Source: Acidimicrobiia bacterium (lineage in GTDB: Bacteria > Actinomycetota > Acidimicrobiia > Spongiisociales > ZC4RG35). From it: a DNA stretch of 64,000 nt. The position numbers and the translations under genes are program-made. Numbering within the stretch: position 1 is the first letter of the stretch; each line of letters opens with the position of its first letter. The notes beneath the pieces were generated by a model. The model saw only the letters and a list, made by a program, of their open reading frames with translations, ran no database searches and was not told the origin of the DNA. This document shows positions 1 to 64,000 of this stretch, in pieces. Where the stretch lies: assembly GCA_965203555.1 (NCBI GenBank), contig CBDBCY010000004.1, forward strand, positions 3,040,001-3,104,000. The letters are read 5' to 3'.

Positions 1-1
1 C

Positions 2-241
2 AGATGCGACGGGGTGGTTTTTTCCGGGGGGATTGGAGAGAACAGCGCCCGGGTCCGCCGGATGGTGGTAAGTGACCTGGTATCCATCGGGCTGGTCCTG
101 GACCCCGGCAGAAACGGCGGGGCGGGAGAGAGGCGCATTTCCGCCGAGGACAGCCCGATCCCCATCTGGGTGATCCCCACCGACGAGGAGTCGCTCATAG
201 CTCGGGACACCGCCCGGCTGGTGAGGGTCGGTCGGGCTTGA
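2..241 (+). CDS. ackA: Acetate kinase, C-terminal part (truncated by window start)
   Basis: VVFSGGIGENS and IWVIPTDEESLIARD are characteristic AckA C-terminal motifs. Confidence 0.9.
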   Translation, partial: RCDGVVFSGGIGENSARVRRMVVSDLVSIGLVLDPGRNGGAGERRISAEDSPIPIWVIPTDEESLIARDTARLVRVGRA

Positions 242-290
242 AGCCGGTCCGGCGGCGGCGGTGGTCGGTCGGGCGGTACGATCGGTGGGA

Positions 291-764
291 ATGAAGCTGT
301 ACCTGAAGGCGGCGCTGTTCACGGTGGTGGCGCTCGGTTCGGTGGGGGGCCTGATTCCAGCCTGGCTGGCGAGGGGTCGTGAGGCGGCGGATGGGGCGGC
401 AATGGTGGTGGCCCTGTGCCTGATGGCAATCGGTGCGCTCATCTACCTGCGCTGCGTGTGGGACTTCGCGACATTCGGGAGGGGAATCCCCGCTCCGATC
501 AGCGCACCGAAGCGGCTGGTGATTCGGGGTCTGTACCGCTACACCCGAAACCCGATGTACCTGGGGCTGCAGATCCTGGTCGCCGGGTGGGCCATTCTGT
601 TCGGATCGTTCGTCCTGGTGGGATATGGGGTTTTCCTGTTCATCTTCTTCTCACTGTTTGTGCATTTCCACGAAGAGCGGTACCTGTCCCGGGAGTACGG
701 CGACGAGTACGAGCAATACAAGGCGCGGGTGGGCCGCTGGCTGCCCCGGTTGCCCCGCAGGTAG
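291..764 (+). CDS. Isoprenylcysteine carboxyl methyltransferase / PEMT-family membrane protein (copy 1)
   Basis: LVIRGLYRYTRNPMY and EERYL...YGDEYEQYKARVGRW motifs; hydrophobic segments. Confidence 0.88.
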   Translation: MKLYLKAALFTVVALGSVGGLIPAWLARGREAADGAAMVVALCLMAIGALIYLRCVWDFATFGRGIPAPISAPKRLVIRGLYRYTRNPMYLGLQILVAGWAILFGSFVLVGYGVFLFIFFSLFVHFHEERYLSREYGDEYEQYKARVGRWLPRLPRR

Positions 765-971
765 GCATTGGTTTGTCATCCCAGACTCCTTGAATCCATC
801 GGAGACATCCCACCCGTCGAAAAGAGAGCCAACCGCTACTGTAAACTACCACCACAGTCGGAAAACCCCTTTAGGTGAAACGTCTCGCGACAGAACACGG
901 GCCGGTTCTCTGAGGGTGGCCTTTTATTAGAGTCTCGGATCTGCCCTTCCTTGGTTAGCGGTATTGTGGGT

Positions 972-1530
972 TCACTGAAAGCCGAGTTGAGGCGACTCTG
1001 TGTATGGTTCCGAAACGGTGGCGCTGATGAGACTATCCCATTGCTCACGGGTGGTTTTCTTTTCGTAGGTGAAAAATTGGGAACACTCTTGCAGTTCCGC
1101 CGAAGCCAGATGGATGGCGTCGGCGGATCGTACTCCTCGGAGTCCTTTACTGCGAGCCCGTCGTATGATCGAACGGGCCTGCAGTGCAGCTCTCTGAGAG
1201 AAGTCGATAACTGATATCGGTGATGCCACGGAGGCATGCGATGACGGTGTTTGGGATTTCATGGCTCTGAGAGAAGTCGATAACTGATATCGGTGATGCC
1301 GGTGTCCACAGTTGGTCAATTCTCCTTTCACTGGAAGGTGAATCGGTGTCGCCTGTTGCTATGTATGCAACTTCAGTGATCGACAAAACGGAAGTGAATA
1401 GCCCGACCCTGTCGTTTCGGGCATCGTCTAGGACCGATTGCACTACGTCCGCGCGGTGTTCCTCATCGCTCACGTAAGCAAGCAGGACATTGGCATCGGC
1501 GTAAACTCTGGGACGTCTAACGGGCGGCAT
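972..1530 (-). pseudogene. PIN-domain (VapC-like) ribonuclease, frameshifted by a 73-bp insertion
   Basis: The N-half (VYADANVLL..SITEV) and C-half (VRSADAIHLASA..FFTYE) lie in different frames. Both frames contain ASPISVIDFSQ. Removing 73 bp gives a 161-aa ORF. Confidence 0.85.
1192..1300. repeat. Exact 36-bp direct repeat pair (1192-1227, 1265-1300) separated by a 37-bp unique spacer
   Basis: CTCTGAGAGAAGTCGATAACTGATATCGGTGATGCC occurs twice; the spacer is ACGGAGGCATGCGATGACGGTGTTTGGGATTTCATGG. Confidence 0.95.
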
Positions 1531-2299
1531 CCCTGATCCGTCTGACTGCCTGTTCCGCAGGCTCTCCGATGTGAAACGCCCCGCGCGCCTGCCGGAAACC
1601 CAATGGATCACCCTCGTCTATGGTGTCCACTTGCGTGATGTCCCGGATCGAGATCGGCTGTCCGGTGGAGGCCTGGCGGGTGATGGTGCCGGTTACGTCG
1701 GCGACGCGCCCCCAGACATCGCGCATGGTCTCCTCAAGGCCAGGATCGGGATGGCACCGAACAGACTTGTCGCTGGCGAGTTCATAGAGAATGAAGCGCA
1801 GACCCCTGCGGTGGGAGAGCGTCTCTACCCGTCCCCGTACAGTGCCGCGAGAGGTTGTGTTTTTTGCCTGCCGTTCGGCAGTTGCAGACCAGGTGAAGGC
1901 CGTAAAGGCCACCTGCTCACCGGCCGCTTCCAGAACGATCCCGTTCTTCTCGTCGGCGACCTCTGCCAGTTCACGAATGCGGCCCACAATCGCACGATCC
2001 GAATGGGTATTGCCGCCTGCAACCCGCAAGGCCACTTGTAGAAGTTCTTCGGTCATGGCCGGGATGGCTTGTTCGGCCTGCCGGTTGAGGGGCGTCGCGC
2101 GGGCGGTCACCGCCGCGCTACCGTGTTCGAGCCCGGCCAGCACCCATCGCACCCCGGCGTCATGACTCTCGTCGAGAGCCTGAAGCACCCTGGTGAACCG
2201 GGCACAGACCTCTGACAGCTTCCCGATGGTCACTTCGCCGTCGAGTCGGAACCCGACAATGCCTTTGGAAATTTCTTTCGTGGTGCTGCAAGGGTTCAT
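1517..2299 (-). CDS. Hypothetical protein overlapping the PIN gene start (putative antitoxin/partner)
   Basis: 260-aa ORF whose 3' end overlaps the PIN ATG; beta-rich C-terminal region (GTVRGRVETL..ADVTGTI). Confidence 0.7.
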   Translation of the reverse strand: MNPCSTTKEISKGIVGFRLDGEVTIGKLSEVCARFTRVLQALDESHDAGVRWVLAGLEHGSAAVTARATPLNRQAEQAIPAMTEELLQVALRVAGGNTHSDRAIVGRIRELAEVADEKNGIVLEAAGEQVAFTAFTWSATAERQAKNTTSRGTVRGRVETLSHRRGLRFILYELASDKSVRCHPDPGLEETMRDVWGRVADVTGTITRQASTGQPISIRDITQVDTIDEGDPLGFRQARGAFHIGEPAEQAVRRIRDAAR

Positions 2300-2387
2300 T
2301 GGTTTCGCCTCTGCCTAGGGAGATCGGCTATGTTGACGATGGTAGCCACCAAGTATTCACTCACTGCAAGGGCTTGGAGTGGTCCCG

Positions 2388-2495
2388 GAGAGGCGCATTT
2401 CCACGGACGACAGTCCCATCCCTATTTGGGTTATCTCCACCGACGAGGAGTCGTTCATAGCCCGTGACACGGCCCGACTGGTACTTCGGGCTAGG
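2388..2495 (+). pseudogene. Diverged duplicate of the ackA 3' end (fragment)
   Basis: Translates ERRISTDDSPIPIWVISTDEESFIARDTARLV, matching 128-225; there is no upstream ackA body. Confidence 0.85.
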
Positions 2496-2539
2496 TGCGA
2501 AGAGGGCACTCTGGGCAGTCGGGGGTTACATTTGCGAAT

Positions 2540-3022
2540 GTGAAACTCTATGTGAAGGCCGCGGTGTTCACCCTGGTGATGCCCGGTGGCGTCGGCGGTC
2601 TGGTTCCGGCCCTGCTGGTGAGAGGCCGGGACGCGGCGGATGGAGCGTTGATGGTGCTGTCGGTGTGCCTGATGGCAATCGGCGCGGCCATGTATGTGCG
2701 TTGCGTATGGGACTTCGCGGCGTTCGGGAAGGGAACGCCTCTTCCCATCGACGCGCCGAAACGGTTGGTTATACGGGGTCTCTACCGGTACTCGAGGAAT
2801 CCGATGTACGTGGGACTGCTGACCCTGATCGCCGGATGGGCCATCCTGTACGGCTCGATCGTGCTGGTGGGGTACGGGGTGTTCCTCTTCGTCTTCTTCT
2901 CGGTGTTCGTGTATTTCTACGAAGAGCGGCACCTGTCCCGGGAGTTCGGCGAGGAATACGAGGCATACCAGGCGCAGGTGGGCCGGTGGCTACCCCGGCT
3001 CTCCCGCAGGGACGTGTCCTGA
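2540..3022 (+). CDS. ICMT/PEMT-family membrane methyltransferase (copy 2)
   Basis: About three-quarters identical to 291-764 by manual comparison; RNPMY motif intact. Confidence 0.88.
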   Translation: MKLYVKAAVFTLVMPGGVGGLVPALLVRGRDAADGALMVLSVCLMAIGAAMYVRCVWDFAAFGKGTPLPIDAPKRLVIRGLYRYSRNPMYVGLLTLIAGWAILYGSIVLVGYGVFLFVFFSVFVYFYEERHLSREFGEEYEAYQAQVGRWLPRLSRRDVS

Positions 3023-3117
3023 GACAGATCTGGCCCCATCACACGGACCTTCCGGCGAAGTGGTCGACAGGAACTTCCCTCAAGCCTCCATGCCACAGGA
3101 AGGAGAGGCTCTCTTGC

Positions 3118-4869
3118 TTAACTGCCGGAGGGAGACTCTCCGATGTCCGCTGGTAGATAGTGATAGCCCCGGCCCGCTTTCTCTGGGCGGCTTCCCACCA
3201 GCAAACCGCGGTCGGCCAATTCGGTGAGCAGCCTGCCCGCATAAGGAACGCTTAAGCCGGTGAGGTCCGATACTTCGGTGCTGGACGCCCGCCCTCGCCT
3301 GCGTGCCCAATCAAGGATGAGCGCCTCACGCCCATGGGATGTGTGTAGGTTCCGGGAACGGTGGTGCAGTTTCCTACGGATTGGGTTGCCGAGGCGATAC
3401 GCGGGGGAGTGGTCGGCGGGAACCCCCGCAACGCGGGCGATGAACGGCTGGGAATCGGCGGTCACCTGTTGCACGCGTTGCAATGCTGCTCCGGTCTCTG
3501 CCGCCGGGCGCTGCAGGACAGGGGAAGCCGTTTTATCATCAACCCAGCCGTGATCGGTCAGGTGATCCAAGACCAGCAGCAGGTCGATGTCCTGGGATGC
3601 CCCCTCCGGATGCAGAGAGTAAAGGAGGTCGATCATCTCGAGGTCAGGGTCTCCGCCGAACAATCCGATCCTGACATAGGGACCGCCGATCTCTGAGATC
3701 TCGGGCCGGGGCCGGCCTATCGCCAGCATCTCGCTGACGATGAGGTCCATGCCGTAGCCCTGGCGTTCCGCCAGTCTGAGTGAGGCCATGGCTTCAGCCA
3801 GGCTTCGATACCGGGGTACTGCCGGGTGGGTGATGATGTTGGCGGGGGTAATGCCTCCGATGAATCCTCCTGGCGAGGTAATGGTTATCTGGTCTCCGAC
3901 ATGTTCGACAGTGGTGGGATTCGGATTCATCCAGTCGCGGTGGGTGACGCCGTTAACCAGAGCCTCACGGAAGGAACGAGAGGGCACGGCCAGGACTTGT
4001 TGATTGACCAGCCCCCTGAGGATGTGGATGGTGCGGTTTGCGGCTGTAAAAGCGCCTTCCACTCGGTAGATCTGTTCCAGTAATGGTCGAGAAGCCCCCA
4101 ACTCCCGGAAGGTGCTTGCCGCTCCCGGCACTGTACGACGGATGTAGTCCATGCCATCGCCGGGAGTGGCCACAAACAGCAGGGATCCGGCATTGGTGAG
4201 TTTGCCGTCGCCCCCTACGAGGTTCAGACGACGGATAATGTCCTCGCTCGTTGCCTCAGCCAGGCCGGTTGTGTCGGACGAGCCAGTCAAGTAGCGACGG
4301 GCGATGTCCACCGCGACGGGAGACACGTCTTGCAGAGCGTGTCCGGAAGGTCGCGCCGACCAGTCGTAGCCCACTCTCCTACGGTTTTCGGCATACCAGC
4401 TGTTCGGGTCAATTTCCACGCAACTGCGATTGACCCGCCATTTGAGCTTGTTGCCGTAATAGACGGGCTCGATGGCGTAGTCGGTCGTCAACACCAGGAT
4501 GCGGGTTCCATCCAGATCGGCAGTCCGCACGGTAACTGTGAGTTTGCCCTGGGTGAGTTGCCAGATGCGCTCGCGGAGCCACTCTGGATCCAGCAGGGTG
4601 CCGATCCGTTTCCCGTCATCGGAGATCCCTAGGACGATGGCGCCGCCTCCTGGCGTGTTGGCCATGCATGCCATTTCCTCGGCAAGATACTTCGCGGCTT
4701 TCTCGTTCTGGGCTTGGCCTGCGAGCACCTTGCCGTTTCTACGGCGGTCGGGTTCCTCCTTGATATCCACCTGCGTCACTTCGATATCTCGTGGCCGCTC
4801 ACCTCTGTTGAGACGTTGGAGGATTTGCTCAACTTGCTCTTGCAAAGGGTCTGGTCCAAGAAAGGTCAT
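3118..4869 (-). CDS. Schlafen/AlbA_2 + HATPase_c_4 + winged-HTH protein (DUF5635-like)
   Basis: N-terminal VDIKEE..ACMANTPGGGAIVLGISDDG (AlbA_2); REALVNGVTHRDW..ITITSPGGF (HATPase_c_4); C-terminal HTH SSTEVSDLTGLSVPYAGRLL. Confidence 0.85.
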   Translation of the reverse strand: MTFLGPDPLQEQVEQILQRLNRGERPRDIEVTQVDIKEEPDRRRNGKVLAGQAQNEKAAKYLAEEMACMANTPGGGAIVLGISDDGKRIGTLLDPEWLRERIWQLTQGKLTVTVRTADLDGTRILVLTTDYAIEPVYYGNKLKWRVNRSCVEIDPNSWYAENRRRVGYDWSARPSGHALQDVSPVAVDIARRYLTGSSDTTGLAEATSEDIIRRLNLVGGDGKLTNAGSLLFVATPGDGMDYIRRTVPGAASTFRELGASRPLLEQIYRVEGAFTAANRTIHILRGLVNQQVLAVPSRSFREALVNGVTHRDWMNPNPTTVEHVGDQITITSPGGFIGGITPANIITHPAVPRYRSLAEAMASLRLAERQGYGMDLIVSEMLAIGRPRPEISEIGGPYVRIGLFGGDPDLEMIDLLYSLHPEGASQDIDLLLVLDHLTDHGWVDDKTASPVLQRPAAETGAALQRVQQVTADSQPFIARVAGVPADHSPAYRLGNPIRRKLHHRSRNLHTSHGREALILDWARRRGRASSTEVSDLTGLSVPYAGRLLTELADRGLLVGSRPEKAGRGYHYLPADIGESPSGS

Positions 4870-4891
4870 TAAGGTCTTGCTTATCGAGGTT

Positions 4892-5118
4892 GCTTTTAGG
4901 TGGAAGAATGTAACTGTTGGCTCGTTTAGCGGTTAGTTTGCTTTTTTCTCGGAAAAGTGTAACTGATGGTCCGATTTGGGAAGTTTGTTCGCTTTTCTGG
5001 GTAGAAAATATAACTGTTGGGCCGTTTCAATATTTTAGTTTGCTTTTTTCTCGGAAAATGTGAACTGATGGCCCGATTTGGGTCGTTTGTTCGCTTTTCT
5101 GGGTAGAAAATGTAACTT
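4892..5118. repeat. AT-rich tandem array, about 4.5 units of about 51 bp in alternating A/B types (102-bp higher-order repeat)
   Basis: Units begin with GCTTTT at 4892, 4940, 4991, 5042 and 5093 and carry a ..AAAATGTAACTG.TGG-like core; units 2/4 and 3/5 are near-identical. Confidence 0.85.
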
Positions 5119-5142
5119 GCTTTAGGAAAACTTGGACACTCT

Positions 5143-8100
5143 TCACCCGGTCAGCCCCATGGAGCAAATGATGTGCGGTTCCCTGGTGTGACCGGTTGCT
5201 GTGGTGTCCAGCGAACGAGCCAGCAGTCCGTCCCGCCGTAGCTGGACCAACAACGCGGCGAGGTCCTCGTCGCTCATGTCTGCGTCGATGGCGGTGGACA
5301 GCTCTTTGAGTGCGGCGTCGTGCGGATCGTGAAGGTCGTTCAGGGCAGAATCCAACTCGTCGACGGTGAAGAGCAGACTGGGGGGAAGCTCGTCCCGGTG
5401 TCGCGACAGCCGCCTCCAGCATTTTCCTATCACGCCGCCCTGCCGCCCCATCAGTTGCTCGGGTGGTGGGGCCTTCAACGGCCCCCGAAACGCCGAGGCG
5501 ATCATATCGAAGTGTCCCGACAGTCTGGTCGCCGGCGGAGTTTCGGGTTCGCATTCGGAGAGACGCAGGGCTTCTTGTGGAGAGATACGCCGGGGCCGGC
5601 CGCCGACCGGGACGAAGGCGAAGGCGTCCGATCCCAGAGCGGTTTGCGAATGCACCACCACACCCCGATCCCGACTTCCGCCTGACTTCGTGGCGTAGAC
5701 CACATTGGGCATGGATTCCACCTGTTCGGCCAGGTCCGGATGATCCTTTTCGGCGCTTCGCCAAATCTGGTAGGCCATCGACACGGGATCCACTTCCTCA
5801 TCGTCGAGTCGGTAGTCGGAACGCTCGTCATAAAGGCCCGTGAGAGTCGCACGTTCCTCGTCTCTGCCGAAGAACTGCTCGTCCGATCCCAGCAGGTTGG
5901 CGTTTTCCCGCAGCCTGGCCAGGATGCGCCGGCGCAGGTCGATCTCGTTTTCCAGGGTGGCCGACGGCATCAGGGAGTACACCACCACCTGCTCTGCGTC
6001 CTGGCCGATCCGGTCCACCCTGCCGGCCCGCTGCACCAGCTTTACCACCGCCCACGGCAGGTCGTAGTTGACGACGATGCGGGCGTCCTGCAGGTTCTGT
6101 CCCTCCGAGAGCACGTCGGTGGAGACCAGCACCGCCAGTTCCCTCTCGCCATGCCGAAGACCGCCCTGGTACGACCCGGGAGAGAAGCGCCGGGCCAGCC
6201 CGGTCGGATTGGAGACGCTGCCGCTGACCGCCGCCACGCCCTCGATTCCCCGCTCGGCCAGCGCGCGGGCTGCATAGTCGGCGGTGTCGGTGTATTCGGT
6301 AAACACCAGGACCTTCTCGCCCGGGTGCCGGGAGGTGATTATCTCCGCCAAGGACTGAATCTTTCCGTCGCGCTCATGATCCCAGCGACCGAACCGGGCC
6401 AGCATCCGGTCGATGGCCTCGATGTCGGCGGTCAGGTCCTCGACGAACCGGTCTCCGAACATGGAGGCTCGTAGCCACTTGACGGTTCTCGGGTCGGCGG
6501 CGGCCAGTTTCCGGTAGGAGTCGGCCACGGAGGCGTCGGGGTCGAAGAAAGGGAATAGGTCGTCCCCCTCCAAGTCGGCGCCGTCGGACCACAGGCTGTT
6601 GCTCACCGACCCGACCGGCACCTTCCGACCGGTCTCCACCGCGTACCGGGCGAGACTGTCTCTGAGGCGGTGACGACGCAGGGTGGCGAGGAACGCCGGA
6701 CCCGACGACGAGAGTCGCTTGAACATCATCACCCGGTTGAGGCCGCTCAGGTTGCCCTGGGCAGCTCGGCGCAGGTCCTCCACGACGGGTTGTTCTTCCG
6801 TAGAGGGGACTGCGCCCGCCGCCAAGTGGTGGTACATGCCGTAGCGGGGCAGCCTCAGGCGGCCCACGGCATCCAGGGTCTGCTCGGAGATCATCTCCGT
6901 GGCCGGGTCGCCCTCGACTACCTCCCGCTCCACGGTGACGGGCAACCTGGTGGGGAAGCGGAACCGTTTTCCGTCTCCGTAGGTCAGGTACCGCCCACCT
7001 TGTTGGTCGGTGAAAGCGTAGTTCTCCTCGATGTAGCGGCGGGTACGCCGCACCATGAACTGTGAGAGAAGAGAGCGCCAGTCGTCCCGCTCTCCGGACC
7101 GCCTGAACGCCGCCAGCGTCGACAACCCCTCATCGCATTTGGCCGCGAACCGGGCCTCGCCCATCGCGGCGATGGCGGCCTCGGGGCGGATGCCCAGATC
7201 CGTGTCGGGATCCAGGAACAGGGAGAGTTGTGCCCACAGGTCGGTGAGGTTCTTGTTGTACGGAGTGGCGGAAAGGAGCACCACCCCGGACCGGTTCTCC
7301 GATATGTATTCCTTCAGGGCACGGTAGTCCTGGCGGGTGTGAGTACGCAGATGATGCGACTCGTCGATGATCAGCAGGCGATGATGGCCGAGGTCGGGTA
7401 GTTCTCTGGTAACCATCGACAGGGACATCACCCGACCCCGCAGGTCGTATTCGTCCACATAGTCCCGCCACATCTCCACCAGGTTCTTGGGACATACCAC
7501 CAGCGCCTTGCCTCCCTGCTCTATCTGGAGCAGGCGGGCCACGGCGGTGGCCACCAGGGTCTTGCCCAAACCCACCACGTCCCCGATGATGACCCCGCCG
7601 CGCTGGCTGAGGATCCGGGCGGCCAGCTTCACCGCGATGGCCTGGAAGTCGAGCAGTTTGTCGACCAATGATTGGGGAAGTTCGTAGGCAACCCATCCCT
7701 CCCGCGCCTGCCGTGACAGGTGGTAGGCCATCTTCAGGTACACGAGGTACGGGTCCTTGGCGTATGCCCACGACTTGCGGATCACTTCTTCGAGCATCGG
7801 TACGGCGTTCAGACAGAGTTCGTTGTTCCACCTGTGCTCGAACCAGTCGGCCAGCTTTCTGGTGGCGTCGACGTCGGAGACGCTCACGTTCAACTCGCCC
7901 TGTTCCTGCATCCCGGCCCTGGTGAGGTTGGACGATCCCACGAACGCCGCCCGGGGAGTGAACGTGTCATCACGATGGCACAGGTAGAGCTTGGCGTGGA
8001 GTCGATGCTCGGTGAACACCTTCATCTGCACTTCGCCCCCGGTGATCTGGCGCAGCAGGGCGCGCAATGCGGCCTCGTCCTCGTAAGTCGGCAGGCCCAC

Positions 8101-8415
8101 CTCGAGCTGGCGGGTCATCTCCCTGCCCGTATCCGCTCGGCGTTCCGAAGCCGTCTTGGATGTGACCGGGGGGATCCGATCGGTGGCTGCCAGCCTTTTC
8201 ATCTCGGCAGCGGGCGCCTCGGTCATGCCCACCAGGATCCTGGCCTTCGGACCCCCGCCTCCGCTCGGCAAGCGGTCCACCGCCTGGGAGATCAGTCTCC
8301 ATCCGCGCAGGTTGAAATAGCCCACCGCGGCGTCGAGCGAGCGGGACGGGAAGCCGAGAGTCTCGAGCAGGGCGGCTCTCATCTCCGTCGAGATGTTGTC
8401 CAGGATGTCGGGCAT
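5143..8415 (-). CDS. PLD-nuclease + SNF2-type SF2 helicase fusion
   Basis: LHAKLY..FVGSSNLT (PLD); helicase motifs GDVVGLGKT, IIDESH, LSATP, STDVLSEGQNL, QRAGRVDR; ATG overlaps the upstream stop (TGATG). Confidence 0.9.
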   Translation of the reverse strand: MPDILDNISTEMRAALLETLGFPSRSLDAAVGYFNLRGWRLISQAVDRLPSGGGGPKARILVGMTEAPAAEMKRLAATDRIPPVTSKTASERRADTGREMTRQLEVGLPTYEDEAALRALLRQITGGEVQMKVFTEHRLHAKLYLCHRDDTFTPRAAFVGSSNLTRAGMQEQGELNVSVSDVDATRKLADWFEHRWNNELCLNAVPMLEEVIRKSWAYAKDPYLVYLKMAYHLSRQAREGWVAYELPQSLVDKLLDFQAIAVKLAARILSQRGGVIIGDVVGLGKTLVATAVARLLQIEQGGKALVVCPKNLVEMWRDYVDEYDLRGRVMSLSMVTRELPDLGHHRLLIIDESHHLRTHTRQDYRALKEYISENRSGVVLLSATPYNKNLTDLWAQLSLFLDPDTDLGIRPEAAIAAMGEARFAAKCDEGLSTLAAFRRSGERDDWRSLLSQFMVRRTRRYIEENYAFTDQQGGRYLTYGDGKRFRFPTRLPVTVEREVVEGDPATEMISEQTLDAVGRLRLPRYGMYHHLAAGAVPSTEEQPVVEDLRRAAQGNLSGLNRVMMFKRLSSSGPAFLATLRRHRLRDSLARYAVETGRKVPVGSVSNSLWSDGADLEGDDLFPFFDPDASVADSYRKLAAADPRTVKWLRASMFGDRFVEDLTADIEAIDRMLARFGRWDHERDGKIQSLAEIITSRHPGEKVLVFTEYTDTADYAARALAERGIEGVAAVSGSVSNPTGLARRFSPGSYQGGLRHGERELAVLVSTDVLSEGQNLQDARIVVNYDLPWAVVKLVQRAGRVDRIGQDAEQVVVYSLMPSATLENEIDLRRRILARLRENANLLGSDEQFFGRDEERATLTGLYDERSDYRLDDEEVDPVSMAYQIWRSAEKDHPDLAEQVESMPNVVYATKSGGSRDRGVVVHSQTALGSDAFAFVPVGGRPRRISPQEALRLSECEPETPPATRLSGHFDMIASAFRGPLKAPPPEQLMGRQGGVIGKCWRRLSRHRDELPPSLLFTVDELDSALNDLHDPHDAALKELSTAIDADMSDEDLAALLVQLRRDGLLARSLDTTATGHTREPHIICSMGLTG

Positions 8416-11390
8416 CAGCTTTCTGCCGTACCACCACGGGGACGGGTCTTCTTGTTGCCGTGCACCGACGGCTCCGAACACCACATATGCCGGAGGCGGG
8501 CGATACCCTCCACCGCCTCGTCGGGCAGGTGGAGCACCCTCTTGGCCAGCGCCCTGTCCAGGTCGGCCCGCGCCTGGTCCCGGTACGCCTCATTGGCGGG
8601 CAGGAACTCTCGGTCTTCGAACTCGTCGAATAGAGCGGCTGCGGTTTGGATCCGCATTGGGGTGAGTTGCCGCAGGTCCAAGACGGGGATGATGCCAATG
8701 GTGGTGACGGTTAGATTGGCTCGGCCCTTCTGTTGGCGAGACGACACCCACCAGCGCCCCACCAATCCGAGAGTGGTGTTCAACCACACGCACAGCGCCT
8801 GTTCCCATGCCTCGCGGTCAGAAGCGTTGGGAGGATCCGGCTGGAACGATGGCCATGCCCGGCCTCCGAGGGCCGGAACAGGCGTGATACAGGCGCCCAT
8901 GGGCTGGGAGTTGACCTGGAAGTCCCGGTTGATGTGCAAGCGGGTGGCCCCGGCGATCATCTCCTCCTTGGCGTCCCGGTATCCCTTCCACAGGGAGCGA
9001 GCCTTGTCATCCATGCCGGGGCGGACCACGCCCTCTGAACAAGGCAACACCGTCATACGAGTCTCCACTTTGTGGTCGTGAGACCATAGAACGGGATACA
9101 GGGCAAGCGCGAAGTCTGCACGGTCGTGCTTCTCCACAACGCGGACCGGACCACGAGTGATCGTCAGGTCGTAAGGTCCCCGGAATCCGAGTCTTACCAG
9201 GCTTGTTGTTGGAACTTTCAAAACCCTGGAGACTTGGGGCAGACGAACCCGGCCAGCAGAAAAAGCCGCGCCGATCCCGCACAGTTCTGCGCTAACAACT
9301 CCGCTCGGGTGTCCCTTGGCGTGCTCGGTGAACTGTGATGTCACGGCAAATCCGACAGGGGATCCACCTGGTGTGTCCAGATCGCCACCGGTCCTGACCG
9401 TCCGAGCCAGGTCGATGCCCCGCTCAGGGTTCTCTGGGCGCTCTTTTAGGCAGATGTAGCGAGCCTCTTGTTTCCTTGCTCGGCTCTCGTGTTTCTTTGA
9501 GGCAACGATGATGGCTTCAGCCATGCCGGTGTCGGCTGAGAAAGCTCTGGCCTCTGCATGTTCGGTGTCGGCGAGGGTAACTACTTCGATCTTTTCGTAT
9601 CTTTCGGTCAGTAGTTCTCTCATTTTCGCCCATGCCGCGCCTGAGACAACCGTGGCGGGGACGATGAGGGCCAAGACCCCACCGGGACGCAGTTTCAGAT
9701 GCGCCAAGTCCATGAAATTCGATGCCATTCCAGCATTACCGTGTCCAGCCGTGAGGCCATGGATGGTCTTGTAAAGATCCTTCAGTACTCCGCTCATCAG
9801 CGCCTGAGCCTCAGCGTCGTTGCCCATGCCGGCGAAGACCGGGATGGGGGGCATCCTTCCGTCCGCCGCCGCACCCTGCTTCCGCTCGTGGTTGTGAGGT
9901 CTGACAAAGGGGGGATTCATGATGACAAGGTCCATCCCTTCCGCGGGCACATACGCTTCGCTGCGTACCCGGACGGGAGCGCCTCTGGCGACAGTTGCAA
10001 CGGATCCGTCACCCAACAGGGCCGCCTTCCGACTGCCCCCCAACAGGTCCAACGAGCCGATCTTGGGCTCTTCCCCCATCCCGACATCTTTCATTCCGAA
10101 GGGCATCACCCATGTCTTGGTTTTCGCATAGCCCACGTCTGGGTGTTCACCGGACAGCATCGCCGCCGTCAAGTGGACCGAGGCGGGCATGATGTCACAG
10201 CCGATGAGTACCTCCTCGAGCATTCGTCGATGGATGATCTTCGGATCTCCCCCGGCTTCCTCGTGCCGGGCGGCTATGCGACGGTAGGCGGCGGTGAGCA
10301 GCGCCCCCGTCCCGCAGGCGAGGTCAGCCACGCGCAGGCTGGTGACGGCGTCGGGGTCGGCCCAGTCCACCTCCAGACGGTCGACGGCCATCTCCGCCAG
10401 GAACGCTGCCGACCCCAGCCGGGTGAAATGGGTTTTGAGGAACGCCCGGTCGGCCACCAGCTTCCCGTACAACTCTCCGATAATTCCCTGTGTGTCCCGG
10501 TGGGCCGTGGTCTCCGCGGCGCTTCCGTACAGTTCGCCCAAGACACGGTCGGCCATCGTGTCGTCTGTGATCGAGACCGACAGGTCATGGGCGATGCCGA
10601 AGATCGGCCAGTAGTTGATCTTCAGCACCTCTTGCCACGCCCCCTCCACCTCCGCCCGTCTCAAGCCGGGCCCCCGCAACTCATCCGGGGTGGGTACCTG
10701 GTCGTGTCGCCCCGCGATGTGATGCTGGAACACCACTGCGTTGAAGAGGATCGCCATGGCCATGAGGTCCGTCTGCCGCCCTGGTTCCTGGTGAAGGATT
10801 TTCCCGATCCGTCCCGACACCCCGGTATCGCCCTCCAAGTGCCCGACCGCGGAGGAGATGGTCCGCTCTATGCCCCTCTCCAATTCGGCGAGGTCCACGT
10901 CGAGAGACCGTCGCACGCTTTCCAGCACGGCGGTCGGAGTCAGCTGGTCCTCTTCCTCGGGGTCGAATCGCAGGTTGCGCAGGCGGTCCAGCATCTCCTG
11001 GCTGATGGAGTCTCTGTGACCGGGATATTCGACCAACTGGAACCCGTTGCCTGCTCCCCGCTGCTCCGGCCATAACCACACCATCTGACCATCTGCGGCC
11101 TCGAACGCGATCAGCAACTCCAGGCTGTGTTGCTTCCTCAAAGTCACGACCGTCTTTCGGATGGGCGTCTTGGATGGGATGGACTCACAGGGTACGCGCC
11201 ATAGGTCCACCACCCGCTTGCTGGCCACCGGGTGGGCCGTCAGCCCGGTGCCGGGTATTCTCAGCCCATCCGAGCCGTATAGACCGAATTGCTGGCGGCT
11301 CGGGTTGTCCCAGTGCAGTTTCTGTAGGAAGAGTGCGGAAAGGTCCCCTGCCGCGATCAGGTCCTGTACCTCCTCGCGGCTGACCCCCAC
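8415..11390 (-). CDS. Large N6-adenine DNA methyltransferase (type IIG/Eco57I-like MTase-specificity protein)
   Basis: Motif I ADLACGTG, motif IV IMNPPF, long C-terminal TRD-like region; GTG start after a GGAGG-like RBS. Confidence 0.88.
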   Translation of the reverse strand: MGVSREEVQDLIAAGDLSALFLQKLHWDNPSRQQFGLYGSDGLRIPGTGLTAHPVASKRVVDLWRVPCESIPSKTPIRKTVVTLRKQHSLELLIAFEAADGQMVWLWPEQRGAGNGFQLVEYPGHRDSISQEMLDRLRNLRFDPEEEDQLTPTAVLESVRRSLDVDLAELERGIERTISSAVGHLEGDTGVSGRIGKILHQEPGRQTDLMAMAILFNAVVFQHHIAGRHDQVPTPDELRGPGLRRAEVEGAWQEVLKINYWPIFGIAHDLSVSITDDTMADRVLGELYGSAAETTAHRDTQGIIGELYGKLVADRAFLKTHFTRLGSAAFLAEMAVDRLEVDWADPDAVTSLRVADLACGTGALLTAAYRRIAARHEEAGGDPKIIHRRMLEEVLIGCDIMPASVHLTAAMLSGEHPDVGYAKTKTWVMPFGMKDVGMGEEPKIGSLDLLGGSRKAALLGDGSVATVARGAPVRVRSEAYVPAEGMDLVIMNPPFVRPHNHERKQGAAADGRMPPIPVFAGMGNDAEAQALMSGVLKDLYKTIHGLTAGHGNAGMASNFMDLAHLKLRPGGVLALIVPATVVSGAAWAKMRELLTERYEKIEVVTLADTEHAEARAFSADTGMAEAIIVASKKHESRARKQEARYICLKERPENPERGIDLARTVRTGGDLDTPGGSPVGFAVTSQFTEHAKGHPSGVVSAELCGIGAAFSAGRVRLPQVSRVLKVPTTSLVRLGFRGPYDLTITRGPVRVVEKHDRADFALALYPVLWSHDHKVETRMTVLPCSEGVVRPGMDDKARSLWKGYRDAKEEMIAGATRLHINRDFQVNSQPMGACITPVPALGGRAWPSFQPDPPNASDREAWEQALCVWLNTTLGLVGRWWVSSRQQKGRANLTVTTIGIIPVLDLRQLTPMRIQTAAALFDEFEDREFLPANEAYRDQARADLDRALAKRVLHLPDEAVEGIARLRHMWCSEPSVHGNKKTRPRGGTAES

Positions 11391-11445
11391 GTCACACCCT
11401 CCCTGCGTGCAGACTCCCACCGTCTCTCGCTGAGAGGTGGTCTAG

Positions 11446-11475
11446 GTTATATAACGATGAGGGGGGGGGGGTCGA
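11446..11475 (-). promoter_or_regulatory. Putative promoter of the MTase operon with a C11 homopolymer in the spacer
   Basis: Minus strand TCGACC-18 bp-TATAAC; the G11 run at 11461-11471 (+) makes up the -35 edge and much of the spacer. Confidence 0.45.
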
Positions 11476-11780
11476 TGTATATGAATGGTGGGGGAGATGA
11501 TAGCCAGTCCTTCGCCTCGGTAGACATTCAGCCTTGCGTAAGTATTGGAGTCGCGGTCAAGCGCAGTGGGCGGTTAAGAGGCTTGGGTGTCTTCGCGTCG
11601 CGCTCTTGCTGTGTTGCGGACCTGACTTGGTTTCAAAAGAGGTGACAACCATGACCAGTACCGTCTGTGGATGGGTGGGTCTTCGTGTTCCCCAAATGGT
11701 GGTGGGCGGCACCCGCGCGGGGAGTTGTCCGGTGGTTTCAATAGGGACCTCACTCCAACTTCCGGGATAACATCCCAGCC

Positions 11781-12479
11781 ATGGCAGCAGCGAAGACAAC
11801 CTCCGCACTGGAGCGCCCGGTCTATGGTATTTCGGAGGCCGCCCGGCACTTGGGTCTTGGCCGGGAACGGGTCAGGTCATGGCTTGACGGCTACACGCGG
11901 AAGGGCAAGACCTATCCACCGGTCATTCGTCCCGAAGCCACCGGTGATGACATTGTCACCTGGGGAGAATTCGTCGAGTTGGGATATCTGCGGGAGTATC
12001 GGCGGAAGGGGGTATCTCTCCAGTATCTGCGTCCGGTCATAGGGGAGTTGCGACGGGAGTTCGGGCTTCCTCATCCTTTGGCAAGCGAGAACCTATACCT
12101 GAGCGGCCGAGATGTCGTCTGGCGGCTTCAAGAGGAAAACGGACTCCCCTCTGCTCTCGCCATGGTGGTCAAGTCAGGTCAAATGATGGTTCTGGCCGAG
12201 CAAGCCAACAGTTTCTTCAACAAGGTCAGATTCGATCCTGATGGCGGGGCCGGTGAGGTCAGTCGGATCTTTCCGGCAGGTGAGGAGGCGTGGGTGTGCA
12301 TAGATCCGCTGGTATGTTTCGGTCGGCCGGCGATAAGGGGGGTGGCCACCGAACGACTCTGGGAACTTCGGGTGGCCGGAGAAACGGTAGGGAACATTGC
12401 AGCAGACTACGAGATGGAGGAACACCTGGTCAGGGCCGGTATTTCTTTCGAGGAGCTTCAACGGGTCCTGGCGGCTTAG
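11781..12479 (+). CDS. HTH + DUF433 protein (VapB45-like antitoxin)
   Basis: YGISEAARHLG HTH, TWGEFVELGYL, and C-terminal IDPLVCFGRPAIRG..IAADYEM (DUF433). Confidence 0.85.
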   Translation: MAAAKTTSALERPVYGISEAARHLGLGRERVRSWLDGYTRKGKTYPPVIRPEATGDDIVTWGEFVELGYLREYRRKGVSLQYLRPVIGELRREFGLPHPLASENLYLSGRDVVWRLQEENGLPSALAMVVKSGQMMVLAEQANSFFNKVRFDPDGGAGEVSRIFPAGEEAWVCIDPLVCFGRPAIRGVATERLWELRVAGETVGNIAADYEMEEHLVRAGISFEELQRVLAA

Positions 12480-12599
12480 CCGACGACCATGCCACACCGG
12501 TTCCCCCCATGAACAATCAGGGTTCACCGCGACCGGTCAGAATTCCGGGGAAGCTTCGACCCTTGGAGTTCCCCGCCGGGCGGGATTCAGGATGTCAAA

Positions 12600-13913
12600 T
12601 CAATGAAGGCGTCGGGAGCGTTTCCTGGAGTTGCGTTCCAAGCGCTCCTCTATGGCGATATTCCTGACGTAGGTACGGGAAATGTTCAGGTTGCGCGCTA
12701 TCTGGGCATAGGAGAGCTTCCGGTTCTTCCTCAGCGCATCGGTTATCAGCTGCCTCAACCCGGATTCTGCGTGGGAGGACTTGTTCTCGGTAGGGGATAC
12801 GTCGGTGCCGGCATCCTCCCGAATCGACCAGTAACGGGCGTCCGGATGGACATGTTCAACCTTTCCCCGTCCCGCACTGGCTATAAACCCGGCTTCTATG
12901 AGGCGACGGCGGTGGTAACCGACACTCTGGCTGCTGTGTCCGGTCCGCCACAGGATGTCCGCTATTGATGTAGGCGTCGTGGACTCCATCGCTCGCAGGA
13001 ACTCGCGGGCCCTTTTGCTCAACGGGATCAGGGGGCTGGACTGCATCCTTCCCTCGGGGTGACGGTCGGCTATCCCGCACGCGTATCTCATATCGGCCAC
13101 AGAGATCCCTGAAACAGGGTTTTCGCATCGCTCCCACGCATGAAATCCCACTAGCTGGATCTGAAATGGATACCCCTTGGCCGATTGCACCGCCATGTCC
13201 AAGGCGTCGTTGCTGATGCTTCCCCCGGCGGTGGTGACCGCTTCACCTATTGCCCGGCGCGTCTCGGTGTCGGTGATCACCCCGATGTCAACTCTGTGGC
13301 TTCGCCGGAAAAAGGTCATACCCTTGTCTTTCAGCACGGTGTTGGCCATATCAGGAAGTCCGGCGCCGATGAAGGCGAGTGGCTGGTCGTGCCAGGAAAA
13401 CACATGCTGTATGGCTGACGCCAACTCTCTGGCTTCCTTGATGTCGACGGCATGGAGTTCGTCTATGACCAGCAGCACGCCGACTCCCTGGTCTCGAGCG
13501 TGGGCGGCCAAGTCGAGCAGTGAATAGCGGACAGGGGTAGGGTCCGGCGAGTCCGTCCCGGAGCGGGAGATATCGACGTGAGGGGCAAGCCCGGCCCGCA
13601 CTTTGTCGACACGCCACCGGTCGAGCGTATCCGGCATTGCCCTCGACGCGGCGGCGGCGATCGTGGAGGGAAGAGGACCGTCGGCGGTCGAGATGCCGAT
13701 GACATGCCAACCCCGGTCGATTGCTTCCCTGGCGGCTGCCTGTAACACGGCGGTCTTGCCCATGCCCCTGGGACCTATGAGCAGAGTCGTGCCTTCCGGA
13801 GCATTCAGGTTGTCCTGAGCGCGGGAGAGACTATCCAAGAGTTCATCTCTGCCTCCCAGCACCGGAGGCAGAGAACCGAAGCGAGTGGTAAACGGGTTGG
13901 ACGGCTTCGCCAT
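12600..13913 (-). CDS. AAA ATPase (AAA_16-like) with C-terminal HTH domains
   Basis: NPF..PPVLGGRD, Walker A GPRGMGKT, Walker B LLVIDE, GYPFQIQLVG, terminal LSYAQIARNLNISRTYV. Confidence 0.85.
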   Translation of the reverse strand: MAKPSNPFTTRFGSLPPVLGGRDELLDSLSRAQDNLNAPEGTTLLIGPRGMGKTAVLQAAAREAIDRGWHVIGISTADGPLPSTIAAAASRAMPDTLDRWRVDKVRAGLAPHVDISRSGTDSPDPTPVRYSLLDLAAHARDQGVGVLLVIDELHAVDIKEARELASAIQHVFSWHDQPLAFIGAGLPDMANTVLKDKGMTFFRRSHRVDIGVITDTETRRAIGEAVTTAGGSISNDALDMAVQSAKGYPFQIQLVGFHAWERCENPVSGISVADMRYACGIADRHPEGRMQSSPLIPLSKRAREFLRAMESTTPTSIADILWRTGHSSQSVGYHRRRLIEAGFIASAGRGKVEHVHPDARYWSIREDAGTDVSPTENKSSHAESGLRQLITDALRKNRKLSYAQIARNLNISRTYVRNIAIEERLERNSRKRSRRLH

Positions 13914-13933
13914 AGCCCTCTCACTGTAAACAG

Positions 13934-14097
13934 ACAATTTTTGGTTGTAAAGGAGTTTACAACGATGGGACGTGTGCCGGGATGGGCATAACGGGAGCAG
14001 GCGATTCGGATCGGTGAAGGCCATGGATCGCGCACCCATTCTCTTCGGGCCCATTTGTGAACAGAACAATTTTTGGTTGTAAAGCAGTTTACAACGA
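13934..14097. promoter_or_regulatory. Two copies of a 32-bp element containing the palindrome GTTGTAAA-N4-TTTACAAC (putative operators)
   Basis: 13934-13965 and 14066-14097 differ at one base; the palindromes are at 13944-13963 and 14076-14095. Confidence 0.65.
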
Positions 14098-14188
14098 GGG
14101 TCCGTGCCGGGTGCGGTCGGGAGTTCCCTCGATGCGCTTTTCCGCCTCGTCGTCGAGCGGGTCCGTGCCGGGTGCGGTCGGGAGTTCC
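14098..14188. repeat. 30-bp exact direct repeat pair with a 31-bp spacer (61-bp period)
   Basis: GGGTCCGTGCCGGGTGCGGTCGGGAGTTCC at 14098-14127 and 14159-14188. Confidence 0.9.
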
Positions 14189-14236
14189 GTTTCGCCGTTT
14201 GCATGCGCCATGGGGCAGATGGGTAGTCTCTGGGCG

Positions 14237-15004
14237 ATGGGCTATTTCGCAGGCAAGGAAATCGTGGTGACCGGGGCGGGCCGGGGGATCGGTCGGGCCA
14301 CGGCCGAGATGTTGGTGGCCGAGGGCGGGAGAGTTTGGTGTTTCGATCTGGCCGCCGATCGCCTTCGGGAGGCCACGGAGACGATGGACGGACCGGGAAC
14401 CGCCGTACCGGTGGTGGTTGACATCTCCGAAGAGGGTTCGGTGGCCGAAGGCTACCAACGGGTCTCGGAGGCCGGCGGAGGAGTGCTGTCGGGTCTGGCT
14501 CACTGCGCGGCCATCGGGAAAGCGCACCTCTTCGAGGAGATGACCTGGAAGGACTGGGAGGTGGAGCTGAAGGTGAACCTGTACGGGACCTACCTGATGA
14601 CCAAGCATGCCGCTCCCCTGATGCGCGCCGCCGGGGGAGGGAGGATCGTCAATATCGCTTCCAACGCCGCCAAGGTCCCCGGCCCCTACTCTGCGCCCTA
14701 CAACGCCTCCAAGGCGGCGGTGATCAGCCTGACTCGCTCCGCCGCCAAGGCGCTGGCGCCCCACATCGCGGTCAACTCCATCTGCCCCGGACACGTCGAC
14801 ACCCCCATGAGGAGCGGGTTCGGCGACGAGGCCTCCCGGCTGGTGGAGGGGGTGGACCTGGACGCGGCGGCCGCCACCGCCCAGTTGGGAAGGCCCGCCC
14901 GGCCCGAGGAGATCGCCTCGGCCGTGTTGTTCCTGCTCAGCCCGGCGGCGGTGTTCGTCAACGGAGAGGACCTCAACGTCAACGGCGGGATCGTGATGTA
15001 CTAG
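14237..15004 (+). CDS. SDR-family oxidoreductase
   Basis: TGAGRGIG, YNASK, NSICPG motifs. Confidence 0.92.
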   Translation: MGYFAGKEIVVTGAGRGIGRATAEMLVAEGGRVWCFDLAADRLREATETMDGPGTAVPVVVDISEEGSVAEGYQRVSEAGGGVLSGLAHCAAIGKAHLFEEMTWKDWEVELKVNLYGTYLMTKHAAPLMRAAGGGRIVNIASNAAKVPGPYSAPYNASKAAVISLTRSAAKALAPHIAVNSICPGHVDTPMRSGFGDEASRLVEGVDLDAAAATAQLGRPARPEEIASAVLFLLSPAAVFVNGEDLNVNGGIVMY

Positions 15005-15077
15005 CCCCGATGGTGGGCGGAACGGCCAGGTTCCCCGGTAAGGTGATGGGTTGGATCGAAGCGAAGGCGAACAGGGT

Positions 15078-16040
15078 ATGACGACGATCGATTCCACAAA
15101 ACTGCTGGAACTGTACGAATCGATGGTGACCATGAAGTTGTGGGACCAGACCGCCTTGCGGCTGCTGCAGGAGGGACGGGTTCTGGCCGGGTACCACTCC
15201 GGCCGCGGACAGGAGGCGATACCGGCGGGCGGGGTGGCGCCGTTGCGCCGGGACGACTATCTGATGTACGCTCACCGGGGATTCGGGTACACGATCGCCA
15301 AGGGGATGTCGATGGCCGCCATGTTCGGCGACCTGATGGCCAACACCGCCGGGGCGACCGGCGGGCTGGGAGCGGGGATTCCCCACTTCGCCGATCCCGA
15401 GTTGGGGATACTCGGCCAGGGAGGCACATTGGGGAGTTGCTTCGGTATCGCCACCGGAGCGGCGTTCAGCGCCCGGTACCGGGGGACCGACCAGGTGGTG
15501 GTGTGCTTCTTCGGGGACGGCACCGCCAACCGGGGCGCATTCCACGAATCGGTGAACGCCGCCGCGGCGTGGAAGCTGCCGGTGGTGTGGATCTGCGAGA
15601 ACAATGGATACGCGGTGTCGGTCCCCGTTGCGGATTCCACCGCCGGACGGATAGTGGACCGGGCGGCCGGCTACGGGATGCCGGGGGTGCGTATCGACGG
15701 CATGGATGTGACCGAGGTCTACCGGGCCACCTGCGAGGCGGTCGACCGGGCCCGGGCGGGAGAGGGTCCCACGCTGATCGAGGCCATGTGCCATCGCTTC
15801 CGGGGACACTACGAGGGGGATCCGCAGGTGTACCGCACGGAGGAGGAGACACAGCGGCTGCTGGCCCTCGACCCGATCACCACCGCGGCGGCCCGGCTGA
15901 TGGAAGAGGGTGCGGTGACCCGAGAGCGACTCGAAGAACTGGAGATACGCATTCAGCGCCGGATCGACGAGGCGGTGGAGGAGGCCTCTATGGCGCCGAT
16001 GCCGGGGCCGGAGCGTCTGCACGAGGGCCTGTACGTATGA
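15078..16040 (+). CDS. TPP-dependent 2-oxoacid/acetoin dehydrogenase E1 alpha subunit
   Basis: GQEA, FFGDG...ICENN TPP motif, RFRGHYEGD. Confidence 0.93.
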   Translation: MTTIDSTKLLELYESMVTMKLWDQTALRLLQEGRVLAGYHSGRGQEAIPAGGVAPLRRDDYLMYAHRGFGYTIAKGMSMAAMFGDLMANTAGATGGLGAGIPHFADPELGILGQGGTLGSCFGIATGAAFSARYRGTDQVVVCFFGDGTANRGAFHESVNAAAAWKLPVVWICENNGYAVSVPVADSTAGRIVDRAAGYGMPGVRIDGMDVTEVYRATCEAVDRARAGEGPTLIEAMCHRFRGHYEGDPQVYRTEEETQRLLALDPITTAAARLMEEGAVTRERLEELEIRIQRRIDEAVEEASMAPMPGPERLHEGLYV

Positions 16041-17023
16041 GCCGGGCCACCGCCACCCGGACCCTCACCTTCTCCCAGGCTGTCCGCCAGGCCCTCCACG
16101 AGGAGATGGAACGGGACGACCGGGTGTTCGTCTGGGGTGAGGACGTTGCCGTCTACGGCGGCATCTACGGCGCCACGGCCGGCCTGCTGGAACGATTCGG
16201 ACCCGGGCGGGTGATCGATACGCCCATTTCCGAAACAATGATTGTCGGAGCGGCGGTGGGGGCCGCCATCACCGGGTTGCGGCCGGTGGCGGAACTCCAG
16301 TCGAGCGGGTACTTCGGGATCGCCATGGACGAGCTCTACCACAAGGTGGCGAGATGGCGGTACATGCACGGTGGCGTCTTCACCGTTCCCCTGGTGATAA
16401 GGCTTCCAGAAGGCGCCAAGGGCGCAGGTCCCGAACATGACGTGAGCCCCGAGGCCCTGTTCCTGAGCGCCTCGGGAGCGTACATCGTGATCCCCTCGGA
16501 TCCTGCTGACGCCCTGGGACTGTTGAAGTCCTCGATCCGCGACGACAACCCGGTGCTGTTCTTCGAGCACGCCGGCCTGTACGCCTACCGGGGGGAGGTC
16601 CCCACCGGCGACCATCTGGTGCCGCTGGGCCAGGCGGCGGTGAAGCGGGAGGGAAGCGACGTGACGGTCATCGCATGGTCGCGGATGGTGGGCGAGTCGA
16701 TCCGGGCCGCACAGGAGTTGGCGGCGGAGGGGATAGACGTGGAAGTGGTGGACCCTCGCGGTCTGCGTCCGCTCGACCTGGACACCATCCTGGAGTCGGT
16801 GGCCAAGACCGGACGGGTGGTTATCGCCCATGAGGCTCCCAAGACCGGGGGCGCGGGAGGGGAGATGGCGGCCATCATCGCCGAGGAGGCGCTGGAGTAC
16901 CTGGAGTCGCCGATCATCCGGGTGGCGGCCGCCGACGTGCCCATTCCGCAGAGCCGTTATCTTCAGAGATTTCTGATCCCCACAGCCGCCTCGGTGATGG
17001 AGGCGGTAAGGAGGCTTGACTGA
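16037..17023 (+). CDS. 2-oxoacid/acetoin dehydrogenase E1 beta subunit
   Basis: GEDV, RVIDTPISE, PVLFFEH, LRPLD; ATGA overlap with E1 alpha. Confidence 0.93.
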   Translation: MSRATATRTLTFSQAVRQALHEEMERDDRVFVWGEDVAVYGGIYGATAGLLERFGPGRVIDTPISETMIVGAAVGAAITGLRPVAELQSSGYFGIAMDELYHKVARWRYMHGGVFTVPLVIRLPEGAKGAGPEHDVSPEALFLSASGAYIVIPSDPADALGLLKSSIRDDNPVLFFEHAGLYAYRGEVPTGDHLVPLGQAAVKREGSDVTVIAWSRMVGESIRAAQELAAEGIDVEVVDPRGLRPLDLDTILESVAKTGRVVIAHEAPKTGGAGGEMAAIIAEEALEYLESPIIRVAAADVPIPQSRYLQRFLIPTAASVMEAVRRLD

Positions 17024-17027
17024 CCCG

Positions 17028-18200
17028 ATGCAGATTATGAGACTTCCCGCTCTTGGAGAGACCATGGAGATGGGCACCATCGTCGCTTGGCACAAGGCCG
17101 AAGGAGAGAGGGTGGCGGTGGGCGACGCTCTCTATGAGGTGGAGAACGAAAAAAGCGCCATCGTGGTGGAGGCGATGGGCCCCGGAATCCTGGCCAAGAT
17201 CATTGCTCCCGTCTCCGCCGAAGTCCGGGTGGGCGAGGCGGTGGCGGTGATGGCCGAGGTGGGAAGCTCGCCAACTGCGGAGGAGATCGCCCGACTGCTC
17301 GCCGGGGAGACCGGCGCCGCCGCGTCCGCTCCTGCGGCGGCGCCTGCACCCGCCCTCCAGCCGCAGAAAAGGGAGAAGGCGGGGAAAGAGCGTATCAGGG
17401 CCATGCCCAAGGCCCGGGCCCTGGCCAGGAGCATGGGGGTCGATCTGGCCGCTGTCCGGGGGACCGGACGGGCAGGGATCATCACCCCCGACGACGTGGA
17501 GGCGGCCGCAGCCGCCGCGCCTTCCGGTCCGAAGGTCGCGGAGCGCCGACCCCTGCGGGGATACCCGAGGGCAATGGCTGCCGCCATGGCCCGCAACTGG
17601 ACGGAGATACCGCACTTTTCGCAGACCCTGCTGGTTTCGGCAGGCGCCCTGATCGCCCGGCGCAAAGCGCTTCAGGCAGACGGGATGCAGGTCTCCCTCA
17701 ACGATCTGATGGTGGCGGCGGTGGCCCAGGCCTGCGTCGAGGTGCCGCAGGTCAATGCCGCCCTATCGGGGAAGTCGGTAACCGTCTACGGCGAGGTGAA
17801 CGTGGCGGTGGGTGTGGACACCCGGCACGGGCTGGCCGCTCCGGTGGTGCACGGCGCCGACCGGCTGGGGCTGGAGGAGCTTGCGGCGGAGATACGCCGC
17901 CTCGCCGAAGCAGCCCGGCGCCGGAAACTCACTTTTGAGGACATCGGGGGCGCCACCATCACCACCTCCAATCTGGGTCCGGGAGGAGTGGACTTCGGCA
18001 CCCCGATCATCAGTTTGAACACCGCGGCCACCATCTACTTCGGCACGGTGGCAGACCGCCCCATAGTGGTGGACGGACAGGTAGTGGCCGCGCCCACATG
18101 CCATGTGTCAGGCGCCTTCGATCACCGGGTGGTCGACGGAGCCACCGGTGCCCGTTTCCTCCGTACCCTGGGCGCCATCCTGGAATCGGACCGGATGTAG
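17028..18200 (+). CDS. Dihydrolipoamide acyltransferase (E2)
   Basis: Lipoyl domain (EVENEKS), E3-binding GTGRAGII, catalytic DHRVVDG. Confidence 0.92.
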   Translation: MQIMRLPALGETMEMGTIVAWHKAEGERVAVGDALYEVENEKSAIVVEAMGPGILAKIIAPVSAEVRVGEAVAVMAEVGSSPTAEEIARLLAGETGAAASAPAAAPAPALQPQKREKAGKERIRAMPKARALARSMGVDLAAVRGTGRAGIITPDDVEAAAAAAPSGPKVAERRPLRGYPRAMAAAMARNWTEIPHFSQTLLVSAGALIARRKALQADGMQVSLNDLMVAAVAQACVEVPQVNAALSGKSVTVYGEVNVAVGVDTRHGLAAPVVHGADRLGLEELAAEIRRLAEAARRRKLTFEDIGGATITTSNLGPGGVDFGTPIISLNTAATIYFGTVADRPIVVDGQVVAAPTCHVSGAFDHRVVDGATGARFLRTLGAILESDRM

Positions 18201-18502
18201 CCCCATTGCCCATGTCATGCCCACCGGGTCCGCGAAAAGCAACACTGACTCGCGAAATGCCGGGCGGCGGATATGTCCGATGGGCCCACCCCCGCCGCCT
18301 CCTCCGTCGGGTCGAAACGCGCTCCGCCGGCCCTGCCGGAGGGTTGCGTTTCGAGAGAATATGACCTCATGTGAGCCGTCGGGCGCGGTCCGGGCGACGT
18401 CGGAACGGACCGGAGGTATTCGACACTGTCACTATGTCATGGTCCTGCGACAAAAGTCAACCCCTCATCGACGGTTTTTTCGTGGCCGAGCCTGAGCCCT
18501 CC

Positions 18503-20128
18503 ATGACTCCCGGCCGGTTGAGGGACCCGACCGTTCTGGCCGCGAACCTGCTGCGCCGGGCCGTGCTGGGAGATATGCTCCGGCGGCAGGCGGCTCGGCA
18601 GGGGGACAAAGCGGCGGTGATCGCCCGGTCCGGTGATGGTCGCCGCAGCGAGGTGACCTACCGGGAACTGGACCGGTATTCCAACCGGGTAGCCAATGGG
18701 CTTTCCAACCTGGATGTGGGACGGGGGGACCGGGTGGCTGTAATGAGCCGCAACTCCGCCGAGTATGTGGGCGTCTATTTCGGAATCCTCAAACAGGGGG
18801 CGGTGTTCACTCCCCTTAACCCCTCCTATACACCTTCGGAAGTGGCCCGCCAGGTTGATCATTGCACCCCTCGGGTAGTTGTCGCCGGCCCCGGGATGGC
18901 CGAACGGGCCCGGAAGGGAGTGGCGAAGGCTCGGGCCGCTCCCCGGCTGGTGGTGACGGGCAACGAGGCCACCGCGGGTGAGGTCACCCTGGCCAAGATG
19001 CTGGAAGGGGCATCCGCCCGGATGCCGGAGGCGTTGGTGGAGGAGTCCGACCTGGCGATGGTGATGTACACCAGTGGGACCGAGAGCGTCCCCAAGGGGG
19101 TAATGGTGACTCACCGGGCGATGATGATCTCCACCACCCCCTCGTGGATCTACGAGGGCTACGTGGAAGCCTCCGATGTATTCCTGCTGCTCGCTCCGGT
19201 CTACACGATGGCCGGGACGGGGACGGTCACCAACCTGATATCGGTGGGGGCGACCCTGGTGATGATTCCCTACACCGAAGCAGGGGCGGTGCTGGAGGCT
19301 GTCGAGACCGAGAGGGTGACCAACACCTCGCAGACCCCTACCTTCTACCACCGCATGATCAGGCATCCCGACTTTGCGGTGCGAGATCTCTCCTCGCTCC
19401 GCCAGGCGCATGTCTACGGCGGCCCCATCCCCTTCGAGGCGGTGTCCAGGCTCCGTAGGCGGGCCCCCGACGTGATGTGGGCCACCTACTGGGGCCAGTC
19501 GGAACTTAGCCAATTGGGGATCATGGGGTTTTTCCGGGACGTCGACGGGGTTCCCGACCGGGACCCGCGCTGGATCGGGAAGGCCGCTCCCCATGTCGAG
19601 ATCCGGGTGGTGGACTCCGAAGGGGACGACACCGAGGTGGGGGAGTTGCTGTGCCGTTCCCCGGGTGTGATGATGGGGTACTACCGCAATCCCGAAGCCA
19701 CCGCCGCGGTGCTGCGGGGCGGGTGGCTGCATACCGGGGACCTGGTCCGGCTCGATCCGGACGGCAACCTGTTCTTTTACGACCGCTTGAAGGACATGAT
19801 CAAGACGGGAGGGATGAACGTCTCCTCCGCCGAGGTGGAGGAGACCGTGAAAGGCCATCCGGACGTGGCTGAAGCGGCAGTCGTCGGGATCTCGCACCCC
19901 GAGTGGAGCGAGGCGGTGACCGCGGCGGTGGTGCTGGGAGAGGGTGGTCGGGTCAGCGAGGCGGAGTTGATCGAGTACTGCCGCCGGCGGTTGGCGGGTT
20001 ACAAGACCCCCAAGCGAGTAGAGTTTGTCTCGGATTTGCCGATTGACCCCCAAGGAAAGGTGCGGAAACGCAGGCTGCGGGAGATACTGGGAGATCAGCG
20101 CTTTCTCGGCCCGGGAAGAGATAGATGA
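18503..20128 (+). CDS. AMP-dependent acyl-CoA synthetase
   Basis: YTSGTESVPKG, GWLHTGD, RLKDMIKTGG, GKVRK. Confidence 0.92.
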   Translation: MTPGRLRDPTVLAANLLRRAVLGDMLRRQAARQGDKAAVIARSGDGRRSEVTYRELDRYSNRVANGLSNLDVGRGDRVAVMSRNSAEYVGVYFGILKQGAVFTPLNPSYTPSEVARQVDHCTPRVVVAGPGMAERARKGVAKARAAPRLVVTGNEATAGEVTLAKMLEGASARMPEALVEESDLAMVMYTSGTESVPKGVMVTHRAMMISTTPSWIYEGYVEASDVFLLLAPVYTMAGTGTVTNLISVGATLVMIPYTEAGAVLEAVETERVTNTSQTPTFYHRMIRHPDFAVRDLSSLRQAHVYGGPIPFEAVSRLRRRAPDVMWATYWGQSELSQLGIMGFFRDVDGVPDRDPRWIGKAAPHVEIRVVDSEGDDTEVGELLCRSPGVMMGYYRNPEATAAVLRGGWLHTGDLVRLDPDGNLFFYDRLKDMIKTGGMNVSSAEVEETVKGHPDVAEAAVVGISHPEWSEAVTAAVVLGEGGRVSEAELIEYCRRRLAGYKTPKRVEFVSDLPIDPQGKVRKRRLREILGDQRFLGPGRDR

Positions 20129-21147
20129 CGACCAACGGACGCCGGCCGCTGCTGGAGGCAGGAGGGCTGCACAAGCACTTCCCGATGACCGGCGCGCTGG
20201 GATTTGGCGGTAAAGGGGTGGTCAAAGCGGTCAACGGCATAGATCTGGAGTTGTGGCCGGGGGAAACCTTGGGCGTGGTGGGAGAGTCGGGTTGCGGGAA
20301 AACCACCCTGGCTCGACTGCTGTTGCTATTGGAGACCCCCACCGAAGGCCGGATTCTCTTTCGGGGTGAGGAGGTGAGCATCCGGCAAAAGGACCTGGCA
20401 GAGTACCGCCGCAACGTACAAGTGGTGTTCCAGGACCCCTTCTCGTCGCTGTCGCCCCGGATGAGGGTTCGGGAGATCATCGCCGAACCCATCCGCGCGG
20501 CCGGCGGGATGGGCAAGCGGGAGACCACCGACCGGGTCGGTGAGGTCATGAGCCAGGTCGGACTCGACTACCAGGCTCATTCCGGTCTTTATCCCCACGA
20601 ATTCAGCGGCGGCCAGCGACAGCGGATCGCCATCGCCCGGGCTCTGGCGCCCAGCCCCAAGGTGGTGATTCTGGACGAACCGGTCTCCGCGCTGGATGTC
20701 TCGATCCGCGCCCAGGTCATGAATCTTCTCGCCGACCTGCAGGAAACATTCGACTTGGCCTACCTGCTCATCTCTCACGACCTCAGCGGGGTTGCCCACC
20801 TCTCCGACCGGGTGATGGTGATGTACCTGGGCAAAGTAATCGAACTGGCCGGCGCCGAGTCGCTGTTCACCACCCCCGCCCATCCCTACACGGAGGCATT
20901 GCTGTCGGCGGTCCCTCCGGCCCATCCTGACGTGGAGAGCCAGGAGATCATCCTGGAAGGAGAAGTGCCCAGTCCGATCGATCCCCCGAGCGGGTGCACG
21001 TTCCATCCCCGCTGCCCCTACGTCTTGCAGCGTTGCGCCGACCTCTTCCCCGAACACGGCGAATTGGAACCCGGCCACGGGGTTTCCTGCCATCTGTATC
21101 CGGGGTCGGGCACCCGGTCGTGGCAACAGGTTGCCGTCGGGAACTGA
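20125..21147 (+). CDS. Oligopeptide/dipeptide-type ABC ATP-binding protein (OppF-like)
   Basis: GESGCGKT, FSGGQRQR, HPYT, C-terminal Cys motif. Confidence 0.93.
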   Translation: MTTNGRRPLLEAGGLHKHFPMTGALGFGGKGVVKAVNGIDLELWPGETLGVVGESGCGKTTLARLLLLLETPTEGRILFRGEEVSIRQKDLAEYRRNVQVVFQDPFSSLSPRMRVREIIAEPIRAAGGMGKRETTDRVGEVMSQVGLDYQAHSGLYPHEFSGGQRQRIAIARALAPSPKVVILDEPVSALDVSIRAQVMNLLADLQETFDLAYLLISHDLSGVAHLSDRVMVMYLGKVIELAGAESLFTTPAHPYTEALLSAVPPAHPDVESQEIILEGEVPSPIDPPSGCTFHPRCPYVLQRCADLFPEHGELEPGHGVSCHLYPGSGTRSWQQVAVGN

Positions 21148-21154
21148 TCGCCCG

Positions 21155-22132
21155 ATGGAGTTCGGAGTCAGTATCCCCAACTTTCGGGGCGCCGCCCATG
21201 TGGGGACCTTCCGTCGGGTAGCCGAGGCCGCGGAAGAGGCGGGTCTGGACGATGTCTGGATCGGGGATCACATCGTGCTGGCCCGAAACATCACCTCCCC
21301 TCACCCCTACGGGGGCACCAAGGGGATGACCGGTTCCCGGCCGTGGAGCGAGGTGGGGATCAAGGATATGAAGCCCAGCGACCCGGTGTACGAACCGCTC
21401 ACCCTGCTGGGCTTTCTGTCCGCGCTCACCGACCGGATCCGGCTGGCGCTTGGCACCCTGGTGGTGCCGTTGCGGCATCCGGTGGTGGCGGCCAAGATGC
21501 TTTCCACCCTCGACGTGCTCTGTGGTGGACGGCTGATCCTGGGAGTGGGAGTGGGTTGGATCCCCGAGGAGTACGCGGCGGTCAACGCCTCCTGGGAGGA
21601 CAGGGGAGCGGTGACCGACGAGTATCTGGATGTGATGACGGCATTGTGGCGGGAGGACCATCCCGGTTTCGAGGGGCGCTTTTACAGTCTCCCACCTGAC
21701 ATTTGCTTCTATCCCAAACCGGTGCAGAGAACCATCCCCATCTGGGTGGGGGGCAACAGCCTCCCCGCTCGGAGGCGGGCGGCCAGGGTGGGAACAGGAT
21801 GGCACGGGGCGTTCGTTCTCCCTGAAGGGATACCGAGAATCCGGGAAGACATCGTCCGAAGGCTGGAGGGGTACGGTCGGAGTGCGGAGGGGTTCGTCTA
21901 CTCCAACCGCGTGAACCTGCTGGTGACCGACCGTTCCGATCCCGACCATCCCTGCCGGGGCTCGGTGGAGCGGATCGTCGATTCGATGGAGAGGTATGCC
22001 CAGGCGGGGACCACCCATTTGCAGATCGCCACCCCGCCCGGCCCGCGGACCGAGGACATATTGCAGCAGTTGGAACTGTTCGTCACGCAGATACGCCCCC
22101 GCCTCTCCTGGGAGCGAGACGGCGGGGCATGA
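21155..22132 (+). CDS. LLM-class (probably F420-dependent) oxidoreductase
   Basis: DVWIGDH, RHPVVAAK, GGRLILGVGVGW, PIWVGG. Confidence 0.9.
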   Translation: MEFGVSIPNFRGAAHVGTFRRVAEAAEEAGLDDVWIGDHIVLARNITSPHPYGGTKGMTGSRPWSEVGIKDMKPSDPVYEPLTLLGFLSALTDRIRLALGTLVVPLRHPVVAAKMLSTLDVLCGGRLILGVGVGWIPEEYAAVNASWEDRGAVTDEYLDVMTALWREDHPGFEGRFYSLPPDICFYPKPVQRTIPIWVGGNSLPARRRAARVGTGWHGAFVLPEGIPRIREDIVRRLEGYGRSAEGFVYSNRVNLLVTDRSDPDHPCRGSVERIVDSMERYAQAGTTHLQIATPPGPRTEDILQQLELFVTQIRPRLSWERDGGA

Positions 22133-23013
22133 ACTACCGGGAGATCTTCTCCGAACTCTCCAATCAGGGCCGGTGGGGTGCCGACGACGAGCGGGGCACC
22201 CTCAATTACATAACCCCCGCCAAGGTCAAGGAGGCGCTGGCGCTGGTGCGTTCCGGTCGGGTGGTCTCGATCGGCAGGGACCTGGACACCGTCTCGGGAC
22301 CTTCCAATCCCCGGCCGGTGGTGCATCAACTGCTGTATGCCGGACATGAGGCCGAGTCGACCATGGACTTTGTGGGGATCGCCCCACACGGGTTCTCGGT
22401 CACCCATCTGGATGCGGTGGGACATGTCTATTTCGAAGGCGAGATGTACAACGGCCGCCGGGCGGCCGAGGAGGTGGATCGTTTCGGGATGCGGTTCGGG
22501 TCGATAGAAGCGATGGCGGAAGGAGTGGTGACCAGGGGAGTGCTGCTGGATGTGGCGTCGGCGATGGGAGTGGATTATCTGGATCCGACTGTGGTGATCG
22601 GCCCGGCCGAGTTGGAAGCCGCCGAGGATTATTGGGGATTGGAGGCCGGGGAAGGAGACGCGGTGCTGGTGCGTTCGGGCCGGATGGTCCACGAGGGTGG
22701 GAGCGATCCTCCCCAACCGGGTGAGCGGGCCGGGTTGAACATAGAGGCGATCCGGTGGCTGCATGAAAGGCAAGTGGCGGTGTACGGGGGAGACTGTATA
22801 GAAAAGCTCCCATCTCCCTATCCCGGTCTTCATCTTCCTCTTCATTCGCTGGGCTTGGCAGGGATGGGCCTGGCGCTTTTGGACTGGCCGGACGCCGAGG
22901 TGCTGCGATCGACCTGTCTGGCTGAAGGAAGAGCGGAGTTCGTGCTGATGATGGCGCCGCTGCGTCTGCGGGGCGGCACGGGATCGGCGGTCAACCCCCT
23001 GTGCATATTTTGA
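22129..23013 (+). CDS. Cyclase-family (kynurenine formamidase-like) metallohydrolase
   Basis: WGADDERGTLN, HGFSVTHLDAVGH, GGTGSAVNP. Confidence 0.9.
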   Translation: MNYREIFSELSNQGRWGADDERGTLNYITPAKVKEALALVRSGRVVSIGRDLDTVSGPSNPRPVVHQLLYAGHEAESTMDFVGIAPHGFSVTHLDAVGHVYFEGEMYNGRRAAEEVDRFGMRFGSIEAMAEGVVTRGVLLDVASAMGVDYLDPTVVIGPAELEAAEDYWGLEAGEGDAVLVRSGRMVHEGGSDPPQPGERAGLNIEAIRWLHERQVAVYGGDCIEKLPSPYPGLHLPLHSLGLAGMGLALLDWPDAEVLRSTCLAEGRAEFVLMMAPLRLRGGTGSAVNPLCIF

Positions 23014-23109
23014 CCCGGCCATGACCTTCACCCTGCCTGCTCCGGTCCGATCCTATAGTCTTGAGAGAGTTGCCAGGCGCTCGGACAACTACGGGAAGGC
23101 GTTGCAGCG

Positions 23110-24033
23110 ATGAGACAATTCATCTTGAGAAGGCTGATCCAGGCAGTGGTCTCCATATTCGTGTTGATCACCGTGGTGTTCTTTCTGGTCAGGCTCACCG
23201 GAGATCCCGTGGAGCGCATGGTTCCCATCCAGGTGACCGAGGAGATGGCCAACGAGTTGCGTCGCGCCTACGGATTGGACAAGCCGCTCATCGTTCAATA
23301 CGGGCTGTTCATGAGGGGCCTGCCGCAGGGCGACTTCGGCCAATCGCTTTACTTCCGAGGTCGCACCGTCCAGGAACTTCTCTGGCTTCGCATCCCGGCC
23401 AGTCTTCAATTGGCGTCCGTCTCCATGCTGGTGGCTTTGCTGATCGCTTTGCCCATGGGGGTGTACTCCGCCAAGTACCGGGGGAGGTGGGGCGACTACG
23501 CGGGTCGGATTTTCTCCATACTGGGTGGGGCGGCGCCTTCCTTCCTGGTGGGTCTGGCCATGCTGCGTCTGTTCGCTGTCCAATGGCAGATTTTTCCCAC
23601 CGGAGGCAGGGAGGAAGCGCTCTCGATAGTGTTGCCCACCTTCACCCTGGGGTGGTTCGTGTCGGCGGGGATAATGCGACTGACCCGCTCATCCATGCTG
23701 GAGTCTTTGTACGGCGAATTCGTCAAGCTGGCCCGCATCAAGGGGGTGCGGGAGTCGGTGGTGGTGTGGAAACACGCTTTCAAGAACGCCGCCCTGCCGG
23801 TGATCACCTACTCGACGGTCATCTTCGCCGCCGTGCTGGGAGGGGCGATCGTGACCGAGTACGTGTTTGCCTGGCCGGGACTGGGGAGCCTGCTGATCAG
23901 GGCGGTCATCCAGCGTGACTTCCCGGTCATCCAGGGAGCGGTGATCCTGATCGGGGTTGCCTACGTCATCGCCAATTTCCTCGCCGACCTGGCCTACGCC
24001 TGGGTCAATCCCAAGATCCGGTACGAGCAATGA
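23110..24033 (+). CDS. ABC permease (OppB/DppB-like)
   Basis: GDFGQS, TRSSML..ARIKG..KHAFKNA. Confidence 0.92.
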   Translation: MRQFILRRLIQAVVSIFVLITVVFFLVRLTGDPVERMVPIQVTEEMANELRRAYGLDKPLIVQYGLFMRGLPQGDFGQSLYFRGRTVQELLWLRIPASLQLASVSMLVALLIALPMGVYSAKYRGRWGDYAGRIFSILGGAAPSFLVGLAMLRLFAVQWQIFPTGGREEALSIVLPTFTLGWFVSAGIMRLTRSSMLESLYGEFVKLARIKGVRESVVVWKHAFKNAALPVITYSTVIFAAVLGGAIVTEYVFAWPGLGSLLIRAVIQRDFPVIQGAVILIGVAYVIANFLADLAYAWVNPKIRYEQ

Positions 24034-24929
24034 CCGGCACGGAATCCGGCGCAGGATCACCGGAGGGAGGCAAGGTCCGGGTGAAGAGCAGAGGGGCCTC
24101 CGGCACTACCCGGTTCCCCTACGTCTCGGCGGCGGTGCTGGGGTTGGTGCTTCTGATCGCAATTTTCGCTCCTTTGCTCGCTCCCCACGATCCGGAAGTG
24201 GGCCGGCTATCCAACAAACTGATCCCTCCCCTGTGGCAGGAAGGCGGCACCAGCGATTTCCCGTTGGGCACTGACACCTTGGGCCGCGACATCTTCACCC
24301 GCATCCTCTACGGAACCAGGATTTCTCTCATGGTGGCGGTGCTGGCCACCGGACTGGCGGGCGTGCTGGGGACGATCGTGGGTCTGATAGCCGGCTTTTA
24401 CCGGGGATGGACGGAGACCATCCTGATGAGATTGACCGATATCACCCTGGCGTTTCCCCTGATGTTGATGGCCATCGTGCTGGTTTCCGTGCTGGGCGCC
24501 AGCCTCACCAACGTGCTCATGGTGATTGTCTTCCTGTTATGGCCCTACTACGCGCGCCAGATCCGGGGGGAGGCGCTGGCGGTGAGCGAGCAGGACTTCG
24601 TCGACCTGGCCCGGGTGGCGGGCGTCTCCAACCGCCGAATCCTGTGGAGACACATCCTGCCCAATGTCATGCCCAGCATCGGGGTGCTGGCCACCTTGCA
24701 GGTGGCTTTGATCATCCTGCTGGAGGCTTCACTGAGTTTTCTGGGAGTGGGGATTCCGCCTCCCACTCCTGCCTGGGGTCTGATGGTGGCCGACGGGCGG
24801 GACCTGCTCGGTCGGGCCTGGTGGGTTTCGATCATCCCCGGCATAGCCATCTTCGCCGTGGTGCTGGCCGCCAACCTGTTCGGCGACTGGGTGCGGGACC
24901 GCTTCGATCCCAAACTCCGGCAGATATAG
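24030..24929 (+). CDS. ABC permease (OppC/DppC-like)
   Basis: LGTDTLGRD, HILPN, SLSFLGVG. Confidence 0.92.
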   Translation: MTGTESGAGSPEGGKVRVKSRGASGTTRFPYVSAAVLGLVLLIAIFAPLLAPHDPEVGRLSNKLIPPLWQEGGTSDFPLGTDTLGRDIFTRILYGTRISLMVAVLATGLAGVLGTIVGLIAGFYRGWTETILMRLTDITLAFPLMLMAIVLVSVLGASLTNVLMVIVFLLWPYYARQIRGEALAVSEQDFVDLARVAGVSNRRILWRHILPNVMPSIGVLATLQVALIILLEASLSFLGVGIPPPTPAWGLMVADGRDLLGRAWWVSIIPGIAIFAVVLAANLFGDWVRDRFDPKLRQI

Positions 24930-24931
24930 CT

Positions 24932-25936
<1,005 letters not shown>

Positions 25937-25972
25937 GGGATCCTTCTGCGGACCTTTCCGGAGACACTGGCG

Positions 25973-27085
25973 ATGGGGCCGGCGGAGCGCAGGCTCCGGT
26001 CAGAGGTCCGCGCTTGGATCGCCGCCAACGATCCCGGTCCGCCGCCTTCCGGATACACCGATCGCATCGAGGCTCTGGTCCGGTGGCAGGCCGCTTTGTG
26101 CGAAGCCGGATTCATGGGACTCTCCTGGCCGGTCCGATACGGGGGAAGGGGAATGTCGCTGGCCGCCGAAGCGGTGCTGGCCGAAGAGCTGGCCCGAAGC
26201 GGCGCGGCGGAGATCATCAACCGGTTGGCGCTGTACACCTGGGGTCCCACCCTGATGGACATGGGCGAATCCGAGCAGATGCGCCGTTTCCTTCCCGGCA
26301 TGCTGGACGCATCCGAACTGTGGTGCCAGGGCTTTTCCGAACCGGGCGCCGGGTCGGATCTGGCCGGAGTGCGGACCAAAGCAGTGCTCGACGGCGAGGA
26401 ACTGGTGATCACCGGCCAGAAAGTGTGGACTTCTCGCGCCGAGTTGTCCACCTACAACGCCCTGCTGGTGAGAACCGACGGCGAGCCTGGGCAACACCGG
26501 GGGCTCACCCTGGTGATGACGCCCATGAAAAGCGACGGGATCACCATCCGCCCCCTTCCCCAGATGCTCGGGGAGCCCCACTTCAGCGAGGTGTTCTTCG
26601 ATGAGGTCCGGGTTCCGGTCGCCAACGTGCTGGGCGGGCTTAACCAGGGATGGCGGGTGTCTATGAAAGCCATGGGCTACGAGCGGGGAATCTTCGTGCT
26701 GGAGCGCTCGATCCGCCTGAGGCGAAGGCTGGCGGAACTGGCGGATCGGGCTTCGCAGCAAGGAGAGTTGGATCGAGCCGCCCTGGCCGGGATCGGTCGC
26801 GTTCACGCTTCGTTGGAGATGCTCACCGCCCAGGCGTACCGGACCCTTGCCCACCAACAGGCGGGGACGCTGGTGCCGGGGTCCACTTCGGTGGACAAGC
26901 TCTATCTGGCCGAGGTATACCAGGACCTGTTCTCCACCGCGGTGGAGATCCTGGGTGCGGAGGTGACTCTCCGGGACGACGGTTGGACCCACGACCTGCT
27001 GGAGTCCCGCTCGGTCAGCATCTACTCGGGGACCTCGGAGATCCAAAAGAACGTGATCTCCGGGCGCCTGCTGGGATTGCGATGA
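25973..27085 (+). CDS. Acyl-CoA dehydrogenase (catalytic-type subunit)
   Basis: WCQGFSEPGAGSDLA, GQKVWTS, IYSGTSEIQKN. Confidence 0.92.
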   Translation: MGPAERRLRSEVRAWIAANDPGPPPSGYTDRIEALVRWQAALCEAGFMGLSWPVRYGGRGMSLAAEAVLAEELARSGAAEIINRLALYTWGPTLMDMGESEQMRRFLPGMLDASELWCQGFSEPGAGSDLAGVRTKAVLDGEELVITGQKVWTSRAELSTYNALLVRTDGEPGQHRGLTLVMTPMKSDGITIRPLPQMLGEPHFSEVFFDEVRVPVANVLGGLNQGWRVSMKAMGYERGIFVLERSIRLRRRLAELADRASQQGELDRAALAGIGRVHASLEMLTAQAYRTLAHQQAGTLVPGSTSVDKLYLAEVYQDLFSTAVEILGAEVTLRDDGWTHDLLESRSVSIYSGTSEIQKNVISGRLLGLR

Positions 27086-28107
27086 GCGAGTTGGCCGTCG
27101 CCTTCGACCAGGCCCTGGAGGAGTTGCTCCCGTTCTCCGCCGCCCTGGACCGGGCCGGTGGGGACCGCTCGGCGCCCGCCGGGATACGGGAGGAGATACT
27201 GGGCATGGGCTGGAACGGGCTGAAGGCGCCCGAACAGGCCGGTGGCCTGGGGTTGGAGATGGGAGAGGTGATCGAGCTGTGCGCGGTGGCCGGTCGGCGC
27301 CTGCTGCCGGTGGCTCTGTTGGATGAAGCGTTGCTCCTGGCGCCCGCCCTGGGAGCGGCGGGGAGTCCCGCCTCCGAAGAAGTGGTGGCGGGAAGGGTAG
27401 CCGGTGGCGGCGGGTACGTCACCGACAGTACGGTGAGTTGGGATTCGGAAGGCAGGCTCTCGGTTTCCGGGGTGGGGGTGAGGCTGTCGCCGAATGCCCG
27501 ATTGGTCGGGCTCGCTCATCCCGAGTGGACGGCGGTGATGGGGTTGGATGCTCCCGGAGTCCGATTGGAGCGAGCCGACGCCTTGGACCGGGGCCAGGGC
27601 GTCCACCTGCTCTCTGCGGAAGCCGTGAAACCCGAAGTGGTGCTGGAGGGATGGATGAACGGCGGGCAAGCGGCCGCCGGCTGGCTGGCCGGACTGCTGG
27701 CCGACCTGGTGGGAGGCGCCGACCGGGTCCTGTCGATGTCGGTTTCCCACGCCCGGGCCAGGGAGCAGTTCGGACGGCCGTTGATTCGCTTCCAAGCGGT
27801 GACGCACCTTCTGGCGGACATGAAAGCCCGCCTGGAGCTAATGCGCTCGGCAGTGGCCCGCCTTGCCTTCTTGATGGAAGAAGAGGCCCTTGACACCTCT
27901 TTTCTGGCCGCCCTGCTCTGGTCGGTGCCCGCCTACGCCCGGGAGGTGTGCGAGTCGGCCATCCAGGTGCACGGAGGCATAGGATTCACCTGGGAATACG
28001 GTCTCCACCTCTACTATCGCCGCATCCTCTCCCTGCAGTCCATGCTGGGCGGGGCCCTGGACACTGCGACTACTGCCGGACGAGCCTATCTGAGTTCCAG
28101 CCGCTAA
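27082..28107 (+). CDS. Acyl-CoA dehydrogenase (partner subunit)
   Basis: REQFGRPL..FQAV, QVHGGIGFTWE; ATGA-coupled to the preceding ACAD. Confidence 0.88.
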   Translation: MSELAVAFDQALEELLPFSAALDRAGGDRSAPAGIREEILGMGWNGLKAPEQAGGLGLEMGEVIELCAVAGRRLLPVALLDEALLLAPALGAAGSPASEEVVAGRVAGGGGYVTDSTVSWDSEGRLSVSGVGVRLSPNARLVGLAHPEWTAVMGLDAPGVRLERADALDRGQGVHLLSAEAVKPEVVLEGWMNGGQAAAGWLAGLLADLVGGADRVLSMSVSHARAREQFGRPLIRFQAVTHLLADMKARLELMRSAVARLAFLMEEEALDTSFLAALLWSVPAYAREVCESAIQVHGGIGFTWEYGLHLYYRRILSLQSMLGGALDTATTAGRAYLSSSR

Positions 28108-28128
28108 GGGACAGGAACACCGACTATC

Positions 28129-28204
28129 GGCGAGGAAAGGTAGCGGTTATGAGAGATAGTAGTATTGATGAGAAAAAGTAGTGTTGGCGAGGGAAGGTAG
28201 GATT
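28129..28204. repeat. Four degenerate 19-bp tandem repeats upstream of the DUF4143 ATPase
   Basis: Units at 28129, 28148, 28167 and 28186 share GAG-N5-GTAG. Confidence 0.7.
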
Positions 28205-28253
28205 CATTCAGGGAGCATCATTCGACTATCTGCCGCGTATCGCGGATGAAGAT

Positions 28254-29504
28254 TTGAAGAAACTGCTGGGCGTGTTGCCTGCGATCAGCATCGAGGGGCC
28301 TCGAGCGGTGGGTAAGACACGAACCGCTCTCCGTCATGCCGAAACGGTATATGCCCTGGACGATCCCGAAGTCTTCGATGCGGTTAGAAAAGATCCCCGG
28401 CGAATAACGCAAGGGGAGGCGCCGATTCTCATCGACGAGTGGCAACGTTACCCCCCTGCTTGGGATATTGTTCGCCGTGAGGTTGACAAAGACTTCAGCC
28501 CAGGCCGATTCATTCTCACCGGCTCTGCTCGTCCGCAGGACTTTCCCGCGCATTCCGGCGCAGGCCGCATGGTGACACTACGGATGTGGACAACCACACT
28601 TGCAGAACGCTTCCAATACCAACGGAGTTGGTCCACAGTGAGCCTCCGGCGCCTCTTGTCGGGAGACTGTCCGGAAATCGGAGGCAGCACAGATCTAACC
28701 GTGGAGGATTATGCGCAGGAGATCGTGGCAGGTGGGTTCCCCGGCTGGCGCTACGCAATGGGACGAGCGCGGCGCCTCCTGCTCGACGGTTATCTGCATC
28801 GCCTTGCCGAGCACGATTTCCCCCTTGCGGGTCATCGATTGCGCAATCCGGCCGCGTTGCGTCGGTGGCTGACAGCCTATTCGGCGGTGACCGCCACAAA
28901 TGCCTCCTACGAAGCCATCCGAGATGCGGCAACCTCCGGCGAAGGAGAAAAACCGGCAAAAACCACAACTCTGGCTTACCGTGACACCCTGGAGGCCATG
29001 TGGGTGCTGGAGCCCCTACCGGCTTGGCTTCCGTTTGGAAGTCATCTCAGCAGGCTGAAGCGGGGTCCAAAGCATCATCTGACCGACACCGCTTTGGCGG
29101 TGAGACTCTTGAATGTCACCGCCGATTCGCTGCTGGGCGGAGGTCCGGCGCCCTCCACTGCCCCGGCCGGGGCTCCCGCCAATCTACTGGGCGCGTTTTT
29201 CGAGTCCCTGATCACCCACGACATGCGTGTCTACGCTCAAGCCGGCGATGCTCGGGTGTCGCATATGCGCACTTGGAACGATCAGCGCGAAGTGGACATC
29301 ATTGTCGAGCACGAAGGCAGAGTGCTGGCGACAGAAGTCAAGTTGGGTGGGGAGGTGACACGAAGGGACACCCGTCACCTCCTCTGGTTGCGGGACCGCC
29401 TGGGACCGGGCCTCCTCGATGCCATGGTGGTTACCACCGGCAGGAGAGCCTATCGCAATGATGAGGGCATTGCCATAGTACCCGCGGGTCTGCTGGGACC
29501 CTGA
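28254..29504 (+). CDS. AAA_14 / DUF4143 ATP-binding protein
   Basis: GPRAVGKT, ILIDEWQ, FILTGS, HSGAGR, REVDIIVE..EVK; start uncertain because the conserved YLPRIAD lies just upstream. Confidence 0.9.
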   Translation: MKKLLGVLPAISIEGPRAVGKTRTALRHAETVYALDDPEVFDAVRKDPRRITQGEAPILIDEWQRYPPAWDIVRREVDKDFSPGRFILTGSARPQDFPAHSGAGRMVTLRMWTTTLAERFQYQRSWSTVSLRRLLSGDCPEIGGSTDLTVEDYAQEIVAGGFPGWRYAMGRARRLLLDGYLHRLAEHDFPLAGHRLRNPAALRRWLTAYSAVTATNASYEAIRDAATSGEGEKPAKTTTLAYRDTLEAMWVLEPLPAWLPFGSHLSRLKRGPKHHLTDTALAVRLLNVTADSLLGGGPAPSTAPAGAPANLLGAFFESLITHDMRVYAQAGDARVSHMRTWNDQREVDIIVEHEGRVLATEVKLGGEVTRRDTRHLLWLRDRLGPGLLDAMVVTTGRRAYRNDEGIAIVPAGLLGP

Positions 29505-29625
29505 TCCGTCTCTCGTCGGGCCGGTCCCCGAGCCCGCCGTGGAATGCAGAGGGTTTCGTGCCTCTCCGTGTTCTTACGGCGACGAGCCGTTCGGGCATGT
29601 GCCCTTGTGGTGAGGGCTCGAATCG

Positions 29626-30417
29626 TCAGCGGCCGCGGAAACTGGGACGGCGTTTTTCGGCGATGGCCCGGAGGGCTTCGTCGTGGTCGTCGGAGAGGAA
29701 AGTGACCAGTTCCCAACCCCCTGCCGAGTCGAAGGCCACGTTGAGGGCGTCCTTGATGAGCTTGTTGACCGCCATCTTGGTGAAGCGAATGGCCAGGGGG
29801 GCGCCTTTGGCCAACCGCCGGGCGAACGCCACTGTCTCCGGCAGGAGTTGGTCGGCTGCGAAGACCCGATTGACCAGCCCGATCCTTTCCGCCTCTTCGG
29901 CGGAGAGGGGATTGCCGGTCATCAGGTATTCCTTGGCTCGGGCGGGTCCCACCAGGAGCGGCCAGATGGCGGTGCCCCCGTCTCCGGCCACCAGGCCCAC
30001 CCGTACGTGGGGATCGGAGATGACCGCGTCTTCGGCCATGAAGATCACGTCGCACAGCAGGGCTATGGATGCACCCAAGCCCACCGCCGGGCCGTTGACG
30101 GCGGCGATGATGGGGATCTCGATGTCCACCAGATCCCAGATGAGTTGTTTGGCGTCCCGGCGGAGATGATCCAGCTTGGCAGTGTCCCGCAGCGTCGGAA
30201 ACCACCCGAAGTCTCCTCCGGCCGAGAAGGCGCCTTCGCTTCCGGTCAGAATCGCCACCCGCGCCTCGTCTTCCCGTTTCAGCATTCTGAACAGCGCGGT
30301 CAGGTCCTCATGCAGTTGCCCGTCCACGGTGTTGAGCCTCGAGCGGGGATTGTCGATGACGGCGGTCAGTACATCTCCGTCACGCTGGATGCCGATGGTG
30401 GGAAGTTGGCTTTCCAT
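29626..30417 (-). CDS. Enoyl-CoA hydratase/isomerase family protein
   Basis: FSAGGD, AAVNGPAVGLG, PHVRVGLVAGDG. Confidence 0.92.
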   Translation of the reverse strand: MESQLPTIGIQRDGDVLTAVIDNPRSRLNTVDGQLHEDLTALFRMLKREDEARVAILTGSEGAFSAGGDFGWFPTLRDTAKLDHLRRDAKQLIWDLVDIEIPIIAAVNGPAVGLGASIALLCDVIFMAEDAVISDPHVRVGLVAGDGGTAIWPLLVGPARAKEYLMTGNPLSAEEAERIGLVNRVFAADQLLPETVAFARRLAKGAPLAIRFTKMAVNKLIKDALNVAFDSAGGWELVTFLSDDHDEALRAIAEKRRPSFRGR

Positions 30418-30516
30418 TTTGCTCCTTGCCGAAAAACAGTCAGACTAATGGCCGGGCGCCGGGCTCGCCGCGTCTGCCAAAATAGTGTTGACATGGGCGT
30501 CCATTTGGAGCAGTAG

Positions 30517-31875
30517 GTGTTCGAAACATTAACTCAACGGTTTTCCAGGGTGTTCACCCGCCTGAAGGGAAAGGGACGCGTCACTCCGGCCGACCTGCGA
30601 TCGGCGTTGCGAGATGTGCGACTGGCCTTGCTGGACGCTGACGTCAACGTGGAAGTGGTCAATGGACTGGTGGAGCGTATCAGGAAGAGGGCAAGGGGGG
30701 CTGAGGTTTCCCGCAGTCTCACTCCCGGTCAGCAGGTCATCAAGATCGTCCACTCGGAGTTGATCAAAACCCTGGGGGAAGAACCGGCGCCACTGACGGT
30801 CAAAGGATCGCCTCTCACCATGATGCTGATCGGACTGCAGGGCGCCGGAAAGACCACTACCTCGGCCAAGGTAGCTCTGCATCTACGGGAGAAATACGGG
30901 AAGCGACCGCTGCTGGTGGCGGCGGACCTCCAGCGTCCCGCCGCGGTTGAGCAATTGGTGACTTTGGGAGGGAGAGCGGGGGTGGAGGTTTATCGAGATG
31001 CAGGCGCCTCCAACCCGCGGAGGGTGGTCCGCTCTGCTATGCGCCATGCCCGGGCTCGGGGCCACGATGCGGTGGTGATCGACACTGCCGGAAGACTGCA
31101 GATCGACAGGCGTCTGATGAGGGAACTGGCCGCCATGGCGGAGATCGCCCGTCCCCAGGAGACATTGCTGGTAGTGGACGCCATGACCGGTCAGGACGCG
31201 GTCAATGTGGCGCAGGGATTCTCCGAGAAAGTGGACCTGACGGGCATTGTCCTTTCCAAGTTGGACGGGGATGCCCGGGGAGGGGCGGCCATCTCGGTGA
31301 GTGAGGCCACCGGCCAAAAGGTCAAACTGGTTGGGGAAGGGGAGGAACTGGCGGCGCTGGCCGTTTTCCATCCTGATCGAATGGCTTCGCGCATTCTCGG
31401 GATGGGGGATGTGATGACTTTGATCGAAAAGGCAGAGGCTGTCACTGCTGCGGGCGACGCCGACAGGTTCGTGCGCGGCGCAGTCAACCAGAATCTGGGC
31501 CTCGATGACTTCTTGGAGCAGTTGCACAATTTGAGGAGGATGGGAGGTTTGAATCAGGTTCTTGCTATGATGCCCGGTGGGGCCCGATCAGGCATTGCCG
31601 GATTGAGCGATGACGAGATGCGTCGCACGGTGGGGATCATCCATTCGATGACTCCCGAAGAGAGACGCAATCCCAAACTGATCACCGGCAGCCGCCGACG
31701 TCGAATTGCCAACGGGTCGGGCGCCACGGTTGCGGCGGTGAACCGTTTGCTGAAGAGGTTCGCCGATACACAAAGAATGATGAACATGCTGTCCGGCGGG
31801 ACGAAGGTTCCAGGAATGGGGATGGAAGGTCTTCTCCAGCCGGCCAGGACCCGACGAAGACGACGTAAGAGGTGA
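30517..31875 (+). CDS. ffh: Signal recognition particle protein
   Basis: GLQGAGKTT, DTAGR, SKLDGDARGG, RILGMGD, M-domain. Confidence 0.97.
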   Translation: MFETLTQRFSRVFTRLKGKGRVTPADLRSALRDVRLALLDADVNVEVVNGLVERIRKRARGAEVSRSLTPGQQVIKIVHSELIKTLGEEPAPLTVKGSPLTMMLIGLQGAGKTTTSAKVALHLREKYGKRPLLVAADLQRPAAVEQLVTLGGRAGVEVYRDAGASNPRRVVRSAMRHARARGHDAVVIDTAGRLQIDRRLMRELAAMAEIARPQETLLVVDAMTGQDAVNVAQGFSEKVDLTGIVLSKLDGDARGGAAISVSEATGQKVKLVGEGEELAALAVFHPDRMASRILGMGDVMTLIEKAEAVTAAGDADRFVRGAVNQNLGLDDFLEQLHNLRRMGGLNQVLAMMPGGARSGIAGLSDDEMRRTVGIIHSMTPEERRNPKLITGSRRRRIANGSGATVAAVNRLLKRFADTQRMMNMLSGGTKVPGMGMEGLLQPARTRRRRRKR

Positions 31876-31882
31876 GGAAACC

Positions 31883-32257
31883 ATGGCGGTACGCATCCGT
31901 CTGATGAGGATGGGAAAAAAGAAGAAGCCCAGCTACCGAGTGGTGGTGACCGATGGCCGGAAGCCGCGTGGCGGGCGGTATATAGAGCAGATTGGCCGCT
32001 ACGACCCATTGGCTGAACCATCGGTGATCGAGATATCCAACGACCGGGCGGTGGAGTGGTTGGCGAAAGGCGCACAACCTTCTGACCGGGTAAGGAAACT
32101 CATGGAGATTTCAGGCGCTTGGACCCGTTACCGCGTGGCGGCGGGCAAAGCCCATCGAGTGAGTGACGAGTCCTTGTCGGCAGCCGGTCCTGTCTCCGGT
32201 AAGGCGCAGGGGCCCGAGGGGAACATGGCGCAAGCACCCGCCGCTTCGGCATCCTGA
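31883..32257 (+). CDS. rpsP: 30S ribosomal protein S16
   Basis: MAVRIRLMRMGKKKKPSYRVVV. Confidence 0.97.
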   Translation: MAVRIRLMRMGKKKKPSYRVVVTDGRKPRGGRYIEQIGRYDPLAEPSVIEISNDRAVEWLAKGAQPSDRVRKLMEISGAWTRYRVAAGKAHRVSDESLSAAGPVSGKAQGPEGNMAQAPAASAS

Positions 32258-32264
32258 GCGAAGC

Positions 32265-32519
32265 ATGAGCATGCGAGATACCGAAAGAGTGGAACGGTTG
32301 ATCGGCTATCTGGTGCGGGAGATTGTCGAAAAACCCTCTCAGGTGAGTGTGAAAATGGTGAGGAACCGGCGCAAGAAGGTTTTGGCAGAGGTCCGGGCAG
32401 CCAAACAGGATATGGGTAGATTGATTGGTCGGCGAGGGCGAACCGCCAACGCGATACGTACTCTTGCGCAGATCGTTTGTGACGATGACTGGATCGTCGA
32501 GATCGAATTCCTCGACTGA
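32265..32519 (+). CDS. khpA: KH-domain RNA-binding protein
   Basis: DMGRLIGRRGRTANAIR; position between rpsP and rimM. Confidence 0.9.
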   Translation: MSMRDTERVERLIGYLVREIVEKPSQVSVKMVRNRRKKVLAEVRAAKQDMGRLIGRRGRTANAIRTLAQIVCDDDWIVEIEFLD

Positions 32520-33003
32520 CCACGTACCGGTGGGGCGGGTAGGACCGCCCCATGGATTGGATGGGACGGTCTATGTCTGGCCGGACACCGACGATCCCCA
32601 TCGATTCGCGCCGGGCGCCAGGTTATGGGTGGAGGGAGACCGATTGCAGGTGGAGATGATTCGCCGCAGCCCCGAAAGGCTGTTCGTCAAATTCCGGGAG
32701 GTTTCAGACCGGACCTCCGCCGAGAGGCTGAGGGGACGCCGGGTATTCATAGAGGAACACCAGCGCCGTGAATTGGGATCGGAGGAATATTGGCCCGACC
32801 AGTTGGAGGGTCTGGAGGCGAGGACTCCATCGGGCGAATCGGTTGGTCGGGTGAGAAGGGTGGTGTGGGCCGAGGTTCAGAACCGGCTGGTGATCGAGAC
32901 GAAAGCCGGTCCGAGGGAAGTCCCCTTCGTGGATGAACTGGTGCCCGCCGTGAATCCGGAAGAGGGATACCTCACGGTGATCGATATTCCCGGGCTGCTC
33001 TAG
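32485..33003 (+). CDS. rimM: Ribosome maturation factor RimM
   Basis: VGRVGPPHGLDG, EYWPDQLEG, VPFVDELVP; start approximate. Confidence 0.9.
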   Translation: MTGSSRSNSSTDHVPVGRVGPPHGLDGTVYVWPDTDDPHRFAPGARLWVEGDRLQVEMIRRSPERLFVKFREVSDRTSAERLRGRRVFIEEHQRRELGSEEYWPDQLEGLEARTPSGESVGRVRRVVWAEVQNRLVIETKAGPREVPFVDELVPAVNPEEGYLTVIDIPGLL

Positions 33004-33089
33004 GCGGGCCGACCCGGCAGTCCACGGGTGTGCTGAGAGGCGGACTCAGCGGTGGCTTTCCTACCGACGGTGGGCGGGGCGGAAGGCGT

Positions 33090-34070
33090 TCACTCAGTGA
33101 AGAACAGCCTGGTCTGTACGTCCTCGACCTGAAGCGTGGTCCATCCACGGGGGCCTTCGGGGAAGACGGCCGTGAAGCCCAACCACAGGTCATCGGCGCC
33201 CCTCAGGGGAAAACCCGCCTCCGTGACCTCCCCATTCACATCGGTGAGAGTTACCATCCACTCTTCCGATCCGGGGCGAAGGTATCCGGCCACTGCGAAG
33301 GGATACTGGAATGTCTCCCCCTCGGGCAACAGCAGGACCGCCCGGGAGGTGACCAGCGGCGGGCGGGAGAAAGGGGCGCCGCCTGGGCGGAGGTCAACCG
33401 TCAACATGGCGGGACCCGAGCTTGGGATGACTCGGGCCAAGGCCGGTTCTGCCAGGTGGAGGTCTACATATGTACCGCCCCCGGGGGACCTCAGAACGTA
33501 GAGCCGATCGACCAGCAGGCTGTCCACCAGTTGGTAGGAGACCGCTGAGGTCTCCACCTCCGGGCCCAGGAGCAGACGCAGCACTCCGTGCTCCCGGAAC
33601 AAAACCAGCAACGCCGAGGGTGGGACCAGGGTGGGAGCTCCCTCCAAGCTGGCCATCGAGAATACGAAACGCTCGCACCCTTCCCAGATACGCCAGTCGA
33701 CTGTGGCCAGCAGGGCGGAATCCGATCCGGTCGGGGCATAGCTGTCTATCTCGCCGGTTTCCCCGAAGAAGGGCGCCTCTGTGAGGCAGGGAGGAATGGG
33801 TTGAAGTGGGGTCTCTTCAGGTCCGGTGGTGGAAGTGGATACCGCCGGCGGCGGTGGAGGTGATGTGGTTGTCGTGGTGGTAGCGGCGGTCGTTGGTGTA
33901 GTCGGTACGGTTGACGCGACTGATACCGTGGTTGTGGTCGGCGTTTCCACGGTAATGCAGGAGGCCAACGACATGACGAGTCCGGCCAGAATCCCCCGGC
34001 GAAGCATCCTGCTCAGGCTAGTTGGGGCGACTGTCTGTTGCCATGGGTCCACTGGGGATCGGGACTTCAA
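33090..34070 (-). CDS. Putative lipoprotein with Thr/Pro-rich linker
   Basis: Lipobox-like LASC followed by a T/P-rich linker and a globular domain. Confidence 0.7.
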   Translation of the reverse strand: MKSRSPVDPWQQTVAPTSLSRMLRRGILAGLVMSLASCITVETPTTTTVSVASTVPTTPTTAATTTTTTSPPPPPAVSTSTTGPEETPLQPIPPCLTEAPFFGETGEIDSYAPTGSDSALLATVDWRIWEGCERFVFSMASLEGAPTLVPPSALLVLFREHGVLRLLLGPEVETSAVSYQLVDSLLVDRLYVLRSPGGGTYVDLHLAEPALARVIPSSGPAMLTVDLRPGGAPFSRPPLVTSRAVLLLPEGETFQYPFAVAGYLRPGSEEWMVTLTDVNGEVTEAGFPLRGADDLWLGFTAVFPEGPRGWTTLQVEDVQTRLFFTE

Positions 34071-34669
34071 TAAGGACAGCCCCAGCGCTGCGAGTGCGCC
34101 ACTTCTGATCGGGGACGTTTTCCCCGCTCCAGGGACCCGGAACGGCGGTCCAGGTCGGGGTAACCCACCGTCACCAGGCCCACCGGCGCCACATGGTCGG
34201 GAATGTGCAGCAGTTCGGGCAAACCCGGCAGGGCGTGAGCCCCCAGAAAACCTGCCGCCAGACCCTCATCCACCGCTGCCAGCAGGACAGCCATCATGGT
34301 GGCCCCGGCGTCCACCCACCAGTAGGGAACCGGCCAGGGCCTTCCCGACCGGTGATCCGCCAGTTTGTCGACCTCTTGATAGCGACGGCGGTAGTCGGAT
34401 TGGGTGACGCACACCACGATGTGTACGGGCGCCCTGGACAACCACGGATCGAACCCACGGGCAATATACCGCGGTTCATCCGCCAGGTCTGCGATCCGCT
34501 GCCGGATGGAACGCTCTGTAACAACGATCAAGGACTGTCCCTGCGCGTACCCCGCCGAGGGCGCCGACAGGCCGGCCGTCACGATCCGGTCCACTGCCTC
34601 CGGACAGACGGTGAGGGGCTGATAGTTGCGAACCATGCGTCTTCGCTTGATTGTTTGGCTGAACTCCAT
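34067..34669 (-). CDS. Nitroreductase family protein
   Basis: RRRMVRNY, APSAG, WWVDAG. Confidence 0.9.
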   Translation of the reverse strand: MEFSQTIKRRRMVRNYQPLTVCPEAVDRIVTAGLSAPSAGYAQGQSLIVVTERSIRQRIADLADEPRYIARGFDPWLSRAPVHIVVCVTQSDYRRRYQEVDKLADHRSGRPWPVPYWWVDAGATMMAVLLAAVDEGLAAGFLGAHALPGLPELLHIPDHVAPVGLVTVGYPDLDRRSGSLERGKRPRSEVAHSQRWGCPY

Positions 34670-35675
34670 GGCTTCCTCTCTCCGGCTTGTCGGCCGCCTG
34701 GATGGCTGCGGGTGCGTTACCCTCGATAGTGTGGCAGGTTTGTCATCTGTGGACGGGAATGGATTGTCGTTTCCCCGTGCAGGTTTGCAGACTCCCGTGT
34801 TGTGGACCCGGGGACGGGGTTGTCACGAACTGGCGGAACTGCTCGGTTCCCGGCGCCCTGCTCGGGTGACTGCCGATCTAATGGACGCGGCGGTACAGCG
34901 CCGTTCCACGATGTTGGTGTCCCGAAGACTCCCGAGCACCGACCTGCTCAGGGTGGCGGTGCCCGTCGATTTCAACCGTTCGGGGGTGGCAGCGGTGGCG
35001 GCCGCCGTGGCCGGGGGCCCAAATTCTCGAACCGCCGCACAGGTGGCTCGGCGTCTGGGGGAGAGCCTGGGTGCGCCGGCCTTTATGGCGTGCGCGTACC
35101 GGAGCAACCAGTCGCGGGAGAAGGCGGTCTCGGTGGTGGAGAGCCTCTTTCCCCTGGTGCCCGATCTCGAGTACCGGTTGATCGGCGCCGACAATCCCCG
35201 TCAACTCATATCGCAGTTGCCGGAGAATTGCCTGCTGGTGATCGGGGCGCCGGGAGGGAACTGGTTTCAGCGGGTGCTGTTCGGACCGGGCGCCCGACTG
35301 AGGCAGAAGGCCGCCGGGGGAGTGGTTATAGCCCGGTCGGCGCCCGTGCGGGTTTTCCAGATTATGGGGGCGCCTCTGTTTGTGAGTCCCTACCATCTGG
35401 CCGCGGATGTCTTGCGCCTTCACGCCCACCGAGTGCTGGCAGTGGCGGAGAACGGCACCCTGGTGGGCGTGGTGCGTCGTTCGTCGCTTTCGGCGGCGGG
35501 AAGGGGAGTGACGGTGGCGAAGGTTATGGAGGCGCCTCGCGCCATAGGACAGGCGGTGCCCGTTTCCGATGTGGCCACTCACGCCGATTGGTTTGGTGAG
35601 TCTCCGGTGCCGGTCGTTGATGATGCTGGGCGCTTGGTGGGTTCGGTGACCCGTCCTGCCGGTTCTTCTGCCTGA
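34626..35675 (+). CDS. USP-like + CBS-domain protein (start uncertain, probably downstream of 34626)
   Basis: C-terminal CBS-like VPVVDDAGRLVG; middle AVAGGPNS..LLVIGA resembles USP; TGATG-coupled to the ABC ATPase. Confidence 0.6.
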   Translation: MRTMRLRLIVWLNSMASSLRLVGRLDGCGCVTLDSVAGLSSVDGNGLSFPRAGLQTPVLWTRGRGCHELAELLGSRRPARVTADLMDAAVQRRSTMLVSRRLPSTDLLRVAVPVDFNRSGVAAVAAAVAGGPNSRTAAQVARRLGESLGAPAFMACAYRSNQSREKAVSVVESLFPLVPDLEYRLIGADNPRQLISQLPENCLLVIGAPGGNWFQRVLFGPGARLRQKAAGGVVIARSAPVRVFQIMGAPLFVSPYHLAADVLRLHAHRVLAVAENGTLVGVVRRSSLSAAGRGVTVAKVMEAPRAIGQAVPVSDVATHADWFGESPVPVVDDAGRLVGSVTRPAGSSA

Positions 35676-36823
35676 TGAACGACCGGGCAGGCGCCGACGG
35701 TCAGCCCATGATCTCTCTCAGAGAGGTCTCCAAGATCTACGGCGCGTCGTCCGCCCCTGCGGTGGAGTCCCTAAGCCTTGAAATCCTCGGCGGGGAGATA
35801 GTGGTTCTGGTGGGACCGTCGGGATGCGGGAAGACCACGGTGCTCAAGATGATCAACCGCCTGGTGGCGCCCACTTCCGGAGACATAGAGGTAAACGGGA
35901 GGCCCATCCGGGACGGTGAGCCGCACCTGTTGCGCCGGTCGATCGGTTACGTGATCCAGCAGGTGGGCCTTTTTCCCCACTGGACGGTCCGCCGCAACAT
36001 CGCCACCGTTCCCGACCTGCTGGGCTGGTCACCCCAAAGAACCGCCCAGCGAACGGGGGAACTGGCCCGGCTGGTGGGTTTGGACGAGTCGATGCTGGAC
36101 CGATATCCGGCAGCACTCTCCGGGGGACAGCAGCAGCGGGTGGGGGTGGCCCGGGCACTGGCTGCCGATCCACCGGTGCTGTTGATGGATGAGCCGTTCG
36201 GAGCAGTGGATCCGATCGTCCGCCATCGGCTGCAAGACGAACTTCTGGATCTGCAGGAGCGCCTTCGCAAGACCATTGTCTTCGTCACGCACGACATCGA
36301 AGAGGCAATAAAACTCGGTGATCGGATCGTCATCCTGAACGTGGGAGGAGTGCTGGAGCAACAGGGAAGCCCCGCCGAAATTCTCAGTCGCCCCGCCAGC
36401 CGGTTCGTGGAGGATTTCATCGGGGCGGAGAGGAATCTGCAGCGACTTGCGCTGCGGAGAGTAGCCGAACTCCGTCTCAAGTGGGGCCCGATGGTGGAAG
36501 CGTCAGCCACACCCGAGGCTGCCCGGGAGGCAGCGTTGAGAGAGGGTACGGAGTGGGTGGGTTTGCTGTCGGACGGGGTCCTGCGAGGCTGGGTCTTCCT
36601 CTCCGAACTGCCAGTCTCCCCCTCGCTGGAGGACTTGAACCCACGTCCGTTCGGTGCGGTGGTTCGCCGGAGCGCTTCGCTGCGCCGGACGCTGGATGCG
36701 ATGGTGGGATCCAGGCAGGAGATGGCGGTGGTGGCCGAGGACAATTACTACTGCGGTCTGGTCGACTTCAGGATGGTTTCCGAGGCTCTGGGGACTCAAC
36801 GGGGAACAGAGGGCGGAGGGTGA
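35675..36823 (+). CDS. Osmoprotectant (glycine betaine/proline/choline) ABC ATP-binding protein
   Basis: GPSGCGKTT, LSGGQQQRVGVARALA, MDEPFGAVDP. Confidence 0.92.
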   Translation: MNDRAGADGQPMISLREVSKIYGASSAPAVESLSLEILGGEIVVLVGPSGCGKTTVLKMINRLVAPTSGDIEVNGRPIRDGEPHLLRRSIGYVIQQVGLFPHWTVRRNIATVPDLLGWSPQRTAQRTGELARLVGLDESMLDRYPAALSGGQQQRVGVARALAADPPVLLMDEPFGAVDPIVRHRLQDELLDLQERLRKTIVFVTHDIEEAIKLGDRIVILNVGGVLEQQGSPAEILSRPASRFVEDFIGAERNLQRLALRRVAELRLKWGPMVEASATPEAAREAALREGTEWVGLLSDGVLRGWVFLSELPVSPSLEDLNPRPFGAVVRRSASLRRTLDAMVGSRQEMAVVAEDNYYCGLVDFRMVSEALGTQRGTEGGG

Positions 36824-36827
36824 GCTT

Positions 36828-37466
36828 TTGAACTGGGAGTGGGTGGGCCGAAACTGGATCGCCATCGTGGAGAGAACCTGGGAACACATCTTTTTGACCG
36901 GGGTGGCGGTGGTGGTGGGAACCGTGATCGCCATCGGACTGGCGGTGGTGGCGGTGCAGCGACGTCGATGGTACGGACCCATTACTTCTGTAACCAACAT
37001 CCTCTACACAGTTCCTTCCCTGGCGTTGTTTGCCTTCCTGGTTCCCTTCACGGGACTGTCGACCCTGACGTCCGAAATAGGATTGGTCAGCTACACCCTC
37101 CTGATAATCGTGCGCAACACGGTGGCGGGTATCGACGGAGTCTCCCAGGGCGTGAGGGAGGCGGCAGATGGGATGGGGTTCACTCCCCGGCGCCGTTTCT
37201 GGAAAGCCGAATTCCCGCTGGCGTTACCGGTGATAATGGCAGGAATCCGCATCGCCTCCGTCACCACCGTGGGTTTGGTCACCATCACCGCCATTCTGGG
37301 GCAGGGAGGCTTGGGATACTTCATTCTGGCAGGTCTGCGCAGCTTCTTTTGGACGCAGATCATCATCGGCACAGTGGGTTCGGTCTTGCTGGCAGTGGTG
37401 ATCGATGTTGGATTGCTGTGGGTGGAGCGGTTGCTCACTCCGTGGACCGGGCGGGCGGCGGTGTGA
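36828..37466 (+). CDS. Osmoprotectant ABC permease
   Basis: YTVPSLAL, EAADGMG, PLALPVIMAG. Confidence 0.9.
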   Translation: MNWEWVGRNWIAIVERTWEHIFLTGVAVVVGTVIAIGLAVVAVQRRRWYGPITSVTNILYTVPSLALFAFLVPFTGLSTLTSEIGLVSYTLLIIVRNTVAGIDGVSQGVREAADGMGFTPRRRFWKAEFPLALPVIMAGIRIASVTTVGLVTITAILGQGGLGYFILAGLRSFFWTQIIIGTVGSVLLAVVIDVGLLWVERLLTPWTGRAAV

Positions 37467-38146
37467 CGGACCGCCCCCTGGTGGAGGAACTATGGCTGTT
37501 CCTGGGTGATCCCCAAACCTGGTGGGGACCGGCCAGCATACCCTTGCGGCTGGCTGAGCACCTTTTGCTCTCGGCGGTGGCGGTGATCATCGCCGCGGCG
37601 CTGGTGATCCCTCCCGCCCTGTGGGCCGCTCATCGGCGCCGGGGGGTGGTAGCCGCGGCAGCGGTAGTCAACATCGGCCGGGCGGTCCCCACCTTCGGGA
37701 TCCTGGTCATCGTCGTCGTGTGGCTGGGATTGGGCCCATGGCCCGCGCTGGTGGCGCTGGTTGCTTTGAGTGGGCCTCCCATGTTCACCAATACGGTGGC
37801 CGGAGTCCTGGCTGTCGATCCGGCCGTGCTGGAGTCGGCCTGGGGGATGGGGATGACCGGCCGGACAGTCCTGATGAAGGTGGAGGCGCCGTTGGCTCTT
37901 CCGGTGATCGCTGAAGGGGTCAGGATCGCCATTTCCCAGGTTATCGCCACCGCCACCCTGGCCGCCTTGGCGGCGGGCGGTGGATTGGGCCGGTTCATAG
38001 TGGACGGTTTCGCCAAACGGGACCAGGGGGAATTGCTGATCGGGGCGGTGTTGGTGGCTTCGGTGGCGGTGGTGGCGGAGATGATCTTCACCCGCGGGCA
38101 GCGTCGCCTGGTTCCAAGTCTGACTTCAACTGAGGGAAGCCGGTAG
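37463..38146 (+). CDS. Osmoprotectant ABC permease
   Basis: GRAVPT, ESAWGMGMT, GGLGRFI. Confidence 0.9.
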   Translation: MTDRPLVEELWLFLGDPQTWWGPASIPLRLAEHLLLSAVAVIIAAALVIPPALWAAHRRRGVVAAAAVVNIGRAVPTFGILVIVVVWLGLGPWPALVALVALSGPPMFTNTVAGVLAVDPAVLESAWGMGMTGRTVLMKVEAPLALPVIAEGVRIAISQVIATATLAALAAGGGLGRFIVDGFAKRDQGELLIGAVLVASVAVVAEMIFTRGQRRLVPSLTSTEGSR

Positions 38147-38262
38147 CTCGGATCGGCCGGTGGTTTGGGTGGTTGTGCGGCGCGGTAACATCATGTTGGG
38201 AGGCGGGCATCCCAACGGATGTTTCTGCTATCGATTAACTCATTCACAGGAGATAGATACCC

Positions 38263-39174
38263 ATGTGGCAGTACTTGCGCAAGGGCGTCGTCGGGGCGAC
38301 CCTCCTGGCTGTGGCTCTCGGAGTGGCGGCCTGCGGGTCGGGTGACGACGCTGACGGCCCCACCATCGTGGTGGCCACGTTCAATTTCGGAGAGAGCCTG
38401 ATTCTCGGTGAGATCTATGCACAGGTGTTGGAGGCGGAGGGCTATGCAGTGGAGAAGAACCTCGGTTTGGGCTCGCGGGAGGTGGTTAAACCTGCCCTCG
38501 AATCCGGTGAGATCGGATTGGTACCCGAGTACACCGGAAGTCTGGGCAACTTCCTGGGCGTGACCCCGACCGCAGACGAGCAGTCCACCTGGCAAGCCGT
38601 AAAAGACGCCTTCGAGGCCAACGGCGTGACTTTGCTCGCCTACGCCCCCGCCCAGGACAAGAACGGCTTCGTGGTCACCGGAGACACGGCTGCCTCGCTG
38701 GGGCTTTCCAAGGTCAGCGATCTGGCCCCGGTCGCCGCCGATCTGGTGTTCGGGGGTCCGCCCGAATGCCCCGAGCGGCTCAATTGCCTGCCCGGTCTGG
38801 AAAGCGTGTACGGCTTGGTTTTCGCCGAATTCAAGCCATTGGACGTTGGAGGTCCGCTGACGGTGGCGGCATTGGAGGCAGGTGACGTGGATGTCGGAGT
38901 GCTCTTCACCACCGACGGGGTGATCGCCGCCAAGGGTTTTGTCCTCTTGGATGATGACCAGGGTCTCAATCCGGCCGAGAACATCGTCCCGGCGGTCCGG
39001 ATGGACATCGTGGATGCCTATGGGGATGACTTCGTTGATCTGTTGAACAGCGTCTCCGCCGAGATCAACACCCCTGAACTGACCGAGATGAACCGGCGGG
39101 CAGGGATCGATCAGGACGATCCGGCGGACATCGCCGCGCAGTGGCTGGCCGACAAGGGATTCGTCTCCGGCTGA
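38263..39174 (+). CDS. Osmoprotectant ABC substrate-binding lipoprotein
   Basis: Lipobox VAAC, FGESLILGEIY, PEYTG. Confidence 0.9.
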   Translation: MWQYLRKGVVGATLLAVALGVAACGSGDDADGPTIVVATFNFGESLILGEIYAQVLEAEGYAVEKNLGLGSREVVKPALESGEIGLVPEYTGSLGNFLGVTPTADEQSTWQAVKDAFEANGVTLLAYAPAQDKNGFVVTGDTAASLGLSKVSDLAPVAADLVFGGPPECPERLNCLPGLESVYGLVFAEFKPLDVGGPLTVAALEAGDVDVGVLFTTDGVIAAKGFVLLDDDQGLNPAENIVPAVRMDIVDAYGDDFVDLLNSVSAEINTPELTEMNRRAGIDQDDPADIAAQWLADKGFVSG

Positions 39175-39204
39175 GTTCTGGATCGCGTATAAAGCTCAAG
39201 TGAT

Positions 39205-39465
39205 TCAGGAGCGGGGGTCTTCGGGCCTCCGCTCCTGGTACTCTCGCCACTCGGCGATGGAGCGTGATACCAACACCATGATCACCGCCATCCCCACCAA
39301 CCCCAGCATGAAACCCAGCCCACCCCAGAAAAGCGATCTCGCTGCACATCCCGATCCCAGGTCGGAGCGGCATGCCACGTCGTTGACCACCCATCCCAAG
39401 CCACCCCCGAACAGCCCGGCGATCACCGCCGGTATCAGAATCCAGGGGTTGGGTCGACGTTTCAC
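39205..39465 (-). CDS. Small two-TM membrane protein
   Basis: Two hydrophobic helices; GTGA overlap with the upstream gene. Confidence 0.6.
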   Translation of the reverse strand: MKRRPNPWILIPAVIAGLFGGGLGWVVNDVACRSDLGSGCAARSLFWGGLGFMLGLVGMAVIMVLVSRSIAEWREYQERRPEDPRS

Positions 39466-40196
39466 TCTGGCTCCTGTGGAGATCGGCTGCCGGAGCGGCG
39501 TCTTGCGGCCGTCTCCCGCGCCGGCCTGATCCGAAGGGGAGTCGGACCGGGCGTCGGCGGGGGAGTTGTATCGACCAGGGGTTGCACTGCCAGCCGCGCC
39601 TCCTCCGACCAGGCGACCCAGGCTGCAAGGCAGCCTCCTGCCGCCGCTACCGGCCACCCCGGCCACGGGGTGGTGAAGGATGCAGCCACAGCCGAGGCGG
39701 GAACCAGGAATCGAGCGGCGAACAGTGAACCCGGCCATGCTTTTGCGTAGACCAGGACGGTGGCGGCCGACAGGGTCGCCAGTAACCACCCTCCCCCCAT
39801 TCCGTTGAGGCCGGCGCCGGCCAGGGCAACCGGCAGGGAACCCAGCACGCACAGGAGCAACACGGCCCGGGCGGGAGGGCCCAATTGGGCCGCCCGGCGT
39901 CGTTCGGCGGTGGCCAGCCAGGGTCCACCGACCACGGCCACGGTGGCGGCGGCCACTGCCACTGCCATCCACCACCAGGCGGAGATGGGGGTCATCACGG
40001 CCAGGCCCAATTCTCCCACCCCCAGTCCCGCGGCCATCCTGCGGCCCCAGCGGGAACCTTTCACCACCATCCCCACCAGGGCGGCGGTGGCGAGAATCAA
40101 GAGTCCGCCGGCCACAACCACCACCTGCAGCGGTGGCCAGGGTCCCGAAGAGGTGGAGACAGCCCCTGCCCACAGCAGTGCGCTCACCAGGCACAT
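39462..40196 (-). CDS. Multi-pass membrane protein of unknown function
   Basis: Highly hydrophobic ORF downstream of topA; start approximate. Confidence 0.65.
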   Translation of the reverse strand: MCLVSALLWAGAVSTSSGPWPPLQVVVVAGGLLILATAALVGMVVKGSRWGRRMAAGLGVGELGLAVMTPISAWWWMAVAVAAATVAVVGGPWLATAERRRAAQLGPPARAVLLLCVLGSLPVALAGAGLNGMGGGWLLATLSAATVLVYAKAWPGSLFAARFLVPASAVAASFTTPWPGWPVAAAGGCLAAWVAWSEEARLAVQPLVDTTPPPTPGPTPLRIRPARETAARRRSGSRSPQEPE

Positions 40197-40242
40197 GGCG
40201 GCGGCGGTTGCCACGCCTGCTGAGGTTCTCACGGCGTTTCCG

Positions 40243-42798
40243 CTATTTGCGGCGGCGGGAGCGCTTCCCGCGTCCGGGCGCTGCCTGCTTCTTGCGCCGG
40301 GTTTCCAGCAGATCGCTGGCCCGCTCGACGGTGACACTGTCCACGGTGTCCGCTGGGCTCAACGAGGCGTTGACGCCGTCGGCGCTCACGTAGGGCCCGT
40401 ATCGACCGTCCCGCAGTTCCACGGTCTTGCCGGTGCGGGGATCCTCTCCCAGCACCCGCAGGACGGAGCGGCGGCCCCGGGCGGGGGTGGTGGCCAGGAT
40501 CTGGAGGGCCTCATCGATGGTGATGGTGAAGAGTTGGTCGATCTCCGCAAGATTGCGGTTGGTCCTGCCGCGGGAGAGGTAAGGTCCGTAACGGCCGTAT
40601 CGAGCGTATACCTTCTCCCCGCTGTTGGGATCGACCCCCACCTGGCGGGGAAGTTCCAACCACCGCAGTGCGTCATCCAGGCTCACCCCGCCCAACTCGG
40701 TGTCCTTGGGCAGGGAGACCCGCTTGGGCTTCGTCTTTCCGCGGACGGTTTCTCCCAACTGCAGGTAGGGCCCGTACCGACCCTTCAGGGCCAGCACCTC
40801 CAGGCCGGTGCGGGGGTCGCTTCCCAGTATCTTGCGGTCCTGCGAGGAACGACCCTCGGCCAGCAATTCCAGGGCCTTTTCCACGGTCAACTCGTCGGGA
40901 GGCAGCCGGTCGGGTATGGAAACAGTCGCCTCCTTCCACAGCAGGAAGGGTCCATATCTGCCGATCCGGGCAGTTACCTCTTCTCCGTCGGCGTCCTCGC
41001 CTATCAGGATTCTTCGGGAAAGTCGGGTGTCGACGTTCTCCAAGCTGTTGTCGACCAGGGATTTGAGGCCCTCCTCCCCGAAGTAGAAACGTTGCAGCCA
41101 TGGTTTGGTTTGCTCCTGCCGGTCGGCGATCCGGTCCAGGTCGCCCTCCATCTTGGCGGTGAACTGGTAATCGACCAGTTTGGGAAAACTCTCTTCCAGC
41201 AGGCTGACCACCGCGAAGGCTGTGAAGCTGGGTATCAGGGCCCGTCCCTGGTTCCACACATACCCCCGATCCTGGATGGTGCTCATGATCGAGGCGTAGG
41301 TGGAAGGCCGACCGACGCCCAGTTTCTCGAGGGTGCTGATCAAAGAGGCTTCCGTGTACCAGGCGGGCGGTCTGGTCCGGTGGTCCTTCGCCGTCAATTC
41401 GGCCGTGTCCAGCGCCTGCCCCGCAGCTAAGGGCGGAAGGGTCTTCTGTTTGCCCTTCCTGCCGTCTGCGCCCCGATCGGACGGGGTTCCGAGGGCTCGG
41501 AGGAAGCCCGCGAAGGTGATGGTCCTTCCCTGGGCATGGAACTCCACGTTCACCCCTGCCGAAGAGGTCCCGCCCAGCGTGGCGGATACCGTTTCCCCGA
41601 TGGCGTCTTTCATCTGAGAGGCGACCGTGTGGCGCCAGATCATCTGGTAGAGCCGGGAGGGATCTCCCTCTCCGAGCGCGGCGGTCACCTCCTGGGGAGT
41701 CTTCCACACGCTGCCGGCCGGTCGAATGGCTTCGTGCGCCTCCTGTGCCGCCTTGACCTTGGTCCGGTAGGACCTCGGCTTCTGCGGCAGATAGGCGTCG
41801 CCAAAACTCTGTCGGATCACCTTCCGGGCGGTGGCGACGGCTTCGGGCGAGATGGAGACCGAGTCCGTGCGCATGTAGGTGATGTGTCCGTTTTCGTACA
41901 GTCGTTGGGCGGCGCGCATGGCTCGGGCAGACTGCATTCCCAACCGGCGCGAGGCGTCCTGCTGGAGAGTGGAAGTGCGGTACGGGGGTGAGGGCGAGCG
42001 TTTGTAGGGCCGCTGCTTCAGTTCGGTCACCGCAAAGGAGGCGCCGGTCAGATCGGCGGTGAGCCGCTCGGCCTCCGCCTTCCCCATCTGCAGTGTCTCG
42101 GGGTTTTTCAATTGCCCCTGGGAAGTGAAGTCCCGGCCCGTCGCCACCCGCTGTTTCCCCACCCTGACGAGGGCCGCCTCGAAGCGCTGCTCCGGTTCGT
42201 CCACCGGGTGGAATACTCCCAGGATGTCCCAGTACTCGGCCCTCACGAACCGGATCCGCTCCCGGGCCCTCTCCACGGCCAGTCGCACCGCCACGCTCTG
42301 CACCCGTCCGGCCGAGAGTCCGGTCTTGACCTTTCTCCACAGCACCGGTGAGACCTCGTATCCGTACAGGCGGTCCAGGATGCGTCTGGCTTCCTGGGAT
42401 TCGACCAGCGCCGTGTCGAGCTCTCGAGGATTGTCGAAGGCCTGGCGAATGGCCTGGCGAGTGATCTCCTGGAAGACCATTCTCCGCACCGGCACCTTGG
42501 GCTTCAGCAGTTCCGTGAGATGCCAGGCGATGGCTTCGCCCTCCCGGTCGCGGTCGGTGGCCAGATACAGGGACTCCGCCGAGGCCAGGGCCGCTCTGAG
42601 CTTTTTGACCTGATTGCTCTTTCCCGGGGAGGTGACGTACCTGGGTTGGAATCCCTTTTCGACGTCCACCCCCATCTCCTTTTTGGGCAGATCGCGGACG
42701 TGTCCCATGGATGACTCGACCACCACATCCGGTCCCAGGTAGGAGGAGATGCTGCGAGCCTTGGTGGGGGATTCGACAACTACCAGCGCCTTGCTCAT
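40243..42798 (-). CDS. topA: DNA topoisomerase I
   Basis: VVESPTKA, ATDRDREGE, ITYMRTDS, C-terminal GRYGPY repeats. Confidence 0.97.
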   Translation of the reverse strand: MSKALVVVESPTKARSISSYLGPDVVVESSMGHVRDLPKKEMGVDVEKGFQPRYVTSPGKSNQVKKLRAALASAESLYLATDRDREGEAIAWHLTELLKPKVPVRRMVFQEITRQAIRQAFDNPRELDTALVESQEARRILDRLYGYEVSPVLWRKVKTGLSAGRVQSVAVRLAVERARERIRFVRAEYWDILGVFHPVDEPEQRFEAALVRVGKQRVATGRDFTSQGQLKNPETLQMGKAEAERLTADLTGASFAVTELKQRPYKRSPSPPYRTSTLQQDASRRLGMQSARAMRAAQRLYENGHITYMRTDSVSISPEAVATARKVIRQSFGDAYLPQKPRSYRTKVKAAQEAHEAIRPAGSVWKTPQEVTAALGEGDPSRLYQMIWRHTVASQMKDAIGETVSATLGGTSSAGVNVEFHAQGRTITFAGFLRALGTPSDRGADGRKGKQKTLPPLAAGQALDTAELTAKDHRTRPPAWYTEASLISTLEKLGVGRPSTYASIMSTIQDRGYVWNQGRALIPSFTAFAVVSLLEESFPKLVDYQFTAKMEGDLDRIADRQEQTKPWLQRFYFGEEGLKSLVDNSLENVDTRLSRRILIGEDADGEEVTARIGRYGPFLLWKEATVSIPDRLPPDELTVEKALELLAEGRSSQDRKILGSDPRTGLEVLALKGRYGPYLQLGETVRGKTKPKRVSLPKDTELGGVSLDDALRWLELPRQVGVDPNSGEKVYARYGRYGPYLSRGRTNRNLAEIDQLFTITIDEALQILATTPARGRRSVLRVLGEDPRTGKTVELRDGRYGPYVSADGVNASLSPADTVDSVTVERASDLLETRRKKQAAPGRGKRSRRRK

Positions 42799-42877
42799 CG
42801 GACTAACAAGTTACCTGCCAAACGCGCCTTATGCCTAACCGATTCCCCTTTTTCTGGCCTCAAGTAGTGTTGGGCGG

Positions 42878-44272
42878 GTGAATTCCGTGGAAGAAATCCG
42901 TGGTCGGGATCTGATCCGCCGCGGTCCCTTCGCCAAGCTGTGGTGGGCCAACAGCGTCTCCAGCCTGGGAGACTGGGTGAATATCTTCGCCACCCTGGCC
43001 CTGGCCGCCAGGATCGGGGGTGGCGGGGAAGGCTCCACGGTGGCGATAATCATCTCCCTGGTGGCGCGGTTTCTGCCCGGAATGCTGGCCGGAATGGTGG
43101 GAGGGGTGGTTGCGGATCGCTGGAACCGAAAGATCACCATGGTGGTCTCCGACTTCGGACGGGCGGCGCTGGTTGGAACCTTGCTGTTCGTCTCCAATCT
43201 TTCCCAGTTGTTCGTAGTGATTGTTCTGGTGGAGCTCCTCGGGTTGTTTCGCCAGCCCGCCCGGGAGGCGGTGGTTCCCACGCTGATCGCACCCAAGCAC
43301 CTTGCCGCCGCCAACGGACTCAATCTGGTCTCGATGTACGGCACGGCGCCGGTGGGCTCGGCGATTTTCGCGCTGCTCACCGAATTCAGCGAAATGCTGC
43401 CCGAGGTCGGGCAATTCGGCGCCTGGGTGCTCCCCGCCTTCATGTTCGACATGGCCACCTTCCTGTTCTCGGGTCTCATCACCCTCGCCATCCCGATAAA
43501 GGCCACCACTCTGCCCGAGAAGCGCCGGATGAGACTTGAGCGGCGATCGCTGGCCGCTCCGGTACGGGATCTGGTGGAGGGATGGGCGCAGGTGGGTCGG
43601 CGGGGTCCGGTTCGCCGGCTGGTGTGGGGGATGGCGATCGCTCTGCTGGGGGGAGGAGGGTTGTTCGTTATGGGCCAACCCTTCACGCAGCAGGTGCTAG
43701 AGGCCACCGAGAGCGGCTACGGGGCATTGCTCACCTCTTTGGGCATGGGGGTGGCGATCGGGATGGTGCTGCTGGCCGGACTCGGCAAGAACCTGATCCA
43801 CCGGGAGCCCATCTTCGCCCTCGGTTTGTGGGCGGCGGGCGGCGGCATCATATTCACCAGTTTCTCTCGCTCGGTGTTCGCGGCGGTGGGCTGGGTGTTG
43901 CTTTTGGGTCTGGGCACGGGAATGGCCTACGTGGCCGGATTTACCCAACTCCACTCGGTGGTTACCGATGAGATAAGGGGCAGGACCTTCGGAGCGCTCT
44001 ACACGCTGGGCCGTCTGGCGTTGCTGGTCTCTTTGGCGGTGGCTGGAATAGGCGCCGTCGCTCTGGAGGGCTTGCTGCCCGGGATCCTGGGTAACGGGAT
44101 CCGGGCGGTGCTGTTCGTAAGCGGATTGGCGGTGCTTCTGACCGGTGTGGCCACCTTGTGGGCGGCCCGCTCCCAACTGCGAATGGTGTTCGACAAAGAA
44201 GCAATGGCAGCGATGCGATACACCAGCCAGGTGTTGGGGATACTCCGGCATCGCCGCTCCCACAAGTCGTGA
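42878..44272 (+). CDS. MFS transporter
   Basis: GVVADRWNRK motif A, about 12 TM; coupled to tmk as is common in Actinomycetota. Confidence 0.9.
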   Translation: MNSVEEIRGRDLIRRGPFAKLWWANSVSSLGDWVNIFATLALAARIGGGGEGSTVAIIISLVARFLPGMLAGMVGGVVADRWNRKITMVVSDFGRAALVGTLLFVSNLSQLFVVIVLVELLGLFRQPAREAVVPTLIAPKHLAAANGLNLVSMYGTAPVGSAIFALLTEFSEMLPEVGQFGAWVLPAFMFDMATFLFSGLITLAIPIKATTLPEKRRMRLERRSLAAPVRDLVEGWAQVGRRGPVRRLVWGMAIALLGGGGLFVMGQPFTQQVLEATESGYGALLTSLGMGVAIGMVLLAGLGKNLIHREPIFALGLWAAGGGIIFTSFSRSVFAAVGWVLLLGLGTGMAYVAGFTQLHSVVTDEIRGRTFGALYTLGRLALLVSLAVAGIGAVALEGLLPGILGNGIRAVLFVSGLAVLLTGVATLWAARSQLRMVFDKEAMAAMRYTSQVLGILRHRRSHKS

Positions 44273-44889
44273 AACGGGGACGCTACCTTGCTTTGGAGGG
44301 CACCGAGGGGGTGGGAAAGACTACCCTGAATCGACTGCTGACCGACCGCCTGACGGAGCGGGGCGTCGATGTGGTGGCAGTGAGGGAACCGGGAGGGACC
44401 CCGCTTGGAGAGCAGATCCGCTCCATGTTGCTGCATGGCGATGACATGGCCGACTGGACGGAGGCCTTGTTGTTTGCCGCTCAGAGGTCCGAACTCGTGG
44501 CCCAGGTGGTACGCCCCGCTCTCTCGCAGGGTAGGTGGGTGCTTTCTGATCGGTGCTTCTATTCTTCCCTGGCTTATCAGGGCTATGCGAGGGGTCTGGG
44601 TGTGAGCAAGGTGTGGTCGGTCAACGAAGCGGCTTTGGACGGGACTCTGCCCGATCTTGTCGTGTGGCTGGAAACCGATCATCGGGCTGCTCTCTTCCGG
44701 CAGGAGGAGCTTGACCGGATCGGATCGCAGGACATGATTCTCCATCTGCAAGTGTGGAAGGGGTACCGACATCTGTGGACCTCGGGGGCGAGCCGAACGC
44801 TGCGGCTGGACGGCGGACGCTCTTCCGAGCACAGCGTTGAGGCGCTGGTCGGTGTATTGGAGGAGCGAGGGTGGCTGGATCCCTGGTGA
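44269..44889 (+). CDS. tmk: Thymidylate kinase
   Basis: EGTEGVGKTT, REPGG, SDR..SSLAYQG. Confidence 0.95.
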   Translation: MKRGRYLALEGTEGVGKTTLNRLLTDRLTERGVDVVAVREPGGTPLGEQIRSMLLHGDDMADWTEALLFAAQRSELVAQVVRPALSQGRWVLSDRCFYSSLAYQGYARGLGVSKVWSVNEAALDGTLPDLVVWLETDHRAALFRQEELDRIGSQDMILHLQVWKGYRHLWTSGASRTLRLDGGRSSEHSVEALVGVLEERGWLDPW

Positions 44890-44891
44890 GC

Positions 44892-45944
44892 ATGCCGCAG
44901 CCGGCCACCGGCATAATCGGGCACCGGGCGATCTGGGAAAGGCTGGCCGCCGATGTCGACTCCCCGGCCGGGGCGTATCTTCTGGTCGGTCCCCAGGGGG
45001 TGGGAAAGAGCCTGGTGGCGCGCCGCTTCGCCGAACGGTTGGTTTGTCCCACCTCCGGCGCGGACCTCGGTGAATGCTCGGCATGTCGAAGGGCACGATC
45101 CGGTGCACATCCGGACATCGTGGTGGTCAGCCCCACCGAACGACAGCGGGTAGGGGTGGGTGATGCCCGCCAGGTGGTCTCCCGGGCTGCTCGAACCCCG
45201 GTGGAAGCCTCTCATAAGGTGTTCATCATCGACCGGGAAATAACCGTGGCGGCGGCAAACGTATTGCTCAAGACCTTGGAGGAGACCTCCGACTCCACAG
45301 TCTTCGTTCTGGTCGCCACCTCCACGGAGGATCTCCCCGACACGGTGGCCAGTCGGTGCCGCACCTTCCATCTGGGGAAGGTGGAGGCGGCCGAACTGGT
45401 GGAGGGGCTGGTGGGAAGAGGGATGGAACGCTCCGAAGCAGAGGCTATTTCCGAAGTTGCGGGCGGGAGGCCTGGCATGGCGCTTCGACTGAAGGGGCAC
45501 AAATCAGCGGCCCGATTCCGCTCGGCCTGGCTGGACACCGCCGCCCAGTTGGCCGAACGGGACCATCTTGGCGCCGGCGAGGCGGTGACCATGGTGGATG
45601 AGGTCCTGATCTATGGAGAGCGAATGCTGGACGGGGTCCGTCCGGATAGGAAGGCGGTCAAGCGTCTGAGGGAGCAGGCGCAAAGAGAGACTCGCAGGCA
45701 GCGCCGTCTGCTGTGGGTCTCGGGATTGGAGATCATGGCTGCCTGGTATGTGGACGCCGCCGCCCGCAAGCTGGGTGGGCCGGCCCGAACCTTGGGCGAG
45801 GGGGTGCGGCCGGCGGCGGTGGACCCTGCCCGGGCGCTTCGCTCGGCCGATCTCATCCTGGGAGCGGGGGCCGAGTTGGCGGTCATCAATCTGCGCCCCC
45901 GGGCTCGGCTGGCGGAACTGTTCTGTGACCTGGTGGAACTGTGA
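44892..45944 (+). CDS. holB: DNA polymerase III delta' subunit
   Basis: GPQGVGK, CSAC..HPD, NVLLKTLEE, TVASRC; follows tmk. Confidence 0.92.
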   Translation: MPQPATGIIGHRAIWERLAADVDSPAGAYLLVGPQGVGKSLVARRFAERLVCPTSGADLGECSACRRARSGAHPDIVVVSPTERQRVGVGDARQVVSRAARTPVEASHKVFIIDREITVAAANVLLKTLEETSDSTVFVLVATSTEDLPDTVASRCRTFHLGKVEAAELVEGLVGRGMERSEAEAISEVAGGRPGMALRLKGHKSAARFRSAWLDTAAQLAERDHLGAGEAVTMVDEVLIYGERMLDGVRPDRKAVKRLREQAQRETRRQRRLLWVSGLEIMAAWYVDAAARKLGGPARTLGEGVRPAAVDPARALRSADLILGAGAELAVINLRPRARLAELFCDLVEL

Positions 45945-46537
45945 TACCTGCCTTCTCCGACAGGTCGCAGGTGCTGACTATTCCCAATCTGGTTTCCGCG
46001 CTCCGGATCCTCCTTGTGGGCGGGTTGTGGTGGTTGCTGGCCGCCGATCAGGCGGCCTGGGCGGCGTGGTTGATTATCTTGATGGCAACCACCGACTGGC
46101 TTGACGGCTGGCTGGCCCGAAAACTGGACCAGGTAACAGACCTGGGGGCTGTTCTCGATCCGGTCGGAGACGCGTTGATGATGGCGTCGGCGGTGCTGGG
46201 GGGAATGATCAGGACCTGGGTGCCGCTGGAGGTTGGGGTGTTGATTCTGGTCAGATCGGCGATGGTGACGGGATGGTCGGCCTGGGTGACCGTCCGAATC
46301 AAGAGGACCATCGAGGTGCGCCGCAGCGGTAAGGTCGCCATCACCTTCCTGTTCATCGCGGTTCCCGGCTTTTACTTCGCTTCGGCATCGACAGGAGCGA
46401 TCCGGGCCTGGCTGCTGGTGGTGGCGTGGATCGCTGCTTCCGTGGGGTTGCTTGTCTATTGGTGGTCGGGGATCATGTACACCCGAGACGGGTTTGATCT
46501 GGTTCGTCGGCGCGGAACAGATTCTCCGGCCGCCTGA
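45941..46537 (+). CDS. CDP-alcohol phosphatidyltransferase
   Basis: TIPN..TDWLDGWLAR..G..LDPVGD. Confidence 0.92.
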   Translation: MIPAFSDRSQVLTIPNLVSALRILLVGGLWWLLAADQAAWAAWLIILMATTDWLDGWLARKLDQVTDLGAVLDPVGDALMMASAVLGGMIRTWVPLEVGVLILVRSAMVTGWSAWVTVRIKRTIEVRRSGKVAITFLFIAVPGFYFASASTGAIRAWLLVVAWIAASVGLLVYWWSGIMYTRDGFDLVRRRGTDSPAA

Positions 46538-46607
46538 GTGTTCCAACTGCAAGCGGTGGGGCCCGCCGACCCAGCGATGGTTTTCGTTTCTGATAAGGTA
46601 TGTTCCT

Positions 46608-46997
46608 ATGACAGAAACCCAGACTGAGATTCCCGAGCACCTGTCCTACACCACCGAACATGAGTGGATTCTGACCGGCGACAAAAGTGCCCGGCTGGGC
46701 ATTACAGACTATGCCCAGGACGCCCTGGGCGATGTGGTGTACGCCCAATTGCCTCGGGAGGGAGACGAGGTGTTGGAGGGTGAGATCTTCGCTGAACTGG
46801 AATCGACCAAGTCGGTCGGAGAGGTTTACGCTCCATTTGACGGAGTGGTGTTGGCGGTGAACGAAGAGTTGGAGACAAGGCCCGAATTGGTCAACGAGGA
46901 TCCTTACGGAGAGGGTTGGATCGTGGACCTTTCCCTTAACGGTCCTCTACCTGCTACGCTCTTGGCCGCGGCGGAGTATCGGGACCTCATTTCCTAG
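46608..46997 (+). CDS. gcvH: Glycine cleavage H protein
   Basis: EHEW, GITDYAQDALGD, ESTKS, DPYGEGW. Confidence 0.96.
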   Translation: MTETQTEIPEHLSYTTEHEWILTGDKSARLGITDYAQDALGDVVYAQLPREGDEVLEGEIFAELESTKSVGEVYAPFDGVVLAVNEELETRPELVNEDPYGEGWIVDLSLNGPLPATLLAAAEYRDLIS

Positions 46998-47053
46998 AGC
47001 AGGCCCTACTTCTATTCCCTTCCCCACTGGGAGGGGCAGTTTACAATAAGAGT

Positions 47054-47497
47054 GTGTATGTACCCATGCTGTCTGGCGAGCCACCGGCCGGCGCCGGGAT
47101 GACGCCGAAGGTTCGTGGCGCCGACCCTACGGCTATCTTCCGACCCGCGGATCTCTACTCGGCTCTTCGAACAGATGCGCTGTCGCATCTGGAAGGGTTC
47201 TCGGGATGGGGGCTGATCGTAGAAAGAGGCGCACAAGCAGGTAGGACATACTCTTTGATGGAAGGAGTCACCAGGGTAGGGCGGCATCTGCGAAGCAGGA
47301 TCCTCCTGGATGACATCACGGTTTCCCGGCGCCATTGCCGGTTGACAGTGGAAGGAGGCCGGGTTACGGTCGAGGATGAAGGTTCCACCAACGGAACCTA
47401 TGTGAACGGCGCCCGGATGGAGTCATCCCGTTTACATCCGGGAGACCGGTTGATGGTGGGACGATTTCACCTGGTTGTCGTTCGGGGCAATGACTGA
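47054..47497 (+). CDS. FHA-domain protein (GarA/OdhI-like)
   Basis: GRH..LDDITVSRRH, STNGTYVNG; N-terminal PTAIFR resembles the GarA phosphosite region. Confidence 0.88.
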   Translation: MYVPMLSGEPPAGAGMTPKVRGADPTAIFRPADLYSALRTDALSHLEGFSGWGLIVERGAQAGRTYSLMEGVTRVGRHLRSRILLDDITVSRRHCRLTVEGGRVTVEDEGSTNGTYVNGARMESSRLHPGDRLMVGRFHLVVVRGND

Positions 47498-48173
47498 GAG
47501 TCAGAGCCTCTCGATCGGAGAGACGGTAAAGGCCCTAAGAAAAGAGTTTCCGGAGATAACAGTCTCCAAGATCCGCTTCCTGGAGTCCAAGGGCATGGTG
47601 ATGCCTCGTCGTACCCAGGGGGGATATCGCCGCTTCGACCGGATGGATCTGGCCCGTATCCAGTACATCCTCCGGCAGCAACGAGATCACTTCCTTCCTC
47701 TCAAAGTGATTAAATCAAAGCTGTCGGCCTGGGAGCGGGGCGACGATCCCCAGGATCCCCAGGGATTGGGAGCTTCCCTGCTGGAGGAGGCAGGCGAACC
47801 TATAACCCGCACGGACTTGATCAGACGCAGCGGTCTGACTGATGCTCAACTGGACGATCTCATCGCCAACCGGCTGGTTTCTCCTTTACCGGGAGACGAG
47901 CAGGTCTTCCCGCCCGAAGCCGGCTTGGTTGCCACCGAGGCGAAAGTCCTGATGGATCGCGGCCTGGGCGGCCGCCACCTGCGCTCTATTCGTCTGGCCG
48001 TCGACTCGGAGGTAGCCCTGTTTCGTTCCGTGGCGGGGCCATTGATGAGAGTCCAATGGGTGGGTGAGGGAGGAGAGCACGTCCGAGAGTTGCTGATGGG
48101 TTTGGCCGACGCGTTGGTGAGCATGCATCGCGCCCTACTGCTGGCTTCTCTTCGAACGGAGTTGCGCCGCTGA
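47490..48173 (+). CDS. MerR-family regulator (FtsR-like)
   Basis: SIGE..FPEITVSKIRFLE..GGYRRF..LPLKVIK. Confidence 0.9.
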   Translation: MTESQSLSIGETVKALRKEFPEITVSKIRFLESKGMVMPRRTQGGYRRFDRMDLARIQYILRQQRDHFLPLKVIKSKLSAWERGDDPQDPQGLGASLLEEAGEPITRTDLIRRSGLTDAQLDDLIANRLVSPLPGDEQVFPPEAGLVATEAKVLMDRGLGGRHLRSIRLAVDSEVALFRSVAGPLMRVQWVGEGGEHVRELLMGLADALVSMHRALLLASLRTELRR

Positions 48174-48202
48174 GGTCCTCGGTTCGCATTGCTGTAAGCG
48201 CC

Positions 48203-49294
48203 GTGTGCATGGCGGCGCTGATGGTCGTCCTGGTGGGCGCCGCGGCTGCGGCCAGTCCCCTGTGGATCGAGCCGCCTCCGGTGCCGGTGATGTCGGCGGC
48301 GGACCCCCCCGCCATCGAAGCAGAGTCGTGGCTGTTGTTTGATGAAAGCAATGAGGTGGTGTTGGCGGAACGCAACGCTGACACCCGGCTCCCCATGGCC
48401 TCCACCACGAAATTGATGACCGCTCTACTGGCAGTGGAGATCGGCGACCTTTCTTCTCCCGTGCAGGTGAGCCGCCGGGCGGCGGGAGTGGGAGGCGCCG
48501 GGGTGAATTTGATCGAGGGAGAGGTGTTCCTGTTGCGCACCCTGGTCAGGGCGTTGCTCATCCGTTCCGGCAACGACGCCGCCACTGCCGTGGCCGAACG
48601 GGTAGGGGGTAGCGTGGAGGACTTCGTGGATCTCATGAACCGGCGCGCCGAGGAATTGGGTCTGCATGACACCTCCTACGCCAATCCGCACGGCCTCGAT
48701 CATCCCGATCAGTACTCGACAGCCCGGGACCTGTTGACCCTCACCCGGGAGGTGCTCAAGCACCCCGAGTTGGCCGAAGCGGTGGCAACCGGGCAGATAG
48801 CTCTGAGAGACGCTCCGACCGGAGAAACGAGGATCTATCCGAACACCAACAAGCTGCTGGCCGACTATGAGGGAATGTTCGGAGTGAAGACCGGATACAC
48901 CGAGGATGCCGGCAGGGTGCTGGCGGCGGGAGCGGAGCGACAGGGTAGGAGACTCATTTCGGTGGTGATGAAAACAGGAGACCACTTCGGCGCCACTGCC
49001 GAATTGCTGGACTACGGCTTCAATTCCTTCGGTTCTATTCCGGGACTGGTCTCCGCGCAATTGCGGCTCAGCCGAGACCAGGTGTTGTCCTCATATGTTT
49101 CGTCCACCACCACGACCACCACCGCGCCGGCAGCGGAGACCCCGATGGATACCGGGACGGACACAGAGACAGTGGAATTGGAGGGGACCAGGGAGGAGGT
49201 GGCGGTCCGGGTGGGCAGAACTCCGCAGGGGGTCTTGGATCTGCTGGGCTGGATTCTTCGCCTGTTCTCCTCCCCGAGCGGCGAAAGCCCCTAA
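48203..49294 (+). CDS. D-alanyl-D-alanine carboxypeptidase (peptidase S11)
   Basis: ASTTK, SGN, KTG motifs. Confidence 0.92.
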   Translation: MCMAALMVVLVGAAAAASPLWIEPPPVPVMSAADPPAIEAESWLLFDESNEVVLAERNADTRLPMASTTKLMTALLAVEIGDLSSPVQVSRRAAGVGGAGVNLIEGEVFLLRTLVRALLIRSGNDAATAVAERVGGSVEDFVDLMNRRAEELGLHDTSYANPHGLDHPDQYSTARDLLTLTREVLKHPELAEAVATGQIALRDAPTGETRIYPNTNKLLADYEGMFGVKTGYTEDAGRVLAAGAERQGRRLISVVMKTGDHFGATAELLDYGFNSFGSIPGLVSAQLRLSRDQVLSSYVSSTTTTTTAPAAETPMDTGTDTETVELEGTREEVAVRVGRTPQGVLDLLGWILRLFSSPSGESP

Positions 49295-49998
49295 CGCCCG
49301 CACTTTCTGAGCAGCAGCAGGGTGTCGGTGGTGATGGTGCTCCAGTTGAGTTTGGACTCCCCGGCCAGCCGGTCCCGGATCACGGTGTGCACCCCGGTGA
49401 CCCGCAGCGGCCTGTACATCAGGAGGGCGATCAGCACTTTGAAGCCGTGCGGCGCCAATCCCCGTAAGGCGTCCGCCAGGATTGTCCGGCGGGTCCCGAA
49501 GAATCCGGATTGTGGAAAGCGGAGCCCCCTGGTCCTGCGGGGCATGCGGAGCCGGGTGAGCAGGATAGCGGTCCGGGTCAACGCCATCCGGTACCACTGC
49601 TTCCCCTGCTGTTCCAGTTCCCCGACGCACACGTCGTAGCCATTCGCCAAGGCGGATACCATCTGCGCAACAACCGCCGGATCGTGTTGCCCGTCGGCGT
49701 CCATCACCACCACCAGATCATGCCGAGCGGCCAGGGCGGCATTGCGAACAGCCTCGGTCAATCCTCCGCCGTCGCAGACTCTCACCCTCCGATCCTTTAC
49801 TCCCAGGGCTTTCTGCCCGGTGGGGCTTGTCTCACCCCTGATCAGTTTGTCTGCGTTCCGGTCGGCGGCGGCCACGACCACTTCGGCGTTATCCGGCAGA
49901 TAGGCCAGAAGTTCGGTAAGGGTGGGTTCGATCGCCGCCGTTTCGTTGTAGGCGGGCATCAGGACGGAGAAAGGGACGTCGGTCCCCAGGGATGTCAT
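49291..49998 (-). CDS. GT2 glycosyltransferase (polyprenol-phosphate mannosyltransferase-like)
   Basis: MPAYNE, MDADGQH, SGFF, GESK. Confidence 0.85.
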   Translation of the reverse strand: MTSLGTDVPFSVLMPAYNETAAIEPTLTELLAYLPDNAEVVVAAADRNADKLIRGETSPTGQKALGVKDRRVRVCDGGGLTEAVRNAALAARHDLVVVMDADGQHDPAVVAQMVSALANGYDVCVGELEQQGKQWYRMALTRTAILLTRLRMPRRTRGLRFPQSGFFGTRRTILADALRGLAPHGFKVLIALLMYRPLRVTGVHTVIRDRLAGESKLNWSTITTDTLLLLRKCGR

Positions 49999-50042
49999 TA
50001 TGGTTCCGCTCTTCTCACATGGGAAAGCAGGTATTCGACGTC

Positions 50043-50088
50043 ATGTAGTTGTGATGGTAGACCTGATGTGGTTGTGATGCCAGACCTG
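50043..50088. repeat. Tandem 2 x 23-bp repeat in a divergent intergenic region
   Basis: ATGTAGTTGTGATGGTAGACCTG / ATGTGGTTGTGATGCCAGACCTG. Confidence 0.75.
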
Positions 50089-50171
50089 CCGTCGGGGATT
50101 GCAATCACGGTCTTTGGGTCGAATTGAAATCGCGCCAACCATGAGATTGAAGGTCATAAGATGGGGGAGCA

Positions 50172-50762
50172 ATGAGCGAAGTTGGGAGACTCTTCGGTCC
50201 GGGGGTTGTATCGGAATTGTTTTCCGCCGACCAGATAGCGGAACGGGTGGCCGAATTGGGCAGAACCTTGACCGCCGAATACCGGGATCGGTCACCGGTC
50301 GTGGTGGGGATTATGTACGGGTCGGCCATCTTCTTGGCGGACCTGGTCCGGCACATCGATCTGGACTTGGAGATCGAGTTCCTGATGATCCACCGCTACG
50401 GGGAGGGATCCAATATCAGCATCGCCATGGATCTTTTCTCCGACATCGGGGGTCGGGACGTGATAGTCGTTATGGGATTGGTCGATGCCGGCTTCGCGTT
50501 GAACGCCATCCGCAACCTCCTGGTCGGTAGGGCGCCTGCATCGCTGGTCACAGTGACCCTGTTGGACCGCCGGACCCGTCGACTGGTTGACGCGCCCCTG
50601 GAGTATCGTGGCTTTGAAGTGGGAGATGATTTCTTGGTGGGCTACGGCCTGGATTGGGAGGAGCGTTATCGGGGTATCCCGTCGATATGGACGGTGCACG
50701 ATCCGGCGGCCCTGCAAAGCGATCCCCACATTCTCGACCGTTCCGTCTATAGCCAGGAGTAG
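50172..50762 (+). CDS. Hypoxanthine phosphoribosyltransferase-like protein with a degenerate PRPP loop
   Basis: IAERVAELG, FLADLVR and FLVGYGLD match HPRT; the PRPP loop reads VVMGLVDAG. Confidence 0.8.
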   Translation: MSEVGRLFGPGVVSELFSADQIAERVAELGRTLTAEYRDRSPVVVGIMYGSAIFLADLVRHIDLDLEIEFLMIHRYGEGSNISIAMDLFSDIGGRDVIVVMGLVDAGFALNAIRNLLVGRAPASLVTVTLLDRRTRRLVDAPLEYRGFEVGDDFLVGYGLDWEERYRGIPSIWTVHDPAALQSDPHILDRSVYSQE

Positions 50763-50773
50763 TATCGCAGACA

Positions 50774-51277
50774 ATGCCGGAGAACATCCCCATGTCCATC
50801 GATGGCGTTCAGGTAGGTTATTCCTCGGCCGCCCCGGTGGTCTTGCTGAGGGAGGCCGAGGGTGATCGATACCTTCCCATCTGGATTGGGGCGGTTGAGG
50901 CCACCGCCATCGTGGCGGCGCTGGAGGACATGGTCCCACCCCGCCCGCTTACCCACGATCTGTTGAGGATGGCAGTGGAGTCCCTGGGAGCGGAGGTTGA
51001 TCGAGCGGTGGTCACCGAAGTCCGTGACAACGTTTTCTACGCCGAATTGGTGCTGCTGACCAACGGGGGTGAAGTGACGGTCTCGTGTCGACCTTCGGAT
51101 GCCATCGCCTTGGCGGTAAGGACCGAGGCTCGGCTCTTCGCCTATCCCGAGGTGCTTGACGAGGCCGGGGTGATTATCAAATCTGTGGAGGAGCCGGAGC
51201 AGGAGATCGAGGAGTTCCGCCGGTTCCTGGAAGGGGTGAGCCCCGAGGACTTTTCCTCCGGCGAGAGCGCCGACTAG
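50774..51277 (+). CDS. Bifunctional nuclease (DUF151) family protein
   Basis: LPIWIG..EA, PRPLTHDL, RPSDAIALA. Confidence 0.93.
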   Translation: MPENIPMSIDGVQVGYSSAAPVVLLREAEGDRYLPIWIGAVEATAIVAALEDMVPPRPLTHDLLRMAVESLGAEVDRAVVTEVRDNVFYAELVLLTNGGEVTVSCRPSDAIALAVRTEARLFAYPEVLDEAGVIIKSVEEPEQEIEEFRRFLEGVSPEDFSSGESAD

Positions 51278-51390
51278 CCCTGATCGGGCAGTGTCCGGCA
51301 ATTCGCAGTAGATGGTTGGATTTGTGAGCGGGCAACGGTAATGTTTCCCTAGGCGGAGTTACCGTTATGTAATCACAAAGGAGTAACCCC

Positions 51391-51876
51391 GTGAACAGAA
51401 GAGAAGAGGGATACCGGGCCCCGCAGGTATGCGCCATTGTCGGTATCACCTACCGTCAGTTGGACTATTGGGCTCGAACGGAATTCATGGTGCCCTCCCT
51501 GCAGCAGGCCAGGGGGTCGGGCACTCAAAGACTGTATTCCTTTGCCGATTTGGTACAACTCAAGGTGGTCAAGCGGTTGATCGATGCAGGTATGGACGTC
51601 AAAAGGATCAGGAGGGCGTTCTCGGAGTTGTCCCGCCAGGGCAGTACTTGGAATTGGGAAGACGGTCGAGTCACTCTGATCTCCGACGGCGCTTCGATCT
51701 ACGCCTTGAAGAGCCCCGAGGAAATCATCGACATCTTCAAGAAGGGACAGGCCGTTATGGGGATGACGCTGGGTCCACTGGTGGATGAGATCTCTGGAGA
51801 GGTTCGCGAATTGGCCAAGACCGCCACCATCGAGGAGGGCTATCGGCCCGCCGGCAGCCAGGCCGAGGTAATCTGA
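51391..51876 (+). CDS. MerR-family transcriptional regulator
   Basis: GITYRQLDYWART..GSGTQRLYSF. Confidence 0.92.
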   Translation: MNRREEGYRAPQVCAIVGITYRQLDYWARTEFMVPSLQQARGSGTQRLYSFADLVQLKVVKRLIDAGMDVKRIRRAFSELSRQGSTWNWEDGRVTLISDGASIYALKSPEEIIDIFKKGQAVMGMTLGPLVDEISGEVRELAKTATIEEGYRPAGSQAEVI

Positions 51877-51952
51877 GCGTCAGTGCCACCCGGGTCGTCT
51901 CCGACCCGCCGCTCGGCCGCTCGAACCGGAAACGACCCTGAGACTTGGAGCC

Positions 51953-53002
51953 ATGCCCAGATCGCCTTTGCACCAATACCATCAGGAACTGGGTGCCCGG
52001 TTCGTGGATTTCGGGGGCTGGGAGATGCCGGTTCTCTATACGTCGGTTTTGAAAGAGCATCGTGCGGTCCGGGAATCAACGGGATGGTTCGACGTCTCTC
52101 ATCTGGGCCGGTTTTCGTGGAGTGGGCAGGGTTCGGGGTCGGCTCTCTCCTCGCTGCTGTGCAACGATCATGAGCTGATCGGAGCGGGACGCGCCCAGTA
52201 CACCCTGATACTCAATGCCGGCGGCGGGGTCATCGACGATCTGATCATCTGGAAACGGACTCCCGAAGAGGTGATGGTCATGCCCAACGGGGTGAACCAT
52301 CTGCGGGTCATGGACGAGTTCAGGGCAGCCGCCCCCAACGCCGAGTTGGTGGACCTGCGTCCCCGCACCGCCGGTCTGGCGGTGCAGGGCCCCGATTCCC
52401 GCCAAAGGGTGAAAGCTGTCCTGGGTGAGGTTCCGGGGCGCTTTCGGGTGATAAGAGCCGGTTACCGGGGTGGGGAAGTGTGGGTGGCCGGTACCGGATA
52501 CACCGGTGAGGAGGGGGTGGAGTTGGTCACCGATCCGTCCACCGGCGAGGCGCTGGCTCGTGAACTCACTGGCGGTGGCGCCCTGCCGTGCGGCTTGGGA
52601 TCTCGGGATCTTCTCAGGCTGGAGGCGGGTTTTCCCCTGTGGGGTCATGATCTGAACGAGGACATCACCCCCTTGGAGGCAGGTCTGAAGTGGGCGGTCA
52701 GGTTCAATCGTGATTTTGTGGGCCGGGATGCCCTGCAACAGTCTCAGGAACAGGGTCTGGCGCGAACCCGCGTCTGCATCCGGATGGAGGATCGACGCAT
52801 CCCCCGGGAGGGTTGCGCACTCCGGTCCGGCAATTCGGTGGGAACGGTCACCAGCGGCAACTTCAGCCCCATGCTGGGAGTGGGGATAGGGATGGGGTAT
52901 CTATCCACCCCCTGGGACGCCGCCCAGTCGGTGGAGGTCAAGATCCGCGGCCGGTGGATCGCCGCCGAACAGGTGAGGGGACCGTTTTACCGGCCGGATT
53001 GA
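51953..53002 (+). CDS. gcvT: Glycine cleavage T protein (aminomethyltransferase)
   Basis: DFGGWEMP, FDVSHLG, TGYTGE, RDLLRLEAG. Confidence 0.94.
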   Translation: MPRSPLHQYHQELGARFVDFGGWEMPVLYTSVLKEHRAVRESTGWFDVSHLGRFSWSGQGSGSALSSLLCNDHELIGAGRAQYTLILNAGGGVIDDLIIWKRTPEEVMVMPNGVNHLRVMDEFRAAAPNAELVDLRPRTAGLAVQGPDSRQRVKAVLGEVPGRFRVIRAGYRGGEVWVAGTGYTGEEGVELVTDPSTGEALARELTGGGALPCGLGSRDLLRLEAGFPLWGHDLNEDITPLEAGLKWAVRFNRDFVGRDALQQSQEQGLARTRVCIRMEDRRIPREGCALRSGNSVGTVTSGNFSPMLGVGIGMGYLSTPWDAAQSVEVKIRGRWIAAEQVRGPFYRPD

Positions 53003-53679
53003 GCCGGGCGGCGTCATTGTCCCGTACCGCCCAGGTGTGGATCTCCGATGGGCTTCCAGCCAGGGCACTGCAAGAGTTTCTGGCTGCCGAGGCGCCCGAG
53101 TCGTGGCAGCGGTTGCCCTTGTTGGGCGGTGTGACGGTGTGGCCGCCGTCCACGGAGAAGGTGAAGGTGGCGATCGCCTGTCCCAACCGGCTGGGCGCCT
53201 ACGAATCCCCTCCTCCCCGGAGGCGGTGGGAGAAGGTGTGGTGGTGGTCTGATCCGTTGGACGCCGGTCAATCGTCGTACGGTTCCGTCGCCGGGGTGCG
53301 CCGGGTGGTCGCTCCGGTGTCGCTTCCTGAGGGACGGTCTCTGTCCGAGGCGGGCCAACGGTCCCGTCGCGCCGCCGACTACCTGGCCCGGCGGATCCGG
53401 CAGATCGGAGGCGTGAGGATTCCTCGCATTCCCCACGGGCGACGGTTTCCGGTGCTGCTTCCCGTCGCGCCGGCGCCTGTGTTGGAGGGAGTAGCGGAGG
53501 AGATTCTGTTTACCCGACCGGTGGATGGATGGCCGGGACTGGTGATCTGCGAGGGAAACTGGTGGCAGTCCGCCGCCCGCCTGGAGGCGGTTGTGGAAGC
53601 TGTGGCTCGGGCGTCGCGGGGGGAGAGGCCCCCGTCCCTGGCCGGGGCCGAACGGATGTGGTCTTCCACGGGTCCGTAA
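52999..53679 (+). CDS. Hypothetical protein with remote resemblance to GcvPA
   Basis: Coupled to gcvT; segments AIACPNRLGAYE and ADYLARRIRQIGGV..LEAVVEAV. Confidence 0.5.
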   Translation: MSRAASLSRTAQVWISDGLPARALQEFLAAEAPESWQRLPLLGGVTVWPPSTEKVKVAIACPNRLGAYESPPPRRRWEKVWWWSDPLDAGQSSYGSVAGVRRVVAPVSLPEGRSLSEAGQRSRRAADYLARRIRQIGGVRIPRIPHGRRFPVLLPVAPAPVLEGVAEEILFTRPVDGWPGLVICEGNWWQSAARLEAVVEAVARASRGERPPSLAGAERMWSSTGP

Positions 53680-53687
53680 ATTCGCCG

Positions 53688-54743
53688 TTAACCCCACCCC
53701 GGCAAAGCGACCCCGGCTTCCCGATAGGCGGGGGCGATCCGCTCTTCCCACAGTTCGCCCTTCAGGCGCTCGAGGCAAAAGGCGGCTTCCAGGGCCCGGC
53801 GGGTGACTCGGGCAAGATCGTCGATTCCAAAGCCCTGCCGCTCCGCCGCCAAGGTGAATTCGTGGGTTGGGGTGGTGCTGCTCATCAATCGATTGTCGGT
53901 GTTGAGGGTCACCGCGAAACCGGCTCTGTGCAGCATTCCGATCGGGTGGCGGTCTGGTTCCCACCCCTTGGTGTCCAGGTTGGACTTGATGCACATCTCC
54001 AGCGGGACCTGCTTTTGCAGCACCTCGGTTGCGATGGGCCCGGTTGCCAGGATCTCTCCCGAACCGATTTCACAGTCTTCGATCACCTCCACTCCATGGC
54101 CGATCCGCTCCGCTCCGCACACCATGGCATCCTGGATGCTGTGCGGTCCGGCGGCTTCCCCGGCATGGAGGGTCACCCGGATTCCTCCGTCGAGGGCCGC
54201 CTCGATGGCCGAGAGATGCTCCACGGCCGGATACCCCGCCTCGGGGCCGGCCAGATCGAAACCCACCACTCCCGCAGATGCGGTTCGGACTGCCAGGCGG
54301 GCGGTCTCCAGGGCAGTAGGGGTGTGCCGCAGGGCGGAGAGGATCAGAGACCAGCCCATGCCCGTGGTCCGGGACCCGGCCTGCAGGCCTTCGGCGACTG
54401 CCTCCACCACTTGCACGAGGCTCAGGTCCCTGCGGGTGTGAAGATGGGGAGCGAAACGGATTTCGGCGTAGACCACTCCGTGGGCCGAGAGGTCCTCCAT
54501 CGCCTCTGCGGCCACCCTGAACAGGGCTTGGCGGGTCTGCAACACCGCCACGGTGTGGGAGAATGCCTGCAGGTACCGTTCCAGGCTGTGGGCGCCGGAT
54601 TGATTGAACCACTGGCCCAGACGGTCGGGATCGGTTACCGGCAACCCGTATCCGGCTTGCTCGGCCAACTGCCGGAGGGTACGGGGACGCAGGCTTCCAT
54701 CAAGATGCTCGTGGAGGATGACTTTGGGAAGATGGCGCAGCAT
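53688..54743 (-). CDS. add: Adenosine deaminase
   Basis: LHEHLDG, GFDLAGPE, HAGE, RIGHG, NTDN. Confidence 0.94.
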   Translation of the reverse strand: MLRHLPKVILHEHLDGSLRPRTLRQLAEQAGYGLPVTDPDRLGQWFNQSGAHSLERYLQAFSHTVAVLQTRQALFRVAAEAMEDLSAHGVVYAEIRFAPHLHTRRDLSLVQVVEAVAEGLQAGSRTTGMGWSLILSALRHTPTALETARLAVRTASAGVVGFDLAGPEAGYPAVEHLSAIEAALDGGIRVTLHAGEAAGPHSIQDAMVCGAERIGHGVEVIEDCEIGSGEILATGPIATEVLQKQVPLEMCIKSNLDTKGWEPDRHPIGMLHRAGFAVTLNTDNRLMSSTTPTHEFTLAAERQGFGIDDLARVTRRALEAAFCLERLKGELWEERIAPAYREAGVALPGWG

Positions 54744-54784
54744 TCGGCTTTGGTCGTTCCGCCTTTCTTGCCAACATTAGGGTC

Positions 54785-55320
54785 ATGAGTTATATGGCGG
54801 GAAGTCTCCTGGTGGCCTCACCCCGGCTGGTGGACCCCAACTTTGTCCGCACTGTTGTGGCCCTTCTGAACCATGATGAGAACGGGGCGATGGGACTGGT
54901 GGTCAATCGGCCCACCGATATGCCGGTGGCCGATCATCTTCCGGAGTGGGAAGACAGCTTGGTCTCTCCGCCGGTTGTCTTCTACGGCGGCCCGGTGGAG
55001 CAGGCCGTCGCAATCGGACTGCGTCGAAGCTATGACGCCGGGAGGGCGCCACGCCCATTTCGGGCGTGGGAATGGTCAATTTCATTGAGGAGGAGGCGGA
55101 TGAGCGCCAAGGCGGAGTCAGGGTGTTCGCCGGTTATTCGGGATGGGGGCCCGGCCAGTTGGAAGACGAGATAGAGGAGGAGTCGTGGATCATCGTGCCG
55201 GGCCTTGCCTCGGACGTGTTCTCTGCTTCTCCCGAAAGTCTGTGGGCCGAGGTGCTGGGCCGCCAGGGCGGCCACATCGCCCTGCTGGCCTCCATGCCCC
55301 TCGATCCCCAACTCAACTGA
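54785..55320 (+). pseudogene. YqgE/AlgH (DUF179) protein, frameshifted (possibly a sequencing error)
   Basis: N-half DPNF..GLVVNRP..GGPV and C-half FAGYSGWGPGQLE are in different frames; the shift is near 55040. Confidence 0.8.
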
Positions 55321-55520
55321 GGTCGCCGGGTTCGGCTCCCGGATCTGCCGCTGCCGTTTCTCCATTGTCGGGGTCTTCGTTCACGTACCTTTCTGATGCT
55401 TGGGTTCCAACCCTTCGGCCCGCCGGCATCCCGGGGTTCGCCTGGGATCGTTTTTCACACCTTGGACCTTCTTGATTTGGAGGGGTTCGGCAAGGATGCT
55501 GTTTGGGGATTCGAGGGCCT

Positions 55521-56267
55521 ATGCTGAGTTGGGTGGTGACCACCGTACCCCGGTTGCGGAAATCTCTGGTATCCCGTCCTCCCGGGTTGAAGAACGAACG
55601 GGACATGTGGCGCGGCGGGCTGCAGATGGTGGCCGGCATGGACGAGGTGGGAAGGGGGGCTTGGGCGGGTCCGCTCACGGTGGGAGCAGCGGTGGTTCCC
55701 CAAGACCGTCGGGTCTACAAAATCAGGGACTCCAAGCTTTTGCGTCCGGCAGAGAGGGAGGCGCTCTTTGACCGGATCGCCGGATGGTGCGTGGCCTGGG
55801 GGGTGGGGCATGCCAGCGCCGGTGAGTGCGACGAATTGGGAATGTCCGAAGCGCAGCGCCTGGCCGCCCGCCGCGCCCTGGCCGGACTGGGGACACCGGT
55901 GGATGCCGTGTTGTTGGACGGCAGGTGGGACTTCGTGGGGCATCCCCGGACCCGGCGCCTGGTAGGGGGAGATCGTTTATCGGTGTCGATCGCAGCCGCC
56001 TCGATACTTGCCAAAGTGATCCGGGATCGAATCATGGTAAGGGAATCTCCCAGATACCCCGCCTACAATTTCGACGCCAACAAGGGTTATCCGTGCCCGG
56101 TGCACCGTGCGGCGCTCCATGCCTGCGGGCCGAGTGTCATCCATCGCCGGTCCTGGGTGTTCATGGATGGTCTGGTTTGGAGCGGTATTCCCCGCTACCG
56201 GCGTCCCGACCCTCAAGGTTCCCTCCCCTTCCAGCCTGCATCGGCTGAAACCCCTGTCCCTTCGTAG
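55521..56267 (+). CDS. rnhB: Ribonuclease HII
   Basis: GMDEVGRG, DSK, SIAAASILAKV.RD, KGY, HRRS. Confidence 0.95.
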   Translation: MLSWVVTTVPRLRKSLVSRPPGLKNERDMWRGGLQMVAGMDEVGRGAWAGPLTVGAAVVPQDRRVYKIRDSKLLRPAEREALFDRIAGWCVAWGVGHASAGECDELGMSEAQRLAARRALAGLGTPVDAVLLDGRWDFVGHPRTRRLVGGDRLSVSIAAASILAKVIRDRIMVRESPRYPAYNFDANKGYPCPVHRAALHACGPSVIHRRSWVFMDGLVWSGIPRYRRPDPQGSLPFQPASAETPVPS

Positions 56268-56289
56268 CAGGCAGTCTTTCTGCAAATCA

Positions 56290-56318
56290 TTGACAGGGCA
56301 GCGGTCAGGGGATAGTAT
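56290..56318 (+). promoter_or_regulatory. SigA-type promoter of ftsK
   Basis: TTGACA-17 bp-TAGTAT immediately upstream of the GTG at 56331. Confidence 0.7.
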
Positions 56319-56330
56319 TCCCTGACAGAA

Positions 56331-58890
56331 GTGGCTACACGGACCCCTACCCGTCGTAAGGCAAGCGGGCGGCGGCGGGAGTCCCCACAGAAGACCAAGC
56401 AGCCGGTCAACGGGAAATCGGCCCCCAAACGATCGGCGAAATCCACCAAGTCGGAGGCGCCTTGGCGCTATCGGCTGTGGTTGGCCGTGCAGTCTCGCAT
56501 GGGCAACCTGTCATCCGAAGTGTGGGGTGGCGCGTTGCTGCTGCTCTCGCTGTTTTCCACCCTGTTCCTGGTAGGTACGGGGGGGCAGGTCGGAGAGGTG
56601 GTAAGGTCCGCCTTCTCCTATGTGCTGGGTCAATGGACGCCCTTGGGCCCGCTCGCCTTGCTGGGCATGGGTCTGGTGCTGGTACTGGGGAAACCCGCCT
56701 TGACCAAGCGGAGGCTGTTCTCCAGTGTGTTGTTGTTCTTCGTGTCGACTCTGGGACTGTTTCACCTTTTGACCGGCGCTCAGCCTCTTGCCAGCGGTGC
56801 AGAGGTCGTGAGCGAACGTGGCGGGGCGCTGGGTGCTCTGACTGCCTTTCCCCTCCATCGGGCAATGGGCGCCGCTCCCACTTTCACACTCCTGGTCCTG
56901 GGGGTTATGACCAGCGTTCTGTTGGTGACCAGGACCTCCCTCAAAGATTTTTTGCTTGCCCTGGGGGATATGGTGAAGTGGGTCAAGGAGGTGTCTGATC
57001 GTCGGGCCAAGGCGTATGCGTTGCAGAACGGGGCGCTGCACGGTGCAGGCGCCAAGGTCCTTTCGGTACCGGCGTCCCGAAGACATGGTCGCCGGCGGCG
57101 CAGGACGGGCCGCCGGCCCTGGAGTTCCGGGGACGAAGGACCCTGGCCGATAGCCACGGTCATACAGGTCCCTGGCCCGGACTCCGAACCCGGACCGGCG
57201 CCGACGGTCGGCGAGGGTCCCCCCCGACGGCGAGGGTCCCCCCGACAGGATGGCGCCCGCCCCAGAGCCGGCCTTTTCGGAGGTGGCGGTCCACCACGAA
57301 GACCTCACGGTGGAGATGGAGAGTCTGGCCCCGGAGCGCCCTCGCCTCGAGTTGGTGGAGTCTCGCATTCCAAACGTTGCCGATACCTCCGTCCGCAGTA
57401 GCCCGACTGCGGTGGAAGCAGCGCCGCCCCGAGAGGAGGAGGACACTCCTGCCGCCCCCTACCGGCTTCCTCCTTTGGAACTGTTGAGCAGGGGTGGAAG
57501 AGTCAGGGACGACGACGAGAACCTGAAAGGAACTGCGGGAGCGCTGCGGCAGGCTCTGGCCGATCACGGGGTGGATGCCCGCATCACCGGGGTGGTCTCC
57601 GGTCCTTCAGTTACCAGGTTCGAGATAAAGCTGGCACCGGGAGTGAAAGTGCAGAAGTTGTCGGCCCTGTCGAACGACATCGCTTACGCACTGGCCACCC
57701 CGGATGTACGGTTGCTGGTTCCCATCCCCGGTCGCTCGGCAATCGGGGTGGAAGTGCCCAATACCAAGCGGCAATTGGTGAAGCTGGGAGACATCCTGTC
57801 CAGCCGGGAATTGAAAGCCGACCGGCATCCGCTGGCGGTTGGCCTGGGTATGGACATCGGCGGCCGACCCTTCCTGCTCAACCTGGCGGAACTTCCTCAC
57901 GTGTTGATCGCCGGCGCCACCGGCGCCGGCAAGTCGTCTTGCATCAACTCGATCATCACCTCCCTTCTGATCAGAACCCGGCCCGAGGATCTAAAATTGA
58001 TCCTGGTGGATCCCAAGCGGGTCGAATTGGGGCAATACGGGGGGGTGCCCCACCTTCTCACCCGGGTGATCACCGATCCCAAGAAGGCTGCCGAAGCTCT
58101 CAAGTGGGTTGTGGCCGAGATGGACCGGCGCTACGACCTGTTGGCGGAGGTCGGCGTAAGGGACATCGGAGGATATGCCGACAAGTGGGAGAAGGGTCTG
58201 CTGGACGGATCCAAGTTTGATCGCTTCCCGTATCTGGTGGTGGTGGTGGATGAACTCAACGACCTGATGATGGTGTCCGGTCGGGAGGTGGAGATGGCCA
58301 TCGTTCGTATCGCCCAAATGGCACGGGCGGTCGGCATCCATCTGGTCCTGGCGACTCAGCGTCCCTCGGTAAACGTGATAACGGGAGTGATCAAGGCCAA
58401 CGTTCCCTCGCGGCTGGCGTTCAGCGTGGCGTCCCAGACCGACAGCCGGGTCATAATCGATTCGGTGGGGGCGGAGAAGCTGGTGGGTCGGGGGGACATG
58501 CTGGTGGTGACCGCCCGGCAGCCTCGGCCGCAGAGGGTACAGGGCGCCTGGGTGGAGGAATCGGAGATCGCCCGGGTGGTGGCCTGGATCAATGGGCAGA
58601 GCAAACCGGACGAACGACTCGACAGGTCGCTCGACCAGGCCCTGACTGCGCCGGCATCCCACCCCGATCCTGGGGATGATGAAGACGAAGACCTGTTGAG
58701 ACGGGCCACGGAGTTGGTGGTTCGCTCCCAGCTCGGCTCGACCTCGATGCTCCAGAGAAAGCTTCGGGTGGGGTTTGCCAGGGCGGGCCGTCTGATGGAC
58801 ATCCTGGAGCGGCGTGGAGTTGTGGGACCCTCGCAGGGTTCCAAGGCCAGGGAAGTCCTGATCACACCTGAGGAGTTGGGACTCGGCTGA
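56331..58890 (+). CDS. ftsK: DNA translocase FtsK (apparent +1 frameshift at a C7 tract, 57219-57225)
   Basis: 4TM N-domain in the frame starting 56331; motor (GATGAGKS, VDE, ATQRP) and gamma domain (SMLQRKLRVGFARAGR) in the frame starting 57250. Confidence 0.92.
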
Positions 58891-59083
58891 ACGATCCGAA
58901 CCCTCGGGATCTGCGACCTTCCCCGGGTTTTTCGCTAGCGAGTATGCTTCGCTAATGTAAAAGATATTGGCGCATTCCAAACCAGGGCCGGCGGTTTTGG
59001 CGGTCCGGTAGTAGGTGGGTTTATAATGCCAGCCACATCGTGAAATCCAAAGGGTAAAGGACAGGCAAGGTAAGGAGAAGCAC

Positions 59084-60196
59084 ATGGAACGCAGAGAATT
59101 CCTAAAACTCTCGGCTATGGGCGCGCTGGGGGCAGCCGCAATGGCGGCTTGCGCCACCGGCGACGAAGACTTGGACGAGGCTCTTCAGGACGAGTCCCTC
59201 CCCACTCTTGAATGGGAGATCGCAACCAGTTGGCCGACGGCGTTGGACACTATCTTCGGCGGCGCTCAGACCTTTGCTGCAAGGGTCACGGCGATGACCG
59301 GCGGCAAGTTCTCGGTCGTTGCCCGGGCGGCCGGTGAACTGGCGCCCGGGTTGGAGATTCTCCAATCCGTGCAGTCCAAGGGTGTCCAGATGGGTCACAC
59401 CGCCTCTTATTACTACGTGGGGCTGGACCCGATCACTGCCTTCGGGACCGCTTTGCCCTTCGGGTTGACCCAGCGTCAGCAGAACGGGTGGCTGTACCGC
59501 GGCGGCGGAATGGAACTGTTGCAAGAGGGATATGCCGAGCGGTTCAATGTAATCCAGTTCCCCGCCGGCAACACCGGGGTGCAGATGGGTGGCTGGTTCA
59601 ACCGCGAGATCAGGTCGCTGTCGGACCTCGAGGGTCTGAAGATGAGGATCCCCGGGCTGGGTGGCCAGGTGATGGAACGCTTGGGGGTTACCGTCCAGGT
59701 GCTGCCCGGAGGCGAGATCTTCCAGGCCCTGCAGACCGGCGCCATCGATGCCACCGAATGGGTGGGTCCCTACGACGACCAGAAGCTCGACTTCCAGTCG
59801 GTCACCCAGTACTACTACTTCCCGGGATGGTGGGAGCCGGGTCCGTCGCTCGAGGTGCAGATCCATCTCGACGAGTGGAATGCTCTTCCCGAGGAGTACC
59901 AGCAGGTGATCCAGTCGGCGGCCGTGCATGCCAATGCTGACATGATGGCGGATTACGACGCCAAGAACCCTCCGGCTCTTCAGAACCTGCTGCAGTCGGA
60001 CATCATCCTGCAGCCCTTCCCCGATGACGTCATGGAGGCGGCGGAGGAGACGGCGTTCGAGTTGTTCGACGAGTTCGCTGCGGCTGATACGTTGTTCAGC
60101 GATATCCTCGATCACTGGAAGGGTTACCGCTCCGGGATCCGCCAATGGCACAATCTCGCCGAGCGCTCCTACCTCCAGTACGAGTCCCGGTTCTAA
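59084..60196 (+). CDS. dctP: TRAP transporter substrate-binding protein (DctP/TakP-like), Tat signal
   Basis: RREFLK Tat motif, GNTGVQMGGWF, KMRIPG, EWVGPYDD. Confidence 0.92.
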   Translation: MERREFLKLSAMGALGAAAMAACATGDEDLDEALQDESLPTLEWEIATSWPTALDTIFGGAQTFAARVTAMTGGKFSVVARAAGELAPGLEILQSVQSKGVQMGHTASYYYVGLDPITAFGTALPFGLTQRQQNGWLYRGGGMELLQEGYAERFNVIQFPAGNTGVQMGGWFNREIRSLSDLEGLKMRIPGLGGQVMERLGVTVQVLPGGEIFQALQTGAIDATEWVGPYDDQKLDFQSVTQYYYFPGWWEPGPSLEVQIHLDEWNALPEEYQQVIQSAAVHANADMMADYDAKNPPALQNLLQSDIILQPFPDDVMEAAEETAFELFDEFAAADTLFSDILDHWKGYRSGIRQWHNLAERSYLQYESRF

Positions 60197-60219
60197 GAAG
60201 AAACCAACAACAACTGTCG

Positions 60220-60255
60220 AGAAGCTCCGGGCCTCAAGCCCGGAGCTTCTTTTTT
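60220..60255 (+). terminator. Intrinsic terminator after dctP
   Basis: 13-bp stem AGAAGCTCCGGGC / GCCCGGAGCTTCT followed by a T-run. Confidence 0.85.
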
Positions 60256-60460
60256 GGCCGGTCCCGGTACAGGGATTCGATTTCGTTTTAGGAGGGGATC
60301 TGCTTGGTGATTTGCCTGGACCCGGGCATGTGACGCCGGCGGTTTGCCTTGCTGTATTCCCCATCCCCGTTCCAATCGAAAGAGGCGTTTTCGAATCCGA
60401 AGAGCTGTGCGCGTGTTGGAAGGAGTTGTTCGGTTCCTGGGCAGGTGGTTGCGATGTGGC

Positions 60461-61819
60461 TCAGGCCAACTGGGAGAGTCCCATCGCCTGCACCAGCCAG
60501 GTGACGGTGGCGGGGAAGACGGCGACCAGCACCAGACCCAGGCCCTGCAGGGCCATGAAGGGAAGGGCGCCCTTGTGGATGTCGGCGGTCTTGACCTCCG
60601 GGGGGGCCACCGATTGCAGGTAGAACAGGGAAAACCCCACCGGTGGCGAGATGAATGCCATGTTGAGGTTGATCGCCATCATGATTGCGAACCAGACCAG
60701 TTCCGGCCCGCCCAGTCCCAACGCAAGGGCGGCCGGGACGAAGAGCGGCATGACGATAAAAGAGATCTCCAGGAATTCGAGGTTGATTCCCAGCAGGAAG
60801 ACGACGATGTTGGCGACGATGACGAAAGTCCACTTCCCGCCGGGAAGTCCCACCAGCCAGCCCGTCACCAGGTTCTGTCCGCCCAACTGCTGGAAGATGA
60901 GAGCGAAGAAAGTGGATGCGAACAGGATCTGCAGCACCAGGCCGGTGATGTTGGCGGTGGACCGGGACGCCTCCAGGATCATCTTCCAGGAGTAGTTGCG
61001 ATACCCCACCGCCAGCAGGACCGAGCCGAGGGCGCCGACTGCTCCCGCTTCGGAGGCCGTCGCTATACCGAAGAAAATGGATCCCAGCACCGCGAAGATC
61101 AGCACGATGGGAGGGGCGATCGAGATGAGCGACTCTTTGGCGAGCGCCACTCCCTGCAGGGTGCGCTCCTCTTTGGGGATGGGAGGGGCTGCGTCGGGCT
61201 TGAAGAAAGCCAGCACCAATGTGTAGACGGCGTAGATCACCGCCAGCATCACTCCCGGTATGAGCGCTCCTGCAAAGAGGGCGCCCACCGACACGGGAAT
61301 AAACTGGGCCAGCACGATCAACACCAGGCTGGGAGGGATCAACTGGGCCAGGGTGCCCGACGAGATGATCACGCCGGTGGCCAGTTTGTGGTCGTAGCCG
61401 TATTTGACCATGACCGGGAGGGAGAGGATTCCCATCACGATGACGGTGGCGGCCACCACTCCCGTGGCGGCGGCCAGCAGGGTGCCCACGAAAATAACCG
61501 CCACTCCCATCCCTCCCCGCAACGGTCCCATCAGCATCCCGATGCTGGTGAGAAGCCGTTGGGCCAAGCCTGATTTTTCAAACACCGCTCCCATGAACAC
61601 GAAGAACGGGATGGCCAGGAAAGTGAAGTTGGCGACGGTGTCGGCGAACCATTTGTTGAACAGCAGGTTTATCGCCTCCGGACGGAGATCGCCGGTCAGC
61701 AGGCCGAGGGCGAAGAAGACGATGGCAGTGCCGGCAAAGGAAAATGCCACCGGGTACCCCACCAGCAACAGCGCCAGGAAGAGGACAAACATAATAATGG
61801 CGAGCCATTCACCGAGCAT
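60461..61819 (-). CDS. dctM: TRAP transporter large permease
   Basis: [30 protein letters not shown]. Confidence 0.92.
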
Positions 61820-61875
61820 GTTCTTCTATTCCTTTCCTCGGCTGTCTTCGGTTCGATCCAACTTTGCCGGCGTGA

Positions 61876-62490
61876 TCACTCAAGCCGCAGGGGCGCCTCG
61901 ACCTGCTCTCCGTATTCGACGTCCTCGGGGTGATCCCTGACGATCGCCCACAGTTTTACCAGTTCCGCGGCAGTTTGCATCAACAGAAGGGCGAAGGCCA
62001 CCGGGATCATCGTCTTGATGGGCGCCCGGGGCAGGCCGCTCGGATCGGGTGACTGTTCATTCAACTGCCAGGAGGTTATGACCTGGGGAATGGAGAGCCA
62101 CAACCCCAGGATGGCGAAGGGGAGAAGACCGAGGTGGTGTCCGATGAAGTCGATCCACGCCCTCTTCTTCTTGGGCTGTTCGGCAAACCAGAAGTCAACC
62201 CGCACATTTATCTGGTTTTTCAGCACATAGGCGAATCCGAACAAAAAGATCAGCGAATACAGGTACCACTGTGCTTCGATCAAGCCATTGTTGGTCAGCC
62301 GAACGCCGACGAACTGGCCGGTGTATCGTAGGATGACGTTCCCTACTCCCAGGACAAGCGTGGGTATCACCACCCACTTGGCGAACGTGCCGGTCTTTTC
62401 CGAAATCAGATCCGCCTTCCGCTGGTAGGCGAACAGCAGTTTCCAATGGAGACTGTGCTGTACCGACTCCTGGTTGTTCTCGGCTGCCAA
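61876..62490 (-). CDS. dctQ: TRAP transporter small permease
   Basis: NVILRY, EAQWYL, VRVD; four TM segments. Confidence 0.9.
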   Translation of the reverse strand: MAAENNQESVQHSLHWKLLFAYQRKADLISEKTGTFAKWVVIPTLVLGVGNVILRYTGQFVGVRLTNNGLIEAQWYLYSLIFLFGFAYVLKNQINVRVDFWFAEQPKKKRAWIDFIGHHLGLLPFAILGLWLSIPQVITSWQLNEQSPDPSGLPRAPIKTMIPVAFALLLMQTAAELVKLWAIVRDHPEDVEYGEQVEAPLRLE

Positions 62491-62610
62491 GATTGGCTCC
62501 TTGGGCGGGTTTCCTCAGGGTACTTTAGTCCGTACTCTTCTCCTGACGGCGGTTTTGGGCATCATATTTCACTGGAGTAAAAGGCAATTTCTCTTTATAT
62601 TGGAGAGTGC

Positions 62611-63429
62611 GTGACGGGTACGGGCAGTATGGCTGCTATGGCCAAGGCACTCCTGCTTGCCTGGCTGGGTCTGGGTATGGCTTGGTCTTCTCTGCTTGCC
62701 CCACCGGATTTCAAGCCACCTTCCCTCCATATGGAGAGCCTGCCCGCACCCACCGGGCCGACGCCCGATCCCGACCCGGTGGTTTACCTGACCTTTGACG
62801 ACGGTCCACACCCCGTGAACACCCCCCAGGTACTGGATCTGCTGGCCCAATACGACGTCAAGGCTACCTTTTTCGTGGTGGGGAGGATGGTCTACAACTT
62901 CCCCGACCTCGCCCGCCGGATCGCTGCCGAAGGGCACTCTGTCCAACTCCACTCTTGGCGTCACGACAACCTCACCAAGTTCAGCCGCCCACAGTTCATG
63001 GCAGACACCGCCAAGACTCAGGCCGTTCTGGGGGAAACGCTCCACATAAGAGCCACCTGTCTGAGACCTCCCTACGGTGAGGTCGACTCAAGAGTCAGAG
63101 AGTGGGCGTCGGACCTCAACCTGGATGTCTCGCTGTGGGACGTGAGCGGGGCGGACTGGACCGAAATATCGGCGGAGGGAATCGCCCGCAGAGTGCTGAC
63201 CTGGGTGAGGCCCGGATCGGTCGTGCTCCTGCACGACGGGGGTGGGCCTCGCCATCGCACCGTCTCCGCCCTGGAGATGATCCTTGCCGAACTCACCGAG
63301 GCCGGCTACCGGTTCGAGACGATGTGCTCTACTCTGTATCTCCCCGAGCCGAGTCCTCCCTGCTGGGAGTACTACGCGTGGCCGGTACCCTGCGCCCGCT
63401 CCGAACCTTCCCAGGCCGAGGCCCGGTAG
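62611..63429 (+). CDS. Polysaccharide deacetylase (CE4/NodB)
   Basis: TFDDGP, HSWRH, RPPYG, LLHDG. Confidence 0.93.
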   Translation: MTGTGSMAAMAKALLLAWLGLGMAWSSLLAPPDFKPPSLHMESLPAPTGPTPDPDPVVYLTFDDGPHPVNTPQVLDLLAQYDVKATFFVVGRMVYNFPDLARRIAAEGHSVQLHSWRHDNLTKFSRPQFMADTAKTQAVLGETLHIRATCLRPPYGEVDSRVREWASDLNLDVSLWDVSGADWTEISAEGIARRVLTWVRPGSVVLLHDGGGPRHRTVSALEMILAELTEAGYRFETMCSTLYLPEPSPPCWEYYAWPVPCARSEPSQAEAR

Positions 63430-64000
63430 CGGCCGGGGTTGGGTGGAAATGCCAGGCCCCTGGGGCTGGTGACGAATCCCCGTTGCGCCAGGGGTCCGGC
63501 GAGGGGGTGGTCGGAGGCCGGCGTTTCATCGATGCGATCTATGCGAAACCGGCTCCTCCGGTCGGCGAGGTCGGCGAGTCCCTCCGCCAAGTCTTCCGGA
63601 CGGCAATCGCCCTCGTCGAAGATGGTCAGGCGGCGGTGATCCAGAAAGGCGGCCAACCTCCCGTTCCACAGCGCAACATGACACCCCGCCGCCCGGGCAA
63701 GTCGGACCTGCGCGGCCCTGGGCCACGGAAGGGCGGCCCCGTACGGGTTGGCCGGATCGCAGGCGCCCAGGATCACCAGCCCGGGATCGGATTCTTCTCT
63801 GAGGCGGTCGACCGCTCCCGGCAATGCGAACTGGGCGCCTCCCAAACCTTCTATGAAGTAGCCGCGCCGGGTCTTGCCCGTCTCCTCCATGCGGGCCAGC
63901 ACCGGGTAGATGGCGGTGAATCCCCCGGGTATGCCTTCGTGGGCCACCACCGAGCGGGTCACGATGCCGTAGCGGTCCAACAGTTGGGCGCCCCGGGAAG
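63372..64000 (-). CDS. lhr: Lhr-family ATP-dependent helicase, C-terminal part (truncated by window end)
   Basis: LLDRYGIVTR, RRGYFIEGLGGAQFA, DPANPYGAALPWP. Confidence 0.9.
   Translation of the reverse strand, partial: SRGAQLLDRYGIVTRSVVAHEGIPGGFTAIYPVLARMEETGKTRRGYFIEGLGGAQFALPGAVDRLREESDPGLVILGACDPANPYGAALPWPRAAQVRLARAAGCHVALWNGRLAAFLDHRRLTIFDEGDCRPEDLAEGLADLADRRSRFRIDRIDETPASDHPLAGPLAQRGFVTSPRGLAFPPNPGRYRASAWEGSERAQGTGHA

Follow-up and report, generated by a model that had tools for sequence, protein, structure and literature searches.

A PIN-domain gene in the genome analysed here is interrupted by 73 bp of additional DNA that is very probably the product of natural off-target spacer integration by the resident type I-G Cas4/Cas1-Cas2 integrase. 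The genome (G000; 3.42 Mb, 62% G+C) is assembled in four contigs, and the window examined is the 64,000-nucleotide stretch G000:C4:3040001-3104000, to which all positions given without a contig name refer. Near the start of this window two identical 36-mers, with a start-to-start spacing of 73, enclose a 37-bp sequence:

1192-1227, plus strand: duplication copy 1 (pseudo-repeat), 36 bp; PIN coding sequence on the minus strand
1228-1264, plus strand: insert (neo-spacer), 37 bp
1265-1300, plus strand: duplication copy 2, 36 bp; 100% identical to copy 1

An exact 36-bp duplication around a 37-bp unrelated sequence had been claimed in the original prediction, and comparison of the repeats and of the identity of their flanks confirmed it. 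The edges of the duplication are sharp; the bases preceding the two copies differ, as do the bases following them, and flanking identity is at noise level. Since identity is perfect within 36 bp and drops to noise immediately outside, the length of the duplication is exactly 36. This pair is the sole direct-repeat family within window positions 800-1800, and no inverted repeats were found in the same interval.

The duplication and its insert divide a PIN gene on the minus strand, which overlaps the end of an upstream partner gene:

1147-1524, minus strand: PIN gene, N-terminal part; start MPPVR placed by alignment to congener G015
972-1227, minus strand: PIN gene, C-terminal part (Pfam PIN positions 62-112), in another frame and severed from the start codon
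1517-2299, minus strand: upstream partner gene, 260 aa; its end overlaps the PIN start, and it is kept beside the PIN gene in G015

The ORF at 1147-1611(-) matches positions 1-74 of the 120-position Pfam PIN profile (E 2.7e-5), and the ORF at 972-1331(-) covers positions 62-112, slightly below the cut-off (23.1 against 23.6 bits; E 1.2e-4). Past the insert the PIN frame is shifted by +1 and meets a premature stop at 1147-1149. Deletion in silico of one copy together with the insert (73 bp) gave a 161-aa ORF beginning MPPVR, which bears out the earlier claim that such a deletion restores an intact PIN ORF of this length. Aligned with the intact PIN protein of congener G015, likewise of 161 aa, the restored protein shows no gaps and 112 identical residues, and this intact orthologue matches positions 1-113 of the 120 in the Pfam PIN profile (E 5.2e-14). 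The added 73 bp displace the PIN frame from about codon 88 (of 161) onwards and separate the C-terminal third of the PIN domain from the start codon. Given the frame shift and this loss, the gene would be knocked out and its protein inactivated.

The product of the interrupted gene had been labelled a toxin. The PIN domain is there, and on the strength of that domain the protein is a putative toxin of a toxin-antitoxin pair, but no recognisable antitoxin of the VapB type lies beside the gene and the partner belongs to no known antitoxin family. The 260-aa partner had no match in Pfam, NCBIfam or PADLOC, and comparison with solved structures in the PDB gave nothing convincing (one weak match, E 0.19). 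Its nearest Atlas clusters, at a score of 0.96, comprise proteins of about 260-290 aa from Actinomycetota and Pseudomonadota, all annotated 'hypothetical protein'. It may conceivably be an unusually long antitoxin. Flanking the two-gene module, at 125-765 and 2390-3020, are two direct copies, 82% identical over about 640 bp, of a segment in which the 3' end of a gene for acetate kinase is joined by a PEMT/ICMT-family methyltransferase gene; a gene for a Schlafen/AlbA_2-HATPase_c_4 protein adjoins the region at 3118-4869(-). The PIN region looks like a variable island or an insertion hotspot.

The genome has a single match to Cas1, as a Cas4/Cas1 fusion, and this lies inside a complete type I-G operon:

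Type I-G operon: Cas3g, E 1.1e-206
Type I-G operon: Cas8g1/Csx17, E 8.9e-146
Type I-G operon: Csb1/Cas7g, E 7.2e-25
Type I-G operon: Csb2, E 2.6e-55
Type I-G operon: Cas4g/Cas1g fusion, 546 aa; NCBIfam cas4g_cas1g, E 2.3e-231, model positions 1-546 of 546
Type I-G operon: Cas2, 99 aa, E 3.4e-11

Judged from these matches, the adaptation module (Cas4g/Cas1g and Cas2) appears intact. Downstream of cas2 lie a leader and the sole array of the genome, with six 36-bp repeats at periods of 71, 73, 73, 73 and 71 and spacers of 35, 37, 37, 37 and 35 bp. The check for cas1 and cas2 and for a fitting array geometry, suggested with the original prediction, thus returned one Cas4/Cas1 and one Cas2, repeats of 36 bp and spacers of 35-37 bp. 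In its geometry the scar equals the resident array (36 + 37 = 73), and the length of the 37-bp insert is shared by three of the five array spacers. The repeat family of this array, with 2-3 mismatches in the hairpin loop, is present in 4 of the 17 genomes of the genus, G000 included. Among 64 spacers of congeners G014 and G003, whose lengths were taken from listed coordinates with one 145-bp period dropped, the mode is again 37 (25 spacers), with two of 35 bp, 14 of 36, 14 of 38, six of 39, two of 40 and one of 50.

Some further features of the true arrays were recorded. A lone copy of the CRISPR repeat is found at G003:C1:3174743-3174778, about 10 kb from array 1 of that genome, and may be an orphan repeat or the remnant of an array. 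The oldest spacer of the true array in G000 (L005:1149-1183) matched by blastn a DUF5131-family gene in 12 Gordonia phage records, with 86.8% identity over 38 nt (E 9e-3). The match was too weak to be used as a source for the PAM, and gives a weak hint that spacers of the true array derive from actinophage-like DNA; with the true array as blastn query, no match to plasmids was found. A second PIN-domain ORF (L005:689-1108 (+), equivalent to G000:C4:2456688-2457107; Pfam PIN E 1.5e-6) ends 4 bp short of the trailer-end repeat of the array, and shares no more than 25% identity over 48 aa with the disrupted PIN family, to which it is unrelated.

Could the agreement with CRISPR geometry be coincidental? 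A staggered break with 36-nt overhangs might have been filled in and a stray 37-bp fragment captured by end joining, with no part played by CRISPR. Repair of this kind would leave a target duplication around unrelated filler DNA, just as is seen here, and the collections searched yielded no protospacer or PAM that ties the insert to CRISPR adaptation. Two separate coincidences would however be needed, one for the 36 bp that equal the repeat length and another for the 37 bp that equal the modal spacer length, and the 3.4 Mb contain a single event of this sort. We know of no nuclease that leaves 36-nt staggers, and consider a break-repair origin improbable.

Both filled and empty forms of the site were found in public sequence data, where the stretch is present in three runs (X1, X2 and X3) from two studies. 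The runs were examined as Logan contigs, which show the presence of a variant but not the absence of minor ones. Two more runs, X4 and X5, contained almost none of the sampled words and count neither way. Run X1 is a coral metagenome from a different study; its 3343-nt contig (depth 12.1) differs from window positions 800-1754 by five substitutions and one 1-base deletion, an identity of about 99%, and runs from position 1191 straight to position 1265, so that exactly 73 bp are missing and 36 bases at the joint are ambiguous. This contig is the empty site in a strain about 99% identical. Six genomes among 61 relatives (G000 included) match the region, five of these belonging to the 16 congeners, and congeners G015 and G005 carry a single 36-bp copy without the insert, the gap in the alignment being 73 columns. 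The recommended look at reads and sister strains thus gave the uninterrupted allele in X1 and the insert junctions in X2 and X3.

The filled allele is represented in X2 by contigs covering 800-1221, 1192-1227, 1198-1294 (97 nt) and 1271-1800, and in X3 by a contig covering 1199-1481. X2 and X3 may be the source data of the assembly itself and are not to be counted as independent strains. A mis-joined repeat or a chimeric read could be suspected on this account, the more so as depth in the two runs is low (3.4-5), but both junctions between repeat and insert are present in the reads of both runs as independently re-assembled by Logan, and the structure is not an assembly artefact. The 36-nt repeat unitig of X2 (1192-1227) has a depth of 10 against 3.7-5 in its flanks, about twofold as expected for two copies, and an error would also have had to produce a base-precise structure that matches a biological ruler. 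We regard an assembly or sequencing artefact as very unlikely.

The empty allele is informative too about slippage, in which half of one copy of a 73-bp tandem duplication would later have diverged. The genome does hold tandem repeats with other periods, but here the 37-mer is unlike the sequence on either side while the 36-bp copies are still 100% identical. Moreover, a strain that differs by about 0.6% in the flanks is without the whole 73 bp, so there has been no time for a slipped copy to diverge, and we find this explanation scarcely credible.

Off-target integration by the type I-G integrase would bring in DNA from elsewhere, and the properties of the insert are consistent with this. The 37-mer is single in the genome at up to three mismatches, has a G+C content (54%) below that of the genome (62%) and lacks a terminal inverted repeat. 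A local or self origin was rejected, the best other match in the genome being 13 nt and the best local similarity being equalled by 107 of 500 shuffles; an 11/13 internal match between the insert and the edge of the target was likewise dismissed as being at chance level. Insertion of an IS, MITE or transposon was rejected on the lack of a terminal inverted repeat, the 36-bp duplication and the single-copy insert. Target duplications of IS elements and transposons are usually 2-15 bp. The same observations of a single-copy sequence, without terminal inverted repeats and with similarity at the level of shuffles, dispose of two of the readings that had been put forward against the original prediction, namely that the 37-mer is the remnant of a MITE or IS, or the outcome of a local template switch.

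No source for the insert was found in the collections searched. Blastn against phages and plasmids returned only chance hits of 17-27 nt (E at least 0.4), with no record at 80% query cover or above, and neither the whole 37-mer nor its 22-nt core had an exact hit in viral, metagenome or genome contigs. Among 201 family genomes, with up to three mismatches allowed, the 37-mer was found in the query genome only. Most CRISPR spacers have no known match, and the missing source therefore speaks neither for nor against off-target integration. The insert probably came from a mobile element.

To see how singular the structure is, the whole genome was scanned for exact repeats of at least 30 nt at spacings of 40-130 bp. 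A 36-37-nt repeat combined with a 34-37-nt gap occurs in the resulting 51 rows only in the five pairs of the true array and at the PIN site. A more permissive scan, accepting 27 of 30 matches at spacings of 55-95, returned 39 hits; ten stand isolated, and of these the PIN site alone has the geometry. When exact copies of 14, 18 and 22 nt were plotted against spacing, no spacing from 69 to 77 bp was over-represented once the array and the PIN site were set aside; copies of at least 18 nt at this spacing comprise the true array (five pairs), the PIN site, three coding repeats at 72, another at 75 and an imperfect tandem duplication of 77 nt. On the basis of the genome-wide scan, the 36-bp duplication is not a chance repeat, and a search for further 36 + 37 duplications, as had been advised, found none outside the array except the PIN site itself.

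Two other repeats deserve mention. A tandem element with a 73-nt period at G000:C4:2117633-2117815 (L014:434-616) was considered as a second event and rejected, since a similar structure is conserved in congeners G001 and G007 and the element is therefore old and unrelated to the PIN scar. It is an intergenic element, not a CRISPR scar, lies just upstream of recR and has 2.5 copies, with 37-nt unit ends that have inverted termini and 36 nt between them. Within the window, an exact 30-bp direct repeat at 14098-14127 and 14159-14188 (G000:C4:3054098) has a 31-bp gap and a spacing of 61, which is not a CRISPR geometry.

The same scans bear on the idea of an undescribed insertion process that measures length, adding about 72 nt as an insert plus a compensating duplication, and that does not require CRISPR. 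The occurrence of this genome in a coral metagenome as well may be cited in its favour. There is, however, no recurrence in the genome at 69-77 bp spacing, and only the PIN site among the 10 isolated hits has the geometry, which is that of the resident array. The insert is, besides, neither a copy of the genome's own DNA nor a hairpin, and such a process might turn out to be Cas1-Cas2 at work. We think a process of this kind decidedly improbable.

If the type I-G integrase wrote the insert, the chosen site may bear some likeness to its normal target. The end of the leader is conserved up to the junction with the repeat in G000, in two G003 arrays and in one G014 array (...CGAGCC/CTCCGAGGG...). 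In the plus orientation the PIN site reads ...AGCT/CTCTGAGAG against ...AGCC/CTCCGAGGG at the true leader-repeat junction, with 10 of 13 matches between -4 and +9 and three mismatches that are all transitions. A junction-anchored ungapped score as high as its 7 is attained at 0.41% of genome positions, which becomes about 0.8% over the two orientations. Some 28,000 genome positions are at least as junction-like as the PIN site, so that its choice is not explained by sequence alone. Over its whole length the pseudo-repeat resembles the true repeat weakly, with 14/36 identity, a value reached by 8.8% of genomic 36-mers, and an unanchored gapped alignment of leader plus repeat with the site was equalled by 7.5% of random sites. 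A motif, TGCGAGCCC, that lies 33-41 nt upstream of the site and matches the leader end was rejected, since its alignment is equalled by the same 7.5% of random sites and it is wrongly placed for the cut sites. Taken together, the comparison weakly suggests that the first strand transfer may have been guided by a junction-like motif.

The pseudo-repeat has none of the folding potential of the true repeat. The latter folds into an 8-bp G+C hairpin (-17.2 kcal/mol, z -2.74), and the former has no hairpin on either strand (-4.2 kcal/mol, z about 0). Window positions 800-2500 yielded no promoter-like site. Because the pseudo-repeat lacks a hairpin and there is no leader or promoter-like site, the scar unit is most likely inert and not a working mini-array. 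The original prediction had allowed for a nascent array, and this holds in so far as the arrangement is formally repeat-spacer-repeat; with no repeat hairpin and no leader, function is unlikely.

We propose that two strand transfers 36 bp apart linked a processed prespacer, 37 bp long and foreign in origin, to the chromosome; these transfers would have taken place between 1191 and 1192 on the top strand and between 1227 and 1228 on the bottom strand. This distance would be the one that the integrase measures on its own 36-bp repeat, the position of the second cut being set by this ruler and not by sequence. Repair of the gaps would then have duplicated the 36 bp, giving the repeat-spacer-repeat arrangement and a net gain of 73 bp, and Cas4/Cas1-Cas2 would have been the acting enzyme. 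The array geometry, the intact adaptation genes, the empty allele, the non-local insert and its uniqueness all support the earlier reading of Cas1-Cas2 as an insertional mutagen. It is likely, in our judgement, that the site presents the first step in the birth of a CRISPR unit de novo, caught as a polymorphism between two wild strains about 99% identical, in which a natively expressed integrase, the type I-G Cas4/Cas1-Cas2, placed a foreign spacer of 37 bp in a chromosomal gene at a mimic of the leader-repeat junction; adaptation would here have been a natural insertional mutagen, and the 36-bp ruler would have worked without the repeat hairpin.

The PIN scar is a further, well-documented natural case of the already known neo-CRISPR off-target integration. 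The type I-E geometry is 28/33, and Nivala and colleagues are said to have noted putative natural cases in Yersinia pestis and Sulfolobus islandicus. As summarised in the citing literature, off-target integration by Escherichia coli type I-E Cas1-Cas2, with duplication of a repeat-length target and a repeat-spacer-repeat product, is established (Nivala, Shipman & Church 2018, Nat Microbiol 3:310), and one text speaks only of 'circumstantial evidence ... in two other species' for natural off-target cases (10.1101/148544). As far as that summary goes, the PIN site shares with the E. coli neo-CRISPR a spacer-length insert, a repeat-length duplication, a chromosomal site outside arrays, the repeat-spacer-repeat product and perhaps a target with some likeness to the leader-repeat junction. 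In contrast to the E. coli events as outlined there, the PIN case is natural, with no over-expression, is associated with a type I-G Cas4/Cas1 fusion and a 36/37-bp geometry, has a pre-integration allele in a wild sister strain, and struck a gene that it would inactivate.

The type I-G integrase family has itself been studied at its normal target. The accounts available describe, for the type I-U/I-G Cas4/1-Cas2 of Geobacter sulfurreducens, mostly 36-bp, TTN-selected spacers, with a leader and one repeat sufficing for integration (PMC6547450), and for that of Methanosarcina barkeri, spacers mostly of about 36 bp (PMC10504553). The enzyme of G000 is of the same family (cas4g_cas1g, E 2.3e-231). 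In those systems, according to the same accounts, prespacers with a TTN PAM enter at the leader-repeat junction of a true repeat, whereas the PIN scar lies in coding DNA without a repeat hairpin. Searches of the literature at the level of titles and abstracts turned up neither a natural type I-G off-target event nor a natural gene knock-out by off-target integration.

There is good laboratory evidence for off-target spacer integration, and the printed natural examples are few and circumstantial. The filled and empty alleles described here, together with an apparently intact integrase and a measured array geometry, provide a concrete pair of substrates with which the target needs of type I-G integration can be tested. 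The same pair of alleles bears on whether the repeat-length ruler of type I-G is independent of sequence. It bears equally on the rate at which host genes are damaged by adaptation, which is both a hidden price of CRISPR immunity and a way in which new arrays have been proposed to arise.
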